Part shown: positions 1-47,558 of the stretch, piece after piece | How positions within the stretch are numbered: the stretch's first letter is position 1 | How the letters are laid out: every line of letters starts with the position of its first letter | Virus genome (UHGV): UHGV-1376407 | DNA length: 47,558 bases | Origin: a virus | Direction: 5' to 3' (one strand) | Notes under the pieces: generated by a model | Database searches by the model: none | The model's input: the letters and a program-made list of their open reading frames with translations, nothing else | Told to the model about the DNA's origin: nothing | Position numbers and translations under genes: made by a program

Positions 1-9687: not shown

Positions 9688-12600
9688 TATTCTGTTGCCC
9701 TTCTGGTTGCAGTGGTGTGACTGGTAATCGCGTTTGAAATCGGGCCTCCAGCCTCAATATCTGCCACAATCGTCTCAATTGTAACAGACCCGTCACCATT
9801 ATCTCTTGCGGTTGATGATGTAGTTGCTCCGCTGCTGGTATTGGTTACATTATTATAAATAATGATACCACTGCCTCCGCCGGTCAGGTCTTTGTTGCTG
9901 ATAACCTTACCTGAATCTCCTGGAATCATATACTGCTTGCCTGTGCTGGCCTGGAAGATTTCAGGGAGGTTATTCTCGCCGACCTGATACATTGAGCCAG
10001 CCTGCGCAGGTCCACCATTCTTTAATGCCCCAGCAACAGACATTGCTTTAGCCACGCCAACAGTGGAAGCAATGCCAGCCTGTGCGGGTACTGCGTTAGC
10101 GCCACCCGTAGCAAGTGATGTCATAGCTGCTGCTGGCGCCATAGCCGCTGCTATTCCTGCCGCCTGAGTGGCGGTTGCGGCAGATGCTGCTGCCATCCCT
10201 GCCTGCCCCATAATTACCGATTTAAGCCACTCCACACCCATCTGAACGAAAGAGTTAATAACCGCATTTAACACATTGCTCCCTATTGACTGTAACGCCT
10301 CACTAACAGACATTGAACCAGTCAGGATGCCAGTTAAGGCATTGCTTGCGGTTTGCCCAAAAGCATCAAATGCTGCTGCGGCAGCTTGGGTTGCTGCATT
10401 TTGCTGGCTCCATATTTGCCACTGCGTATTAATCAATTCAGTTTGATACTGAGTATCTGCCGCCTTCATTAAAGCAATAGCATCCGTATGAGCAATCACT
10501 CCCGCCATTTCATATTGCTTTATCAATGCTAGTTTTTTTGTTTGCTCATTAACAAGAGCCTGCACTGGGTTAACCTGACCAGCCGCCTCCATGGCTGGCG
10601 TAACGCTCTCATTAGCCCTAATCTGGGCCATCTTAACCTGGTGCTGCTGCTCTAATTGCTCGCTTATCTGATTGTATTGCTGTTGAGTTATCCTTTTACC
10701 ATCAAGGGCTGTTTTCAGGTCTTTCATATCTTGCTGATATGAGGCATTCTCAGATGTTTCAGGGCTTAACTTCTTGGCAGCCGCTTCGGCTTTCAAAGCA
10801 TTTACATTGTCCCACTTCCTGGCTGCGTACTCACCGGCAAGTTTAATCTCTTCCTGGGTCGCTCCTTTGTTTAGGGATTGCTGGGCGTTAAGTATTGCCT
10901 GCGCCCTTGACATCTCATTTGTTGATTCTGCTGAAAGCTCAGACTCTTGCTTTAATTTTTGAATTTTCTGAGCGTTTGACTCAGCCATCTTTGCTGCTGC
11001 GTTTTGTTCTTTCTTATTCTTCTTGATAGCCTCCGTGTTGGTATATGCAGCTGCAGCCTGGTCCATCATTTTTTTTGTGATGGGGTCATCTTTTGACAAT
11101 CCGGCATCTTCAGCTGCATATTGAGCCGCTAATTTTGCCCTTTCTGCGCCTTGCAATTTAGATAATGCAAGATTCCTTTCAGATTGTTTTACAAGTGACT
11201 TCTGCCCGGCTGTCAGGTTGTCTGTTGATGTTTTTAATAATTCAAAATTAAATGCTGCATTAGATGCGCCTGTTGATAAGTCAACCAGTTTATTATAAAG
11301 CTCAATGAGCTCAGGTTTTGCATTTTTAGAAGAATTTATAATTTCTCCAATGCGAATTACAAGGGTTTGAAGTGCCTGCGGTGACGGGTTGTCACTGAGG
11401 TCAGCAAGTTGCTTGGTAAGGCCAAATGCAGCCTCTTCGGAGACGCCAAGTTTTGAAGCAACAGCCCCAACAGTATTACCTATTGAATCAGCTGTGGCCC
11501 TGAAGGCCATTCCCGCCCCATACGCCTCTTTCATCGCCGTGCTGTAATCGCTTGATGTTATATTTAGCGACTTCAGGCGATCATTAAACCCATCAACAGA
11601 TGCGTATCCGCCACTAAGAGCAGAGATGGCTTTATCTCCGAAGCCAATAAATGAGTCGGCGGCATCACTTATAGCTTTTGGCAGTTTCGCTATAGCAGCA
11701 TTATATTCAATTGCAGCCTGGTTTCTTAATATGGTTGCGGCAGTAGCATTCACGCGAGCCAGGTTTGCGTATTTATCTGAGAGCGCAGCAACACCATTAC
11801 TGGAGACAGTAATAACCTTATCCATCGCATCAGCAGCATCTTTGAGTGACTCCATTGCGCTCTTCCCTCCATTAAGGGAAGCGATGAGAGTTCCGGCAAC
11901 AACTGTCGATAGTGCCAGTACAGCGCCAAATACCGCCCCTGCGGGCCCAAATGCACCAGCCAACTGCGAACCTTGCTGGCTAAATGCCACCAGCGCAGAT
12001 TGCCCCCCCTGAACCTGAACGATAAAGTCCTGTATCTGATAGCCACCCTGCTGCATTATATTTTTAAAGTTACCGGTAGACTTTCCGGCGGCCTCGGTGC
12101 CATTTTTCATGTCGTACAGACGACCGGTAAGCTCAGCTATTTTTGCTTTCTGTGCGTCAGTGGCGCTATCCCCTGCACGAAGCTGCGCAGCCAGTATCGC
12201 CGCACTTCTTGCGCCTTTTTCAGCTTGCTCGTCGAGGATTGCGATCTGGTTTCCAAGACCCTCAATCATCCTGTCAATGCCAGAGATCGAGCCACCTGTT
12301 TCAGTTGACTGAGCGCCAAGTGCACGAATTGCCTGAGTGACCTGATTGACTGAGTTTTGAAGCACAAGGCCGGTTGCGTTCGCGGATACCTGCGCCTGCT
12401 GCATCTGTGCGAGCTGTTGGTTAAGGGCTGCAATAACCTGCTCGGCGCCAGTAACGCTGGAGGTCGTAGCCTCCACTGAACTGGCGGCAGTCTTCGACGA
12501 TGAAGCCATATCCTTCAGCGTTGCATCAATGGAGCTCACAATTTTTGCCAGGGCTGAAAGCTCTTTGCCAGATGATGATGCCGCACCATCAAGCTTATCC

Positions 12601-12731
12601 ATGCTTTTCGATGACGTTTGCGCTGATTTATCAATGCTATTTAATGCATCTTCAGCCTGTTTTGCGCCAGCAGTGAGGCCTGACACCTCCATTCCAACCT
12701 CATAGACAATGCCGCCAACTTCTTCTGCCAT
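9687..12731 (-). CDS. tail tape measure protein
   Basis: 1014 aa, Ala/Gln/Ser-rich, low-complexity coiled coil with Gly-rich C-terminal segment. Canonical position after the chaperone gene. Confidence 0.85.
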   Translation of the reverse strand: MAEEVGGIVYEVGMEVSGLTAGAKQAEDALNSIDKSAQTSSKSMDKLDGAASSSGKELSALAKIVSSIDATLKDMASSSKTAASSVEATTSSVTGAEQVIAALNQQLAQMQQAQVSANATGLVLQNSVNQVTQAIRALGAQSTETGGSISGIDRMIEGLGNQIAILDEQAEKGARSAAILAAQLRAGDSATDAQKAKIAELTGRLYDMKNGTEAAGKSTGNFKNIMQQGGYQIQDFIVQVQGGQSALVAFSQQGSQLAGAFGPAGAVFGAVLALSTVVAGTLIASLNGGKSAMESLKDAADAMDKVITVSSNGVAALSDKYANLARVNATAATILRNQAAIEYNAAIAKLPKAISDAADSFIGFGDKAISALSGGYASVDGFNDRLKSLNITSSDYSTAMKEAYGAGMAFRATADSIGNTVGAVASKLGVSEEAAFGLTKQLADLSDNPSPQALQTLVIRIGEIINSSKNAKPELIELYNKLVDLSTGASNAAFNFELLKTSTDNLTAGQKSLVKQSERNLALSKLQGAERAKLAAQYAAEDAGLSKDDPITKKMMDQAAAAYTNTEAIKKNKKEQNAAAKMAESNAQKIQKLKQESELSAESTNEMSRAQAILNAQQSLNKGATQEEIKLAGEYAARKWDNVNALKAEAAAKKLSPETSENASYQQDMKDLKTALDGKRITQQQYNQISEQLEQQHQVKMAQIRANESVTPAMEAAGQVNPVQALVNEQTKKLALIKQYEMAGVIAHTDAIALMKAADTQYQTELINTQWQIWSQQNAATQAAAAAFDAFGQTASNALTGILTGSMSVSEALQSIGSNVLNAVINSFVQMGVEWLKSVIMGQAGMAAASAATATQAAGIAAAMAPAAAMTSLATGGANAVPAQAGIASTVGVAKAMSVAGALKNGGPAQAGSMYQVGENNLPEIFQASTGKQYMIPGDSGKVISNKDLTGGGSGIIIYNNVTNTSSGATTSSTARDNGDGSVTIETIVADIEAGGPISNAITSHTTATRRATE

Positions 12732-13438
12732 TATTTTGCTCCTTTGCTTTTAGCGGCCTTTCTGGCGGCTTTCTCTTTCAGTTTCTGTTTATTCAGCTTG
12801 GCCCGCTCATAGGACGCATCATACTGCTCGCGCGTCATGCCTTCCGGTTCCGGGTATTTTGATTTTATCATCTGCTGATACTCGGTCATGGTCAGGTCTT
12901 CGGCTTCCTCGCGGGTGATTCCGAAATGGGTGCGAGCTGAGATGATGTAATCCGACATTCTCAATTCACTGGTTGTGCGCTTTTGGTTTTCCGAGCGCTG
13001 AGGAACCTTGAGCGGAGACTTGCCGATGATGCCATGCTCCATCAGGTTGCGAGCAATAATAATAATGTCACTTACTGGCATTCTTCCGGTGACGTACTTC
13101 ACACCGCGCGGAGTCGGATTCCATGACCCAATAAGCACCGAAATATCATCATCGCAACAGGACTGCATAATGAGGCAGGCGGCGCTGAGCACCTTCTTGC
13201 CATAGGCAGGGCGTGACAGGATTTTTGCCACCTGAATCTGCGCGCCATACGGCATTGACTGAATAGCACCGAGTATGGCTGCGTATTCATAGCCATTAAG
13301 CGTAGCGTACAGCTCGACAATCTCTTTCGGTGAGCCAAGCTCATTCATCGCCGCAAATGATGGCTTGAAGAAAAAAGACTTGTCAGCCAGGGAGATGCGC
13401 ATCTCTCCGATTTCTGTTAGCGGTGTGCGTTGTCTCAT
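12731..13438 (-). CDS. putative tail assembly chaperone (G/GT-like)
   Basis: Gene immediately upstream of the tape-measure gene with ATGA overlap. Basic Lys-rich C-terminus. No slippery frameshift site identified. Confidence 0.4.
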   Translation of the reverse strand: MRQRTPLTEIGEMRISLADKSFFFKPSFAAMNELGSPKEIVELYATLNGYEYAAILGAIQSMPYGAQIQVAKILSRPAYGKKVLSAACLIMQSCCDDDISVLIGSWNPTPRGVKYVTGRMPVSDIIIIARNLMEHGIIGKSPLKVPQRSENQKRTTSELRMSDYIISARTHFGITREEAEDLTMTEYQQMIKSKYPEPEGMTREQYDASYERAKLNKQKLKEKAARKAAKSKGAK

Positions 13439-13475
13439 GTCTAAATCCTGTTTTCATAATGACGTAATTATACCA

Positions 13476-13505
13476 TTGACAGGCGTAGCAAGACTGACGT
13501 AGATT
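13476..13505 (+). promoter_or_regulatory. box promoter (TTGACA -35, 18-bp spacer, TAGATT -10; contains TGACGTAGATTGA)
   Basis: TTGACA 13476-81, TAGATT 13500-05. Upstream of the + MTase cassette. Confidence 0.55.
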
Positions 13506-13535
13506 GAAAGCATAAGGTGATTGAGGGTTTAACAT

Positions 13536-13670
13536 ATGAACGAGACTGATGCTGATTTGAGATTTTACACAGACCTTTACATTGACCAGGGTTACACCTA
13601 TGAGGAGGCCCGCGTAAAGGCGATTTTGTTGCTGGCTAAAATTGGCGTAGTGGTGGAGGATAAGAGATGA
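13536..13670 (+). CDS. small hypothetical protein (44 aa), translationally coupled to the MTase gene
   Basis: ATG with GAGGG RBS. Stop overlaps the MTase start as ATGA. Not in the ORF track (<60 aa). Confidence 0.35.
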   Translation: MNETDADLRFYTDLYIDQGYTYEEARVKAILLLAKIGVVVEDKR

Positions 13671-14353
13671 TTATATGGTCACTTTTTGACGGGTCTGGAA
13701 TCATGGTGAAGCCGTGGGCGGACGCGGGCCATAAGTGTTATTGCTTCAATTATGACTCAGCAAACCACGGAAGTTACGAAGAAATTAGAGTTTTGCATAA
13801 AAACATTGAGTACGTTAACTGCTGGATTGATTTATTTTTTGAGAATTATGCTGCAAGCATTGGGCTTGGTGCTCCAGATATTATTTTTGCTTTCCCTGAT
13901 TGCACTGCTATGGCAGGGTCTGGCGCAAAGCATGGTAACAAGTCGCTAGATACCTTGAATCTCGCAAAGATGATTCAGCGTATTGGCAGAGACTATAATG
14001 CCAGGTGGATGATTGAAAACCCTGTAGGAAAACTGTCAACACTTTTCAGAAAGCCAGACCATTATTTTGACCCGTATGAATATGGTGGTTATATGACTGG
14101 AGAGGAGGGCGCTTTTCATCCCCGCATGCCAGCGCGTGATGCTTACACCAAAAGAACATGCCTGTGGGTTGGCGGTGGATTTGTCATGCCAGACAAAAAA
14201 CCAGTTCCTCACATTGGTAAATTTTGGGGGTGGGCATATCTTGGTGGCAAATCTCAAAGGACGAAACAGCTTCGCTCATTGACTCCAAGAGGGTTCGCCA
14301 TAGCTGTGTACGAGGCAAACAAGCCATGGTGGACTCATCATGATTTGAGGTGA
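13667..14353 (+). CDS. DNA methyltransferase-like protein with C5-cytosine MTase motifs I, IV and VI (short, 228 aa)
   Basis: Motif I LFDGSG, motif IV FPDC...AG, motif VI MIENPVG. Own promoter and terminator. Confidence 0.5.
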   Translation: MIIWSLFDGSGIMVKPWADAGHKCYCFNYDSANHGSYEEIRVLHKNIEYVNCWIDLFFENYAASIGLGAPDIIFAFPDCTAMAGSGAKHGNKSLDTLNLAKMIQRIGRDYNARWMIENPVGKLSTLFRKPDHYFDPYEYGGYMTGEEGAFHPRMPARDAYTKRTCLWVGGGFVMPDKKPVPHIGKFWGWAYLGGKSQRTKQLRSLTPRGFAIAVYEANKPWWTHHDLR

Positions 14354-14628
14354 TAAGAATTAATGATGAAAGCCGCTACGCCTGCGAGCAGTATCTTGAT
14401 GCGCTCGTTACCATTGAGATAGCTGCGCGACTCGCAATGCTCGACCGCCGCCAGGTAAATCGCGCAATCAGGTCATGCTGGTCTGCAATCAGGCCGCGAA
14501 TTGATAATAAATTAAACCGGCAGATATTCGATGGCATGGCTAATCAGTTTATGCCGCATGGTGCGCTGTGTATGCTGCGCCGACAGCTAGATACTGCGAT
14601 TAGTGAGGAGGATGATGATGACCATTGA
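14350..14628 (+). CDS. hypothetical protein with acidic C-terminus (EEDDDDH)
   Basis: GTGA overlap with the MTase stop. Followed by a terminator. Confidence 0.45.
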   Translation: MIRINDESRYACEQYLDALVTIEIAARLAMLDRRQVNRAIRSCWSAIRPRIDNKLNRQIFDGMANQFMPHGALCMLRRQLDTAISEEDDDDH

Positions 14629-14662
14629 TGCCATTTCAAGTATCCGCGTGTCTTCACTGCTG

Positions 14663-14695
14663 AAAAAATAAACCCCCTTTCGGGGGTTTTGTTTT
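14663..14695. terminator. bidirectional rho-independent terminator (AACCCCC-TTTC-GGGGGTT with flanking A/T runs)
   Basis: Strong GC hairpin between convergent genes (14628 + end, 14694 - end). Confidence 0.8.
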
Positions 14696-15449
14696 ATGCA
14701 GTAACGGTGACAACGCACTTAGTCGAGTCAACGTAATCCGGGCTGGTCGCCGAATCCATCACGCGGCAGAAGTACGTACCGGCATCACCAGCAGCGGCGG
14801 TTGCCTTGGTGAAAGTATCAGTGGTTGCGCCACTAATCGGGGCGGTGCCTTTGTACCATTGATAGGCATAAGGCTCAACACCACCAGCCGCAGCAACCGG
14901 GCCAAGCGTCAGCGTTCCGCCAGTCGCAACGCTCTTGGTCGCGGCGATATCGGTAGCAATCGTCAGGTCTTCGATGCTGGAAACGTCAACGGTAGAGCCA
15001 TCATACGGCTTGAACTCAACAGAGCCGGTGATGATGTCGTTGGTTCCGCCGTCATAACTCAGCGCAGTGATGTTGCAGTAAGCCACAACAACAGTGTTAC
15101 CGGTGGTCTGGCGAACCCAAACAGACGGCTGACGACGCGCTTTAACTTCGGTGACAAAGTATTTGATGAGGTTATGTACGCCATACTCATCGGCTTTGTC
15201 AGCCTTACGCACCTCGAAGTCGCCTGAAATGGTCAGGTCAGCGGTCGTTACCAGAGTAGCAACGAAGCCATCGCCATCATCAGCCTCTGAGGTGGTGGTG
15301 CTTGGGCTGAAGTCGACGCCTTTTGAGGTCATGGGAGCAAAAAACTTCCAGTCTTCCTCTGCTGGCACAGCATCCCAGCAGCCATCAGCCAGCTCAATGA
15401 GCGACTGGCGACCTGTGATGATGCCGTTATCATTTGCACAAATAGCCAT
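14694..15449 (-). CDS. major tail (tube) protein with C-terminal Ig-like (Big_2-type) domain
   Basis: Position upstream of chaperone/tape-measure genes. C-terminal ~90 aa Ig-like domain (YAYQWYKG...GTYFCRV...CVVTVTA), typical of V-like tail tube proteins. Confidence 0.55.
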   Translation of the reverse strand: MAICANDNGIITGRQSLIELADGCWDAVPAEEDWKFFAPMTSKGVDFSPSTTTSEADDGDGFVATLVTTADLTISGDFEVRKADKADEYGVHNLIKYFVTEVKARRQPSVWVRQTTGNTVVVAYCNITALSYDGGTNDIITGSVEFKPYDGSTVDVSSIEDLTIATDIAATKSVATGGTLTLGPVAAAGGVEPYAYQWYKGTAPISGATTDTFTKATAAAGDAGTYFCRVMDSATSPDYVDSTKCVVTVTA

Positions 15450-15494
15450 GTTTAGAATCCTCTGTGTTTAGCTAAACAATCGCATTATATCATG

Positions 15495-15523
15495 TTGACA
15501 GGTTTTGATTGGTGATGTAGATT
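15495..15523 (+). promoter_or_regulatory. box promoter (TTGACA -35, 17-bp spacer, TAGATT -10; TGATGTAGATTTTGA)
   Basis: Exact consensus spacing, upstream of the homing-endonuclease-like gene. Confidence 0.55.
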
Positions 15524-15609
15524 TTGAGTGTGCAGCTAGTACGGCCAGACGAAAAGCGATTGGTTATCGCCTGCTGCATCACTTCAAACCACCTTTAACC
15601 GAGGACTCA

Positions 15610-16491
15610 ATGATGCGCAAGCTAACTACCGAAGAGTTTATTGCCAAAGCTAAAGCGGTTCATGGCGATAAGTATGATTACTCAGTAGCCATATATGTAA
15701 GCGCTCACACCAAAATATCTTTAATATGCAAATCTCATGGTAAATTTCTCCAGACCCCAAACAGTCACCTAAGCGGATGTGGCTGCCCAGCGTGCGCCAA
15801 AAAGCAAAGGCCAATATCAAATCTAATGGGTGTTAATGAGTTCGTTATGGAATCAAGAAAAATACATGGTGATAGATATGATTATTCAGAAGTTAAATAT
15901 AAGAAATCAATAGATAAAGTAAAGATAAGGTGCATGCTACACGGACATTTTTATCAGTCACCAAACAACCACTTGGCAGGTCATGGATGCCCAGAGTGTT
16001 CAAGGAACAAAAAAAGAAACTCACTAGAGTTCATAAAAAAGGCGCATGAAGTTCACGGGGCCGACAAATACATTTACAGTCTTGTCGACTATAAAAACGC
16101 AAACACAAAAGTTTTGATAATTTGCAACAATCATGGGGTCTTTGAGCAGACACCAATCAAACATACCCTTGGTGGAGGATGTCCTGGTTGCGCAAAGTAT
16201 GGATTCGATGAGTCAAAGGTTGGCTTTGTCTACTTCCTGATTAGCGAGTTTGGGATAAAGGTTGGGATATCAAACAACCCATCCCAGCGGCTACAAAAAC
16301 TCAAATCAGCAACCCCGTTCGATTTTCATCTTATCGCAAAAGTAAAAACTACTGGCGACGAGGCCATGCGCAAGGAAAAATATTATCATCACAAATATGA
16401 ATCCGCCTCTCTTACTGGATTTGACGGCGCTACCGAGTGGTTGCGATTCTGTCCAGAATTGATGAATGAGATCATGAATGAGAAGAATTAA
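15610..16491 (+). CDS. free-standing homing-endonuclease-like protein: three tandem ~65-aa zinc-ribbon repeats plus C-terminal T5orf172/GIY-YIG-like domain
   Basis: Three repeats of the pattern EFI.KA..VHGDKYDYS...HG.F.Q.P..HL.G.GCP.C. C-terminal VGFVYFLISEFGIKVGISNNPSQRLQKL matches the T5orf172 signature. AT-rich island on the opposite strand of the structural genes. Start set at ATG 15610 (RBS AGGA). Confidence 0.55.
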   Translation: MMRKLTTEEFIAKAKAVHGDKYDYSVAIYVSAHTKISLICKSHGKFLQTPNSHLSGCGCPACAKKQRPISNLMGVNEFVMESRKIHGDRYDYSEVKYKKSIDKVKIRCMLHGHFYQSPNNHLAGHGCPECSRNKKRNSLEFIKKAHEVHGADKYIYSLVDYKNANTKVLIICNNHGVFEQTPIKHTLGGGCPGCAKYGFDESKVGFVYFLISEFGIKVGISNNPSQRLQKLKSATPFDFHLIAKVKTTGDEAMRKEKYYHHKYESASLTGFDGATEWLRFCPELMNEIMNEKN

Positions 16492-16865
16492 CCCCATACC
16501 ACTCTCAGAAGCAACTCATGAATTGGCCTTCCTTCCTCGCTCAGCATCGGCCTACCGAGAGGAGCCTGCATCTGAACATAGTTCAAACAGCTATCAAGCG
16601 GGGTTGATTTAACATACTCAATTATCTCATTAGCCTTTGCATCAACATCGGAAACATTGTATGCCCCGCGCTTTCCAATGACATAGACTGAAAAGTAATA
16701 ATCCGATCCTAAATTGTCACGAACCTGAGTACCTCCATTTGACTGAATGACAATGAATTGCTCATCCCCATTCCCTGTATCATGCCAAAATTGCATCTGC
16801 GTAGTCCAATCATTCAGCAACCCAGCATCAGTCAAATAATCATAAACCCTCTCAAGCATATTCAT
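16488..16865 (-). CDS. putative tail terminator/completion protein (head-tail connector module)
   Basis: Small coupled gene in a block of five between the head and major tail genes. Confidence 0.35.
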   Translation of the reverse strand: MNMLERVYDYLTDAGLLNDWTTQMQFWHDTGNGDEQFIVIQSNGGTQVRDNLGSDYYFSVYVIGKRGAYNVSDVDAKANEIIEYVKSTPLDSCLNYVQMQAPLGRPMLSEEGRPIHELLLRVVWG

Positions 16866-17275
16866 ATTTTCATCTCTTTTTTAATTACCTGATCGACAAG
16901 TTCGCGTGTGTTTTCGCCAGCCTTGAGAAGGAATTTAGGCTCGCCGCTCTTATCCCACACGTTACCCTTTCCTTTGAGTCGTCCTGTGCGCGGCGTGTTC
17001 GTACCCAGCAGCGTGCCAGGTGCATTATGGACATACAGGGCGTAATTGGCAGCATACCCAATCTTGCCGGTTATGCGAGTGCCATTAACCTCAACGGTGT
17101 CAAACTGGCTGTTTATCAGCGCCGATGTAGCTACTGGAGTCATAGACGCCGATTCAGTCCTGATGATGTAGGTAGCGGCTTTTATTGCTGACACCGCTTT
17201 CTCACCAGTAATCTCGCCGACTATCTGCTGAGTGCGCTTAATAGCCTGCTGGATACCTCTCATTTTGGCGGCCAT
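16862..17275 (-). CDS. putative tail component (HK97 gp10-like)
   Basis: Size and position in the connector block; coupled to neighbours. Confidence 0.35.
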   Translation of the reverse strand: MAAKMRGIQQAIKRTQQIVGEITGEKAVSAIKAATYIIRTESASMTPVATSALINSQFDTVEVNGTRITGKIGYAANYALYVHNAPGTLLGTNTPRTGRLKGKGNVWDKSGEPKFLLKAGENTRELVDQVIKKEMKI

Positions 17276-17278
17276 ACA

Positions 17279-17623
17279 TTACCCCGTTACCAGCGCAAAA
17301 TCAGGCAGGTCGTTGCGGTCCAGCGTATTGCCGTAATTCACGACGTTTCTAATCTGGTCAGCTCCGGCGGCCAGCGGGTCAGCACTGGTAATGGTGCCAA
17401 GCATGATGAAGTCGCCAACAGACGCATCCTGATATTCCGTCCAGAATGTGTTTTTCTGTGCGATCTCATTGCCAGCTGTGCCGGTGGTCAGGTTCTTATC
17501 GAAGCCATAATCACACATGATGGACTCTGGCGCGGCGAATGTTGGCTTGCCATACTTATCCTTGCCAGTAAGCCGCCAGATTGTGCATGGCTGCGTATAG
17601 CTCCATCTCGCTATTGCTGACAT
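17279..17623 (-). CDS. putative head closure / head-tail adaptor protein
   Basis: Position in the connector block. Confidence 0.35.
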   Translation of the reverse strand: MSAIARWSYTQPCTIWRLTGKDKYGKPTFAAPESIMCDYGFDKNLTTGTAGNEIAQKNTFWTEYQDASVGDFIMLGTITSADPLAAGADQIRNVVNYGNTLDRNDLPDFALVTG

Positions 17624-17741
17624 GGTGCGGCCTCAAGAATATAAACCCAGCGCGGAACAGGAAGGCGCAGCAATACCAGAATAACCAGCAGCGGCATGCA
17701 CCATTTACGGATTGCGATATTTACAGTTAATGTTGACGTTT

Positions 17742-18134
17742 TCATCTGCACTTACTCCCGGTCACAACCCGAAACCACGGCTTTGCTGCCCCATCAGGCT
17801 CTTCCACAAGGTCGCCTGTGCAGTCTGCCGTGTCGAGTAGTTTCATCTGATTGTAAAGGGCCATCCACGGCTTGCTGCCATAGCCAAATGACTGCGACGC
17901 ACCAGATGGCGCCCGGTGGCTGGTGATGTATCTCCCTGCGGTATTTGAGGCAATCAGGATAGATGCCCATAGCAGAATTGCATCCTGCCTGCATGTGTCT
18001 TCAGGGTAATTAAGCTCAAGACACTCTGTGATGCTCGCCACCAGGCACAGGATGCCCATTGCGTCTGCCGTGGTGATGGTTACGCCTCTTGACGCCATGG
18101 CGGCGACGAGTTCACTTGCTGTCGGTGCTGCCAT
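17742..18134 (-). CDS. putative head-tail connector protein (start moved to internal ATG with GGGAGAG RBS)
   Basis: ORF track gives 17742..18203. The internal Met at 18134 has a strong RBS and removes most of the overlap. Confidence 0.35.
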   Translation of the reverse strand: MAAPTASELVAAMASRGVTITTADAMGILCLVASITECLELNYPEDTCRQDAILLWASILIASNTAGRYITSHRAPSGASQSFGYGSKPWMALYNQMKLLDTADCTGDLVEEPDGAAKPWFRVVTGSKCR

Positions 18135-18399
18135 TCTTTTTGCTCTCCCGAATCTTCCACCACATCTCGAAAAGGTTTTTTGCCACCAGTGACAGCGCGC
18201 CAAGTATAGAGGCCACCGCTGCCCACTCGGTAATCGAATGGGGGATCATTGAGGCAATGTATGATTGTGCGACCGGCGTCTGCTCTGCCACCTTCAGGCC
18301 AAGTCCCGTGCCGATGGATGTATAACCGGCTTTGTCGATTACCTGGCCGACAGTGCCACTAATTATCTGGTTTGCGGCGTGCTGAAGCGCGTCTCTCAT
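18112..18399 (-). CDS. hypothetical protein with C-terminal transmembrane helix
   Basis: ORF with hydrophobic segment AAVASILGALSLVAKNLF followed by charged tail. Confidence 0.35.
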   Translation of the reverse strand: MRDALQHAANQIISGTVGQVIDKAGYTSIGTGLGLKVAEQTPVAQSYIASMIPHSITEWAAVASILGALSLVAKNLFEMWWKIRESKKNGSTDSK

Positions 18400-18560
18400 T
18401 AATTATTCTCCGAATGATGAACTTCCAGCATCTGTACACCTGAACCAGCGAAAACGCTATGACGATAACGCCGATTGCTATATCCAATTTCGCCGCCTTA
18501 CGTTTTTCAGGACGGAACAGCGCGGGGTGAGTGTTGTTGGTTTAATTTTATCATAAAGTG

Positions 18561-18589
18561 TTGACGTAGATTGAGGGTGTAGCTATAGT
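18561..18589 (+). promoter_or_regulatory. box promoter (TTGACG -35, 17-bp spacer, TATAGT -10), followed by a second TGACGTAGAAAC box
   Basis: TTGACGTAGATTGAGGGTGTAGCTATAGT. Heads the 8-gene + accessory operon. Confidence 0.6.
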
Positions 18590-18611
18590 GATGACGTAGA
18601 AACAACAATAA

Positions 18612-18938
18612 ATGTTAGAGGTGATGAAGATGAATGAGTTCAAAGGATACCCCGCCCCGTGGGACATGAGAATCAAAGATGGGATGGCAATCTTTGATTT
18701 TAACCATAAAGGTGAAGTTCCACACTACCGATTTGCTGAATGCGTTGTGTCACTAGTTACCGACGATGAGCCGCAAGATTATCTAATGGCAAACGCGAAT
18801 TTAATTTCTGCCGCTCCTGAGATGCTGGAAGCACTGCAAAATATGGTCGAATCATACCAATATGAGGCATCACCTGATAACCCTACGCTCCTGCAAGCGC
18901 GCGCCGCAATCACCAAAGCGCTCGGAGAATCCCAATGA
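18612..18938 (+). CDS. hypothetical protein, paralog of 53..367 (ANANLISAAPEMLEAL core)
   Basis: Shared N-terminus, core motif and leader sequence with the first ORF of the window. Confidence 0.6.
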   Translation: MLEVMKMNEFKGYPAPWDMRIKDGMAIFDFNHKGEVPHYRFAECVVSLVTDDEPQDYLMANANLISAAPEMLEALQNMVESYQYEASPDNPTLLQARAAITKALGESQ

Positions 18939-19051
18939 TCCGCCACGAAATCCGAAAAGAAGACCTGAAGGCGTGGGATAAGTTCAAAATCAAGCTGGCA
19001 TTAATCGTTATCGGTGTTGCCATTGCTAGTGTATTCGCCTTATCAAAGTGA
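18935..19051 (+). CDS. small membrane protein (38 aa, C-terminal TM helix), ATGA-coupled
   Basis: ATG overlaps the upstream stop. Hydrophobic LALIVIGVAIASVFAL. Not in the ORF track. Confidence 0.35.
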   Translation: MIRHEIRKEDLKAWDKFKIKLALIVIGVAIASVFALSK

Positions 19052-19085
19052 TTGCGAAGTGAAAAAATTCAACGCGGAGGTGAAG

Positions 19086-19730
19086 ATGCATGATTTTATT
19101 AGCCAGCAATCCGGCGAGGTGAAATACCGTGAACCATTTTTTGTGCCTGTTGACGAACTGGTTGTGAGTGAGCCGCATCCAGAAAAAGAGGTTGTGGAAT
19201 TTTTTGTTAGAGAAATGCAGTCCGGCATGAGAATGCCTCCTATTGAGGTTAAGCGACTGGATGATGGGAAGTTTGCCGTCGTCATAGGCAAGGCCAGAGC
19301 CATTGCTTCAATGATGGTTGAATCAAGAGCAGATGAGGAGAAACTTGTACGGTGCAGGATGTATGAGTACAAAAACCTTATGCCAATTTTCAACTCAATA
19401 CAGCGCAGCTCTGGTGATGTTAATGGTTTGTTTTTTAGAATTTGGGGATATAAATTTCTAAAAATGACGGGCATGACTGGCGAGGAGATATCAAGAAAAT
19501 GTAAGAGGAATATGGATGACCTCATCAAATGCATGATTGTAGATTCTATGCCGTGTCACATTAAAAAACTTATCTTGAACAGCACTCTGTCACCATCTCT
19601 GGCGGTGGTCGTTGTGAAAAAGTTTGGTGCGCATGAAGCACATAGGGCCATAACTAAAGCATCAAATGACCCTTCCTTATGGGAAGGAAAGAGAATTACC
19701 CCAAGAATGATAATGAATCATATTGATTAA
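19086..19730 (+). CDS. ParB/Srx N-terminal-domain protein (ParB-like nuclease/CTPase fold)
   Basis: ParB box PPIEVKRLDDGKFAVVIGKARAIA. Start placed at ATG 19086 with GGAGGTG RBS (track ORF starts at 19014). AT-rich. Confidence 0.5.
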   Translation: MHDFISQQSGEVKYREPFFVPVDELVVSEPHPEKEVVEFFVREMQSGMRMPPIEVKRLDDGKFAVVIGKARAIASMMVESRADEEKLVRCRMYEYKNLMPIFNSIQRSSGDVNGLFFRIWGYKFLKMTGMTGEEISRKCKRNMDDLIKCMIVDSMPCHIKKLILNSTLSPSLAVVVVKKFGAHEAHRAITKASNDPSLWEGKRITPRMIMNHID

Positions 19731-19750
19731 ACATAACTGGAATTCATAAG

Positions 19751-20566
19751 ATGACATCTCTCGGAAAAATTTACTCAGACAAAGAAACTCGCGGCGGAAT
19801 CGTGGTCAACAAAGGTTATCAGGTTCCTGTCGATCAGCTTTACCTTGAACCTGGATACAACATCCGCGAAGCCGATGAGCAGCACGTTGAATACTTCGCG
19901 CAGTGCTGGGAATCAGGCCAGCCAATCCCGGCGTTAACTGTTATTCCTGATGCCGACGGAAAGCGCATCAAGATTCTTGACGGCCAGCATCGTTATCTTG
20001 GCGCATTGCGTGCCATTGAGCGAGGAGTGCCAATTGCGCGAATTGAGTGCAAAGACTTCACCGGCGATGAGGCGGATAAAATCGCCTTCATGGTGTCTTC
20101 AAGTCAGGGCAGGCAACTCGACCCGCTTGAGCGTGCAAAGGCTTATGTGCGCCTCAAAGGGTTCGGATGGACGAATGAAGAAATCGCCAAAAAAGTAGGC
20201 CGCTCAGTTTCTGATGTGCAGATGCACCTGTCACTTGGTGATGTGCCTGATGCCATCAAGCAGCGAATCAACGCGGGCCAAATCAGCTATGCCAACGCCG
20301 TTGCAGTGGCGCGCGAGCATGGCGATGATGCCGTTAACGTTATTGATGCTGCCGTTGAGGAAGCGAAAGCGCAGGGCAAGGATAAGGTGACGGCGAAAAC
20401 GCTCAAGGCCAAAAAAGTTAAGCCGATTGACCGCCTGATTTGGCTGCTGAAAGGGGCAGACCATATGGTTGTCACTGAGGGTCATGTGGCACAGGAGACA
20501 GAAGAATTTTTGCGCCTTCCTTCTGCGGAGTTGAGTGAAGTGCTGGCGATTCTGGAGAAGCTATGA
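19751..20566 (+). CDS. ParB-like protein with DGQHR motif and ParB-type HTH (DndB/DGQHR-family-like)
   Basis: KILDGQHRYLGALRA replaces the GERRxRA box. HTH GWTNEEIAKKVGRSVSDVQMHLSL. Confidence 0.65.
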   Translation: MTSLGKIYSDKETRGGIVVNKGYQVPVDQLYLEPGYNIREADEQHVEYFAQCWESGQPIPALTVIPDADGKRIKILDGQHRYLGALRAIERGVPIARIECKDFTGDEADKIAFMVSSSQGRQLDPLERAKAYVRLKGFGWTNEEIAKKVGRSVSDVQMHLSLGDVPDAIKQRINAGQISYANAVAVAREHGDDAVNVIDAAVEEAKAQGKDKVTAKTLKAKKVKPIDRLIWLLKGADHMVVTEGHVAQETEEFLRLPSAELSEVLAILEKL

Positions 20567-20772
20567 TGAGTACATCACTGCTGTCTTTGCTAAGAAATGG
20601 TGAATATAGCATCAGAGAAATGGCAAAAATTTTAGGAATATCAAAACATCGTGTTTCGTGGTTCATTGCGGAACTTGAGCGCCGTAAATGGGTAGAGGTT
20701 ACAAGGTGCGCGATATGGCTTCACGATGGAACACGATCAAATAAACCAAATAAATACAGAGTTAAATTATGA
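20563..20772 (+). CDS. small winged-helix/HTH DNA-binding protein
   Basis: YSIREMAKILGISKHRVSWFIAELERRKWVEV. ATGATGA coupling to the upstream gene. Confidence 0.5.
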   Translation: MMSTSLLSLLRNGEYSIREMAKILGISKHRVSWFIAELERRKWVEVTRCAIWLHDGTRSNKPNKYRVKL

Positions 20773-20942
20773 CAGCAGAACAATTCATAGAGAAAAACCT
20801 GCGCGAAAAACTGCCAGGCATCGACAACGCGGCCATAGAGGCTGCAATTACCCACTACAGGCGCAACCAGACTGAAAAGAAGGGCAAGATTTTCGATGAA
20901 TGCATGAAGGTTGCAAAACAACACATGGTGAAGGTGAAGTGA
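20769..20942 (+). CDS. small hypothetical protein (57 aa), coupled on both sides (ATGA, TGATG)
   Basis: Fills the gap between the HTH gene and the clamp-like gene with overlapping start/stop codons. Not in the ORF track. Confidence 0.35.
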   Translation: MTAEQFIEKNLREKLPGIDNAAIEAAITHYRRNQTEKKGKIFDECMKVAKQHMVKVK

Positions 20943-21478
20943 TGAAATTAAAAGTTAGCAAGTTACTTCTTGAAGGCGCGCTGATGTTCCAGGCCAAACA
21001 TGATGTGCGTTACTACCTGAATGGCATTTGCTTTATGCCTGATGGTCGCGTTGCTGCTACTGACAGTCATCGCGCCATGATTGCCAGTAAGCACGAAAAC
21101 AAGATAAAAAGTAACGTCATCGTGTCGATAAGCAAGTCGCCAACTAAGCGCTATTCCTATGCGCTACTGGACACTGAAACAAATATTGTCACTTACCATG
21201 ACGAACATGAAATGATGGTTGGTGCGGGCATTTGTTCTGAAATTGATGGCAATTACCCTGATATTGATCGTGTCATTCCTAAGCAGACCGCACCAGCAGA
21301 GCAGATTGGCTTTAATGCCAAATATCTTGCAGATGTTGAGAAGCTGGCGAAACTGTTTAACCCGAAATTTGAGGCGGTTCGCTTTGAACTGAATGGCAAC
21401 ACCAGCGCCGCCGTCGCAAATATCAGCGCACCAACTGGCGAGACTGCCAAAGTTATTGTTATGCCAATGAGGATTTAG
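20942..21478 (+). CDS. truncated DNA polymerase III beta sliding-clamp (DnaN)-like protein: domain II plus C-terminal half of domain III, no domain I
   Basis: HDVRYYLNGICF...VAATDSHRAMI, YPDIDRVIPK, IGFNAKYLADV and C-terminal VIVMPMRI. These align with E. coli DnaN QDVRYYLNGMLF...VATDGHRLAV, FPDYRRVLPK, IGFNVSYVLDV and VVMPMRL. Start set at ATG 20942 (TGATG coupling). Confidence 0.65.
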   Translation: MKLKVSKLLLEGALMFQAKHDVRYYLNGICFMPDGRVAATDSHRAMIASKHENKIKSNVIVSISKSPTKRYSYALLDTETNIVTYHDEHEMMVGAGICSEIDGNYPDIDRVIPKQTAPAEQIGFNAKYLADVEKLAKLFNPKFEAVRFELNGNTSAAVANISAPTGETAKVIVMPMRI

Positions 21479-21771
21479 TGATGAAAAAGAGAGATGGTGA
21501 AATTAACATTCTGCACAATGATTCTTCTTGTGGGATGCTTATTATGAGAGGAGATTACACAGAAAGCCAAATACTTGATGCGGCAATTAATAGTGGAATC
21601 ATTTCTGATGATGAAAGAAAAGGATGGGAAAACCTTGGTGAGTATGGCAGATATTATCAATCATGGTTTAAAGCAGTTCCTGATGGAAGCGGGCAATTCT
21701 CAACATTTCATCATGCAGTTGATAAAAAACTAAGAGGCGCTTATTTTGCCTCTGTCATAGAGCGCTTTTAA
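21478..21771 (+). CDS. hypothetical protein (last gene of + accessory operon)
   Basis: GTG/ATG start overlapping the upstream stop. AT-rich. Followed by a terminator. Confidence 0.4.
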   Translation: MMKKRDGEINILHNDSSCGMLIMRGDYTESQILDAAINSGIISDDERKGWENLGEYGRYYQSWFKAVPDGSGQFSTFHHAVDKKLRGAYFASVIERF

Positions 21772-21798
21772 AAAAAGCCCCTTTCGGGGCTTTTCTTT
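21771..21798. terminator. bidirectional rho-independent terminator (GCCCC-TTTC-GGGGC, A-run upstream, T-run downstream)
   Basis: Between convergent genes ending at 21771 (+) and 21801 (-). Confidence 0.8.
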
Positions 21799-21800
21799 TA

Positions 21801-22631
21801 TCAAGAAAGATAGGCGTCGTCCTCAAACCACGAAACGTAAGCATTGATATTTTGTGCCGCAGTATCCAGTGACGTAATGCGCAACAGATAGGTAGTATTA
21901 GGTGCCATGATGACCTGCTCACCGAGTTTTGCCTGCGAATTACCCTGCCCCTGGTTTGATGCGTTCCCTTCACTATACGTCGCGGCCACCGTCAGCTGTC
22001 CAATGCTTGTCACAGTAGAGCCAGTCAGAAGTTGCGCTGTTGCAGTATGCGGCGCGATGTCATTTGGGTTATTAATCTCCGCAGCAGTGCCGCCAGTGGC
22101 TACGGCTTCACGGTAGATTGACGCCACAACACCTTTCCCGGTGTAGCCAATGATGCGCTGATTAAACACAACCTGTTTTGAGCCGGTAATAAAAATGCTG
22201 TCAAGGTTAGCCCCGCCAGCGACATCAGTCACGCGACGCGATGCGGTGAATAGCTTTCCCTGCTTATTGGCAAGCTCCGAGTAGGACTGCGCGACAACCT
22301 GGCTTGATGGCACTGAGGTGTCAGCTCGCCACACCAGGACTTTCAGGGATGCAACGCCAGCAGGAAGCTGTGACTTGATCACTTTCAGTCGCAGCGCAAT
22401 GCCATAATAATTATTATTGTTAACGTCAATCCAGAAGTCACCAGATGCAAACGGCGATACCATTACGGAAACAGAGCCGCTTGTTAATGGCTCATGGCCG
22501 CCGGAAGAGTTTAATGGCACAATCTGTACCTGCAATGCAGTCCAGTCTGCTGACATGGTTTCGCTAAGCAAAACCTCTCCGTCAGCTGGAGTTGTGTTTA
22601 TTTCGTACCTGACAGCCATGATAACCCCCAA
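21801..22631 (-). CDS. putative virion structural protein (beta-rich, Thr/Ser/Gly-rich; decoration/fiber-like)
   Basis: 276-aa ORF downstream of the capsid gene, flanked by terminators. Confidence 0.35.
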   Translation of the reverse strand: MGVIMAVRYEINTTPADGEVLLSETMSADWTALQVQIVPLNSSGGHEPLTSGSVSVMVSPFASGDFWIDVNNNNYYGIALRLKVIKSQLPAGVASLKVLVWRADTSVPSSQVVAQSYSELANKQGKLFTASRRVTDVAGGANLDSIFITGSKQVVFNQRIIGYTGKGVVASIYREAVATGGTAAEINNPNDIAPHTATAQLLTGSTVTSIGQLTVAATYSEGNASNQGQGNSQAKLGEQVIMAPNTTYLLRITSLDTAAQNINAYVSWFEDDAYLS

Positions 22632-22633
22632 TA

Positions 22634-22662
22634 AAAAACCCGCTTGTTTGCGGGTTTATTTT
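22634..22662 (-). terminator. rho-independent terminator hairpin (CCCGC-TTGTTT-GCGGG with A/T runs both sides)
   Basis: Hairpin between the 64-aa gene and the 276-aa gene. Confidence 0.6.
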
Positions 22663-22855
22663 ACTTGGTTTTCTTTGTCTTTGGCTGCGATTCTTGCGGA
22701 GTTGCAACTTCCAGAACTTTCTCACTAACTTGGCGAAGTTTTGACTCAATGTGTGGGCTTGATTCGTCAATGATATCACCAATAGCAAGCTCACGCAGGC
22801 GACCATCTTTATCCTTGACGAAGATTCCGCTGGCGATTACTTCATATTTAGCCAT
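22661..22855 (-). CDS. small hypothetical protein (64 aa)
   Basis: Strong RBS AGAGGT 5 nt before ATG. Flanked by two hairpin terminators. Confidence 0.4.
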   Translation of the reverse strand: MAKYEVIASGIFVKDKDGRLRELAIGDIIDESSPHIESKLRQVSEKVLEVATPQESQPKTKKTK

Positions 22856-22872
22856 GATAACCTCTGATAGTT

Positions 22873-22899
22873 AAAAGGGGCTTTCGCCCCTTTATTTTT
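22873..22899. terminator. bidirectional hairpin terminator immediately after the capsid gene (GGGGC-TTTC-GCCCC)
   Basis: GC stem with A-run/T-run. Classic post-capsid attenuator. Confidence 0.7.
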
Positions 22900-23986
22900 A
22901 CAGCGCGGTTTGCGTGCCGTAGCCGTTGAAAACTTTGCTTCGACCATTGAAATCCTTGCGGATTTGCAGGCCCATAGCAGCCCAGGTCAGGAAGTTAAAG
23001 TTAGCGTGCGGCGTGGTACGCGGCTCTGCATAGGTAGATACCGGCTGAGCGACGCGAGGGCGAATATACAGTGCATTCTTCACATAGCCAACGAAATGGT
23101 TCCCGGTCAGCTTGAAGTTGGTGCCGATAGACGCGATGCGGCCAACGTTGCCGGTTTTGCCGAATGCGAGGATATAATCCTCAATGGTGCCGCCTTTGAA
23201 GCCTGCCGCGTTGGAATACGGGCGGCTGAAGGAACGGCGCACAGACGGAGAAACCCACAGATTAACAGGCTCGAACACATTCTGCGCATCCAGAACCGCC
23301 TGGAAATCCTGGTTGAAGAACTCAACGATTTCATCAGGGGTTGCAGTTTGCAGGTCGATGTTCAGCGCGCCAGTACCAGAGGTACTCAGGTTGAGCTGCA
23401 CGGTGTTCGGGTGGTTGGTGATGCCGTAAGCAGTATAAACGCCATTCACGTTCAGGCTTGCATCGCCGACCAGCAGATAATCAGCCATGTCTGCACGCAG
23501 GTTGAAAGTGGTGCTTTCCTGGTCATCAATCAGCGGGTCGAAACCTTCAGACTGCATACCCAGCAGCTCGCGCCACTCGCGGCCATAACCGGTTTTGAAG
23601 ATCGGGATTACATCGCCGCTGTAGGAATAGCGGGTTTTATCCAGGTCTTCAGGCTCCTGCCCGGAGATGGTGCGCACAACCTTACCAGCATCGGAGGCCA
23701 TGCGGCTAATCGCCACAGTCTTGCCGATGTTGATGTTGGTCGCCAGCGTCATCAGGTCGGCCATCATGTCCATGCCGGATTCGTTGCGGAATACGCGGGT
23801 GGTCACGTCGTCCACTTCGCGCCAGTAATCTTTCGTTACCAGCGCAGTGGCGTTTACGCCGTACTCTTTCGCCAGAGCGTTTTCACCATTGATGAAAACC
23901 TTGCGGTCAACAGTCAGGTGGCGCCATTGCTCTTTAACCACCTGCGAGTTGGTGATTAAGCCTTTCGTAAAGATAATCTTTTCCAT
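22898..23986 (-). CDS. major capsid protein
   Basis: 362 aa, directly after the decoration-like and scaffold/protease genes. Followed by a terminator. Confidence 0.65.
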   Translation of the reverse strand: MEKIIFTKGLITNSQVVKEQWRHLTVDRKVFINGENALAKEYGVNATALVTKDYWREVDDVTTRVFRNESGMDMMADLMTLATNINIGKTVAISRMASDAGKVVRTISGQEPEDLDKTRYSYSGDVIPIFKTGYGREWRELLGMQSEGFDPLIDDQESTTFNLRADMADYLLVGDASLNVNGVYTAYGITNHPNTVQLNLSTSGTGALNIDLQTATPDEIVEFFNQDFQAVLDAQNVFEPVNLWVSPSVRRSFSRPYSNAAGFKGGTIEDYILAFGKTGNVGRIASIGTNFKLTGNHFVGYVKNALYIRPRVAQPVSTYAEPRTTPHANFNFLTWAAMGLQIRKDFNGRSKVFNGYGTQTAL

Positions 23987-23997
23987 TGTTCGGCTCC

Positions 23998-24462
23998 TTA
24001 CGCCGCAGGCATTGCAGCATTGCCAGCGCGGCGAACTGCAACGAGTTCAGCGCCATCAGATGCTACGGTGTAGGCTTCATACGCATAGAACAGGATGTTT
24101 TCACCTGCTTCTGCAACCTTTAACGCGCCGGAGCCATTGCTTGCCAGCGGAGTACCTTTTACCAGCGCGGAGGATGCCGCAACCAGAGCGTGATACGTTA
24201 CGCCAAATTCGCATTGCACTGCCATGCCGGTAGCATTTGCCGGTACAGCTTCGCTCACGTCACCGCCGCCAACATAGTTGTGTTGCAGGACGTAAGGGAA
24301 CCCCTGACCGCCAGCAGTCGCATGCGCGATGATTTTGTCGGAGGAGTTGAAGTCGACCAGTGCGCCAGGTTGCAGGGCGACGTTCATCAGCCCTTCGCGC
24401 AACTGCGGGTCGTTTTTGCGGGCCGGGCCGCCGATGATGGTGCCATAACGGATAGTAGCCAT
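23998..24462 (-). CDS. putative head decoration protein (lambda D-like position)
   Basis: 154-aa Gly/Ala-rich protein between the protease/scaffold and capsid genes. Confidence 0.35.
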
Positions 24463-25862
24463 TATTCAGGTGCCTCCATATCAAAATCCTCTTCGGCACG
24501 GTTCGGCTGGAACCCGCCGGAAATCGGAGCCGCTTTACTGGTGAGCGCATAGGTTTCACGCAGTGCTTCGCCAGTCAGTGCATTAACAGCAGATTCCGGC
24601 AACTTCAGCTCAGCCATAATGGCGGCGCGCATTGCGGTTTCTTCCTGTGCGGCATTGGCTTGCAGCTGGTCGCGCAGGGTTTTGTTTTGCGCCTCCACAT
24701 CGGCCAGTTTCTGGTTGACTGCGGTCAACGATTCCTGAACCGGTTTGAGGGCATCGGCTAATGCAGCCTGTAATTCCTCGTTAGTCATTGAGATTTCCCC
24801 TTCGTTTGATTTTACCGGTTCAAGCTCTGTCTTATAAACAGCCTTAACCCGTTCACCGACTAATTCTACCATATCCTCACGGACGATGTAGGACTGCATA
24901 TAAATGGTGCCGTCAATCTCAACGCCGAAGTAATTATCATAAACGGCGACGATATAAGGCCATGAGTCGGCTGGCATCTCGGCCTTGATGATATTGCGGA
25001 GCTGTTCAGTAATATCGGTGAATGACAGTTGATTGCCAGTCAGGCGATTGATGGCGCGCTGCCACCATTTGATTTTGTTTGCACTTTCGTCGGCCATTGC
25101 CGATTCCTCAAGGTTGACTACAACGCGCTCAATGTCTTCGCCGTTAGCAGCGAAGATGCCGACACCATCAGCAGGGCCGCCAGCACCGGGAATGCCGGGA
25201 GGAAGAATTGCGAGGTGATCCCATTCCATATTCCTGGCAATCCAGGAATATTTTTTACCCTTAGAAGTTCCAGATGCCTGCTCGCGGTTAAGTAGCAATC
25301 CGGTAGATACCTGAACAGGTTCAGCATCAGCGCTATTAACTTTGAGGCCATCAATTCTCGACAGCAACTCTCTGCCTTTATCAGAGCGCTCAGCCACCAC
25401 TTTATTGATGTAAAGGTCTACCAGTGCCTTGCTGCCGTCATGAGATGAGTTCTCAATCCATGCACCAACACTGAACTGATTGGCGGCTCGCGTCATGTTG
25501 GCTGACACATATTTGCCGTCAATCTTCGGGTGGTCATAGGGCGCTGGTTTCCCGTCAAGCCCATGGAATGATTTTTTAATCTCATCGCCAGGATACAGGC
25601 CGCCATTCATGACAATATCATCCACAACCGGCACAACATTTTTGATGACATAATGCGGGTCGCCATCAATGATTTTTTCACTGATGTTGCTGGCTGAGTT
25701 GATGGTATACAGGATGTTAACCTGTAATTTATTATTCATGTGCTTAAATGCCTCCACCTCAGCAAGGCGCTTTTTCGCCGCCTCTTCGGTGTCGTACTCG
25801 CCAAACTGGTGCGAGCCATCCTTAGATTTAACGACCCACTTGTCGCCAATTTTGACAATCAT
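24462..25862 (-). CDS. putative prohead protease / scaffolding protein (C-like with C-terminal coiled-coil scaffold region)
   Basis: 466 aa. C-terminal heptad-rich segment ([41 protein letters not shown]). First gene of the head operon with GGAGAAAGG RBS. Confidence 0.45.
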
Positions 25863-25889
25863 GACCTTTCTCCGCGCTTACTTTATGCC

Positions 25890-25930
25890 CGGATTATAAC
25901 ACACCATGAATATGCACCACGAAACGGACG
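25890..25930 (-). promoter_or_regulatory. sigma70 extended -10 promoter for head operon (TGtTATAAT on - strand)
   Basis: Reverse complement of 25893-25901 is TGTTATAAT. Sits 30 nt upstream of the protease/scaffold start. Confidence 0.5.
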
Positions 25931-26044
25931 CGAGAAGGTAAAGCGGAGATGCGGTAAAAGCGAAAAGAGTAGCAAAGAATGATATCAGTATGATTGGCAT
26001 GGCTGCTACCTCCTGAGTGCAAGGTAACAGCCACGGAAGAGAAT

Positions 26045-26389
26045 TTATTGAGGACTATTCTTATTTAACATTCCGCAGTTAATTTTTGCGCGGTTTACTG
26101 CATCCATGAATTTCCCAATGGGCATCGTTTTGCGGATTTCAGCCAGAATGGCGCCGTGCAACATTCTTTCTTCGCCGTAGTAGAGCTTATCAAGGCGAGT
26201 GCGAACCAGAGCGCGGGTGCGTTTCATGTGGTCGCGCGCTTTCATAGCCTTCTCTCTCCATACCTTTCCTGCGTCGTGATTCCCAGCAAGCTGGCGCTCT
26301 ACGGCCTCAATCTCGAACGCAAGCGTCATATCAATATCATCCAGTTCGCTAATTGTTGCTTCCATGATTTCGTTAAGTTGTAGTTTCAT
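26045..26389 (-). CDS. hypothetical protein
   Basis: ORF in the - early cluster; coupled to the upstream gene. Confidence 0.4.
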   Translation of the reverse strand: MKLQLNEIMEATISELDDIDMTLAFEIEAVERQLAGNHDAGKVWREKAMKARDHMKRTRALVRTRLDKLYYGEERMLHGAILAEIRKTMPIGKFMDAVNRAKINCGMLNKNSPQ

Positions 26390-26661
26390 TCCTCACCCTC
26401 ATCAAAATATTTAATCTCGCCATCGACCATGTTTTGCCATGGGATATGCAAATCAGTGCCATTAACTGACAGCATGATGCTGTTATCCATCTCCGCGCAC
26501 CCATCAGCGAAGAATGTGCTTTTCTTTCCGTTTAACCACTCAATTGTTACTCTGCATTTTCTTTGTTCCACTACCCACCCCATCTCTCTGCGATTATTGG
26601 CTGTGCGTTCACAGTTAGTGACAAACAGCACGGTTCCTGATTTATGCTTTACCGCCCACAT
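26386..26661 (-). CDS. hypothetical protein
   Basis: ORF; ATGA-type overlap with the downstream gene. Confidence 0.4.
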   Translation of the reverse strand: MWAVKHKSGTVLFVTNCERTANNRREMGWVVEQRKCRVTIEWLNGKKSTFFADGCAEMDNSIMLSVNGTDLHIPWQNMVDGEIKYFDEGEE

Positions 26662-27119
26662 GACTGACGCGCCCCGGCAAGCAGCTTTTCAAACATCATC
26701 CTGTCGCGGCTCATGCCAAACGGGACAACCTCCTGCCAGTAATATTTCCACGCACCGCCAGGAAGCATTTCACGATCAACCTGACCAATGCTTGCCAGAT
26801 AGCGCATGCGCGCCTTGAGGGTGGTGTAGTTGACGCCGACAGCCTCCGCTATCTGCTTGCTCTTGCGCCCGGGATTCGCCTCAAGATAATTCTGAATTGC
26901 CAAATCGAGCGCAGTATTATCGGGATTGAGAAAATACTTAAAGCAGCGTCGCCCGTGGCTGATGCTTTCCTCTTTAATAATAAATCCCATTTTTTCCATC
27001 TCCACCAGGCAGAGATTTATTCTGACGCGGTCATTTGAGCCAGTCTGCTTGCGTATCATGGCATTTGTTGCGCCGCCGCAGCGCTCTATCACCGTGAGTA
27101 TTTGCGTTTTAAAGTCCAT
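26649..27119 (-). CDS. putative DNA-binding protein (two winged-helix-like segments); start moved to Met 27119
   Basis: Track ORF 26649..27230 overlaps the Lar-like gene by 122 nt. Internal ATG at 27119 has a GGAG RBS and removes the conflict. Confidence 0.4.
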   Translation of the reverse strand: MDFKTQILTVIERCGGATNAMIRKQTGSNDRVRINLCLVEMEKMGFIIKEESISHGRRCFKYFLNPDNTALDLAIQNYLEANPGRKSKQIAEAVGVNYTTLKARMRYLASIGQVDREMLPGGAWKYYWQEVVPFGMSRDRMMFEKLLAGARQSCGR

Positions 27120-27372
27120 GCTTGCGCTCCAGCGCGTCCTGTTTGTAGTCGTCAGCGGTATAGAGGTGGCCGTTACGGGTGTTCCATATCTTGACTGCGC
27201 GATGCATGCCATCAATTGCTCCAGTCTCAATTCCGCATTTCATGCACATAACGTGCTGATAGACGTGGTCGCCTACAAGCCTTTCACCAGTTATCACCTC
27301 GTCAATCTCGCCGCAGTGAGCGCACTCCAGCAGCCCATCATCATTCATCATTGGTTTCATTTCGCCACCCAT
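27109..27372 (-). CDS. Lar-family restriction-alleviation-like zinc-finger protein
   Basis: CxxC...CxxC zinc ribbon (CAHCG...CMKCG) and C-terminal AVKIWNTRNGH, matching the Lar signature A..AWNrR. Confidence 0.5.
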   Translation of the reverse strand: MGGEMKPMMNDDGLLECAHCGEIDEVITGERLVGDHVYQHVMCMKCGIETGAIDGMHRAVKIWNTRNGHLYTADDYKQDALERKHGL

Positions 27373-27548
27373 TCACCAATATTACTGAAATGCGGGCGCC
27401 CTTCGCGCCATTCGATAATTTCGCGGTTAACCTGCCGTTGCATGCGGTTGCGAACCTCGCGCAATTCGCTTTCAACCCAGGCGCGAGTACGGTCAAGTTC
27501 TTCCAGCTTGTTCAGCAATTCTTTTTCATACACCTGATCAGTAGTCAT
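27357..27548 (-). CDS. hypothetical coiled-coil protein
   Basis: ORF in the early - cluster. Confidence 0.35.
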   Translation of the reverse strand: MTTDQVYEKELLNKLEELDRTRAWVESELREVRNRMQRQVNREIIEWREGRPHFSNIGEWVAK

Positions 27549-27631
27549 TTTTTCTCTCCATCAGCACTTTATAGTGAACGCCATAATATTTGAGCACCTG
27601 ACTATGGTTGTGCAGATACCCATCATCATCT

Positions 27632-27847
27632 TCAATCGGAAGTCTTACCACGATGTAAAACGCCCGGTAGAGTTCTGTCCATCCATGACAACATTTGCGC
27701 TTCCTCGGCTTCATGGGCGGCCTCCATAGCAGCCAGGTCAATGCGCTGCTCGATAGATTTAATGATTGACTCTGGCACATTAAGCATTTGCAGAGTCTCC
27801 CGGCAATCGCGCTTATGAACCTCCGTCACCTCCTGCCACTTCTTCAT
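27632..27847 (-). CDS. hypothetical protein (start moved to internal ATG 27847)
   Basis: Track ORF extends into the divergent promoter region. Internal Met gives a 72-aa product. Confidence 0.3.
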   Translation of the reverse strand: MKKWQEVTEVHKRDCRETLQMLNVPESIIKSIEQRIDLAAMEAAHEAEEAQMLSWMDRTLPGVLHRGKTSD

Positions 27848-27943
27848 TCCACACCACCTCTCATCATTATGGTACAATCTACAACACAGAGTATTGACTA
27901 ATTGACGTAGATTCGTCAAGATGATTTTCACAGGAGAGCGACA
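27848..27943. promoter_or_regulatory. divergent early promoter region with box elements on both strands (TTGACTAATTGACGTAGATTCGTCAAGATGATTTT on +; TGTTGTAGATTGTACCATAAT on -)
   Basis: TTGACG 27902-07 plus TAGATT 27908-13 on +. CATAAT and TAGATT hexamers on - at 27866-81. Confidence 0.45.
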
Positions 27944-28144
27944 ATGGCGAGACAACGCAAAGAACCACTGGAAGTATTGACTGAGATTATCGCTAAGCGC
28001 CAGCCGTTAAGCCTGCGAGATGTCAGATATTACGCGCACTGCTATGTAGCAATGCGGGAATGGAGCGCTGAAAAGATGTATGCGTTTGTGCGTGAGCACT
28101 TCAGCGTGGATGAGAAAAACAAGGTCACATTGAGAGGTGAGTGA
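27944..28144 (+). CDS. hypothetical early protein
   Basis: RBS AGGAGAG; first gene after the promoter. Confidence 0.45.
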   Translation: MARQRKEPLEVLTEIIAKRQPLSLRDVRYYAHCYVAMREWSAEKMYAFVREHFSVDEKNKVTLRGE

Positions 28145-28623
28145 TGAGATACAAATACCTGAAGGGAAGCGCTGATTATTTTAACGGCCATGAAGATGCC
28201 GTTCTTGCTGTTAAATCAGCAACCAGCGGAAAAATCTACTGGCTCAGTGCGGATTACGCAGGCCGCGCTGATGATATCGAAAGGGGTGGTGATATCGTTA
28301 TCGCATATCGTGAGCCAATGAATATCACGGAGGTGAGCGGGTCGATGCATTTTACAACCGCAACAGAAGCCCTTATCACCGAGCGCGGCACTCGCTACGG
28401 TAAATCCAAAGACGGCGCAGATATCATGCAGTCACTGAAGGATACCATGCGTGACGTTGATGGCTGGAATAACCTGACAGCGAGTCAGAAGGAAGCGCTC
28501 GACATGATTCAGCATAAAATTGGTCGCATCCTGAATGGCGACCCGACATACGACGATAGCTGGAAAGATATTGCTGGCTATGCAACATTAATTGTTAATG
28601 AACTGAACGGGGAAGTAAAATAA
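28141..28623 (+). CDS. hypothetical protein
   Basis: ATGA coupling to the upstream gene; 160 aa. Confidence 0.45.
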   Translation: MMRYKYLKGSADYFNGHEDAVLAVKSATSGKIYWLSADYAGRADDIERGGDIVIAYREPMNITEVSGSMHFTTATEALITERGTRYGKSKDGADIMQSLKDTMRDVDGWNNLTASQKEALDMIQHKIGRILNGDPTYDDSWKDIAGYATLIVNELNGEVK

Positions 28624-28985
28624 TGAGTCGTCTTCTGAAAAACATCGCATGGGATATCTTCCTGATTTGGCCACTGATTTACTTCGGTCTGTTTATGCAA
28701 AACGTGTATGCGTATAACATGGCTATGGCTTTTTTCTGGTTCATTAGTATTGGCGGCATCATAGTTTCCATCAGCACAATCGCATCTGATGACCTGCTAC
28801 AAAAGGCGGTAGCTAAATACAAAAAGCCGCTATGGATTCATAAAAAGTATGGGGCGATAACATCTTTCTGTGAAGTAGCAGTGATGTTTGCTCTCGGGTA
28901 TTTCTGGGTTGGTGGTTTTTGCGCTGCTGCGGTTATCCTTATGATGGCGATGAAAGAAAAGGTAACAGAGGAGGCAGAAAAGTGA
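28623..28985 (+). CDS. integral membrane protein (3-4 TM helices)
   Basis: TAATG coupling; hydrophobic segments throughout. Confidence 0.5.
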   Translation: MSRLLKNIAWDIFLIWPLIYFGLFMQNVYAYNMAMAFFWFISIGGIIVSISTIASDDLLQKAVAKYKKPLWIHKKYGAITSFCEVAVMFALGYFWVGGFCAAAVILMMAMKEKVTEEAEK

Positions 28986-29188
28986 ACGACCCCATACCAC
29001 GCATTGAAATTGATATGGTGGAATTTCACGAGCCAGCCACACGCGACTATCATATCCCGAGGCTCGGTGAGCCAGCAGCCTACATTATCACCAGTAACCG
29101 TGGCCGCCGCTATCTGGCGTTTGCTGGCAGTGTTGAGCATCAGAATGCAATCATGTTTGGGTACAAAATGGAGGCTCTTTATGCATAA
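28982..29188 (+). CDS. hypothetical protein (GTG start overlapping upstream stop as GTGA)
   Basis: Track ORF 28919..29188 overlaps the membrane gene. The in-frame GTG at 28982 gives a coupled 68-aa product. Confidence 0.35.
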   Translation: MNDPIPRIEIDMVEFHEPATRDYHIPRLGEPAAYIITSNRGRRYLAFAGSVEHQNAIMFGYKMEALYA

Positions 29189-29210
29189 CTCCGTGGAACT
29201 AATTTAAAAC

Positions 29211-29236
29211 AAGGCCCCATTACGGGGCTTTTTTAT
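29211..29236. terminator. bidirectional rho-independent terminator (AAGGCCCC-ATTA-CGGGGCTT + TTTTTATT)
   Basis: Hairpin between the convergent early + operon and the - lysis cassette. Confidence 0.75.
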
Positions 29237-29375
29237 TGCGCAGCCTTGCGTCGGTTTCTATTGAGCTTCTCCGCGCTACTGACCGAGTTGTTTTTATTAC
29301 CTCTCGCCAGTCAATATCTTTTCCACTATCGCCATCACGCAGCAATGCTTTCGCTTTCTTCATCTCGCCATTCAT
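29220..29375 (-). CDS. possible small basic protein (51 aa), ATGA-coupled to the Rz stop
   Basis: ATG overlapping the Rz stop with GAGGG RBS. Stop lies in the terminator stem. Speculative. Confidence 0.25.
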   Translation of the reverse strand: MNGEMKKAKALLRDGDSGKDIDWREVIKTTRSVARRSSIETDARLRNKKAP

Positions 29376-29860
29376 CGCTTAACCCTCAGAGAATTGTACT
29401 GCGCCTGACATGTCAATCCTGCTTCTCTTGCTGAGTCAGCATATTCTGCCAGTTGTCTGTTTCTTTCGACAGATTTGCTGAGCACGTCGGCAAGCAAAAC
29501 TCCGGTGTTTGAGGCTGGATTGCCAATGGACTCAGTTCTGGAGTAATCGACGAGCTGCTTTCTGATTGTGGCGAGCTGTTGCTGCAACCTGCCAGACTTA
29601 ACAGCAGCAGCGGAAGCATCAGCACGCGCGGCATCAATGCGGCCTTGCGCTTCCTGCTCGATGGTCTTTTTATCTTGCTCATGTTGTTCGCTTGCCTCTT
29701 TGTCTTTTACCTTCTGCGCCTCTACGGCGGCCAGATATCCAGAGTTATATTTCGCCTTCCCGTAATTGACCCACTTTCCGTAGATAATCAGCGCTAGCAG
29801 TGCTACGCCGATAATGGCCGCAACAACCTTCCAGTTAGCCTTGAGGATTTGCAGAATCAT
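29372..29860 (-). CDS. i-spanin (Rz-like): N-terminal TM anchor plus periplasmic coiled coil
   Basis: N-terminal TM VVAAIIGVALLALIIY, Ala/Gln/Glu-rich coiled coil, and an embedded Rz1 lipoprotein ORF in the +1 frame. Confidence 0.6.
   Translation of the reverse strand: MILQILKANWKVVAAIIGVALLALIIYGKWVNYGKAKYNSGYLAAVEAQKVKDKEASEQHEQDKKTIEQEAQGRIDAARADASAAAVKSGRLQQQLATIRKQLVDYSRTESIGNPASNTGVLLADVLSKSVERNRQLAEYADSAREAGLTCQAQYNSLRVKR
29413..29634 (-). CDS. o-spanin (Rz1-like) outer-membrane lipoprotein embedded within Rz
   Basis: Signal peptide with lipobox MPRVLMLPLLLLSLAGC. Pro/Ser-rich mature part, entirely inside the Rz coding region in another frame. Confidence 0.55.
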   Translation of the reverse strand: MPRVLMLPLLLLSLAGCSNSSPQSESSSSITPELSPLAIQPQTPEFCLPTCSANLSKETDNWQNMLTQQEKQD

Positions 29861-30080
29861 TTTTCAGCGCCTTAATCTCTTTCTTCATGCCGTGCATTTT
29901 TCCAAACAGCGAGGCAAGAAGGATGCTGTAGCTGATCGCCTTGACCGCAATAGGCGGAATGGCAGACTTGAGGTCTTCAGGCATGAAAGCCCATACGTGA
30001 ACCATGGCATCGGGCCAGAGCTGAATCAGCGAGCAGAATGACGCCCAAATGCCGATAAGCCAGTTACTGAGGCGCTTCAT
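29835..30080 (-). CDS. putative holin (two TM segments, charged C-terminus)
   Basis: 81 aa between the endolysin and Rz genes. Hydrophobic WLIGIWASFCSLIQLW and AIPPIAVKAISYSILLASLF. Confidence 0.45.
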   Translation of the reverse strand: MKRLSNWLIGIWASFCSLIQLWPDAMVHVWAFMPEDLKSAIPPIAVKAISYSILLASLFGKMHGMKKEIKALKNDSANPQG

Positions 30081-30514
30081 GACATGTATACCTCACGCTC
30101 GGCAGCGCGGCGCTTGGTGAGTCCATTCATGACCTTGCCGTTCGCACGATTCCACACCCTGAACTGGTCAGCAGCGCAGGTGTAACAGCGGGCGTTATGC
30201 TTCTTCAGAAGGGTAGATTTTCCGAAGTTGCCAAGGCCGATGTTATAGGCCAGCGACACCATTGCATCAAATTGGCCCTGAGTTGTTGGGGCAGTGACGA
30301 GTGACGAGACGCCGCTTTCAAATTTCGCTAGGTCTTTATCAAACCATGCGTCAGCCATTGCCTGCGTGACCTTCATTCCCGGCTTTACGTCGCTTCCGGT
30401 ATGACCGTATCCGGCGGTGTACGGAGCGCCTCCGGTTGCCGGGTCTGGGTAGACTGCAAGCACCAGGCCTTCGTGAGATTTAATTAAATTCTTTCCGCGC
30501 GTTGATAGTTTCAT
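30077..30514 (-). CDS. endolysin, GH24 lysozyme (T4 lysozyme-like muramidase)
   Basis: SHEGLVLAVYPDP...YTAGYGHTG catalytic Glu/Asp/Thr triad pattern. Adjacent holin-like and spanin genes. Confidence 0.8.
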   Translation of the reverse strand: MKLSTRGKNLIKSHEGLVLAVYPDPATGGAPYTAGYGHTGSDVKPGMKVTQAMADAWFDKDLAKFESGVSSLVTAPTTQGQFDAMVSLAYNIGLGNFGKSTLLKKHNARCYTCAADQFRVWNRANGKVMNGLTKRRAAEREVYMS

Positions 30515-30555
30515 TTGTTACCTCCGGTGATGCAGATTATTTTATCATAATCCTA

Positions 30556-30591
30556 TTGACGTAGATTGAATCGTAAGCGATGATGTAGATA
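30556..30591 (+). promoter_or_regulatory. box promoter TTGACGTAGATTGAATCGTAAGCGATGATGTAGATA (two boxes)
   Basis: TTGACG 30556-61. Second box TGATGTAGATA. Precedes RBS AGGAGAG and the 30613 gene. Confidence 0.5.
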
Positions 30592-30612
30592 CACAAACAC
30601 AGGAGAGTAAAA

Positions 30613-30903
30613 ATGAAAAAATTAATCGCAGTAGCAATTATCGCAATGGCTTCATTTGGCGCATCGGCCGGTGAGGTGTGCAACAAAGTTGGTGATGTCG
30701 GTTTCGCCGCGGCCGATGCTCGTGATTCCGGCGTACCTCAGAGCATAGCAATGGCGGTAGCACAAAGTCCTGAGTACGGCGTGGATGCCAACAAGGTGCT
30801 TGGCGCAACAGTGAAGATGGCCTACTCAATGCCGAACAAGACACCAAAAGAAATTAAGGCAATCACAATTGCACTTTGCGTATCAAGCATGGGTGACTTG
30901 TAA
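30613..30903 (+). CDS. small secreted protein with signal peptide (three Cys)
   Basis: MKKLIAVAIIAMASFGASAGEV signal peptide with AXA cleavage site. Confidence 0.5.
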   Translation: MKKLIAVAIIAMASFGASAGEVCNKVGDVGFAAADARDSGVPQSIAMAVAQSPEYGVDANKVLGATVKMAYSMPNKTPKEIKAITIALCVSSMGDL

Positions 30904-31034
30904 TGTGCCCTCGCCTGATGCTTGATGCCCGTAATCGCTACGTTAAGCTGGTGATGCGCGGCATGGATGAGCATGCAGCATGGCTGAATGTGATGGGTGA
31001 ACTGAAAAGCATTTATAACGGAGAGAAGAAATGA
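30903..31034 (+). CDS. small hypothetical protein (43 aa), TAATG and ATGA coupled
   Basis: Exactly fills the gap between flanking genes with overlapping start/stop. Not in the ORF track. Confidence 0.3.
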   Translation: MCPRLMLDARNRYVKLVMRGMDEHAAWLNVMGELKSIYNGEKK

Positions 31035-31939
31035 AGCTGATTGATATTTTGGTTGAAGAACTGCCGCCGCTTGGCGGTTGGCCGGAGGGTGTTTGCGAAA
31101 TCTCTACACATGCATCCGGACGAGTGTTCTTTGATGGTCGATTCGCTCCGCGGTGGCTTTCTTTACCTATGGCATCCGACGCATGGAACAAATATAAACA
31201 CCCGCGCAGTTACACAAATGCGGTCACCCGCGAACAGTACGAAGCCGCGTTGGCTGCCAGCAAGCACTGCGATCATAAGTGGATTCCAAGCGAGGGAAGA
31301 ACGCAGTCTGGTTATCTTTGCAGTAAATGTGGTAATTATGACGGCCCTGGTTATGACTGGATTGATTGGCCTGGTGGCGAATGCCCGGTACCGCGCGGCA
31401 CGCTGGTTTATGTTCGCTATCGTGATAGTCAAGCATACCCCGATAGAATTGGAACACCAGCACTGGTGGCCGGTGGGCATGGGGCAACTTATTATCACTG
31501 GTTACATGATGGGATGAGAAACGACATCATCTCCTACCGCCTGCACAAGCCGCAGGAAGCAGAGCAGGCCGAAGCTGATGACGAAGCCGACCTGAATGAG
31601 TGCATAGGTCAGGATGCTGCGCCGGTTTGGAATGGAGAAGGCGTGACACCTCCAGTTGGTTGCGTGTGCGAACGCTCATGGGCTGGCGATGAATGGCTAT
31701 CATGCAGGATACTTTTCGCAAGTGATCAAATTGTTGTCATTAAGCTGGAAGAGAGCGGCATAGAGGATGCCTACAATATTGGTGATGTAACATTCCGCCC
31801 AATCCGCACCGAAGCAGAGCGGAAGCGCGATGCTGCGGTAGATGCTTTTAATTGCTTGAGCCCAATAGAGTTATCAGGTGAGCTCGCATATGACGCCATC
31901 GCAGCAGGTAAAATCCCCGGAGTGAAGCTGGAGGGCTAG
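31031..31939 (+). CDS. hypothetical protein (302 aa, Cys-rich)
   Basis: ORF with ATGA coupling to the upstream small gene. Confidence 0.45.
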   Translation: MKLIDILVEELPPLGGWPEGVCEISTHASGRVFFDGRFAPRWLSLPMASDAWNKYKHPRSYTNAVTREQYEAALAASKHCDHKWIPSEGRTQSGYLCSKCGNYDGPGYDWIDWPGGECPVPRGTLVYVRYRDSQAYPDRIGTPALVAGGHGATYYHWLHDGMRNDIISYRLHKPQEAEQAEADDEADLNECIGQDAAPVWNGEGVTPPVGCVCERSWAGDEWLSCRILFASDQIVVIKLEESGIEDAYNIGDVTFRPIRTEAERKRDAAVDAFNCLSPIELSGELAYDAIAAGKIPGVKLEG

Positions 31940-31940
31940 A

Positions 31941-32132
31941 ATGAAGAAAGGTGCGAAAGATGCTTTGATTGCAACAATTGTTGTCATATTTATATTTGTC
32001 TCTGGATTTGCGATCGGCGAAAAATACGGATTTGATCGTGGGGTTGAGGTTAATCACGGAGATAAATGGGATTGTGCATACTCATATAACACTGGATTCC
32101 TGATGTGTTACAGAACCCCTAAATACAAATAA
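31941..32132 (+). CDS. small membrane protein (N-terminal TM)
   Basis: LIATIVVIFIFVSGFAIG hydrophobic helix. AT-rich. Confidence 0.4.
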   Translation: MKKGAKDALIATIVVIFIFVSGFAIGEKYGFDRGVEVNHGDKWDCAYSYNTGFLMCYRTPKYK

Positions 32133-32136
32133 GCAG

Positions 32137-32162
32137 AAGCCGCCATCAGGCGGCTTTCTTGT
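32137..32162. terminator. bidirectional hairpin terminator (AAGCCGCC-ATCA-GGCGGCTT) between convergent operons
   Basis: Stem-loop contains the stop codon of the - strand MuF-like gene. T-rich tails on both strands. Confidence 0.55.
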
Positions 32163-33207
32163 GTGTATCCTGCCATGCTTCACGTTGCTTATCGAGCCTT
32201 TCCTGCGTCTTCTCAAGTATAACTGGCTTACCATCCATCACCAGCGCCGGGGTTTGTGCACAGTGGCAGTTACGGCGGTTTGCCCCTTCGCTGTAGAACT
32301 CATCAATCTCTTCCGGGGTGTAATACTTCCCATGACGCGCGGCATGAGTGACGCGGGTGGTTTTCATTAGCGCCGACTGCCAGAGCATGATGGTGTCCAT
32401 ACCCAGCGTGACTTGCGCCTCTTTCACTTCGCGCCTGTTAGCCTCGCGCAGGGTGTTGGTGATTTCAGTCTGAGCAATGGAGCGCGCATAGCTCCTTGAT
32501 ACATCCATGCGGTTAACGATGTTTTGTTCAACCACTCCAGGAGCGTCGCCATTTGCAATGCCAGCAGTGATGACCTCTGCCACCTGTTGCCGCGTGTAAT
32601 CTGAAAGGCCGCCCCAATCGTTATACGTGCGAGTGTACGCAATCTGTAGCCGGTCGAGATACGGCTGAGAGTACAGGATTTCAGCAAGCGGCCTGCTGTC
32701 TTTGTATGCCGACGACAGGTCGCCAAGGTCTGAGTTTGCCTTCTGCGTACCGGCGTACATGGCGTCGCTGACATAGGATGATGCCCACAACCTTCCATGC
32801 GTGAAATCGTCACCTTCCAGCAACTGACCATCAAGAATGCGCTGAAGCTCATCAAAGAATGTCGATGCGCGGTAGGCGGAGAAATCATAATAATAATTTC
32901 CAGCCTCAGCATTGCCGGTCGCCACAGGAATCGTGCGGAACAGCCCGGCGACCTGCGATTTTAGCGTCACATATCTGGCGTCAACATCACGCACCATCTT
33001 ATTGACGCGACCCACTGCGCCTAGTGGGTCCGTCAGGCTCATGCTTAATTTTGGCTGCGGAAGCCGGGCATTAATTTTGAGGAGGCGCATCGGTCTGGCC
33101 CTGCTGTTTGCCCTGCTGCGATTGCCGTTCTTGCTGCTGACCTTCCTGCAATCCATCAGGAAGTTGCTCTTCCAGAGGCTCCATACCAACAATACCGCGC
33201 ATCTCAT
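32146..33207 (-). CDS. head morphogenesis protein, Mu F / SPP1 gp7-like
   Basis: C-terminal signature [18 protein letters not shown]...NCHCAQTP, matching the MuF D.rvRp.H..ldG...NCRC pattern. Follows the portal gene. True start probably an internal Met near 33090. Confidence 0.7.
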
Positions 33208-34519
33208 CTGCGGTCATCAGGGCAAGCTGACCTGACTTAAATACAGCCTCGTTTGCGGTAGCAAGTTTAACCAGCAGGTCGGCCTTGTTCAGCTCGGAAG
33301 GCGCGAGCAGGTCATCCCATTTGCAGTAATAACCGCTCTCTGGCGCCTTATCCAGAATTCCAAAGGAAATCATCCGGTCGATGAATACCGAAATGATGTA
33401 ATCCAGCCAGTCCTCACGGCGCTGTTTAGCGCTCATGGCATCGTCGGTTTTATCCTCATTGGATGCGAGGCGGCCAGTCTGCTGGCCAAACAGGATGGTG
33501 AATGGTTTCTTAATGGATGCCGCAAACTGGTTGGCTGCAATAGTCCATGTCGGCCCTGGGTCGGCTGGCGTCACTGATAGCACTTTGACATCAGCGCCCA
33601 TCGTGAACATAGCTGCATCAATCGCCTCATTCAGGCGCGCCACGTCCTCATTGAGCACGTCCGCCAATTCCTCCATCGGAACGCCCATTTGCTGCGCCAG
33701 AGACTGAGCGGAGACGTTGTCTTTATTATAATTAACGTTTAGCTGTCGACTGGCATTCTTCAGGAAGCCCTCGGCGCTTGAGCCAGTGACTTTCGCCATG
33801 TCGATTAGGTGGTTATACCCGGAACGCAGAAGCGGAACGCCAGAGTAAATGGAGCCATCCATCGCACCCTCGGCAAATACGATAATGCGATCTGGATGAA
33901 TGCTCAGGGAGCGCGTTGGCTTGCCGTCGCTGTTGCAGGCGCCGACTACCGACTCCTGATATTCGTACATCTTCGGTTGACCATAGTCCTCGCTGGCTTC
34001 ATCATTTTCCCACTCACTAACGCGAAGCTGCTCTTCCCATGCCGGAATGTAACGGACAATGGCAGCATCCTTGATGCGTTTTGTTTTCGTGGTGTCTACC
34101 GGCTCATTCCACTGCTTTCCGTCTCGGATTTGCAGGATGAGGCCGGAATAGCGATTGATGAGGTTGCGGCGGTCTGCATCCTTGATGAATGGCGCAGCAC
34201 GCTTAAACAGCTTATTGGCGGCCTTCTCCCATGGGGTGCTTGCTTTATCATCGGCACCTTCCTGAAGGATTTGTGGCGGAGTCTGCCAGCACTTATCGAG
34301 TACGCGATTGACGCCAGCTGTTGCTGGTGCATAGCGCTCATAGGCATAGCGGAACATCTCGGCGGTGATTTCTTCAGGGTAGCCGCATTCGACATACAGT
34401 CGGGTATGCTTTTGGTCTATGTTTACACCGCTAAACTCCCGGCGCTGACGCTCGATGAGCCTGTTATTGTTCGCCACTCGCTGCTGAATATAGGCGTTTA
34501 CCGCCTCTAACTTTGACAT
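33071..34519 (-). CDS. portal protein (DUF1073-like portal family)
   Basis: 482 aa with acidic/Gln-rich C-terminus, immediately upstream of the MuF-like gene. Confidence 0.6.
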
Positions 34520-34568
34520 TTCGTCACCATAAAAAATCCCATCGTATGGATGGGATTATAGCATGGTA

Positions 34569-34769
34569 TCAGTCACCAAAGGCTCTCTCTTGAAGAGCCT
34601 GATCATTGTTATGGAATATAGCAAGCTCTATTCTATCCCCAAGAACTAAACCGCGACATTTGGCGTACAATTTATAGCGCTTTCCACTGAATCCAGGCTT
34701 AAACCATATCTCTTCAATCCACTTCCTGCAACCAACCGCCACATCATGAATCTCTTTTCTTGTCATCAC
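34569..34769 (-). CDS. hypothetical protein
   Basis: Small coupled ORF in the - strand block between terminase and portal genes. Confidence 0.35.
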   Translation of the reverse strand: MMTRKEIHDVAVGCRKWIEEIWFKPGFSGKRYKLYAKCRGLVLGDRIELAIFHNNDQALQERAFGD

Positions 34770-34987
34770 TTCACCTCATCATCAACCAGCGAACGTAACC
34801 ATGCTGGATATGACTTACCAGCAAGTTTATAGTCAACACTCTGGATGTAACGTGCAGCATCATTCAGCTTGTCGGAAATATAATAAAGTGACTTCCTTGC
34901 TCCAAGAAGCATGGCAGCGAATACCAGCATCACAATCAGGTGCGGGTTGATGATGCAGAACAGGATTGTTTTGACAGCTTTCATCAT
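34766..34987 (-). CDS. small membrane protein
   Basis: TM segment ILFCIINPHLIVMLVFAAMLL; ATGA coupling. Confidence 0.35.
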   Translation of the reverse strand: MMKAVKTILFCIINPHLIVMLVFAAMLLGARKSLYYISDKLNDAARYIQSVDYKLAGKSYPAWLRSLVDDEVK

Positions 34988-35172
34988 TCCACCTTTTCGA
35001 ATTTGTCTATTACGACTTTGATGCCTTGTGATGTTAAAGACGATACCATGTCATCCAGCCAGAAATTCTCTAGCGCAGCAACTGCGTCGGTGGCTACAAT
35101 CACTCCGCTTAACTTCTCTGCCACACAGCCATTATTGAGAAAGGCTTCCGCATGAATAAAGTAAATGCTCAT
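34984..35172 (-). CDS. hypothetical protein
   Basis: Coupled small ORF. Confidence 0.35.
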   Translation of the reverse strand: MSIYFIHAEAFLNNGCVAEKLSGVIVATDAVAALENFWLDDMVSSLTSQGIKVVIDKFEKVE

Positions 35173-35468
35173 TTGTCACCACCCTCGTTATTATAAACGC
35201 GCCACTTCCCGACCCCATACCAGCTGCCATATTTGCATCTGGTGCATTCAAATGTGCGACCAAAAATCTCATAGCAACCGACAAACATGCGAAAAAACCC
35301 CTTCAGCTTAACATCAGGATATTCCCTGGCAATTGCCTTGTACCACCTGACCATGCTTATAGCTTCTACTGCCGGGAAAACAAACCACACCCAAACAACA
35401 AGCAGGGCAAATATCGCCACAGCGATATTGGCAACCATCCCGCACCACCAGAGGTATTCGCTCATCAC
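35169..35468 (-). CDS. membrane protein (two TM), Cys-rich C-terminus
   Basis: Hydrophobic N-terminal half; CxxC pair near the C-terminus. Confidence 0.35.
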   Translation of the reverse strand: MMSEYLWWCGMVANIAVAIFALLVVWVWFVFPAVEAISMVRWYKAIAREYPDVKLKGFFRMFVGCYEIFGRTFECTRCKYGSWYGVGKWRVYNNEGGDK

Positions 35469-35647
35469 TCAATCTCCTCGCCATAAACCCAGCGTTGCAG
35501 GAATTCGATAAGCTGCGCGGCCTGATGTTTGTCGATGATTAACTTGTCATCTCTTCCGGTCCCATCATTTTGCTGCGAACAATGCAGCGCTCCGCTGTCG
35601 CTTAGAAACAACTTAACATCGTGAAAACATTCACCTTCAATAATCAT
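35465..35647 (-). CDS. hypothetical protein
   Basis: Coupled small ORF. Confidence 0.3.
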   Translation of the reverse strand: MIIEGECFHDVKLFLSDSGALHCSQQNDGTGRDDKLIIDKHQAAQLIEFLQRWVYGEEIE

Positions 35648-35655
35648 AAATCACC

Positions 35656-36075
35656 TCAACACATTTCGTTATTGGTTAACATAAAGGCGCGCATCCATTT
35701 ACCGACTGGCTTGCAAAGTTCTGCCTTGAGACGCTCAAGCGAACTTGTTATGTCACTCCATTCAGTAAACGGAACATATCGCACAAATCGGTAATCAGCC
35801 CCTGACCAGTGCCATCCAAGAGTGTAATCAACATATTTACCATCTGCCTGCATGTTGATGTAATGCGCTGTCACTGAGTCATCATTAATCATAACAACCT
35901 CAACCACGGCGGCGCTATTCCCTGCTCTTGCGCGATTTACCGCATTCAGATGACAGGCGTGATTGTACATGCCAACACCATCAATAAAACTAATATCAAT
36001 TTTTTTCGTGTACTTCTCCATTGCAGCTTTGCGCATCTTCATTTGCGGCTTTTTCTTTATCATCACCATCACCAA
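35656..36075 (-). CDS. hypothetical protein (start probably internal, around 36021-36063)
   Basis: ORF overlaps the upstream gene; several in-frame Met codons. Confidence 0.35.
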   Translation of the reverse strand: MVMVMIKKKPQMKMRKAAMEKYTKKIDISFIDGVGMYNHACHLNAVNRARAGNSAAVVEVVMINDDSVTAHYINMQADGKYVDYTLGWHWSGADYRFVRYVPFTEWSDITSSLERLKAELCKPVGKWMRAFMLTNNEMC

Positions 36076-36289
36076 TCAAATCAACATTCCGAAAGAAATC
36101 GTTAATCGTCTTCAGACCACTATAACCACGGCGTCGCTGCAACTCACACAGCACCTCATCATACATGCGCAGAAGGATAGCCTCATCAACATCATACCTT
36201 TCGCACAGCGCCTCATCCGACACGCCAGCTCTTGCGAGCGAGTATATTTTCTCCTTTTGCTCCCACGAAAAAGATGAGTATGCCTTCAT
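35996..36289 (-). CDS. hypothetical protein with HTH-like segment
   Basis: ARAGVSDEALCERYDVDEAILLRMYDE. First gene of a - operon at a divergent promoter. Confidence 0.35.
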   Translation of the reverse strand: MKAYSSFSWEQKEKIYSLARAGVSDEALCERYDVDEAILLRMYDEVLCELQRRRGYSGLKTINDFFRNVDLIGDGDDKEKAANEDAQSCNGEVHEKN

Positions 36290-36313
36290 GATGCCCCGGT
36301 GATGTAGTTATGT

Positions 36314-36342
36314 CAATGCGCCTTGACGTAGATTCTAGCATG
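36314..36342 (+). promoter_or_regulatory. box promoter (TTGACG -35, 17 bp, TAGATT -10); a third upstream box TGATGTAGTT at 36292-36301
   Basis: TTGACGTAGATTCTAGCATGGCGTAGATT. Confidence 0.6.
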
Positions 36343-36377
36343 GCGTAGATTAAAATGAAACCTCTAGGAGAAATCTT

Positions 36378-36668
36378 ATGAAATGTGTCATTTTCGAGCT
36401 TGATGGCGTGCTGCGCGATTCGGAAGGAAATGCTATTGCTGGCAACGTTGCGCTGGCTAAGTCGCTCTACTCTGCCGGGCATGATGTACTTATCATGAGA
36501 GCAAAGCATGCGTATGAGTGGCTGCATGCTAACGATATTTTCTATGATGACATCATGGCTTCGCACCAGCAGATTGACGCTGACAGGGTGGCAATGGCGG
36601 TCGTGTCTGATGACGTGATTTATGCAGCCATGCGCAATGCGGGGATTCACTGCTGGCTTTACAAATAA
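36378..36668 (+). CDS. mini HAD-like protein (motif I FELDGVL, possible motif IV VVSDD)
   Basis: 96-aa moron with own promoter. N-terminal DxDG-like motif typical of HAD phosphatases, with Glu in place of the first Asp. Confidence 0.4.
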   Translation: MKCVIFELDGVLRDSEGNAIAGNVALAKSLYSAGHDVLIMRAKHAYEWLHANDIFYDDIMASHQQIDADRVAMAVVSDDVIYAAMRNAGIHCWLYK

Positions 36669-36681
36669 TTTATTATAAATG

Positions 36682-36710
36682 TTGACGTGGATTCGTGGTT
36701 GATGTAGATT
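36682..36710 (+). promoter_or_regulatory. box promoter (TTGACG -35, 17 bp, TAGATT -10) with AT-rich UP-like region
   Basis: TTGACGTGGATTCGTGGTTGATGTAGATT. Confidence 0.6.
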
Positions 36711-36730
36711 GTAGTCATTGAGGTGGCGCG

Positions 36731-37081
36731 ATGCCGAAGATAAGCGAAAAAATCAAAATGGAAAACATCCTGAACCAGTTCAAAAAAGTAGCACCGTTCA
36801 TCGTTGAGGGTGTTGAGGCGCGGGTTACTGCTGAAATGACTGACGCGGAAGTGATGGTAGTTATCCATGAAGAAATCATGACTTTCTTCCAGAGGCAGCA
36901 GCAGATGACCAATGAATACCTGGCATTTGACGAAGATAAGCGCTCCACCTTTGCTGCGGTAATGTATGAAATCCTTACGCCGATGGCTGCCAGTTTTAAA
37001 GGTGGAATCAACCAGAAATACGCTGAATACGTTGAGAAAACAGGAAAAACTGGCGCGTTTAATTTTATCATCAATGCATAA
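36731..37081 (+). CDS. hypothetical protein (moron with own promoter)
   Basis: RBS GAGGTGG. 116 aa, acidic. Followed by a weak hairpin at 37088-37112. Confidence 0.45.
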   Translation: MPKISEKIKMENILNQFKKVAPFIVEGVEARVTAEMTDAEVMVVIHEEIMTFFQRQQQMTNEYLAFDEDKRSTFAAVMYEILTPMAASFKGGINQKYAEYVEKTGKTGAFNFIINA

Positions 37082-37110
37082 CCATGCCGCCCCGGCAACG
37101 GGGCTTCATC

Positions 37111-38535
37111 TTATCTCCTGCTCCTCCTAATCCAACCAGAGCCGCGCTGTACGATGTAGTCATTTAACGCATAACGTACCGCATCCCAATAGTGGTTGTA
37201 TTTATCAACGATTTCAGTAAGCACAAGGCCTGTATTCTTGTCGACCTTGTGGCTGTACATCGCAGCCTCGTTTTTCATTTCCGTGCATCTGTCGTGAATG
37301 ATGATGTTGTCACAACCCCTTAGCCACGTTATGCCGTCCTCGACGCTGCCTGGCCACTTGTTGCAGGGATGAATGTCAAAGCCAGCGCGCTTGATGTGGC
37401 TGATGGTTTCCGGCCTTGAGGAGTCGGCATACCATCGAGCCTTGCGTGCCATCGGAAATGCCTGGTCCATTGCTGCCGGATGGTCGGTAATCTCAAGATG
37501 AACCTTGCCATACTCACGATTAATATAAATGTTGCGCCGGTCGCCGGATAGATTTTCCACCCAAACCTCAACCATTGCGGCAGGGTCGCCACTGAAACCG
37601 AAGTCCATTCCGTGATATGGGCCATGCCATTCAGGATTGACCTCAAACGATGCTGTGCGCCATTTACCACCAAACACCTGCTCATCGCTGCGTTTGTTGA
37701 ATTTACCTTCCCAAATCCAGAGATAGCGGTCGAAGTCGACTGCCTTCATTTTCTCCATGGATGCCGGGAGCGGGGTGTCATAAAACCACGGGTTGTCTCG
37801 GTAATTACACTCAATGATTAATGTGTCATCATCCTCATAGATGCCGTCGACCATCTTGTTGTAATAGGGCGCCACCCACTGAGTCCATGTGGCATCGGTT
37901 TCTTTATTGGGGTTAAACGTCACCCATATCTCAGACCCTTCCGCTCGGATGGTCGGCTCAAGGATATCCCACGATGCCTGGCTGACGTTTTCAGCTTCTT
38001 CCACCCATGCTTTCGATATCCCGGCAAAGCCCTTGACGCCTGTGATGTTGCGATAAAGGCCACGGAACCTGAATTTTGATTTCGTTCGCTTGTGGGTTAT
38101 CTTGCCGTCGATGCAGCGATATTCTGATGATTCGCCTTTGCGGTCGATTTCATCTACCAGCTCCTGATAGCTGGAGTCCTCGATAGACTGCTGAATTTCG
38201 CGGAAGCAGCCAATACGCTCAGGCCTGAATCGCGCGGACTCGGTGAGTATGGTTGCCACGGTGCGGGTCTTTGTTGATGCACGACCGCCAAAGACGACCT
38301 TATTACGCTTCGGATAAAGCAGCCTTTCGAGTTTTGCGGGGATTAAATGGTCGGCCTGCGTGGTTGCATGGGTGACATCCTCCACGCCGTTAGCGGTCAT
38401 TCTGAGGCGCTTGATGACGTTCTTCTGCATATCGCAGATGCCGAATATAGCCGACTCGGCAACATCGGTCAGCGCATCATCCACCTGCGACTCCAGCTTT
38501 TCGATTGCCAGTGCAGAGAGGCGTTTACGAGCCAT
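37111..38535 (-). CDS. terminase large subunit
   Basis: 474 aa. Walker A-like VVFGGRASTKTRT. Overlaps the small-subunit gene. Positioned upstream of the portal block. Confidence 0.75.
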   Translation of the reverse strand: MARKRLSALAIEKLESQVDDALTDVAESAIFGICDMQKNVIKRLRMTANGVEDVTHATTQADHLIPAKLERLLYPKRNKVVFGGRASTKTRTVATILTESARFRPERIGCFREIQQSIEDSSYQELVDEIDRKGESSEYRCIDGKITHKRTKSKFRFRGLYRNITGVKGFAGISKAWVEEAENVSQASWDILEPTIRAEGSEIWVTFNPNKETDATWTQWVAPYYNKMVDGIYEDDDTLIIECNYRDNPWFYDTPLPASMEKMKAVDFDRYLWIWEGKFNKRSDEQVFGGKWRTASFEVNPEWHGPYHGMDFGFSGDPAAMVEVWVENLSGDRRNIYINREYGKVHLEITDHPAAMDQAFPMARKARWYADSSRPETISHIKRAGFDIHPCNKWPGSVEDGITWLRGCDNIIIHDRCTEMKNEAAMYSHKVDKNTGLVLTEIVDKYNHYWDAVRYALNDYIVQRGSGWIRRSRR

Positions 38536-38974
38536 TCGCGCTCTCCATCACCTTCTCAAGCCGCTCCAGCCTCTCGGCAAGCTCAGTAAGCTCTTTGACG
38601 TCAAGGCCAACCTTAATCATTGATACAACCTGAGACGCAACATCAATGGGAAGCTCACCAAGCGAGACTGACTGAATGACATCTTCAATCTGCTGCACCG
38701 GTGTTGCACCCTTCTGATATTTGAACTCAACAGGAGGGGCCATTGTCTTCTGCATGGGGCTGATGCGAAGAAATATTTCTTTCAGCATTTGGACGCCCTG
38801 AGTTGGATTTTCCTCCACCATTCTGATTGACGTGCGAATGAATGCGTCAAGAAACTCCTCTTCACCCATCCCGCAGCGCTTTAGTGCTTCTATTAACCTG
38901 TTTCTATAGCTTAAACCTCTTCCTGCTGGCTGGTATTCAGCAGAAAACTTCATAATCGGATTTGGATTTGCCAT
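38525..38974 (-). CDS. putative terminase small subunit
   Basis: 149-aa gene directly upstream of and overlapping the large terminase gene. Confidence 0.45.
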   Translation of the reverse strand: MANPNPIMKFSAEYQPAGRGLSYRNRLIEALKRCGMGEEEFLDAFIRTSIRMVEENPTQGVQMLKEIFLRISPMQKTMAPPVEFKYQKGATPVQQIEDVIQSVSLGELPIDVASQVVSMIKVGLDVKELTELAERLERLEKVMESANGS

Positions 38975-39025
38975 GTCGTTTTCGTCTTTTCGTAAACCGA
39001 ATACAAGTATATTAACACATGGCGT

Positions 39026-39055
39026 AGATAAAAAAGAACCCGCCGAAGCGGGTTA
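39026..39055 (-). terminator. rho-independent terminator (AACCCGC-TTCG-GCGGGTT + TTTTTT on - strand), adjacent to a GGCGTAGATAAA box
   Basis: Hairpin immediately after the stop of the 39053 gene, before the terminase genes. Confidence 0.65.
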
Positions 39056-39250
39056 AAGGGTGGTGGGTGATGATTGATGAGATGATTGTACATCAGTTTT
39101 CGCATAACACCAAACATTACAGTCATTGCTTTGAACGTGAACCACCTCAATAGCATCAGGAAAGGCTTTGGCGATTGCTGCTATGAAGTGGTCGACTCCT
39201 TCAATCTGCGCATCCTTCCACACCTCCTGCTTTGATTTTTGCGGCATCAC
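39053..39250 (-). CDS. hypothetical protein
   Basis: ORF (GTG or ATG start overlapping the upstream stop as TGATG). Confidence 0.4.
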   Translation of the reverse strand: MMPQKSKQEVWKDAQIEGVDHFIAAIAKAFPDAIEVVHVQSNDCNVWCYAKTDVQSSHQSSPTTL

Positions 39251-39405
39251 TGATACCTCGTCGTTGAGTACATATACCGAAGCATGCTGTTATGCTCAAC
39301 AACCAGCATCATGCTGCCAACCTGAATGACGGAATGATGTTTTCCGGTATCCTCATAAAGAAAATCAGCCTCTTCGCATGCGGCCTGAATATCGCTCCAC
39401 AGCAT
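39247..39405 (-). CDS. small hypothetical protein (52 aa), coupled
   Basis: ATG 3 nt after the upstream stop. Its stop overlaps the next start. Not in the ORF track. Confidence 0.3.
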   Translation of the reverse strand: MLWSDIQAACEEADFLYEDTGKHHSVIQVGSMMLVVEHNSMLRYMYSTTRYQ

Positions 39406-39408
39406 AAA

Positions 39409-39501
39409 TCACCTCAAGATAAAGTAGACAGCTAACGCCATAGCAATCCAGAATGCAGCTACCGCTGCGGAGATTAAGCGGCGGATGATGTAGGGTTTCA
39501 T
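39409..39501 (-). CDS. small membrane peptide (30 aa, one TM), ATGA-coupled
   Basis: MKPYIIRRLISAAVAAFWIAMALAVYFILR. Start overlaps the stop of the 287-aa gene. Confidence 0.25.
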   Translation of the reverse strand: MKPYIIRRLISAAVAAFWIAMALAVYFILR

Positions 39502-40361
39502 GGTTTAGTCTCCTGTGGCGCTGCTGGCATAGGCATCCAGTGGGTGACGTGCTCGCCGTAATAGTTCCAGAATGGTGTAAACTCATCATCACCTTTATCT
39601 GGTACATTCCAGTAGTCGTGATTCACCCGGTTGTTGAGCGTTTCGAATACCAGATATTCGTAACTCCCCGGATTATTCTCTGGCATCCTCTCACTTACCG
39701 GAATCCATTTACCCGGAGCTGGCTGCGCAGCTTCATCCACCGAAAATGGCAATACATCTTCGTGAACCAGTTCCTGTGCCGACAGATTGTCAAGCGCCTT
39801 GATAACGCAAGGGTCATCAAAAATATTGAGCGCCTCAGCCAATGCGCCAACAACCTGATACGATTCTGCGAAAATGCGTGACATATCGTTTTCCCGATCC
39901 GCTGGCTGCGCGTGGCGATAGAGCGGCGCTATGTTTCGCTCGAGGTCGGTAATGACGCTCCAAATAGGTACTGACTCAACGCCTTGTTTCGCCATATCAC
40001 GATAACTGTCAGCATACGCCAGCACAGGATTGCGATCCGGCTCGCTGTCCGCTATCGGCTGCACTAGCGGCATATCTGGACCTTTGCGAATAGCTTTTGC
40101 CAGTTCTATGGGGTCATCGTAAAGCCAGTCTCCGGTCTCAGGGTGATTGGCTTCTGCCAGTCGAGAGGCCCAATCCAGACCGTCTTTGTGCCCCTGCAGA
40201 TAGTCGAGTGGCAGACACTCAGACTCGCTGTGCATTGCGGACAGCGCCATGCGGGCCACTCGCTTGAGAATCTCTATGTCGGAAAATCCAAGACGATAGC
40301 CAACCTTTAAATCGAATACGGCCTGAATGCTTTCCTCTCTGGTTATGGTTGATTTGGTCAT
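39498..40361 (-). CDS. hypothetical protein with C-terminal DUF551-like domain
   Basis: C-terminus KWIPVSERMPENNPGSYEYLVFE resembles the DUF551 phage domain. Confidence 0.45.
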   Translation of the reverse strand: MTKSTITREESIQAVFDLKVGYRLGFSDIEILKRVARMALSAMHSESECLPLDYLQGHKDGLDWASRLAEANHPETGDWLYDDPIELAKAIRKGPDMPLVQPIADSEPDRNPVLAYADSYRDMAKQGVESVPIWSVITDLERNIAPLYRHAQPADRENDMSRIFAESYQVVGALAEALNIFDDPCVIKALDNLSAQELVHEDVLPFSVDEAAQPAPGKWIPVSERMPENNPGSYEYLVFETLNNRVNHDYWNVPDKGDDEFTPFWNYYGEHVTHWMPMPAAPQETKP

Positions 40362-40786
40362 TTGTCTGCCCCCTCGCGCAGCTTAGAGGAGTGGGCGCGC
40401 AACACGTTGATTGCATCGCTGACGCCAGGAGCCTGGTGATTCAGCATAATCATGATGGTTTTAATTCCTGACTCCACCCCATCAGCCTTAACCCCGGCTA
40501 CGATGCGATCGGTGGCGGGGGTTGGTTCTTGCGGTGATACAGCAATACGGATGGTTTCAAGGGCCGGGTCTGTTTCAACTGTCGGCACTTTGATATAACC
40601 CAACTGCACCCCGTTCATGATGAACATACGGCGATCATCACTAATTGCCTTCATCCACGAGTTCTCCGCAGCCAGCTGCACGCACAGCTTTGCAACCCCG
40701 AGGTATTTTTCCTCTTTGATTGAGAGTTCACCGCTGCTCTCAAGGTTTTTAATAATTTCCTGAACTTCGTTAATTTCGATATCCAT
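40358..40786 (-). CDS. hypothetical protein
   Basis: Coupled ORF, 142 aa. Confidence 0.4.
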   Translation of the reverse strand: MDIEINEVQEIIKNLESSGELSIKEEKYLGVAKLCVQLAAENSWMKAISDDRRMFIMNGVQLGYIKVPTVETDPALETIRIAVSPQEPTPATDRIVAGVKADGVESGIKTIMIMLNHQAPGVSDAINVLRAHSSKLREGADK

Positions 40787-40792
40787 AGATCC

Positions 40793-41071
40793 TCACTTAA
40801 CCGCCTGTAAACGCTCAAGCTCACGCATCAGCGCAGATACCCGGCGTTGCCGCAAAGTCTCTGCATGCTCTTTTGCCTGTTGCTCATCAAGCCAGTATTC
40901 ACCACGTTTAAAGTAAACATCGCCAACCACTGCTACTTGCCCATCTGCGAATAGCTGTGCTCTTTCGTACTTCTGAATACCCCTGGTCAGCGCGTACTTC
41001 GTGACCCATATAGTCTCAGCGCTTGCCGCGTTAGCGATAACCAGTAAAACCACTGCCAGTAATTTATTCAT
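40793..41071 (-). CDS. small secreted protein (signal peptide)
   Basis: MNKLLAVVLLVIANAASAET signal peptide. Confidence 0.45.
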   Translation of the reverse strand: MNKLLAVVLLVIANAASAETIWVTKYALTRGIQKYERAQLFADGQVAVVGDVYFKRGEYWLDEQQAKEHAETLRQRRVSALMRELERLQAVK

Positions 41072-41086
41072 CGTTGCTAAACCGGT

Positions 41087-41281
41087 TTAGTTTGCACCAG
41101 AAGACACGATAACCTGCTCAAGCGTTCGTTGCTTGCCTTCGCCACTAAAAACGCGACAGACTCGCTTACCGTTGCTGTATGCATGCATTGCCTTCGCCAT
41201 CATGAAGTTTTGCGCTTTAACGGCGCCCATATCTGGTTCCAGTTGAGTGCGTGTGTAGATTGCTTTGGTCATGATTACCAC
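41087..41281 (-). CDS. hypothetical protein
   Basis: ORF in the - early/middle operon. Confidence 0.35.
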   Translation of the reverse strand: MVIMTKAIYTRTQLEPDMGAVKAQNFMMAKAMHAYSNGKRVCRVFSGEGKQRTLEQVIVSSGAN

Positions 41282-41484
41282 TCCGCGATGAGTACAGGGT
41301 TGATTGCGCGACGTTCAAACGCTTCTATGTTTTGATACGAATAAATATTAATGAATTTTTTTGAAATGCGAATTTTTTCTTTATTCTCGTAAATCCATGG
41401 ACTGATGGCAACCATGCCATCATGAATAAGAAATCCACTTTCTACCCCATCAATCTCATCTACTGCCTTATAAAGCTTTGCCAT
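41275..41484 (-). CDS. hypothetical protein (first gene after - strand box promoter)
   Basis: RBS GAGGTG. Confidence 0.4.
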   Translation of the reverse strand: MAKLYKAVDEIDGVESGFLIHDGMVAISPWIYENKEKIRISKKFINIYSYQNIEAFERRAINPVLIAEW

Positions 41485-41515
41485 TCTTCATCACCTCTTC
41501 GTTGTTGGTGTGGTA

Positions 41516-41544
41516 ACTATACGATGGCGCTCAATCTACGTCAA
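41516..41544 (-). promoter_or_regulatory. box promoter on - strand (TTGACG -35, 17 bp, TATAGT -10; TTGACGTAGATTGAGCGCCATCGTATAGT)
   Basis: Same architecture as the promoter at 18561; drives the leftward operon. Confidence 0.6.
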
Positions 41545-41586
41545 TATGATGGTGAAAATAAATATAACACTGTGAATTAATCCAGT

Positions 41587-41663
41587 GTTCCCGCTGTTCC
41601 CGGCAGTTCCCGCGCGAGTTCCCGCGATTTATTGTTATAAATCAACGAGTTCCCGAGTTCCCA
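41587..41663 (+). repeat. six direct GTTCCC(G/A) iterons (left arm of putative origin)
   Basis: GTTCCCG at 41587, 41596, 41606, 41618, 41649; GTTCCCA at 41657. Confidence 0.8.
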
Positions 41664-41764
41664 GTTTTTTCCTTAAAAATTAATTTTTCCAAAAATGATG
41701 AAATTAATTTTTTCTAGTAAAAACAACAGCATATATTAAAGGTATATATTACTTTTTTACTAGA
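41664..41764. other. AT-rich putative DNA unwinding element between iteron arms
   Basis: About 100 bp at roughly 85% AT with internal repeats AATTAATTTTT (x2) and TATATATTA. Confidence 0.5.
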
Positions 41765-41852
41765 GGAATTCCCTGGGAACTCGGGAACTCCTCTGCAATC
41801 CTTGGTGCGCGCGGCCTGAGAGTTCCCAGATGGGCGGGAACTCCTGGGAACT
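41765..41852 (-). repeat. inverted-orientation GGGAAC iterons (right arm), including palindromes GGAATTCCC and AGTTCCC-N8-GGGAACT
   Basis: GGGAAC at 41775, 41783, 41836, 41846. GTTCCCA at 41822 facing GGGAAC 41836. Confidence 0.8.
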
Positions 41853-41913
41853 GGTTAAAACTTGAACTATTGGCGCGCTGTATGATGCTAGGCGCTTCTG
41901 TTGATTAAAGAGT

Positions 41914-41942
41914 TTGCGCGAGTGCAGATTGTTCAGTACAAT
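41914..41942 (+). promoter_or_regulatory. sigma70 promoter for replication operon (TTGCGC -35, 17 bp, TACAAT -10)
   Basis: Exact 17-bp spacing. Followed by strong RBS AGGAGGAAG and the 41969 gene. Confidence 0.5.
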
Positions 41943-41968
41943 TTGCATAACGCAAGAAGAAGGAGGAA

Positions 41969-42250
41969 GTGATGCACGCAGAAGGCTCAAAGATGAAGTT
42001 CGTTTATGACCACCTTTCCGCTATGAAGAGCGGGGAGGTGATATCCGTACATTTCGAAAATGATTTATCAGATGCAGTAGTCAGGGGTTACAAAGAGGAA
42101 TGTGGCTTATCTGATATCCCGCCAGAGTATCGAATGAACAGAAACATGTTCCGCTCTTATGCTGCAAAGATCGCAATTGCGCATAACATGAACATCAAAA
42201 CAAAAAACGGGCCAATGGGTAAATTCCTGTACATCTGGAAGGTTTGCTGA
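41969..42250 (+). CDS. hypothetical protein (first gene of replication operon)
   Basis: Strong RBS AAGGAGGAAG. Confidence 0.45.
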   Translation: MMHAEGSKMKFVYDHLSAMKSGEVISVHFENDLSDAVVRGYKEECGLSDIPPEYRMNRNMFRSYAAKIAIAHNMNIKTKNGPMGKFLYIWKVC

Positions 42251-43899
42251 TGAATACATACGAAATTATCGCCATGAAGAAATCAGTTGGTAAATTTGAT
42301 TCATCAACAGACCCGCTGGATGAGGCTGACATTCCTGAATTCAGGGAAAAATACAAGATTCCTCCAGGTTCGCTTGGCGAGTTCATCCAGGAGATAGAGA
42401 AAAACTTCGAGCGCCGTGACGATGGGGAAAAATATAGACTTGTTGGAGCGCTTGGCCTTGCTCAGATAATGGCGGGCAGATTTATTATTGGCCCGACAGG
42501 TAGCAAGTGCTCAACTGGCATTTTCCTTGTGGCTCGATCTGGTGCTGGTAAGCAGGCTCCGGTAAGTTTTATAAAACAATATGCCGAAGCTCTGATGATA
42601 AGCGACCGCCTTTGCACCACGACTGCAACATCATTAAAGCAGATACAGACAAGCATGATTGAAGGTGATGGCTCTCTGCTTTACGTGGTAAACGATGATA
42701 AGCAGCACATTGACTCATGGAATGACCCTCGAAGCGCCTATCTTGGAGGAACTGCCCCGTGGTATCGCGGTTTATCTGATGAGGGTGGGTGGGTCCCGAC
42801 AAGGACAATAATCAGGGATATCGAGGAGAATATGGCTAAAGCCATGAACCCAAAAACGATAGTCAGCGTTGCGATGGCAGAGGGTTGGATTGTTCCGCGT
42901 ATTGGCGGAGCGCAGGATGGGATGATTGATTATAAAAGATTGTCTCAGATGGATCACAGCGTAGGTAGAAACCTGAAAAAAGTCATGGCGGAGCATGAAT
43001 TATGCACGCGAGATGGAGGGATTGAGAACGCGCGATTTATTCCGCTAATCACTGTAACGCCGGTTCAGGGTATTGATGCTGTAAGGTCATGGCAGAAAGA
43101 TGGCGGCATGGGAAGGACGTTGTTTATTCTTGGTCATGGAGATGACGAGGAAATGCCATTGCTCAAAAGAGAGCAGCCATCAGGTGAGGTCAACAGGAGA
43201 ATAGTGAATGAGTGGAAGCAAAGAATCCTTCGCTCAATAACCCGCGTTGAATTTGAAAGCGAAAAGGTAAATGACAGACGTTATGAGCTCACCTGCCATC
43301 TTGAAAAATGTCTTGGGAATGTGGATGGCGTAATTGGCGATGTTGTCCCGCGCGCCGGGCAGATGATTGTAGACCTTGCCTCGATATGCGCATTTGCAGA
43401 CCTTTCCAGCCGTAATGGGATGACGCCTGTTTTATGCGACAGGCATCTTGAATGGGCATATATGACAGTCATTAACCATCTGCGCGCACTTCGTGATTAT
43501 ATCGAAGGTGACGTTGCATTTAGCGGTCTTGAAGAGGACGAGTGGGAGAATATCATAGCCAAAATGAGAAAGGTGATGGCAGGGAAGAAGTTTATTAACA
43601 AGCCTTACACGTCCGTCCTGAAAAGCGGATTATGTCGCGGAAGAATTGAGACAATCATCAAAGCGGCGAATTCAAATCATCTACAGGTGACGCCTGACAG
43701 ATTCATTTCTGAGGTTCTGGTTTCCATTACAGAAAATCGGCACTCACCTATCGATCTTGAGGTATCTGCTATTAATGGTGGGTCAAAAATCGTCTTCAGG
43801 GATGAAGGGTCATGGTCTGGTCTGCGAATGAATGCCTCTGTAAGAAACATACTTTCGTCTGCTGTTAACAGGATGAAATTCATGAGAGGTCTGAAATGA
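42244..43899 (+). CDS. putative replication protein (551 aa, possible P-loop ARSGAGKQ)
   Basis: Large ORF next to the iteron origin, coupled to its neighbours. Confidence 0.4.
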   Translation: MLMNTYEIIAMKKSVGKFDSSTDPLDEADIPEFREKYKIPPGSLGEFIQEIEKNFERRDDGEKYRLVGALGLAQIMAGRFIIGPTGSKCSTGIFLVARSGAGKQAPVSFIKQYAEALMISDRLCTTTATSLKQIQTSMIEGDGSLLYVVNDDKQHIDSWNDPRSAYLGGTAPWYRGLSDEGGWVPTRTIIRDIEENMAKAMNPKTIVSVAMAEGWIVPRIGGAQDGMIDYKRLSQMDHSVGRNLKKVMAEHELCTRDGGIENARFIPLITVTPVQGIDAVRSWQKDGGMGRTLFILGHGDDEEMPLLKREQPSGEVNRRIVNEWKQRILRSITRVEFESEKVNDRRYELTCHLEKCLGNVDGVIGDVVPRAGQMIVDLASICAFADLSSRNGMTPVLCDRHLEWAYMTVINHLRALRDYIEGDVAFSGLEEDEWENIIAKMRKVMAGKKFINKPYTSVLKSGLCRGRIETIIKAANSNHLQVTPDRFISEVLVSITENRHSPIDLEVSAINGGSKIVFRDEGSWSGLRMNASVRNILSSAVNRMKFMRGLK

Positions 43900-44252
43900 A
43901 AGTTAACACTCGTGTTACTGCTGCCCTTTATTACGCCATGTCAGGCACTCATGATGGCATGTGGTTCGGATTGCAAGGTGCGGCAGACCAGTGTCTATTT
44001 GATGCGTCAGTGTTTCATTCGGAGGTGATGGATCTTACCCAGGAGTGCTTTAATGGTCATTATTTCCTTTGCTTCAAACGTGGGGTGACGTCTCATGAGA
44101 ATGACTGGAGAGCCATTGCCACTAATTTGATTTATCGCCATGACGGCGCTCACCAGGTACATGCGTGTGGCAAATCAAACACAAAAAACAGAGCGATAAG
44201 ACACTGTTGCAAAGCTATGGATGCAGCCATCAAAAAATACAATCTTGATTAA
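43896..44252 (+). CDS. hypothetical Cys/His-rich protein
   Basis: ATGA coupling; 118 aa. Confidence 0.45.
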   Translation: MKVNTRVTAALYYAMSGTHDGMWFGLQGAADQCLFDASVFHSEVMDLTQECFNGHYFLCFKRGVTSHENDWRAIATNLIYRHDGAHQVHACGKSNTKNRAIRHCCKAMDAAIKKYNLD

Positions 44253-44286
44253 CAAAAACCCTCCATCAGGAGGGTTTGTTTTTTAG
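44253..44286. terminator. bidirectional terminator (AAACCCTCC-ATCA-GGAGGGTTT + TTTTTT)
   Basis: Strong hairpin between convergent genes. The primase stop codon lies in the loop. Confidence 0.8.
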
Positions 44287-45159
44287 TGCTTCGAATAAAT
44301 CACCAGGTGTGTAAAGCCTTTTCCTTATAGCGCCGCTGTAACGAATATCCTGCCCGTCATCGGTAATCAGTATCGGCAGACCTGCATTCTCTGCGGCGCA
44401 TACCTCATCGAAATTATTATTAATGATGCAGCGCAGTTTTTCTCGCTGCTCACCGCTGACATTGCGTACAATTTCCCACATGTTTTCAGGAGACCAGCAA
44501 CACCAGACATGAGCACCGGTAAGCCGATGCGCTCTCCATGCGTCAAAGTAATCTGCAACCAGGTATGTCCACTCTGTCTTGTCGCCGATGGGTGTCACTG
44601 CGCCGCGTGTAAGCCTTCCGCGAGTGTACTCATGACTGAAACCCGCGCGAAATGACACGCTTTCATCGTCAGCAATGAATGCCACATTGCACGGCATCAT
44701 AGTTCCAGCCATGTAGAGCGGTATCGCCACCAGTTCACCAGTTTTGCCGGTTATGGTGTCATTTCCTGCTTTTTCCAAGATGGACGCCACTTCTGCCTCT
44801 GTTAGGTAGTCAGAAGCATGGTTGACCTTCGGGAGCTGCTTTCTAATCGCCTCAAGTTTTTCGCGTGGGTGCATGTTAAGAAACCCGGCCAATGCCTCCA
44901 TTGACTCCGGAAAAGTCATTCCTGACAGCTTCATTAACCAGGCGATGCCGCTGCCGTTTCCGCACTGGTTGCAGATGGCGCCGCCGTCACCTTTTGTTTC
45001 GAAGTTGTTATCCCACCTAAACCTGTCCTTACCCATGCAATGAGGGCATGGCTGATGCTTTCCATTAAAAACATTCCTGTCAATATTCACTATTGAGAGT
45101 AGAGCAGCCTCCCAGTTTCCTGCCATTAAAGGCTCTATATCCTTCCAGTCGTATCGCAT
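44266..45159 (-). CDS. DNA primase (zinc-ribbon plus Toprim-like)
   Basis: N-terminal zinc ribbon HQPCPHCMGKDRFRWDN...CNQCGNGSG (primase/P4-alpha type). Acidic ILITDDGQD Toprim-like motif. Confidence 0.65.
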   Translation of the reverse strand: MRYDWKDIEPLMAGNWEAALLSIVNIDRNVFNGKHQPCPHCMGKDRFRWDNNFETKGDGGAICNQCGNGSGIAWLMKLSGMTFPESMEALAGFLNMHPREKLEAIRKQLPKVNHASDYLTEAEVASILEKAGNDTITGKTGELVAIPLYMAGTMMPCNVAFIADDESVSFRAGFSHEYTRGRLTRGAVTPIGDKTEWTYLVADYFDAWRAHRLTGAHVWCCWSPENMWEIVRNVSGEQREKLRCIINNNFDEVCAAENAGLPILITDDGQDIRYSGAIRKRLYTPGDLFEALKNKPS

Positions 45160-45179
45160 AATTTAACCTTGATTATTGC

Positions 45180-45212
45180 CGTAGATTCAGTCTACTATTG
45201 TGACGTAGATTG
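45180..45212 (+). promoter_or_regulatory. box elements (GCCGTAGATTCAG ... TGACGTAGATTGA) in the primase/helicase divergent region
   Basis: Two CGTAGATT boxes 24 bp apart. Confidence 0.4.
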
Positions 45213-45233
45213 AGCAACACAAAGGTGGATGAA

Positions 45234-47168
45234 GTGCAAAAAATTGATGCAATGATTGCTGAGCTGGATATGGGTAAGCTGCGGGACAGCATCCATACCG
45301 GGGAAATTGAACCGCGACCATATCAGTGGCTGGTATATGAAAAGACAGCTGAGGTTATCCGCAAGTTTGGCAAGCAGCCAAAGCCAAGTTATGTTACCGC
45401 TTCAGTTGGCGCTGGTAAGACCATCATGATAGCCATGATTGCCCGTCGGTTTCAGGATATGGGGTGGGAGGGGCTTGTCATCGCGCGACAAGGCGAAATT
45501 ATTGAGCAGGATGCTGAGGAGCTTTGGAACCTGAGCGTAAAAAATTCTCTGTTTAGCGCATCTCTTGGGCGTAAAGCATATGCCTATCCGCTTATCGCGG
45601 GAACGGAGGGCACAATAATAAATGGTCTTTTTGATAAGACAGCCGATGATGGCACCGTGACGAAATCACTGCTATCAGACTTTTCACCACGCTACATACT
45701 GGTTGATGAATGCCATCAGGTTAACTGGCAGGACATAATATCAGAGCAGCCAGAGACGCAGTACGGTGTCATCATGAATGAACTTAACCGGCGCTGTAAA
45801 GCGAAGTACGGGCATGAGGTGATAGTCATAGGCTACACCGGCAGCCCATTTCGCGGCGTTGAGTCGATAAAGGGGGCTTACTGGAAGCATGAAATAGTCA
45901 ACATCAGCACAAAATACCTTGTCGATCTTGGCTTTCTGGTTCCGACAATTTTCGGCGGCCAGGATATCGAAGACTTGCAATACGACCTGCATGAGTTTGC
46001 CAGTAGTGACGTTGACGGCGTGCAGGACTTCACTGATAGCCAGCTAAAAGAGATGCAGGAAGAAATCCTCAAGCAGGGTACATTGACACAAAGAATTATG
46101 CTCAAAGTCATGGAGCTTACGCGTGACCGTCTCGGCGTACTCATTACCTGCGCCGGTAAAAAACATTGCAAGGAGGCTGCAAAATACTTACCAGAAGGCA
46201 GTTATTCCATTGTTACAGAGGATATGGGGCAGAAAGCCAGACGGAAAGCGCTGAAAGATGCGGCCACCGGGCGCAAAAAATACACGCTGCAAATCGGCTG
46301 CCTGACGACTGGCGTCAACATCCCATATTGGGATACTTCTGTCATCCTGAGAAAAATTATGTCCCTGACACTTCTGACGCAGTTGCTTGGCCGACCAATG
46401 CGCCTTTTAAAGCCTGACCAGATTTCCGCAGGTCTGGTGAAAGAAAACCATCTTTGCCTTGACTTCACCGGAACCATGTTCGAGCTTGGCGGTCTGTACG
46501 AAGACCCTATTCTTGAGGAAGCAGAAGCACAACGCGCAAAACGCAGCGGTGAGCAGGTGCCATGCCCAAAATGCCAGACGATGAACAGCCCGTATGCACG
46601 GCGCTGCATCGGTAAAGATGCAACATCGCCAGATGGTCGTTGCGAGGAGTTTTTCAGCTTTATCCGCTGCGGTTTCGACAAGCACGGAATCCGCATCTTT
46701 GATGATGGATGCGGGGCCAAAAATGACCCTACGGCGCGCTATTGCCGTTGCTGCGACCATGTGCTGCGCGACCCTAATGCGGCGCTTAATGAGCGCGCTT
46801 ATACTGATAATGAATGGACTGAAGTCAAGGATTTCAAGATTGAGCTAACGAAAGATGAGAAGGGCGTTGTTTATCGTTACTTCATCAAGAAAGAAAACGG
46901 CAAAGATGGCTGGGCCAGTGAGGTGTTCTATCCATTTGGCAGGCAGGAGAAGTACCTTAAAAATCAGTTTAAGATTAAAGGATTACTAAACCACGTATCA
47001 GACAGGAATCTGATTGATAACCTCATGAATTGCCACAACGCAAAAGCATTCATGGCGTTCACTGGCCTTATTCGCGCACCTAAACGCATCACGCATCGTT
47101 TTAACGATAAAGGCCGCGATATCATCCACCGCAAGGATTTCATAGGAGAGCAAATTGAAGCAGCTTGA
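45234..47168 (+). CDS. SF2 DNA helicase (DEAH/DECH-box) with C-terminal multi-CxxC zinc-ribbon region
   Basis: Walker A SVGAGKTIMIAMIA, motif II VDECHQV, later helicase motifs. Four CxxC pairs. Start set at GTG 45234 after AAGGTGG (track ORF starts at TTG 45210 inside the promoter box). Confidence 0.75.
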   Translation: MQKIDAMIAELDMGKLRDSIHTGEIEPRPYQWLVYEKTAEVIRKFGKQPKPSYVTASVGAGKTIMIAMIARRFQDMGWEGLVIARQGEIIEQDAEELWNLSVKNSLFSASLGRKAYAYPLIAGTEGTIINGLFDKTADDGTVTKSLLSDFSPRYILVDECHQVNWQDIISEQPETQYGVIMNELNRRCKAKYGHEVIVIGYTGSPFRGVESIKGAYWKHEIVNISTKYLVDLGFLVPTIFGGQDIEDLQYDLHEFASSDVDGVQDFTDSQLKEMQEEILKQGTLTQRIMLKVMELTRDRLGVLITCAGKKHCKEAAKYLPEGSYSIVTEDMGQKARRKALKDAATGRKKYTLQIGCLTTGVNIPYWDTSVILRKIMSLTLLTQLLGRPMRLLKPDQISAGLVKENHLCLDFTGTMFELGGLYEDPILEEAEAQRAKRSGEQVPCPKCQTMNSPYARRCIGKDATSPDGRCEEFFSFIRCGFDKHGIRIFDDGCGAKNDPTARYCRCCDHVLRDPNAALNERAYTDNEWTEVKDFKIELTKDEKGVVYRYFIKKENGKDGWASEVFYPFGRQEKYLKNQFKIKGLLNHVSDRNLIDNLMNCHNAKAFMAFTGLIRAPKRITHRFNDKGRDIIHRKDFIGEQIEAA

Positions 47169-47558
47169 TAGTGGAATATGGGTATTTGATAGCGGTTATC
47201 GCGGGGAGTGTCCTCTGGAAGGCACTGACCAGATGGCCTATGGTCTTTGGATGCAATACCGTTTCCCTGATGTTCTGTGGTTTCATGTTCCTAACGAGAC
47301 TGGCACAAAGAGTGGGCCGCAATTCGTCGAAAAGCGCAGCAAAATGGGCGTCAGGAGCGGTGTAAGTGACAATGTGATACTAACCAACGGCATTAATCAT
47401 AAATGCGGCCTGATTGAGCTGAAGAGGCGTGACAAGACAAAATCAAAGGTATCGCCATCGCAGATTGAGGTTCTGGAGTGCGCCATTGCAGAGGGTCACT
47501 TTGGCGCCATTGCTTATGGTCTTGAGGAGCTAAAAAGAGCGACGTTATTCTATTTTGG
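47155..47558 (+). CDS. VRR-NUC domain nuclease (partial, runs off window end)
   Basis: Open frame with RBS AGGAG and TTG start at 47155. WFHVPNE...GVSDNVIL...IELKR carries the PD-(D/E)XK D...E-x-K signature of VRR-NUC. Missing from the ORF track; the listed 47165..47365 ORF is in another frame. Confidence 0.55.
   Translation, partial: MKQLDSGIWVFDSGYRGECPLEGTDQMAYGLWMQYRFPDVLWFHVPNETGTKSGPQFVEKRSKMGVRSGVSDNVILTNGINHKCGLIELKRRDKTKSKVSPSQIEVLECAIAEGHFGAIAYGLEELKRATLFYF

Follow-up and report, generated by a model that had tools for sequence, protein, structure and literature searches.

Background

KorB of plasmid RK2, whose operator is TTTAGCSGCTAAA, is a ParB-family protein that acts both as a CTP-dependent sliding clamp and as a repressor. 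Its structures are available (PDB 8qa8, 8qa9 and 1r71), it has twelve sites and it does not need ParA to regulate. In phages, ParB folds without ParA have been tied to DNA-modifying enzymes, as is the case for the ParB activators of 5mYOX T-dioxygenases, which are devoid of an HTH, and for ParB-methyltransferase fusions. Sliding clamps, for their part, support clamp-dependent late transcription, in T4 through gp45 with gp33 and gp55 and in Mu through MuC with the host DnaN.

Here, we describe a block of eight genes (g1 to g8) in a window of 47,558 nt, the whole stretch of the UHGV virus genome UHGV-1376407 that was analysed. Its closest counterpart is the orthologous operon carried by Skatevirus and by related Klebsiella phages (Skate gp41-44, seszw_16-19, Bas81_0046-0050 and ZC2 gp40-45), with which it shares the locus, the strand, the promoter box, the terminator and a core made of a ParB, a small protein and a mini-clamp. 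The block differs from this operon by an extra degenerate ParB (g3), a winged-HTH protein (g5) and g8. We agree with the preliminary description of this DNA that the function of the block is experimentally undescribed.

Organisation and promoter of the block

Eight open reading frames were confirmed on the plus strand, from 18612 to 21771, between a promoter at 18561 and a hairpin terminator at 21773-21794. The reading frames, the sigma-70 match and the hairpin bear out the eight-gene unit with a box promoter and a bidirectional terminator that had been proposed, and a single transcription unit on the strand opposite to the head and connector genes is supported. The promoter, TTGACG-17-TATAGT (18561..18589, plus strand), is sigma-70-like at 10 of 12 positions and is the top sigma-70 match within 16000-23000. 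At the other end, the intrinsic terminator AAAAGCCCC-TTTC-GGGGCTTTT is shared with the convergent head genes; with an A-run on one side and a T-run on the other, it can terminate in both directions, and in phage Skate the corresponding position carries an annotated terminator on each strand. The block region yielded no antisense gene, Rfam family or tRNA.

Start/stop overlaps are present at five junctions and read as claimed: ATGA at 18935, ATGATGA at 20563, ATGA at 20769, TGATG at 20942 and TAGTGATG at 21478. The overlap claimed for nearly every junction holds for these five, but not for g2/g3 and g3/g4, which are separated by gaps of 34 and 20 nt. As 1- and 4-nt overlaps are frequent genome-wide (19 of the 51 same-strand junctions outside the block, by a crude gene call), they give no ground for the stoichiometric co-expression that had been deduced from them. 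The block is AT-richer than its surroundings, as had been noted, with a GC content of 0.451 vs 0.508 and 0.516 in the flanks, but the deficit comes from g3 (0.416), g5 (0.381) and g8 (0.371), while g4 stands at 0.522.

The phage box TTGACGTAGATTGA contains the -35 element of the block promoter, and 31 of 37 loci have kept it ahead of the block. The box core recurs as TGACGTAGA (18592..18600, plus strand) immediately 3′ of the -10, where it may be an operator or a part of the promoter architecture; other tandem pairs are found at 30557/30581, 36324/36341, 36683/36700 and 45177/45201. The box occurs 22 times in the genome where 6 are expected, a count reached in no shuffle. It is common to at least eight further units, making about nine box-headed transcription units with the block included, whose products are exonuclease VIII-like, Sak4-like, SSB, methyltransferase, primase-like and helicase proteins; the methyltransferase (13667-14350) lies in another of these units than the block. 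Because the box also heads recombination, methylase, primase-like and helicase units, the block would be part of a DNA-metabolism regulon.

Conservation of the locus and variability of its genes

We compared 32 clade loci, with gene presence called at 50% identity or more. All 32 carry the block at one and the same site, even the Skatevirus phages, with only about 80% protein identity. The same locus and strand are seen in XY3, ZC2, Bas81, Skate, seszw, KpV2811, KlebP_265 and 19 IMG/VR contigs. Since every relative examined, Skatevirus included, carries it there, the block is not a recent insertion. The moron-like insertion that had been suggested is contradicted by this constancy of site and by the sharing of the box with other units; only g3, g5 and g8 are both rare and low in GC (0.37-0.42).

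The genes themselves are individually variable. Out of 32 loci, g4 is present in 31, g2 in 26, g1 in 6, g3 in 2, g5 in 1 and g8 in none; g6 is found in 29 and g7 in 27, this last frequency being overestimated because g7 itself served as the query by which the loci L005-L023 were obtained. No relative among the 32 has the identical eight-gene set. Whether the block is present or absent as a unit in relatives was the comparative check put forward for a coherent eight-gene system, and individually variable genes were named as the outcome that counts against it; this is the outcome that we obtained. The conserved core consists of g2, g4 (ParB), g6 and g7 (mini-DnaN), with g1 as a variable slot and the AT-rich g3, g5 and g8, rare or absent in relatives, as cargo. 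A sigma-70 search detected no promoter proper to these three genes.

In relatives, C5 or Dam methylases, endonuclease VII, HNH, ‘anti-restriction’ or EaC genes occupy the place between ParB and g6, which leaves room for an anti-restriction role of part of the block. The genome-reduced mutant 290S of Salmonella phage seszw lost seszw_16 and seszw_17 (the homologues of g7 and g6, respectively) and kept ParB. Mutants of seszw are viable without the g6 homologue seszw_17, and g7 is also dispensable in this phage. Moreover, the natural relative VLCpiS13d has a 24-aa ParB remnant and neither g6 nor g7.

A KorB-type ParB protein and a candidate site

The core gene g4 (19751..20566, plus strand) encodes a 271-aa KorB/ParB-type protein. 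Its N-terminal domain is of the ParB/Srx fold and bears the nucleotide-binding motif GxxRxxA (here DGQHRYLGA); a central ParB/KorB HTH DNA-binding domain and a C-terminal alpha/beta domain follow. PF17762 (8.5e-11, 42.3 bits for a cut-off of 22.6) and PF08535 (2.7e-6, 27.7 bits for a cut-off of 22.3) are both matched, and PF02195 gave no score in Pfam. Matches to phrog_1033 (6e-86), Spo0J (1.7e-11) and KorB (8e-5) are obtained as well, with an alignment to the N-terminal domains of Spo0J and ParB, and NCBIfam and PDB agree on ParB/KorB. The AF2 model (pLDDT 84) has KorB 8qa9 as its best Foldseek match, with KorB, ParB and Noc at E 1e-9. The protein is 97-99% identical among Klebsiella-phage relatives, and D77, G78, H80 and R81 of DGQHRYLGA are invariant in 41 homologues.

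While the best structural match of g4 is KorB, whose HTH family it shares and like which it is predicted to regulate without ParA, the two differ in having GQHR for GERR and SSSQG for ENxQRE. The box III segment SSSQG(K/R)QLDP is invariant in the g4 family and is without the E and N of the ParB motif ENLQRE. As the CTP hydrolysis residues of ENLQRE are replaced by SSSQG(K/R), CTPase switching is putative only. A ParA-type ATPase was looked for in the block, among the larger plus-strand open reading frames and in Bas81, a relative with full annotation, and none was detected; with no cognate Walker-type ParA in these, we rejected membership of g4 in a ParABS partition system.

A candidate binding site for the ParB/KorB-like protein is provided by the palindrome TGTTTAGCTAAACA (15465..15478), located in front of the minus-strand major tail gene, between the extended -10 TGaTATAAT and the ribosome-binding site. 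It is identical in 24 loci, Skatevirus having GTTAGCNGCTAAC at the same place, and it contains the half-site TTTAG, as does the KorB operator. The site is single, with no multi-copy family found, vs twelve for KorB, and no KorA or TrbA-like partner was identified. The palindrome is retained in VLCpiS13d despite the loss of g4.

A truncated sliding clamp preceded by a small protein

The core gene g6 (20769..20942, plus strand; 57 aa, phrog_4439, 3.8e-21) is directly upstream of g7 wherever g7 is present. The latter (20942..21478, plus strand) encodes a 178-aa truncated beta sliding clamp, 84-96% identical among relatives. It aligns with beta residues from about 135 to 250 and from 312 to 366, that is domain II and half of domain III; domain I is absent. 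What g7 has in common with E. coli DnaN (366 aa; PDB 1mmi and others) is the fold of domain II, half of domain III on the C-terminal side and 14 identical cleft residues; it is devoid of domain I and of beta residues 251-311. The match to E. coli beta is at 7e-12 and that to TIGR00663 at 3.5e-12, with 46 bits, below the DnaN cut-off of 137.65. All top Foldseek matches of the AF2 model (pLDDT 95.8) are beta clamps, and the model displays about 1.5 clamp domains and two long helices. The three clamp domains that make up the head-to-tail dimeric ring of DnaN are not all found in g7. Having neither domain I nor half of domain III, it has no means of beta-type ring closure via the canonical interface, and ring formation is unlikely.

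The cleft that receives clamp-binding motifs (subsites I and II) is, for its part, retained. In the pocket residue list of PMC11139829, 14 of 19 residues are identical in g7 (R152, L155, T172, H175, R176, P242, R246, V247, M362, N320, Y323, P363, M364 and R365); three are substituted (G174S, L177A and V360I), and two, V344 and L366, were either unmapped or unlisted. The nearly invariant positions of the g7 family (R23, G42, H43, P106, Y128, M174, P175 and R177) are for the most part in the pocket, which Y25 (beta Y154) adjoins. A motif scan of phage early proteins gave no convincing clamp-binding motif.

The mini-DnaN family has at least 146 clusters (50% identity) matching with E up to 1e-10, nearly all of 170-210 aa. 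In other phages, temperate ones included, the mini-clamp lies within replication modules: the gene order is SSB, ParB, mini-clamp, helicase in Serratia phage Eta, CII, mini-clamp, O-like initiator in Hafnia phage yong1, and mini-clamp, Dam, SSB in Vibrio phage PVP-XSN. The RusA label that PHROGs (phrog_3007) and RefSeq give to this protein was rejected, as no RusA match is obtained in Pfam or NCBIfam and beta clamps are the only matches of both its sequence and its model; phrog_3007 thus seems to be misannotated.

Proposed role and alternative explanations

The comparisons show a lineage-conserved operon for ParB and the mini-clamp, predicted to be early, in a lytic siphophage resembling Skatevirus; on balance, we lean towards a putative accessory mechanism for it. 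Its ancestral content comprises the variable leader g1, the small membrane peptide g2, g4, g6 and g7, and g3, g5 and g8 are horizontally acquired AT-rich cargo, in slots that hold methylases, endonucleases and other small genes in relatives. In this operon, g4 may be a KorB-type clamp or regulator that loads onto DNA and is switched by a nucleotide, with no ParA as its partner; it would act on the phage genome, perhaps at the conserved palindrome that overlies the major-tail promoter or by helping DNA-modifying enzymes. As g7 keeps the cleft and is predicted not to close a beta-type ring through the canonical interface, its most likely partners are host proteins with clamp-binding motifs (Pol III alpha or delta, Hda, repair polymerases, MutL). 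It could serve as an adaptor or a decoy that steers the host replication machinery to phage DNA. The function of the operon would be accessory and not essential.

A broader, speculative and rather unlikely proposal is that mini-DnaN proteins of 170-210 aa are soluble, ‘cleft-only’ derivatives of the host clamp that capture clamp-binding-motif proteins for phages reliant on host Pol III, and that the one described here is paired with a ParA-less KorB-like ParB loading at the major-tail palindrome, coupling replication to a late-expression switch. If so, phage DNA replication would be tied to the switch in late gene expression via the mini-clamp and ParB.

The gene identities proposed earlier were broadly right as regards two ParB-type proteins, a winged-HTH protein and a truncated DnaN (the start of g3 had to be moved to 19086). 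The same description had suggested a dedicated anti-defence or host-takeover cassette acting on DNA as one unit. We find this explanation unlikely. It could account for the methylase, nuclease and ‘anti-restriction’ genes of the ParB-g6 slot in relatives, for the hypervariability of g1, expected under an arms race, and for the dispensability of g6 and g7 on a laboratory host; in Dhillonvirus, furthermore, the mini-clamp neighbour Nmad5 is a trigger sensed by the Tmn defence. However, the high identity of g4 and g7 among relatives is not arms-race behaviour, the eight genes co-occur nowhere else in the clade, and the defence-system models of PADLOC gave only weak, generic winged-HTH matches for g5. 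The presence of the mini-clamp in replication modules of temperate phages and the sharing of the promoter box with replication and recombination genes also argue against it. Quite unlikely, in our view, is a role of g4 mainly as an accessory to post-replicative DNA modification, loading or activating a methyltransferase on phage DNA. A methylase gene lies directly downstream of parB and abuts it in KpV2811, KlebP_265, YX3973, Bas77, Bas79, C1 and others, fusions of phage ParB folds to N6/N4 methyltransferases are frequent (PMC12704722), one phage ParB is the activator of its cognate 5mYOX enzyme (PMC13229309), and the window has a methyltransferase under the same box; but XY3, ZC2, Skate and seszw keep ParB with no methylase in the operon, as in our block, which has no modification enzyme, and g4 has the full HTH that 5mYOX-associated ParBs lack.

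That g7 is a true ring-forming processivity or transcription clamp, for example as a higher-order oligomer, which tethers host Pol III or couples replication to late transcription, seems very improbable. Its gene lies within or beside modules of late structural genes, and on the strand opposite to them, in the clade as well as in EP23, Bcep781 and SE1, its cleft for polymerases and MuC-type activators is conserved, and there are precedents (PMC12867686, PMC7892883). The likeness to the T4 and Mu systems extends to a phage-encoded or phage-used clamp whose gene is beside late genes; but gp45 and DnaN are complete rings, and a contact between g7 and RNA polymerase is hypothetical. The reduction to about 1.5 domains without the canonical dimer interface, the score below the DnaN cut-off and the dispensability in seszw are difficult to reconcile with such a clamp. 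Finally, it is scarcely credible that the block is a partition system of the plasmid type, serving a carrier or pseudolysogenic state: while g4 has a canonical ParB N-terminal domain and HTH, and the lone conserved palindrome is a possible centromere, the scans described above gave no ParA-type ATPase, Bas81 has no annotated integrase or repressor, and the relatives are described as lytic phages.

Variable and cargo genes

Among the cargo genes, g3 (19086..19730, plus strand) encodes a 214-aa degenerate paralog of ParB (phrog_1033, 6e-14). We place its start at the ATG at 19086, behind GGAGG, and not at the GTG at 19014; all three database homologues are likewise of 214 aa, and they are the only ones among 5.8 billion proteins. 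The protein has the N-terminal domain and the HTH without the C-terminal domain, IGKAR replaces DGQHR and SSSQG is gone. Its relationship to the g4 family is recovered by hhalign (probability 99.2%, E 3e-19), and its top match in the phage collection is at 28%. The 69-aa g5 product (20563..20772, plus strand) is a MarR/ArsR-like winged-HTH protein (HTH_24 1.5e-5, MarR_2 5e-6), found in the clade only in phage XY3. For the 96-aa g8 product (21481..21771, plus strand; phrog_28696), the nearest match is in Erwinia phage Gungnir39 (62%), followed by Yersinia phages.

Upstream of these, g2 (18935..19051, plus strand) encodes a 38-aa peptide with a single hydrophobic helix (LALIVIGVAIASVFAL), predicted from its sequence to be a small membrane peptide of the ancestral content; it is 68-95% conserved where present in the clade and is missing from Skatevirus. 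The leader gene g1 (18612..18938, plus strand; 108 aa, phrog_1273) is hypervariable, with 36-86% identity across relatives. It has a paralog at 53-364 (33% identity, E 1e-11), and PF27050 matches a protein in the orthologous g1 slot.

The block as a transcription unit

The eight co-oriented + strand ORFs lying between the head and connector genes (g1 to g8, 18612-21771) form a real feature that is ordinary as an operon. Its promoter (TTGACG-17-TATAGT, 18561-18589) is the best sigma-70-type match within 16000-23000, and the bidirectional terminator is a 9-bp G+C-rich hairpin at 21773-21794 with an A-run on one side and a T-run on the other. The preliminary description had stressed near-universal overlaps at the gene junctions. 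Indeed, five of them read as described (ATGA at 18935, ATGATGA at 20563, ATGA at 20769, TGATG at 20942 and TAGTGATG at 21478), but g2/g3 and g3/g4 are separated by gaps of 34 and 20 nt. Moreover, in a crude gene call, 1- or 4-nt overlaps are also found at about 19 of the 51 other same-strand junctions, so tight coupling is not special to this block. Likewise, the block is AT-richer than its surroundings (GC 0.451 against 0.508 and 0.516 for the flanks), but not along its whole length: the deficit comes from g3 (0.416), g5 (0.381) and g8 (0.371), while g4 is at 0.522. No antisense gene was found in the region, the opposite-strand or alternative-frame ORFs at 19043-19534, 20231-20485, 20472-20666 and 19950-20198 being rejected for want of family support. 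Rfam at gathering thresholds and ARAGORN revealed no RNA gene, tRNA included, in or near the block.

The genome is that of a siphophage of roughly 47.5 kb. Its relatives are the Klebsiella phages XY3, ZC2 and ZCKP8 and the phages pYD38-A and pIS4-A, Skatevirus (Skate, seszw, Sf11, Bas80, Bas81) being more distant. A T1-like layout was rejected despite the similar size, the structural module of T1 being contiguous and devoid of such a block. Here, - strand structural blocks alternate with + strand blocks. On the + strand, at 15505-16491 between tail and connector genes, is an AT-rich (GC 0.411) homing-endonuclease-like gene (phrog_681, phrog_559); several relatives carry tRNA genes at the equivalent position, and the present genome has no tRNA at all.

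Nearly all + strand blocks and one - strand block are headed by a phage-specific box, TTGACGTAGATTGA, that doubles as a -35 element and stands at the head of almost all non-structural transcription units. It occurs on the + strand at 13495, 18562/18592, 27903, 30557/30581, 36324/36341, 36683/36700 and 45177/45201, a second copy often lying 17-30 nt downstream of the first, and on the - strand at 41535. Matches to the box core number 22 where 6 are expected, a count reached in no shuffle. The other box-headed units encode a DNA methyltransferase, a homing endonuclease, a PNK-like protein, a primase-like protein, a helicase and, in a single unit, a g1 paralog and, after it, an exonuclease VIII-like protein, a Sak4-like protein and SSB. 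Since the orthologous block is also box-headed in 31 of 37 fetched loci, Skatevirus among them, the block belongs to the DNA-metabolism regulon of the phage and is not a foreign transcription unit. The box could be a shared early/middle promoter or the operator of some regulator.

The g1 paralog that opens the recombination operon (53-364) and the leader g1 that opens the ParB operon (18612-18935) are 33% identical and have in common the motif ANANLISAAPE(M/L)LEAL.

A conserved core with exchangeable cargo

The block had been proposed to be an eight-gene insertion forming a coherent unit. Neither part of this proposal fits the relatives: the block occupies the same site, on the opposite strand between head and connector genes, in every clade member examined, is box-headed like other units, and its genes vary individually across 32 clade loci (tblastn, identity of at least 50% and coverage of at least 70%). 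The ParB-type gene g4 is present in 31/32 of them, with 97-99% identity in the Klebsiella-phage relatives and about 80% in Skatevirus. The 57-aa protein g6 follows (29/32), then the mini-clamp g7 (27/32, an overestimate since loci L005-L023 were fetched with g7 as the query) and the membrane peptide g2 (26/32). The leader g1 is detected in six loci, a g1-type gene (36-57% identity) occupying the slot in most Klebsiella-phage relatives. The ParB paralog g3 is found in two, the wHTH gene g5 in one and g8 in none. Thus, a core of four to five genes is stably conserved. Between parB and g6, relatives carry C5 or Dam methylases, endonuclease VII, HNH and other small genes, and no phage record covers at least 80% of the block at the DNA level. 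A contig whose g3 is 97% identical carries other genes downstream and no mini-clamp, and the nearest relatives of g8 are in Erwinia and Yersinia phages. ParB together with a 'Pol III beta' or 'RusA' annotation is already recorded for this feature in more than 200 phage genomes; what is new here is the particular cargo, namely a rare second ParB, the wHTH protein and g8.

The g1 slot differs from its neighbours in being hypervariable, with 36-86% identity among relatives. Just across the terminator, a 276-aa - strand gene (21801-22631, phrog_5335) is present in only 16 of the 32 clade loci, so that the terminator-proximal zone is a variable hot spot on both strands. In the relative KlebP_265 (locus L026, 5332-5850), a 172-aa 'YppF-like' protein has an N-terminus 65% identical to g6, which suggests, from sequence, a g6 fusion replacing the g6 and mini-clamp pair.

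Both g6 and g7 are dispensable. In the CiPGr study, genome-reduced mutants of Skatevirus seszw were obtained (PMC9825161), and we read the gene losses from the deposited mutant genomes. The g6 homologue seszw_17 is missing from mutant 190S, and several smaller mutants, such as 290S (35,993 bp), have lost the mini-clamp seszw_16 as well as seszw_17; ParB (seszw_18) and seszw_19 are kept in all of them. A natural deletion from ParB through the mini-clamp is seen in VLCpiS13d, an isolated, viable phage in which a 24-aa parB remnant persists (locus L035, 4353-4380); it has neither g6 nor g7 and carries a g3-like ParB paralog as first gene of the block. Altogether, these genomes indicate that the core is accessory for plaque formation, ParB appearing harder to lose than the mini-clamp. 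Separating core from exchangeable cargo serves phage engineering and genome reduction, in a lineage that includes Klebsiella, Salmonella and E. coli phages under development for therapy and biocontrol.

A clamp fragment that retains the protein-binding cleft

Although g7 scores only 46 bits against DnaN, for a cut-off of 137.65, its fold is that of a beta clamp. It was aligned to residues 136-296 and 315-366 of E. coli beta (135-250 plus 312-366 in a gapped alignment), its AF2 model has very high confidence (pLDDT 95.8) and the top Foldseek matches are all beta clamps. Compared with the beta clamp, domain I and the first half of domain III are absent. The cleft that receives clamp-binding motifs is thus kept while ring-forming parts are lost: of the 19 cleft residues that PMC11139829 lists, g7 keeps 14 unchanged and has conservative changes at three. 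In a 64-member alignment of the family, most nearly invariant positions fall in this cleft (R23, G42, H43, P106, Y128, M174, P175, R177), which Y25 (beta Y154) adjoins; D21 (beta D150) is also nearly invariant, yet is not among the listed cleft residues.

At 50% identity, the family falls into 146 clusters (E up to 1e-10), almost all of them 170-210 aa long. Some members lie in replication modules: SSB, ParB, mini-clamp and helicase in a row in Eta; CII, mini-clamp and O-like initiator in yong1; mini-clamp, Dam and SSB in PVP-XSN. Others lie on the opposite strand inside head modules, as in the unrelated siphophages EP23 (locus L029, 5998-7356), Bcep781 (L030, 5977-6558) and SE1 (L040, 3471-3986). 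There the mini-clamp stands alone or, in EP23, beside the gene for Nmad5, the reported trigger of Tmn defence in Dhillonvirus. Our analysis also corrects the 'RusA-like resolvase' annotation of g7 (phrog_3007; RefSeq records such as NC_071151 and NC_054639): sequence and structure identify a beta-clamp fragment, and the RusA label looks like a propagated annotation error.

A ParA-less, KorB-like protein and its degenerate paralog

The g4 protein matches Pfam HTH_ParB and KorB, phrog_1033 (6e-86) and TIGR00180, with Spo0J, ParB, Noc and KorB among its direct matches in the PDB. The closest structure to its AF2 model (pLDDT 84) is the KorB-KorA co-crystal 8qa9, followed by ParB and Noc. Residues N37, R39, D77, G78, H80 and R81 are invariant in the family, and an invariant SSSQG replaces the ENLQRE of CTP-hydrolysing ParBs. 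Scanning the block, the larger + strand ORFs and annotated Bas81 turned up no ParA-type ATPase. Taken together, these data make g4 a ParA-less, KorB-like member of the ParB-CTPase fold.

The start of g3 is the ATG at 19086, after GGAGG, giving a 214-aa protein like all three of its database homologues, the only ones among 5.8 billion proteins; in 50,697 phage records, nothing matches it better than at 28%. Neither sequence nor profile searches gave a meaningful match to solved structures, and the homology to ParB rests on PHROG and hhalign, the latter aligning g3 with g4 across the N-terminal domain and HTH (probability 99.2%, E 3e-19). Unlike g4, g3 is without the C-terminal domain, has IGKAR for DGQHR and has lost the SSSQG motif; we read it as a degenerate, recently acquired paralog.

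Possible roles of the core

The phage encodes a primase, a primase-like protein, a helicase, SSB and recombination genes. Neither the ORFs scanned nor annotated Bas81 yielded a DNA polymerase, so the phage must rely on host Pol III. We propose that g4 would be a KorB-type clamp or regulator that loads on phage DNA, and that g7 would bind host proteins with clamp-binding motifs, as an adaptor or a decoy. A regular-expression scan of all ORFs for such motifs was uninformative, giving internal matches only, mostly in structural proteins or unassigned ORFs.

Other, less probable roles were considered. In one, g7 would form a genuine ring-shaped clamp serving replication or late transcription, on the model of T4 gp45 and Mu MuC, although it is missing domain I and half of domain III. 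A partition system would suit the fold of g4, but classical ParABS is excluded for want of a ParA in the block, the larger + strand ORFs scanned and annotated Bas81. The ParB-type g4 could also help DNA modification: the ParB-CTPase fold, which can bind CTP, ATP or GTP, is often methyltransferase-fused in phages (PMC12704722), and a phage ParB is an activator of a DNA dioxygenase (PMC13229309). As for the anti-defence cassette, put forward beside host takeover in the preliminary description, PADLOC returned nothing relevant for defence homology.

Returning to the adaptor or decoy reading of g7, a clamp fragment with the protein-binding cleft only would be a new viral way to tap the host replisome hub. 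The clamp cleft is also an antibiotic target. ParA-less ParBs and clamp fragments are spread widely across phages, and hardly any have been characterised. The role of this pair in a lytic phage is a worthwhile question.

A candidate g4 site over the major tail promoter

A search for a multi-copy parS yielded no repeated palindrome family. A single 14-bp perfect palindrome, TGTTTAGCTAAACA, is a candidate lead for a g4 site; matches to it with at most three mismatches are not enriched. Flanked by a TGaTATAAT extended -10 on one side and the Shine-Dalgarno of the major tail gene on the other, it occupies 15465-15478 and has the look of an operator for tail-gene expression. Its half-site is reminiscent of the KorB operator. 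The link with g4 is weakened because VLCpiS13d has the site but no g4. The palindrome is identical in 24 loci, and Skatevirus has a different but related one, GTTAGCNGCTAAC, at the same position behind a promoter of that type; in fetched loci of relatives, palindromes lie at 23890-23902 (L004) and 362-374 (L027).

Follow-up and report, generated by a model that had tools for sequence, protein, structure and literature searches.

Two adjacent genes, referred to here as gene 1 and gene 2, were analysed in a 47,558-nucleotide stretch of viral DNA (UHGV-1376407; the window), which comes from a virulent siphophage of Klebsiella, a member of the KpV2811 / KlebP_265 / pIS4-A group. Both genes sit in a small early operon that runs from a promoter at 18561 to a terminator at 21773 and contains the following features:

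18561..18589, plus strand: sigma-70-type promoter (TTGACG, 17-nt spacer, TATAGT; 10 of 12 consensus matches)
18591..18604, plus strand: second, imperfect copy of the promoter box, ATGACGTAGAAACA, 30 nt downstream of the first
18612..18938, plus strand: gene that opens the operon (108 aa, PHROG 1273), a paralogue of window gene 53..367
18935..19051, plus strand: gene for a 38-aa predicted membrane protein, homologue of KpV2811 gp31, found in 41 loci
19086..19730, plus strand: gene 1 (214 aa), N-terminal ParB fold and HTH, no C-terminal domain, box II IGKAR
19751..20566, plus strand: gene 2 (271 aa), full-length orphan ParB-family protein
20563..20772, plus strand: 69-aa winged-HTH (MarR/HTH_24-like) gene, with an ATG that overlaps the gene 2 stop codon (ATGA)
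20769..20942, plus strand: conserved 57-aa gene present in 72 of 80 loci, with no Pfam match
20900..21478, plus strand: beta-clamp-like protein (192 aa, PHROG 3007), present in 55 of 80 loci
21478..21771, plus strand: last gene of the operon (97 aa, PHROG 28696)
21773..21794, no strand assigned: bidirectional intrinsic terminator with a 9-bp GC-rich stem, which closes the module

The -35 hexamer of the promoter is the start of a conserved box, TTGACGTAGATTGA, and the pair of boxes at this promoter is also kept in relatives L001-L005. In relatives, the membrane-protein gene adjoins the ParB-like gene on its upstream side. The product of 20900..21478 resembles the DNA polymerase III beta clamp and bears the database label 'RusA-like resolvase'. 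The 69-aa winged-HTH gene, found in 3 of 80 loci, occupies one of the hypervariable slots of the module, which hold methyltransferases and many small genes without assigned function. Gene 1 is preceded by a ribosome-binding site, GGAGGTGA, 6 nt upstream of its ATG; a GTG at 19014 was considered as a longer start and judged unlikely.

The ParB/Spo0J/KorB family has both genes as orphan members, in agreement with the first-pass annotation, in which both had been called ParB-like; for gene 2 this follows from Pfam and TIGR00180, and for gene 1 from its homology to gene 2 and PHROG 1033. The gene 2 protein consists of an N-terminal fold (approximately residues 20-120), a ParB HTH (122-204) and a predicted alpha/beta C-terminal domain (225-271). 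Two Pfam models scored above their cutoffs, HTH_ParB (PF17762, 42.3 vs. 22.6 bits) and the KorB domain (PF08535, 27.7 vs. 22.3 bits), and the ParB model TIGR00180 matched with an E value of 4e-11 and 43 bits, under its trusted cutoff of 58.45. The sequence KILDGQHRYLGALRA at residues 74-88 precedes the HTH, so the previously noted order, a box and then a ParB-type HTH, stands. Thermus Spo0J (1vz0) was matched over residues 41-193 with a phmmer E value of 1.7e-11. The Pfam ParBc search that had been suggested as a check was negative, as PF02195 gave no match at E ≤ 1, and the N-domain taken alone reached an E value of only 0.039 against Spo0J with an N-domain-only profile, so that by sequence it can hardly be recognised as ParB.

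Structure prediction supplied the fold for gene 2, the other check that had been set. The AF2 model (pLDDT 85.7) had KorB (8qa9) and Caulobacter ParB (6t1f) as its top Foldseek matches, with target-normalised TM scores of 0.71-0.72 over about 205 aligned columns, followed by Noc, Spo0J and sulfiredoxin. Upon superposition, KorB and ParB could be fitted over about 200 residues, and sulfiredoxin fitted the N-domain. Residues 225-271 are predicted to form a helix-strand-strand-helix unit, which was not matched by the Pfam C-terminal domain model PF23552; judging from the model, this unit would serve in dimerisation. The gene 2 family corresponds to PHROG 1033, annotated as "ParB-like partition protein", and about 190 related virulent siphophages carry it. 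With a dN/dS of 0.026, indicative of strong purifying selection, gene 2 is a strongly conserved gene of this lineage, and a fairly ordinary, previously annotated type of phage gene.

Gene 1 gave no sequence match in Pfam, NCBIfam or PDB. Its protein aligns with that of gene 2 by BLASTP (26% identity over 178 aa, E 8e-13) in an alignment that runs through the ParB-type HTH region, and with PHROG 1033 (E 6e-14). Moreover, a profile built from gene 1 only and run against 1.84 billion representatives found gene-2-type proteins of 265-269 aa that were positive for HTH_ParB. The structure model of gene 1 (pLDDT 84.9) matches the same ParB structures as that of gene 2; as the underlying alignment consists mostly of gene-2-type and canonical ParB sequences, the modelled ParB fold is partly there by construction. 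In alignments, the segment VVIGKARAIA falls opposite DGQHRYLGA of gene 2 and GERRWRA of canonical ParB, which indicates a degenerate box II. Thus, the ParB/Srx box that had been ascribed to gene 1 does coincide with box II, but GxxR is all that is retained of it.

The gene 1 protein ends after its HTH domain. The gene is rare: it formed 3 clusters among 5.8 billion proteins, and a DNA search of 50,697 phage records gave no match. In every instance it lies directly upstream of gene 2, and the arrangement of the two genes was seen in two other public assemblies only. Its dN/dS of 0.28-0.32 is roughly ten-fold over that of gene 2 and still purifying. We rejected the idea that gene 1 arose by a recent tandem duplication, since its similarity to the short ParB-like clade of VLCpiS13d and RCIP0103 (E 3e-19) exceeds that to gene 2 orthologues (E about 4e-6). 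It is an old paralogue that has diverged, with a recognition helix of a different kind and no C-terminal domain.

The pentapeptide DGQHR at residues 77-81 of the gene 2 protein, lacking in gene 1, had been taken in the first-pass annotation for the signature of DndB. In our alignments, box II of canonical ParB (GERR) corresponds to DG[Q/H/S]HR of the gene 2 family, ENxQR to SSSQG[K/R], and xQPR to GYNIR. The GxxR phosphate loop reads GQHR (78-81) in gene 2 and GKAR (68-71) in gene 1, and its G and R are invariant across alignments A2 and A3. The pentapeptide itself varies among 31 family members (DGQHR in 16, DGHHR in 14 and DGSHR in 1). DGQHR is the form, DG[Q/H]HR, that the box II GxxR phosphate loop takes in the gene 2 family. 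In all, the canonical GERRxR, ENxxR and box I Q, on which CTP binding and hydrolysis depend, are replaced in gene 2 by DGQHRYL, SSSQG and GYNIR, respectively, and gene 1 has IGKARAI in place of the canonical box II and is devoid of the box I segment. Orphan ParBs, whose ligands are CTP, ATP or GTP, are reported typically to combine a divergent box III with a retained GxxR, and the nucleotide specificity of the fold cannot be predicted from sequence or AF3 (PMC12704722). The CTP-clamp idea proposed earlier is weakened: gene 2 retains a domain architecture of the clamp type, but the box I Q and the box III E-N-x-x-R, without which canonical ParB does not hydrolyse CTP, are replaced.

The comparison with the DndB models pointed in the same direction. 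The TIGR03187 (DGQHR) search recommended in the first-pass annotation gave 17.7 bits against a cutoff of 58.85 (E 0.0023) over just 46 residues around the motif, and PF14072 (DndB) did not match gene 2 at E ≤ 1; a marginal PF14072 match (E 0.0087) occurred in one distant relative (alignment A4). Among 36 family members, all were matched by TIGR00180 and TIGR04285, and only 12 by TIGR03187 at E ≤ 0.01, with a best E value of 0.0012. In the DGQHR domain as defined, a QR pair and FxxxN accompany the pentapeptide (PMC4619093); in gene 2 neither is at the corresponding position, as its sole QR (171) and sole FxxxN (138) both lie in the HTH. A PADLOC scan gave no defence-system match, and neither the window nor its annotated relatives contain dnd, ssp or dpd genes. 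Gene 2 thus has the ParB/Srx superfamily and an identical pentapeptide at box II in common with DndB/DGQHR proteins, and differs from them by failing the family models, by its variable Q, by the lack of the other signature motifs, by its ParB-type HTH, and by the absence of a dnd context. It is not a member of the DndB family. Since DGQHR is a variant of the ParB loop rather than a DndB signature, the gene pair is of a fairly ordinary kind with a rare truncated paralogue added.

The phage has no ParA, as had been claimed: neither the window nor any of 85 related loci contains an ORF of at least 120 aa with KGGxGK[ST], and there is no ParA, integrase or CI repressor among window ORFs of at least 90 aa, each of which was matched to an annotated KpV2811 gene or scanned. 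The ParA-binding motif (L/F/I)G(K/R)G(L/F/I) is absent from both proteins. The virulent lifestyle originally assumed agrees with what has been published on KlebP_265, a close relative (PMC11769527), and the enterobacterial hosts have no chromosomal ParABS system (PMC12704722). As the group is virulent, the ParA-binding motif is missing and the hosts lack chromosomal ParABS, a role in segregation is unlikely, which had been the initial view as well.

We searched the window for parS (perfect palindromes, inverted and direct repeats, over-represented k-mers); no repeated palindrome was found and the promoter box alone emerged. A cognate site may be a single copy, may be imperfect, or may lie on host DNA. 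The box TGACGTAGA occurs 17 times at ≤ 3 mismatches, compared with 4.25 expected. The TGACGTAGATTGA box, which is non-palindromic, is the sole over-represented motif and the sole repeated promoter element. It was rejected as a ParB site in the sense of strict dependency, as VLCpiS13a keeps it at all promoters despite the loss of its ParB-like gene; this weakens the earlier proposal that these proteins are regulators recognising the repeated box. The promoter box is also kept in VLCpiS13d, which has no gene 2. Two 14-bp palindromes with the half-site GTTTAG (15465 and 41077) were rejected as parS as well. The former is located within the major tail gene's 5' leader and is present in 38 loci of the Klebsiella group, including VLCpiS13d with no gene 2, and was not found in the gene 2-bearing loci of the Salmonella group that were searched, not all of which span the region; the latter occurs in KpV2811 only.

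Natural variants indicate that the ParB-like gene is accessory. The cultured phage VLCpiS13a, which keeps the clamp-like gene, retains just the last 47 codons of gene 2, and thus the ParB-like gene is dispensable for plaque growth. Another cultured phage, VLCpiS13d, has the short ParB-like gene only. In 13 of 79 relatives, a methyltransferase gene overlaps the stop codon of gene 2 (C5 methyltransferase, PF00145, in 9; N6/N4 methyltransferase, PF01555, in 4); in the window this slot is taken by the 69-aa winged-HTH gene instead. Because the remaining 66 relatives have gene 2 with no methyltransferase, helping a methyltransferase cannot be the sole role of gene 2. ParB-like, clamp-like and cytosine methyltransferase genes recur together in the distant Pseudomonas phage D14E. 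Fusions of the ParB fold with PF01555 are enriched in phages (PMC12704722), and phage ParB homologues activate a DNA-modifying dioxygenase on dsDNA (PMC13229309). A search for methyltransferase-fused relatives with an N-domain-only profile returned only same-family fragments and weak PDB matches.

Several explanations of these data can be weighed against each other. Gene 2 could be a regulator of the KorB type, which loads at phage operators and represses early promoters or de-represses them by VirB-like anti-silencing, with gene 1 or the winged-HTH protein as a partner, as KorA and TrbA are for KorB. The above-cutoff KorB domain and the position of 8qa9 as the top structural match speak for this, as do the location of the module behind an early sigma-70 promoter with two copies of TGACGTAGA, the excess of this box in the window, and the translational coupling of a small HTH gene to gene 2. 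Moreover, Klebsiella DNA has a GC content of about 57%, higher than that of the phage (about 48%), so that silencing of phage DNA by H-NS is conceivable. On the other hand, the box is non-palindromic and persists in phages without the ParB-like gene or without gene 2, the winged-HTH partner is confined to so few loci, and the palindrome and k-mer searches of the window revealed no KorB-like palindromic operators near promoters; we consider such a function unlikely, though by no means negligible. It is highly improbable that gene 2 encodes a DndB/DGQHR-like factor acting as regulator or antagonist of host Dnd/Ssp phosphorothioation or Dpd 7-deazaguanine systems, a family assignment that is largely refuted. 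The pentapeptide, the weak local similarity to TIGR03187 and the marginal PF14072 match in one distant relative are outweighed by the short, far sub-cutoff TIGR03187 alignment, the absence of PF14072 and PADLOC matches for gene 2, the Q to H change in 14 of 31 members, the missing QR and FxxxN, and the lack of dnd and dpd genes nearby; in addition, every top match, by sequence or by structure, is a ParB, KorB or Noc protein that carries an HTH.

A counter-defence or decoy function, in which gene 1 and perhaps gene 2 would not act on phage DNA but target ParB-fold immunity proteins of the host (GmrSD/DUF262, DndB, DpdB) or sequester a host factor, would fit the accessory position and great rarity of gene 1, its dN/dS ten-fold higher than that of its neighbour, the hypervariable slots of the module, and the natural dispensability of the ParB-like gene. 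However, a dN/dS of 0.3 still means purifying selection, with nothing that points directly to positive selection, both proteins have an intact HTH, and neither a PADLOC match nor a likeness to known anti-defence proteins was found, which leaves this function quite doubtful. A ParB-like gene and a clamp-like gene are found together in 55 of 80 loci, and also in D14E (32% and 28% identity, respectively), which could mean that gene 2 and the clamp-like protein recruit host Pol III or organise replicating phage DNA. In line with that, a primase and a helicase are present, and a DNA polymerase gene was found in neither the window nor KpV2811. Still, VLCpiS13a has the clamp-like gene with no ParB-like gene, other phage groups widely carry the clamp-like gene, and the ParB-like gene of Xanthomonas phage FoX3 has no clamp-like neighbour; we would give a role in replication or recombination a distinctly low probability.

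Our preferred reading, which we hold to be as plausible as not, is that the two genes form an orphan ParB pair, with gene 2 as an accessory, early-acting DNA binder controlled by an NTP switch and gene 1 as its modulator. The gene 2 protein would bind DNA as a dimer through its HTH, and its N-terminal domain would be the NTP-controlled switch; as the box I Q and the box III E and N are replaced, hydrolysis of the NTP is unlikely. Early in infection, it would be an accessory factor working on phage DNA, more akin to KorB or Noc than to a centromere protein. Its likeliest job would be to tag or arrange phage DNA for further DNA transactions, above all those of the DNA methyltransferases that recur in the slot over its stop codon. 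Gene 1 would most likely modulate gene 2, either by forming heterodimers through the N-domain or by competing for DNA; another option is that it binds a different site. A more elaborate version, to which we attach little probability, is that gene 2 is a DNA-loading platform, that DNA-modifying or anti-restriction genes, such as those for C5 and N6/N4 methyltransferases, can be exchanged for one another at the stop-codon slot as at a plug-in site, and that gene 1 either caps or redirects the platform or serves as a decoy that draws off ParB-fold immunity proteins of the host.

Among known systems, the closest are the PHROG 1033 proteins of virulent enterobacterial siphophages (KpV2811 gp32, IME207 gp51, KlebP_265), which share the module position of gene 2 and are 97-98.5% identical to it in Klebsiella phages and about 81% in Salmonella and E. 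coli phages; the window differs from them by the short paralogue, gene 1, added directly upstream of gene 2. RK2 KorB, a CTP-dependent sliding clamp and global repressor, resembles gene 2 in being an orphan with no ParA role and in having the same domain order, but it has the canonical GERR and ENxxR where gene 2 has DGQHR and SSSQG, shares about 20% identity with it, and acts at palindromic operators of a kind not found here. Chromosomal ParB/Spo0J and Noc are the best sequence matches of gene 2 and have the N-terminal fold and HTH in common with it; in contrast to them, gene 2 scores under the TIGR00180 cutoff, has no ParA, ParA-binding motif or detected parS, and carries replacements of the box I and box III catalytic residues. 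The genetic coupling to a DNA-modifying enzyme seen in 13 of 79 gene 2 relatives is paralleled by the 5mYOX-ParBs, which activate thymine dioxygenases (PMC13229309), and by the ParB-fold/methyltransferase fusions (PMC12704722); unlike gene 2, the 5mYOX-ParBs have no DNA-binding domain, and the window has no adjoining methyltransferase.

A search of the literature revealed no functional study of the gene 2 family, and the mentions of 'ParB-like' proteins in phage papers are annotation only. To our knowledge, no orphan ParB-fold protein of virulent enterobacterial siphophages has been characterised so far. Mobile elements often carry such proteins, for which binding of CTP, ATP or GTP was shown in a 2025 survey; as the gene 2 family scores under the PF02195 and TIGR00180 cutoffs used there, it was probably missed. 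For motif-based annotation, the case calls for caution, as a DGQHR pentapeptide is insufficient for a DndB-like call. The group offers a tractable test case, with natural variants that carry gene 2 alone, both genes, the short gene only, or neither, and with close relatives that differ in carrying a methyltransferase coupled to gene 2; KpV2811, for instance, has gene 2 and a C5 methyltransferase. If the platform version were true, the pair would represent an undescribed asymmetric two-ParB switch in a virulent phage, made up of a platform and a capping or decoy paralogue.

The window represents a Klebsiella siphophage genome of virulent type. In the region of its ParB-like genes it is about 85-92% identical in nucleotide sequence to KpV2811, vB_Kpn_ZC2, 6991 and KlebP_265, and its remoter kin include Aeromonas phage pIS4-A and Shuimuvirus/Skatevirus-like phages of Salmonella and E. 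coli. The first-pass annotation correctly observed a pair of ParB-like genes; both open reading frames are present as described, in positions three and four of a plus-strand operon of eight genes located between tail and head gene blocks of opposite orientation.

Features of the ParB-like gene operon
18561-18589, good sigma-70 promoter, operon start
19086-19730, plus strand, gene 1, 214 aa, strong ribosome-binding site
19751-20566, plus strand, gene 2, 271 aa
20563-20772, winged-HTH gene occupying the slot that overlaps the gene 2 stop codon
20900-21478, clamp-like gene, 192 aa, PHROG 3007, publicly annotated as 'RusA-like Holliday junction resolvase'
21773-21794, bidirectional terminator, operon end

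Elsewhere, the recombination module is unlike that of KpV2811: a 346-aa AAA_24/Sak4-like protein (1347-2387, PHROG 1366), which matches KpV2811 only in its last 37 residues, replaces the Erf-like annealing protein. A 328-aa gene inserted between tail genes (15505-16491, PHROG 681 'endonuclease') resembles homing endonuclease genes; its domains are DUF4379 zinc-finger, CapR and T5orf172/MUG113 (GIY-YIG-like), and tblastn gave no match to it in the examined KpV2811 sequence.

Orphan phage ParB-like HTH proteins are a widespread class, and gene 2 encodes an ordinary one that has been annotated before. Its product matched Pfam HTH_ParB (42.3 bits) and KorB (27.7 bits), both above the cutoffs, and neither ParB_N nor DndB was found in the same scan. 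Among NCBIfam models, ParB TIGR00180 was matched with an E of 4e-11 at 43 bits, under its cutoff of 58.45, and Noc with an E of 2.5e-8; PADLOC returned nothing, and the PHROGs assignment was phrog_1033, 'ParB-like partition protein' (E 6e-86). A single-sequence search retrieved Thermus Spo0J (E 1.7e-11, residues 41-193), followed by Caulobacter and Myxococcus ParB, KorB and Noc. The AlphaFold2 model (pLDDT 85.7) superposed best on KorB (8qa9) and parS-bound Caulobacter ParB (6t1f), with a target-normalised TM of 0.71-0.72 over about 205 columns, while sulfiredoxin, SbnI and PadC matched it in the N-terminal domain only. Residues 225-271 form a small helix-strand-strand-helix domain in the model, which, by analogy only, would be a dimerisation domain. 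BFVD contained 52 structural relatives at E<=0.001.

The DGQHR pentapeptide of gene 2 had been read as DndB-like. In the family alignment and in HMMER alignments to solved ParBs, DGQHRY of gene 2 aligned to (A)GERRW, that is, box II of canonical ParB, SSSQG(K/R) to ENxQR (box III), and GYNIR to the xQPR segment of box I. The pentapeptide itself varies in the gene 2 family (DGQHR in 16 proteins, DGHHR in 14, DGSHR in 1), and is AGERR in the five canonical ParBs of the same alignment. The ParB model was matched by 36/36 aligned proteins and the DGQHR model, at E<=0.01, by 12/36 (best E 0.0012); gene 2 scored 17.7 bits against the latter (TIGR03187), with 46 residues covered and a cutoff of 58.85. 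A QR pair and FxxxN, which also mark the DGQHR domain (PMC4619093), were sought at the corresponding positions and were not there. Because of these alignments, the variation within the family, the model scores and the missing QR pair and FxxxN, the pentapeptide is, judged by sequence, this lineage's version of the GxxR loop found throughout the superfamily. A DndB-like identity is not supported, failing on family models, pentapeptide variation and accompanying motifs alike. The residues for CTP hydrolysis in canonical ParB are replaced in gene 2 in the alignment. According to a 2025 survey, box III has usually diverged in orphan ParBs and GxxR is kept; these proteins bind CTP, ATP or GTP, with a specificity that sequence does not predict (PMC12704722).

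Gene 1 is the less ordinary element: a rare, rapidly diverging paralogue that has no C-terminal domain and is always paired with gene 2. None of the curated libraries, including Pfam, NCBIfam and PADLOC, recognises it; its ParB-like nature is supported by homology to gene 2 (26% identity over 178 residues, E 8e-13) and by a match to phrog_1033 (E 6e-14). A profile of gene 1 orthologues only, run against 1.84 billion representatives, retrieved just 10 proteins, several of which, among those checked, carry HTH_ParB. Gene 1 fell into three clusters among 5.8 billion proteins, and a DNA search of 50,697 phage records gave no match. The best phage protein matches, at 28% identity, were VLCpiS13d gp38 and RCIP0103_00041, with which gene 1 forms a short clade (about 215 aa) that has neither the C-terminal domain nor the box I segment and whose box II is [IL]G[KN]AR. 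As gene 1 is closer to this clade than to gene 2, it did not arise by recent duplication of gene 2. In VLCpiS13d (L002), the short gene-1-type gene lies at 2947-3597, and gene 2 and the downstream genes are lost. The AlphaFold2 model of gene 1 (pLDDT 84.9) matched the same ParB structures, and serves as supporting evidence only, because its alignment was dominated by gene-2-type sequences.

Gene 1 was carried by the window and two Logan assemblies, with a gene 2 orthologue immediately downstream in 3/3, and a second ParB-like gene was found in 0/79 gene-2-carrying IMG/VR loci. Compared with the most distant carrier, the window's gene 1 was 64% identical (dN/dS 0.32) and its adjacent gene 2 98% identical (dN/dS 0.026). 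In one carrier, an SRR32829893 contig (L005), gene 1 is 97% identical to that of the window, and the gene 2 orthologue (5667-6482) begins with a stop codon; the product called is 254 aa long and lacks the first 17 residues.

That genes 1 and 2 are not segregation proteins, as the first-pass annotation had suspected, is well supported. A search of the window and 85 related loci found no open reading frame with a ParA-type Walker A motif, which bears out the reported lack of a partition ATPase, and the ParA-binding motif is absent from both proteins. All window open reading frames of at least 90 aa were either homologous to an annotated KpV2811 gene or scanned, and none encoded a ParA, integrase or repressor. 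KlebP_265, with a ParB-like protein 97.8% identical to the gene 2 product, was characterised as lytic (PMC11769527).

Downstream of gene 2 is a hypervariable slot, whose gene nearly always begins on the gene 2 stop codon (ATGA); after the slot come a 57-aa gene and a beta-clamp-like gene, conserved in 72/80 and 55/80 loci, respectively. Over 79 relatives (L007-L080 positions) the slot held at least 15 unrelated gene families, including several small cysteine-rich proteins. It was occupied by a C5 cytosine methyltransferase gene in nine relatives (PF00145, E 1.8e-22), an N6/N4 methyltransferase gene in four (PF01555, E 5.6e-32), and in others by an HNH endonuclease gene or those of assorted small proteins that matched no Pfam family. 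The distant Pseudomonas phage D14E has the same trio of ParB-like, clamp-like and cytosine methyltransferase genes, and Sashavirus Solent has a C5 methylase near its ParB-like gene. This neighbourhood fits the published observations that PF01555 is among the commonest ParB-fold fusion domains in phages (PMC12704722) and that phage ParB homologues activate a thymine dioxygenase on dsDNA (PMC13229309). Gene 2 had no adjacent methyltransferase gene in 66 of the 79 relatives and in the window. A separate early module of the window contains a 228-aa PHROG 757 'DNA methyltransferase' (13667-14353) without a Pfam hit, unrelated to the methyltransferases adjoining the ParB-like gene in relatives. The product of the clamp-like gene weakly matches the Pfam families for domains 2 and 3 of DNA polymerase III beta and is 28% identical to a D14E protein named 'DNA pol III beta central domain'; its resolvase annotation looks wrong. 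The phage has no DNA polymerase gene of its own.

In a search for a binding site, the window yielded no repeated palindrome. The most over-represented word was the non-palindromic TGACGTAGATTGA, with 17 occurrences at <=3 mismatches versus 4.25 expected, a number reached in 0/100 shuffles. In its form TTGACGTAGATTGA, it begins with six bases that serve as the -35 hexamer of the promoters before most early modules. The box is often doubled, with copies 10-30 bp apart, and the ParB-module promoter has two.

Copies of the promoter box
20-33
13494-13507
18561-18574
18591-18604
27902-27915
30556-30569
36323-36353
36682-36712
41531-41544, minus strand
45176-45213

The box is conserved in relatives. 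The cultured phage VLCpiS13a retains it at six promoters, even though only the last 47 codons of its gene 2 remain and it has no other ParB-like gene. Thus, the box is independent of any ParB-like protein, and plaques can form without the ParB-like gene. The remnant of gene 2 (L089, 7618-7800) is joined to a new start immediately after the promoter.

Two paralogous genes of the window (53-367 and 18612-18938), sharing a 50-nt stretch that is 78% identical, each lead off behind a box-type promoter; they are 41% and 57% identical to KpV2811 gp30, respectively, and orthologues of the latter gene in related loci carry PF27050 (Phage_P22_Y8K6). The 5' leader of the major tail protein gene (14694..15449, minus strand) contains, at 15450-15478, a perfect 14-bp palindrome, TGTTTAGCTAAACA, immediately upstream of the ribosome-binding site; GTTTAG occurs a third time 16 nt from it. 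The palindrome is kept in 38 Klebsiella-group loci and may serve to control translation or late transcription.

From the architecture, selection and gene neighbourhood, we infer that the gene 2 protein would be a dimeric, NTP-switch DNA binder serving as an accessory platform on phage DNA, and that the gene 1 protein may act as its modulator.

Follow-up and report, generated by a model that had tools for sequence, protein, structure and literature searches.

A 178-residue phage relative of the bacterial β clamp that keeps domain II and the C-terminal half of domain III

The locus and its operon

The window analyzed here is the whole 47,558-nucleotide stretch of the virus genome UHGV-1376407. 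It carries a rightward operon of seven genes, one of which encodes a 178-residue relative of the bacterial sliding clamp (β, DnaN) that we call the mini-clamp (Table 1). The ATG of the mini-clamp gene at position 20942 overlaps the TGA of the upstream 57-residue reading frame, as read from the sequence (TGATG), and the homologs share a start methionine equivalent to it. Many records use a 192-residue form that begins at an upstream ATG (position 20900); this is probably an incorrect start, because the homologs begin at the methionine of 20942. The gene is probably expressed from the host-type promoter found 5' of the operon by consensus scan, in a region whose overall count of promoter-like sites is not above the shuffled expectation. 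The palindromic terminator that closes the operon probably also ends the convergent transcript of the head genes.

Table 1. Features of the mini-clamp operon, modules of its product, and replication genes of the window
Feature	Position	Strand	Evidence and remarks
Sigma-70-like promoter, TTGACG-17-TATAGT	18561..18589	+	10/12 match; consensus scan only; 5' of the 7-gene operon
orf108	18612..18938	+	Operon gene 1; phrog_1273, function unknown
ParB-like gene 1	19014..19730	+	PHROG 1033, E = 2.4e-14; no Pfam match; GTG start uncertain
ParB/KorB-like gene 2	19751..20566	+	Pfam HTH_ParB 8.5e-11, KorB 2.7e-6; PHROG 1033, 6e-86
Winged-helix protein, 69 aa	20563..20772	+	MarR/HTH_24-like
orf57	20769..20942	+	phrog_4439; translationally coupled to the mini-clamp
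Shine-Dalgarno-like GAAGGTGAAG	20930..20939	+	Read from the sequence; 3 to 12 nt 5' of the mini-clamp ATG
Mini-clamp coding sequence	20942..21478	+	178 codons (178 aa), then TAG
Module 1, aa 1 to 50, N-half of β domain II	20942..21091	+	DSSP of model, conservation, pocket mapping
Module 2, aa 51 to 116, C-half of domain II	21092..21289	+	Two independent models, conservation
Module 3, aa 117 to 178, C-half of β domain III	21290..21475	+	HMM test, pocket mapping
orf97	21478..21771	+	Last operon gene; phrog_28696; GTG 21478 or ATG 21481, on the mini-clamp stop codon
Palindromic intrinsic terminator AAAAGCCCCTTTCGGGGCTTTT	21773..21794	unstranded	Closes the operon
DNA primase (zinc ribbon)	44266..45159	-	In a replication set without a DNA polymerase
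SF2 helicase	45210..47168	+	Pfam ResIII, Helicase_C

Within the lineage of this phage, orf57 always lies directly 5' of the mini-clamp gene, and ParB-like gene 2, orf57, and the mini-clamp gene are linked in 48 of the 49 loci with at least 60% identity. This linkage is found in none of the 31 more distant loci, and a homolog of ParB-like gene 1 was seen beside the mini-clamp in none of 80 IMG/VR loci. The DNA-clamp theme that the sequence-only reading saw in the neighboring ParB-like genes is thus not general. At other loci the mini-clamp gene stands alone among head genes, or between cII and O.

We found no DNA polymerase gene in this phage genome, and no clamp-loader gene was seen within the window. 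A homolog of the SF2 helicase lies directly 3' of the mini-clamp gene in Serratia phage Eta (tblastn with the Eta helicase, E = 7e-30).

A clamp fold of one and a half domains

The homology between the mini-clamp and E. coli β is significant, with chance excluded. Against the PDB, the single sequence matched E. coli β at E = 7e-12 (phmmer) and the profile of the mini-clamp family did so at E = 6e-27; BLASTP against E. coli β gave E = 1e-12. These searches bear out the DnaN homology proposed from the sequence alone, and all the segments quoted in that proposal (HDVRYYLNGICF, AATDSHRAMI, IDGNYPDIDRVIPK, IGFNAKYLADV, and VIVMPMRI) are present. The identity of 35 to 40% estimated there was too high, the measured value being 33% over 163 aligned columns, with 28% in domain II and 36% in the C-terminal module. 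Pfam returned DNA_pol3_beta_2 and DNA_pol3_beta_3 only, both below the curated cutoffs (19.1 bits for PF02768 and 18.4 bits for PF02767, where the gathering score is 27), and TIGR00663 scored 46 bits against a cutoff of 137.65. PHROG 3007 matches the protein over its full length (residues 1 to 178, E = 1.7e-58).

An AlphaFold2 model of the mini-clamp (pLDDT 96.9) recovered the DnaN-type clamp fold, built of β-α-β-β-β modules, and the model of a family member with 33% identity has an identical layout (pLDDT 97.2). Where a clamp of about 366 residues has three domains, the 178 residues form three half-domain modules (Table 1). The protein is a 1.5-domain fold: it has domain II plus the C-half of domain III, but neither domain I nor the N-half of domain III. 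Module 1 has a strand, a helix (residues 7 to 16), and three strands, as assigned by DSSP on the model, and carries AKHDVRYYLNG and ATDSH (E. coli R152, L155, T172, G174, and H175). Module 2 terminates in IDGNYPDIDRVIPK (E. coli P242, R246, and V247). In it, the loop SKSPTKRYS (residues 64 to 72, nucleotides 21131 to 21157) takes the place of the domain II channel helix α2'; neither of two independent models has a helix between strands 59 to 63 and 73 to 77, and Pro67 of the loop is present in 76% of the family. Module 3 comprises IGFNAKY (N320 and Y323), a helix (residues 126 to 139), and three strands, with VIVMPMRI (V360 to L366) at the C terminus. Only two long helices are left in the models, against three channel helices expected.

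On intact β, HMMER preferred to place module 3 on the N-half of domain III. This placement was ruled out when the two halves were scored separately with the family HMM, which gave 26.3 bits for the C-half and 8.0 bits for the N-half. An artificial E. coli sequence joining β(128-252) to β(312-366) scored 102.8 bits and was matched end to end, and β(128-305) scored 77.2 bits. The spacing between P106 and P175 is 62 to 77 residues in 89 of 89 aligned members, compared with 121 in E. coli. The half-domain scores and the mapping of the pocket described below support the anatomy given by the sequence-only reading, with domain II, the C-half of domain III, and the pocket retained. Two long matches, P0207 and P0226, were discarded as WD40 proteins matched through a repeated CFSPDG motif.

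Seven E. coli residues of the dimer interface, listed in PMC11139829 (I78, R103, F106, I272, L273, E298, and E304), all fall outside the retained segments. The whole interface is lost together with domain I and the N-half of domain III, and the mini-clamp is predicted from the alignment to be ring-incompetent, with both halves of the ring-closing interface missing, which agrees with the earlier claim that no canonical head-to-tail ring can form. Another earlier idea, a poison subunit that would pair with a host β protomer to give dead-end open clamps, fits a close structural relative of host β but is disfavored because neither side of the canonical interface is present (I78/R103/F106 on one side, I272/L273/E298/E304 on the other). 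Inactivating host β would also be self-defeating for a polymerase-less phage, and we consider a poison subunit highly improbable.

The mini-clamp might instead close a ring of another kind, in which half-domains from two subunits would come together about a two-fold axis and so restore a "domain III," and a pair of these dimers would form a D2 tetramer with six domain equivalents. Such a tetramer would be a true sliding clamp, new in its stoichiometry, that displays pockets on each of its two faces. The geometry would allow this, as the retained modules would be contiguous, the radial pseudo-two-folds would alternate, and four times 1.5 makes six domains; a half-domain with an exposed core also invites self-association. 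E. coli β* (domains II and III) reportedly acts as a trimer. However, without the domain II channel helix the DNA channel would have gaps, a clamp loader would lose its contacts with the N-half of domain III, and no tandem or fused forms betraying such an oligomer were found in the family searched. We regard this assembly as improbable.

Family, annotation, and the clamp-binding-motif pocket

The mini-clamp was found in 245 phage records, with at least 80% of the query covered in 239 of them. Related IMG/VR loci were retrieved with a 21-sequence alignment of the family, and all 80 have the short reading frame. The length is held at about 170 to 210 residues in the family, and 128 of the 150 best cluster representatives measure 165 to 215 residues. 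The median dN/dS of 0.10 indicates strong purifying selection. The family is old, diverse, and large, and it is not a recent capture; the sequence-only reading was right to argue against an accidental acquisition of host dnaN. Gene decay is excluded because dN/dS is about 0.1 and the length is fixed across about 130 clusters. A scan of genome contigs returned, among the matches listed, only chromosomal dnaN genes, and blastn of a lambdoid mini-clamp copy against E. coli genomes gave no match. PADLOC gave no defense-system match.

Most GenBank records label the protein "DNA polymerase III beta subunit" or "beta-clamp protein," and PHROG 3007 carries the label "RusA-like resolvase," which RefSeq records copy. 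Both the full "DNA polymerase III beta subunit" and the "RusA-like resolvase" are wrong, and hundreds of genomes carry a wrong label. Apart from the copied label, a RusA-like Holliday junction resolvase (PF05866) finds no match at E ≤ 1, the only Pfam families are those of the clamp, and the fold is that of a clamp; we give this reading, and that of a decaying gene fragment, practically no weight. A true RusA gene (PF05866, 3.6e-15) adjoins the mini-clamp gene at one locus (L084) and may explain the mislabel. The object itself is not new, being already in many annotated records, and short phage homologs were surveyed in 2011; our literature search did not find a functional study of the short form.

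By sequence mapping, 14 of the 18 residues of the pocket that receives the clamp-binding motif (CBM; subsites I and II) are identical to those of E. coli. The four differences are Ala45 for L177, Ser42 for G174, Ile172 for V360, and Thr154 for V344, so that the retention of the pocket claimed earlier holds for most positions but not for L177 and V360. Over the family, identity to E. coli is 0.72 in the pocket and 0.20 elsewhere (permutation P < 1e-5), and the pocket positions are by far the best conserved. Across eight lineages of differing lifestyle, D21, R23, Y24, L26, N27, T40, H43, P106, I122, G123, Y128, K134, M174, P175, and R177 are invariant. In 128 unfiltered representatives, D.R.Y and TDGH are kept in 90% and the C-terminal MPx[RK] in 73%. 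Judged from these alignments, the pocket is selectively conserved. Cellular clamps, too, conserve these residues more than most others, and therefore part of this conservation may reflect packing of the interdomain sheet and not ligand binding.

Proposed role and relation to known systems

The β clamp is the hub that organizes the bacterial polymerases, the mismatch-repair system, Hda, and the loader of the clamp, and its pocket is a target for antibiotics. Carriers of the mini-clamp have unrelated replication systems, of the λ O/P type, with an SF2 helicase plus primase, or with a T7-like PolA, and they include polymerase-less phages, namely UHGV-1376407 and lambdoid phages with the order CII-clamp-O. 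Kagunavirus and Dhillonvirus keep the gene, away from their replication genes, despite a full T7-like replisome. Regular-expression scans of all reading frames of the window and of two phage PolAs gave no convincing CBM-like motif. A phage-encoded CBM partner was set aside on these scans, a weak negative because the motif is degenerate. As the family spans unrelated replication systems and no CBM-like motif was seen in the phage proteins, a host partner appears more likely than a phage partner. The λ PreS small RNA raises host DnaN (bioRxiv 10.1101/2024.10.31.621285), and therefore clamp supply matters to phages that depend on Pol III.

It is likely that the mini-clamp binds the CBM through its retained pocket as a non-ring protein. 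The β clamp would here be pared down to near the minimum needed to display the pocket, namely the sheet that runs from domain II across the C-half of domain III, the two helices that flank it, and a supporting half-domain that has no helix. Motifs of the QL[SD]LF type would be bound in the canonical pocket by a protein that is free in the cytoplasm or loose on DNA, not a ring around it. The host proteins intercepted would be accessory clients (Hda, MutS/MutL, Pol II/IV/V, and free δ), which dock on the clamp through one weak motif, or else parts of Pol III. The mini-clamp would compete with the host β ring for these proteins and thereby divert the host clamp network to the advantage of the phage. 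That it is such a soluble, ring-incompetent pocket module capturing host clamp-binding proteins is, in our judgment, an evenly balanced proposition. We are less confident that it acts biologically by capturing host clamp clients in a competitive way, and we suggest only tentatively, with some doubt, that many unrelated phages use 1.5-domain proteins as natural "pocket decoys" on CBM-bearing host proteins. Both a decoy and an adaptor role would be plausible.

Some points speak against pocket capture. A general competitor would also take Pol III α/ε and the clamp loader; polymerase-less carriers need these, and the capture model therefore requires selectivity or a modest dosage. With its core exposed, the half-domain may depend on a partner or on self-association. 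Mild basicity and conserved lysines are also easier to reconcile with DNA binding than with a purely soluble sponge. The mini-clamp has a pI of 8.45 and a net charge of +1.9, and lysines are conserved both on the helices that are left and on the loop that replaces α2'. The pI of the family has a median of 8.4 (range, 5.6 to 9.6) and exceeds 7.5 in 71% of members; E. coli β has a pI of 5.25, and its corresponding segment one of 6.1.

These charges would suit a loader-independent DNA tether with a UL42-like basic concave face, its pocket holding host Pol III (or Pol I/ligase), which would be a positive replication factor for polymerase-less phages such as this one. The would-be inner face has conserved basic residues at positions 11, 19, 65, 70, 134, 137, and 142, with K134 invariant in the eight lineages, and the gene stands at the head of replication modules (CII-clamp-O, clamp-DnaC-like, and ParB-clamp-helicase). 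The survey by Kazlauskas and Venclovas (PMC3201878) also describes clamp homologs without clamp loaders as tending to be basic, like non-ring processivity factors. However, the protein carries a net charge of just about +2, acidic proteins make up 11% of the family, only two channel helices are left where three would be expected, and Kagunavirus and Dhillonvirus keep the gene with a T7-like replisome whose PolA lacks a CBM-like motif. We consider a DNA tether unlikely.

If the mini-clamps prove to be pocket decoys, they would represent a previously unrecognized route for taking over a bacterial replication and repair hub. A widespread, strongly conserved phage protein that is essentially this pocket on a minimal scaffold would reveal which clamp clients phages most need captured or silenced, and the mini-clamp would offer a small, soluble pocket domain for binding and screening. 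Should it bind nothing, it would still be a well-defined clamp fold cut at a half-domain boundary.

Among known systems, the mini-clamp resembles E. coli DnaN (1MMI, 2POL) in its 33% identity, in 14 of the 18 CBM pocket residues, and in the shared C-terminal MPMR(L/I). It differs in having 178 instead of 366 residues, without domain I, the N-half of domain III, or the α2' helix, and in being basic where DnaN is acidic. The herpesvirus factors UL42, UL44, BMRF1, and PF-8 have two full domains and a strongly basic DNA face and bind their own viral polymerase, whereas the mini-clamp has 1.5 domains, is mildly basic, and carries a bacterial-type CBM pocket. A virus-encoded polymerase as partner, as for UL42 and UL44, was not found: there is none here, and the PolA of carriers lacks a CBM-like motif. 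E. coli β*, said to have been described by Skaliter, Paz-Elizur, and Livneh in 1996 as a UV-induced 26-kDa product of an internal start in dnaN, reportedly oligomerizes and stimulates Pol III. It would be a natural N-terminally truncated β, starting at about residue 135 and keeping the pocket, but reportedly with all of domain III and its interface helix, half of which domain the mini-clamp lacks.

Objects of this same kind are the phage β homologs without an N-terminal domain that Kazlauskas and Venclovas (NAR 2011, PMC3201878) report from genomes without clamp loaders, a short form that the survey gives for 5 of 12 phage homologs. The half-domain deletion, the conservation of the pocket, the loss of the interface, and the family size are not described in the available portion of its text. 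Engineered monomeric β (I272A/L273A) in complex with δ (1JQL) does not dimerize yet accepts a CBM-type plug (δ L73/F74) in subsite I, and a monomeric β variant has an affinity for δ some 50-fold above that of the ring (PMC11139829). This β is a laboratory mutant with three domains, including the δ-contacted loop in the N-half of domain III. Twort Gp168 (7EVP), Mu MuC (PMC12867686), and λ PreS are likewise phage functions aimed at the β-clamp hub, but they bind, use, or up-regulate the host clamp, whereas the mini-clamp is a partial copy of the clamp itself.

Domain content of the mini-clamp

The mini-clamp, the predicted 178-aa product of a rightward gene in the window, was compared with enterobacterial β sliding clamps (DnaN) by phmmer against PDB sequences (E = 3.5e-12 to 7e-12) and with the E. 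coli clamp by BLASTP (E = 1e-12), while a family profile built from 89 members matched the E. coli clamp with E = 6e-27. All were significant, and the DnaN homology first proposed from the sequence is statistically solid. The Pfam scores (19.1 and 18.4 bits) are below the gathering score of 27 and the TIGR00663 score (46 bits) is below the cutoff of 137.65; automatic annotation is inconsistent because these curated thresholds are not reached. [quoted passage not shown]" [quoted passage not shown] In one IMG/VR locus (L084) a genuine RusA gene lies next to the clamp gene, and such a neighbor may be the source of the mislabel.

The sequence-only reading had placed the open reading frame exactly, with its stop ending at 21478, and all the peptide segments it quoted are present. 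The ATG at 20942 shares bases with the TGA of the upstream 57-aa ORF and is immediately preceded by GAAGGTGAAG. Many database entries use a 192-aa form from the ATG at 20900, which is probably an over-extension, because homologs start at the methionine equivalent to that of the 178-aa form.

Clamp domains are internal duplications, and HMMER can therefore place the last 60 residues on either half of domain III. We scored the family HMM against separate pieces of E. coli β, using a sequence that matches the PDB alignments at residues 136 to 296 and 315 to 366. The C-terminal half of domain III (306 to 366) alone scored 26.3 bits and the N-terminal half (245 to 305) alone 8.0 bits; an artificial deletion, β(128-252)+(312-366), scored 102.8 bits end to end, against 77.2 bits for β(128-305). 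Since the scores favor the C-terminal half and the deletion, the protein combines all of domain II with only the C-terminal half of domain III, in agreement with the original proposal. From the proline of DGxxPD to that of the C-terminal MP there are 62 to 77 residues in 89/89 aligned members, compared with 121 in E. coli β, so the half-domain deletion is family defining.

The predicted model has three β-α-β-β-β modules, of which the middle one (the C-terminal half of domain II) is helix-less: a nine-residue loop, SKSPTKRYS, whose proline is kept in 76% of the family, connects strands 59-63 and 73-77. A second model, of the 33%-identical Dhillonvirus-type member P0160, repeated the two-helix layout with a pLDDT of 97.2. 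Many phage proteins of 178 to 266 aa in BFVD have this fold, with TM-scores up to 0.89. In clamp topology the N-terminal half of a domain supplies its forward edge and the C-terminal half its backward edge, which makes the three retained modules contiguous in space. Their center is the sheet joining domains II and III, which bears the partner-binding pocket, and the two remaining helices are the pair flanking the domain II-III junction.

Loss of the ring interface and retention of the pocket

The mini-clamp is a clamp-fold protein unable to form the canonical ring, with one DNA-channel helix fewer in the predicted models and with selection focused on the pocket for the clamp-binding motif (CBM). 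Residue lists for the E. coli interface and pocket were taken from a 2024 review (PMC11139829). None of the seven dimer-interface residues is retained: I78, R103, and F106 belong to domain I and I272, L273, E298, and E304 to the N-terminal half of domain III, both of which are missing. A poison subunit that joins host β is unlikely, because no interface is retained, and a D2 tetrameric ring, though geometrically possible, lacks support.

Fourteen of the 18 pocket residues are identical to those of E. coli (R152, L155, T172, H175, R176, P242, R246, V247, N320, Y323, M362, P363, M364, and R365), the differences being G174S, L177A, V360I, and V344T. Family identity to E. coli is 0.72 at the pocket versus 0.20 elsewhere (permutation p<1e-5), and the pocket motifs coincide exactly with the peaks of the family conservation profile. 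As the family alignment is biased toward members with an intact C terminus, we checked motif retention in all 128 representatives of 165 to 215 aa; D.R.Y and TDGH are kept in 90% and the C-terminal MPx[RK] in 73%. Across eight biologically dissimilar lineages, D21, R23, Y24, L26, N27, T40, H43, P106, I122, G123, Y128, K134, M174, P175, and R177 are invariant.

Family, operon, and replication genes

The gene is functional and its family is large. The median dN/dS against 15 close homologs is 0.10. An exhaustive search of 50%-identity cluster representatives gave 146 proteins at E<=1e-10; 128 of the best 150 have 165 to 215 aa, and full-length DnaN appears earliest at E ~6e-11. Two proteins of ~1000 to 1150 aa (P0207 and P0226, E ~1e-12), matched in a single-sequence search, are false positives whose WD40 repeats with CFSPDG(R/K) resemble ICFMPDGR. 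Homologs are present in 245 deposited phage genomes, and IMG/VR holds 348 relatives with the exact motif DVRYYLNG, the ORF being short (177 to 218 aa, save one 98-aa fragment) in all 80 loci examined. Distant full-length homologs (~30% identity), annotated "hypothetical protein," occur on large plasmids (150 to 440 kb; conjugative or non-mobilizable) of Salmonella, Klebsiella, and E. coli, including NZ_CP045061.1, NZ_CP046383.1, and NZ_CP114132.1; some adjoin Rha or ORF6N phage-type regulators.

The window is a siphovirus of ~47.5 kb, 91 to 93% identical to Klebsiella phages ZCKP2, ZCKP8, 6991, and ZCKp20p and Roufvirus phages pIS4-A and pYD38-A. A rightward unit of seven genes (orf108, ParB-like 1, ParB/KorB-like 2, a 69-aa winged-helix protein, orf57, clamp, orf97) has the mini-clamp gene in sixth place and is flanked on both sides by leftward structural genes. 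The hairpin closing the unit is probably a bidirectional terminator.

Features of the window discussed in the text
Feature	Position	Strand	Description
328-aa ORF	15505-16491	+	Treble-clef zinc finger (DUF4379), CapR domain, T5orf172/MUG113 (GIY-YIG-like) domain; amid tail genes of the opposite strand
TTGACG-17-TATAGT	18561-18589		Ahead of the seven-gene unit
ParB-like 1 (tandem)	19014-19730	+	PHROG match only
ParB/KorB-like 2 (tandem)	19751-20566	+	HTH_ParB/KorB domains; ParB box II/III-like motifs DGQHRYLGA and SQGRQLDPLE by eye
orf57	20769-20942	+	phrog_4439; translationally coupled to the clamp gene via TGATG
Mini-clamp gene	20942-21478	+	178 codons
Perfect palindromic hairpin	21773-21794		AAAAGCCCC-TTTC-GGGGCTTTT; between convergent clamp operon and head-gene cluster
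551-aa protein gene	42244-43899	+	Adjoins primase and helicase genes; partial PHROG "DNA primase" match only (profile positions 343-711 of 788)

The genome encodes a primase, an SF2 helicase, an SSB, an exonuclease, and a recombination ATPase. No DNA polymerase was found in a close relative's annotation, by Pfam scans of the window's large ORFs, or by tblastn of the window with two phage PolAs; its replication must accordingly rely on the Pol III of the host. The 551-aa protein, with no Pfam or NCBIfam match, may be an uncharacterized replication protein. The 328-aa ORF resembles an insertion of the homing-endonuclease type. A search of the whole window found no tRNA genes, although the annotation of one close relative, KP591P3, lists tRNA-Ser, tRNA-Met, and tRNA-Arg.

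The linkage of ParB/KorB-like 2, orf57, and clamp is seen in 48/49 IMG/VR loci at >=60% identity and in 0/31 more distant ones. orf57 lies immediately upstream in 48/49 loci of the window's lineage and is a candidate partner; no CBM-like motif was found in it. A homolog of ParB-like 1 beside the clamp gene was found in 0/80 IMG/VR loci. Serratia phage Eta has the order ParB, clamp, helicase, its helicase being homologous to the window's. In lambdoid temperate phages the gene either follows cII (PF05269) and precedes the gene for replication protein O (PF04492) or stands before one for a DnaC/IstB-like loader; in the IMG/VR lambdoid contigs L058 and L074 (~9300 to 11800) it occupies the cII-O slot of the early rightward operon. 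Kagunavirus and Dhillonvirus have it as a solitary gene, antisense amid head genes (in Kagunavirus it has a ribosome-binding site and terminators of its own) and a long way from the genes of a complete T7-like replisome (PolA, gp4-like primase-helicase, and gp2.5-like SSB). Neighbors and replication strategy vary; the pocket alone is constant.

Possible function and relation to known clamps

The mini-clamp would bind QL[SD]LF-type motifs while free and not encircling DNA. Its partner is more likely to come from the host than from the phage, because the phage replication proteins that accompany the gene are of unrelated types in different lineages and because no CBM-like motif was found in the window phage's proteins or the PolAs of two carriers (a weak negative). 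The chief alternative to the client capture favored below is a loader-independent DNA tether, for which a likeness to UL42 is proposed: the pI shift is basic (family median 8.4 versus 5.25 for E. coli β), conserved lysines lie on both the helices that remain and the loop that replaces the lost one, and the gene heads replication modules, but the net charge is small and the family also occurs in phages with their own replisome.

We prefer a reading in which the protein competes for host clamp clients and captures them. Hda, MutS/L, Pol II/IV/V, and free δ, as single-motif, low-avidity clients, would be more easily displaced than the multivalent Pol III holoenzyme, which would reconcile the gene's presence in Pol III-dependent and Pol III-independent phages. 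Monomeric β binds δ ~50-fold more tightly than the ring does (PMC11139829), and lambda raises DnaN through an sRNA (bioRxiv 10.1101/2024.10.31.621285), which lends client capture background plausibility.

In the literature searched, one paper uses the protein as a phylogenetic marker; neither functional nor structural work on the short form was found, nor any description of the half-domain architecture or selective pocket retention. The full analysis confirmed the feature as real and accurately described. The mini-clamp, whose function we infer, is a further member of a widespread family, already annotated yet uncharacterized, and is of interest mainly as a testable lead on phage interference with the clamp hub. 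Compared with characterized systems, it is a new sliding-clamp variant: 1.5 domains, ring incompetent, and pocket preserving.

Follow-up and report, generated by a model that had tools for sequence, protein, structure and literature searches.

Positions 41586-41852 of the window (the whole 47,558-nucleotide stretch of DNA analysed) most probably form the replication origin of the phage, an origin of the "self-loading initiator-helicase" type in which two arrays of a short GTTCCC repeat face each other across an AT-rich core upstream of the gene for a predicted MCM-like helicase. The initial annotation had read the region as an iteron, unwinding element, iteron origin, and this reading fits every computational test applied. 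Its basis lies in selection on the repeat cores, co-variation of the repeats with the helicase module, and the same layout upstream of homologues of the helicase; the repeat cluster, its symmetry and the helicase fold were likewise computed.

The 47.6-kb window is a Klebsiella siphovirus genome. Its nearest relatives, BUCT541 and KpnS_VR6602 (hereafter VR6602), share ~88-90% identity with it across the locus, and ~50 further Roufvirus/Skatevirus-like records match it only in parts. An assignment to the T1-like phages (Drexlerviridae) was considered and found to be wrong, the relatives being Roufvirus/Skatevirus-like. Several phage-therapy candidates are among these relatives, and the literature we found on these Klebsiella/E. 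coli siphoviruses described no replication origin.

The repeat element comprises the following features:

41586-41662, plus strand: left iteron arm, six direct (A/T)GTTCCC(G/A) copies, all reading towards the AT core
41587, 41596, 41606, 41618, 41649 and 41657, plus strand: GTTCCC cores of the left arm, five followed by G and the last by A
41663-41765, no strand: AT-rich core, a putative DNA-unwinding element, 103 bp, 81.6% AT
41766-41852, minus strand: right iteron arm, four inverted copies, one direct copy and the GGAATTCCC palindrome
41766-41774, right arm: the GGAATTCCC palindrome
41775, 41783, 41836 and 41846, minus-strand copies: GGGAAC of the right arm
41822, plus strand: the direct GTTCCC of the right arm, part of the dyad AGTTCCC-N8-GGGAACT at 41821-41842
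41647-41673 and 41764-41790: large imperfect palindrome with 27-nt arms, 85% complementary, bracketing the AT core

All of the repeat coordinates listed in the initial annotation were correct on re-checking, and some details of its description changed. The right arm, said to hold five inverted copies, holds four and one direct copy; the core, given as ~100 bp and ~85% AT, has the expected size, while 85% AT is reached only in 20-bp windows within it. Short palindromes (AAAAATTAATTT/AAATTAATTTTT and TCTAGTAAAAA/TTTTTACTAGA) lie inside the core, and the longer consensus of the repeat is (G)AGTTCCC(G). The palindrome with 27-nt arms gives the element a two-fold symmetry, which accounts for the strong single-strand fold of 41580-41860 (z = -9.25 relative to shuffled sequences).

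The clustering of the repeat far exceeds chance. GTTCCC occurs 19 times in the window, with 11 copies inside 265 bp (41587-41851), and GTTCCC/GGGAAC is the most clustered of all 6-mers of the window. A similar density of GTTCCC elsewhere in the genome had been named beforehand as an argument against an origin; at the density seen outside the cluster, 0.05 copies would be expected in a span of this size (Poisson P ~7e-23), and in none of 500 first-order Markov simulations of the window did a 281-bp span contain over 4 copies. Four further copies lie within 1.2 kb far from the element (4391-5563; at 4391, 4474, 5093 and 5558), at a density far below that of the origin cluster, and are probably there by chance.

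Variation among close relatives separates the repeats from the DNA between them. In an alignment of the window, BUCT541 and VR6602 over 41580-41860, only 1 of 66 iteron-core positions is variable, as compared to 41 of the 215 other positions (Fisher P = 1.2e-4). Substitutions among the three genomes fall in the spacers, the right-arm cores being invariant and those of the left arm nearly so, a pattern indicating that the iteron cores are under purifying selection. A search of the region for a DnaA box (with up to one mismatch), the IHF consensus or a cluster of GATC sites found none of them, and Rfam returned no credible RNA family, both matches scoring far below their gathering scores. Cumulative GC skew reaches its minimum at 41-42 kb; this is compatible with an origin and yet uninformative, because the direction of transcription switches at the same point.

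The element lies in an intergenic region between divergent transcription units, surrounded by the following features:

41544-41516, minus strand: leftward sigma-70-like promoter TTGACG-17-TATAGT, 10 of 12 matches
41914-41942, plus strand: probable rightward promoter TTGCGC-17-TACAAT of the replication operon, read from the sequence
41972-42250, plus strand: gene of the 92-aa protein, with a TGATG overlap with the helicase gene at 42248-42252
42250-43899, plus strand: gene of the 549-aa predicted MCM-like (SF6, DUF3987-related) AAA+ helicase, proposed initiator and candidate iteron binder
43896-44252, plus strand: 118-aa ORF, third gene of the rightward operon, varying between modules
44266-45159, minus strand: DnaG-type primase, 297 aa, with a zinc ribbon
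45210-47168, plus strand: SF2 (ResIII/DEAD-type) helicase of the replication cluster, 652 aa

The position between a leftward and a rightward promoter, claimed by the initial annotation, agrees with these two elements. The leftward promoter serves a cluster of small genes running towards the terminase genes and has the origin upstream of it. The rightward promoter fell below the threshold of the promoter scanner because its -35 hexamer matches the consensus at only 3 of 6 positions; TTGCGCGAGTGCAGATTGTTCAGTACAAT in this promoter region is identical in the window, BUCT541 and VR6602. Two protein lengths were revised: the protein reported as 551 aa, a figure obtained from an upstream TTG, is 549 aa long and starts at the ATG at 42250, and the "93-aa" protein is 92 aa long, with its ATG at 41972.

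Pfam gave no match for the 92-aa, 549-aa or 118-aa proteins, and the neighbouring genes contain no Rep_3/RepA-type initiator Pfam family and no O/P homologue. The 118-aa protein matches no family; its counterparts in relatives measure 57-138 aa, and some of them are annotated as "RNA-binding protein". No DNA polymerase was noticed in the examined part of the window. HNH homing-endonuclease genes occur in some related records (L002 9016-9582, L011 6489-7493, L013 5844-6416 and L015 254-1009), inserted either in the gap between the primase and SF2 helicase genes or in the leftward small-gene cluster, and are absent from the corresponding places in the window.

The 549-aa protein is, according to its predicted structure, a P-loop AAA+ helicase of the MCM clade with Walker A and Walker B motifs. 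Homologues are rare: 12 protein clusters were found in a set of 5.8 billion proteins, and the gene occurs in 11 of 50,697 phage records, all of which annotate its product as a "hypothetical protein". BASEL phages Bas77, Bas80 and Bas81 are among the carriers. In the alignment, the Walker A motif SGxGK (S99, G100, G102, K103) is invariant, as is D151 of the Walker B-like motif LLYVVDD. The predicted fold matches MCM helicases best and SaPI Rep and SCCmec Cch more weakly; a sequence search of the protein and its profile against PDB chains returned nothing. Secondary-structure prediction for residues 456-518 gives three helices followed by two strands, compatible with a winged helix, and the model probably contains a C-terminal winged-helix domain at approximately residues 446-525.

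The relationship to the DUF3987 family (PF13148) is distant. The 549-aa protein does not reach the PF13148 gathering score, and in an alignment of it with 11 homologues, only two of the 12 sequences match DUF3987, with a best E of 0.0076. An exhaustive profile search extends to proteins of 750-850 aa (E 1e-12 to 1e-4); in those with a detected N-terminal primase region, the matching part comes after it. When ten of these proteins were compared with Pfam, DUF3987 was found in seven (above the gathering score in four), Prim-Pol exceeded its gathering score in six, and a seventh carried another primase-polymerase domain, NrS-1 HBD. In PHROGs, the 549-aa protein aligns to the C-terminal part of phrog_3022 (E 1.2e-15). 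Judging by these profile comparisons, it is homologous to DUF3987-containing proteins. Its features match what has been published on DUF3987 proteins, which are predicted to be replicative phage helicases of SF6, distantly related to MCM and ending in a wHTH, and which often lie beside a primase or are fused with one (PMC4889955).

We then compared the intergenic regions upstream of the gene in ten loci of diverged homologues of the 549-aa protein (32-59% identity). All ten contain clustered repeats in both orientations, and the repeats found are as follows:

L010 and L013: AGTTACCGG, the origin/helicase type of L010 being also labelled GTTACCGG
L015: GTTATCGG
L016: ACTTCCC / TTCCCNG
L017, E. 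coli phage Bas77: TTTACCGG
L018: AGTTATCCG
L012, in a different phage backbone, beside its terminase genes: ACTTCC
KLB16, 32% identity: TTTACYA / TRGTAAA

In the five regions whose sequence was read directly (L010, L012, L013, Bas77 and KLB16), the repeats read towards an AT-rich core of ~60-110 bp with the opposed set beyond it. The arrangement of repeats, AT-rich core and opposed repeats is clear in nine of the ten homologues and less regular in L016. The variants look like versions of a common pattern, A-G/C-T-T-N-C-C-(G)-G, as would be expected of a conserved DNA-binding module with drifting specificity. Across this set, the comparison indicates that the layout stays with the protein family and that the sequence of the repeats varies.

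The initial annotation had proposed the "93-aa" or the "551-aa" protein as the binder of the iterons. We consider the 549-aa protein the likely binder, because it shares its predicted winged-helix arrangement with the Rep proteins of SaPIs and PICIs; these use a C-terminal winged helix to bind their iterons, and they self-load (PMC9371898, PMC6092414, PMC7581432). The 92-aa candidate is less well placed: no DNA-binding fold can be recognised in its model, and it does not diverge in step with the repeats, the identity of 92-aa-type proteins being 51% in pairs with the same repeat and 48% in pairs with different repeats. A small ORF of 88-111 aa abuts the helicase gene in nine of the homologous loci, that is, in all but KLB16, so gene linkage cannot separate the two candidates. 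In KLB16 (vB_KM5a1-KLB16; L020 1393-3081), whose 562-aa protein is the homologue furthest from that of the window (32% identity), the annotation shows no separate small ORF upstream.

Conservation within the helicase offers some information on this point. In two pairs with TTAYCGG-type repeats, the winged-helix region is more conserved than the rest of the protein: 71% identity versus 56-59% elsewhere for L010/L013, and 62% versus 46-52% for L010/L017. This weakly favours the helicase as the binder. The window and L016 provide a counter-example, their winged-helix regions being only 25% identical despite similar TTCCC cores; this domain-level co-variation comes from few sequences and is not uniform. 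On balance, we lean towards the C-terminal region of the helicase as the part that reads the iterons, for which the iteron duplex would be AGTTCCCG. By its gene arrangement, the 92-aa protein is a conserved partner of the helicase, translationally coupled to it in the window (TGATG), and it may be an assembly or regulatory cofactor.

An alternative would be that the repeats serve a phage transcription factor at divergent early promoters, as its operators or activator sites, and have no origin function; this factor could be the 92-aa protein, or the helicase in the role of an autoregulator. The cluster does lie between the leftward promoter and the conserved rightward promoter-like element, upstream of both; iteron-binding initiators often autoregulate, and the 92-aa protein is co-encoded. 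The repeat arms, however, overlap neither promoter: they stop 43 bp and 62 bp short of the -35 hexamers, on the upstream side. A 60-110-bp AT core with opposed arrays recurs beside MCM-like helicase genes in unrelated contexts, and an origin needs such an arrangement whereas an operator does not. Together with the model of the 92-aa protein described above, this makes a purely regulatory function unlikely, although autoregulation on top of origin function is plausible.

Comparison with the more distant relatives revealed that the repeats belong to an exchangeable unit. Of the intergenic region, these phages share with the window only 41485-41563, which contains the leftward promoter and the leader. 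In ~45 related phage records, the leader is kept and complete divergence follows. The homology breakpoint is sharp, falling at 41563-41570 exactly where the repeats start (at ~4079-4086 in L003-L009), and it looks like a fixed recombination boundary for swaps of origin/initiator modules. Three modules were distinguished at this locus:

Module A (the window, BUCT541, VR6602): GTTCCC repeats and the 92-aa/549-aa pair
Module B (BUCT610, pYD38-A, VLCpiS13e, MK54): a small ORF and a 517-aa bona fide DUF3987 protein (Pfam E 2e-35)
Module C, inverted (VLCpiS13c, 6991): a 772-aa Prim-Pol + PriCT_2 + DUF3987 fusion and a Cro/YdaS-like HTH protein

In module B, AT-rich DNA is surrounded by TGGGG(A/C/T)A and GGGTTAA repeats, which occur in both orientations. 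Module C carries CTAAAGTCT, also in both orientations and at the same intergenic position, which in this module is on the 3' side of the Prim-Pol-helicase gene, one small ORF away. Two G-runs (7-9 G followed by TATTTTTTGTGA) stand in the middle of the CTAAAGTCT region (L004 4295-4350; L006 ~3335-3385) and are unusual for these AT-rich intergenic regions. When the profile of the 549-aa helicase was compared by hhalign with the proteins of the other modules, the module-B helicase gave no match (probability 0.2%), and the module-C fusion gave a weak match around Walker A (E 2.8e-4, probability 41%). In a comparison with three module-B phages, the DnaG-type primase remained 87-93% identical, so that what is exchanged is the repeats and the initiator rather than the replication cluster as a whole. 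The repeats change with the initiator-helicase module; they follow neither the conserved flanking genes nor the allele of the putative small terminase.

The last point bears on a second alternative, in which the element is a headful packaging (pac) site and the repeats are small-terminase binding sites flanking a cleavage region, as in P1 pac. The gene concerned is:

38525-38974, minus strand: putative small terminase, 149 aa, phrog_9747, upstream of the large terminase gene

The terminase genes lie 2.6-4.5 kb to the left of the element, and relatives package by the headful mode, one of them having terminal redundancy with partial circular permutation according to PhageTerm (PMC9901506). Moreover, the GenBank records of ZCKP8, vB_Kpn_ZC2 (ZC2), vB_Kpn_ZCKp20p (ZCKp20p), vB_KpnP_XY3 (XY3) and KpV2811, which come from different laboratories, have one of their ends within the corresponding intergenic region, at a distance of 190-400 bp from the conserved leader; these ends may reflect a numbering convention or an assembly break at AT-rich or palindromic DNA. 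The alleles of the putative small terminase speak against a pac site. At least three of them, at 42-47% identity, are shuffled among close relatives independently of the replication module. The protein of VR6602, which has GTTCCC repeats, is identical to that of pYD38-A, which has module B repeats, while the window allele shares 92% identity with that of KpV2811 but just 42-47% with the alleles of BUCT541 and VR6602. It is the helicase module that the repeats follow. PhageTerm analysis of another relative, KlebP_265, indicated a permuted genome with headful packaging and no defined termini (PMC11769527). We rejected the pac site because the type of repeat and the allele of the putative small terminase are combined independently of one another, and regard this explanation as very improbable.

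Least probable of all is a recombination scar or structural palindrome at the module boundary, such as a cruciform hotspot with no sequence-specific function: the abrupt end of homology with most relatives at ~41563-41570 and the strongly palindromic character of the region would suit it, but it leaves unexplained both the 11 copies of one 6-8-mer with cores invariant across three genomes and the recurrence of the architecture, with different repeats, beside each helicase variant.

For the replication origin that we favour, a course of events can be drawn by analogy with SaPI/PICI Rep (PMC9371898, PMC6092414) and SCCmec Cch2 (PMC7581432), from which we infer the binding domain, the loading of a double hexamer, the melting of the AT core and the role of transcription. 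The first step would be recognition of (G)AGTTCCC(G) by the 549-aa MCM-like AAA+ protein, whose gene lies ~400 bp downstream; its C-terminal winged-helix region would probably make the contact. Since the iteron arms point at each other across the 103-bp AT core, oligomers, probably two hexamers, would assemble on both sides of it in mirror orientation. The two oligomers would then melt the core, self-load and leave in opposite directions as 3'-5' helicases, after which the phage DnaG-type primase and the host polymerase would take over. The divergent promoters transcribe away from the origin, and the negative supercoiling left behind may help it to open.

If this is true, the locus supplies a defined origin/initiator pair: the site measures 270 bp, the recognition sequence 8 bp, and variants of different specificity occur naturally. 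Origin and initiator would then be exchanged together, as a single cassette, at a fixed recombination boundary (~41563-41570). The finding also flags a small conserved partner protein of an MCM-like helicase.

Among known systems, iteron plasmids (RepE, pi, TrfA) and lambda O/ori resemble the window in placing initiator sites beside an AT-rich unwinding element and in the co-evolution of their specificity. Their initiators, however, are not helicases and recruit host DnaB, often via DnaA boxes, or lambda P. Their iterons are direct repeats of 17-22 bp, and in lambda the ori is contained in the O gene; the window, unlike these systems, has no DnaA box, Rep_3 protein or O/P homologue. SV40 large T and papillomavirus E1 follow the same logic, with inverted short repeats and an AT-rich element directing the assembly of two initiator-helicase hexamers that melt the origin (PMC7581432), but these are SF3 proteins of eukaryotic viruses with an N-terminal origin-binding domain and no sequence homology to the window protein. 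The SCCmec helicases Cch, which is MCM-like, and Cch2 also have putative origins; that of Cch2 has only three direct iterons, located downstream of the gene, a symmetric two-arm layout is not described for it, and the element and host differ. Within the DUF3987 family, bona fide members form the alternative modules at the same locus and the window protein represents a small divergent branch; in the literature found, DUF3987 phage helicases were not linked to defined origins.

The closest system is that of the SaPI/PICI origins (SaPIbov1, SaPI1, SaPI5, EcCICFT073) with their Rep/Pri-Rep self-loading helicases. There, two sets of 5-8 bp iterons in opposite orientation, 6-12 copies in all, flank an AT-rich centre, the cognate Rep is an SF3 or SF6 (MCM-like) helicase, and the origin sequence is Rep-specific (PMC9371898, PMC6092414). 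The window likewise has six left and five right copies around its 103-bp, 81.6% AT core. SaPI/PICI origins are recognised by at least two opposed iterons per side (PMC9371898); here all six left copies are on the plus strand and four of the five right copies on the minus strand. The proposed initiator is again a hexameric-type helicase with a predicted C-terminal winged helix, and the repeats co-vary with it, with three alternative modules at one locus. The differences are equally clear. SaPI/PICI origins lie immediately 3' of rep, whereas that of the window is on the 5' side, 398 bp upstream of the helicase start, with the gene for the coupled 92-aa partner, itself a distinguishing feature, in between. 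The window element belongs to a virulent phage and not to an island, its primase is a separate DnaG-type enzyme, and the 549-aa protein has no detectable sequence similarity to any Rep.

The symmetric origin of iterons, AT core and iterons has been described as unique to phage-inducible chromosomal islands (PMC6092414). Our comparison suggests that a group of lytic enterobacterial phages also uses this layout, which, if true, extends the SaPI/PICI origin type to virulent phages. A wider version, which we put forward only tentatively, is that the symmetric origin is native to the whole group of virulent enterobacterial siphoviruses (Roufvirus/Skatevirus), with at least three DUF3987/MCM-like cassettes, each with its own iterons, swapped at one locus. 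If so, the branch of helicases described here would add a previously unrecognised 92-aa subunit in obligatory coupling, for example a loading or licensing cofactor, the system would be a minimal bacterial model for the head-to-head loading of MCM-like double hexamers, and the pri-rep-ori modules of PICIs and the replication modules of lytic phages would form one exchangeable pool.
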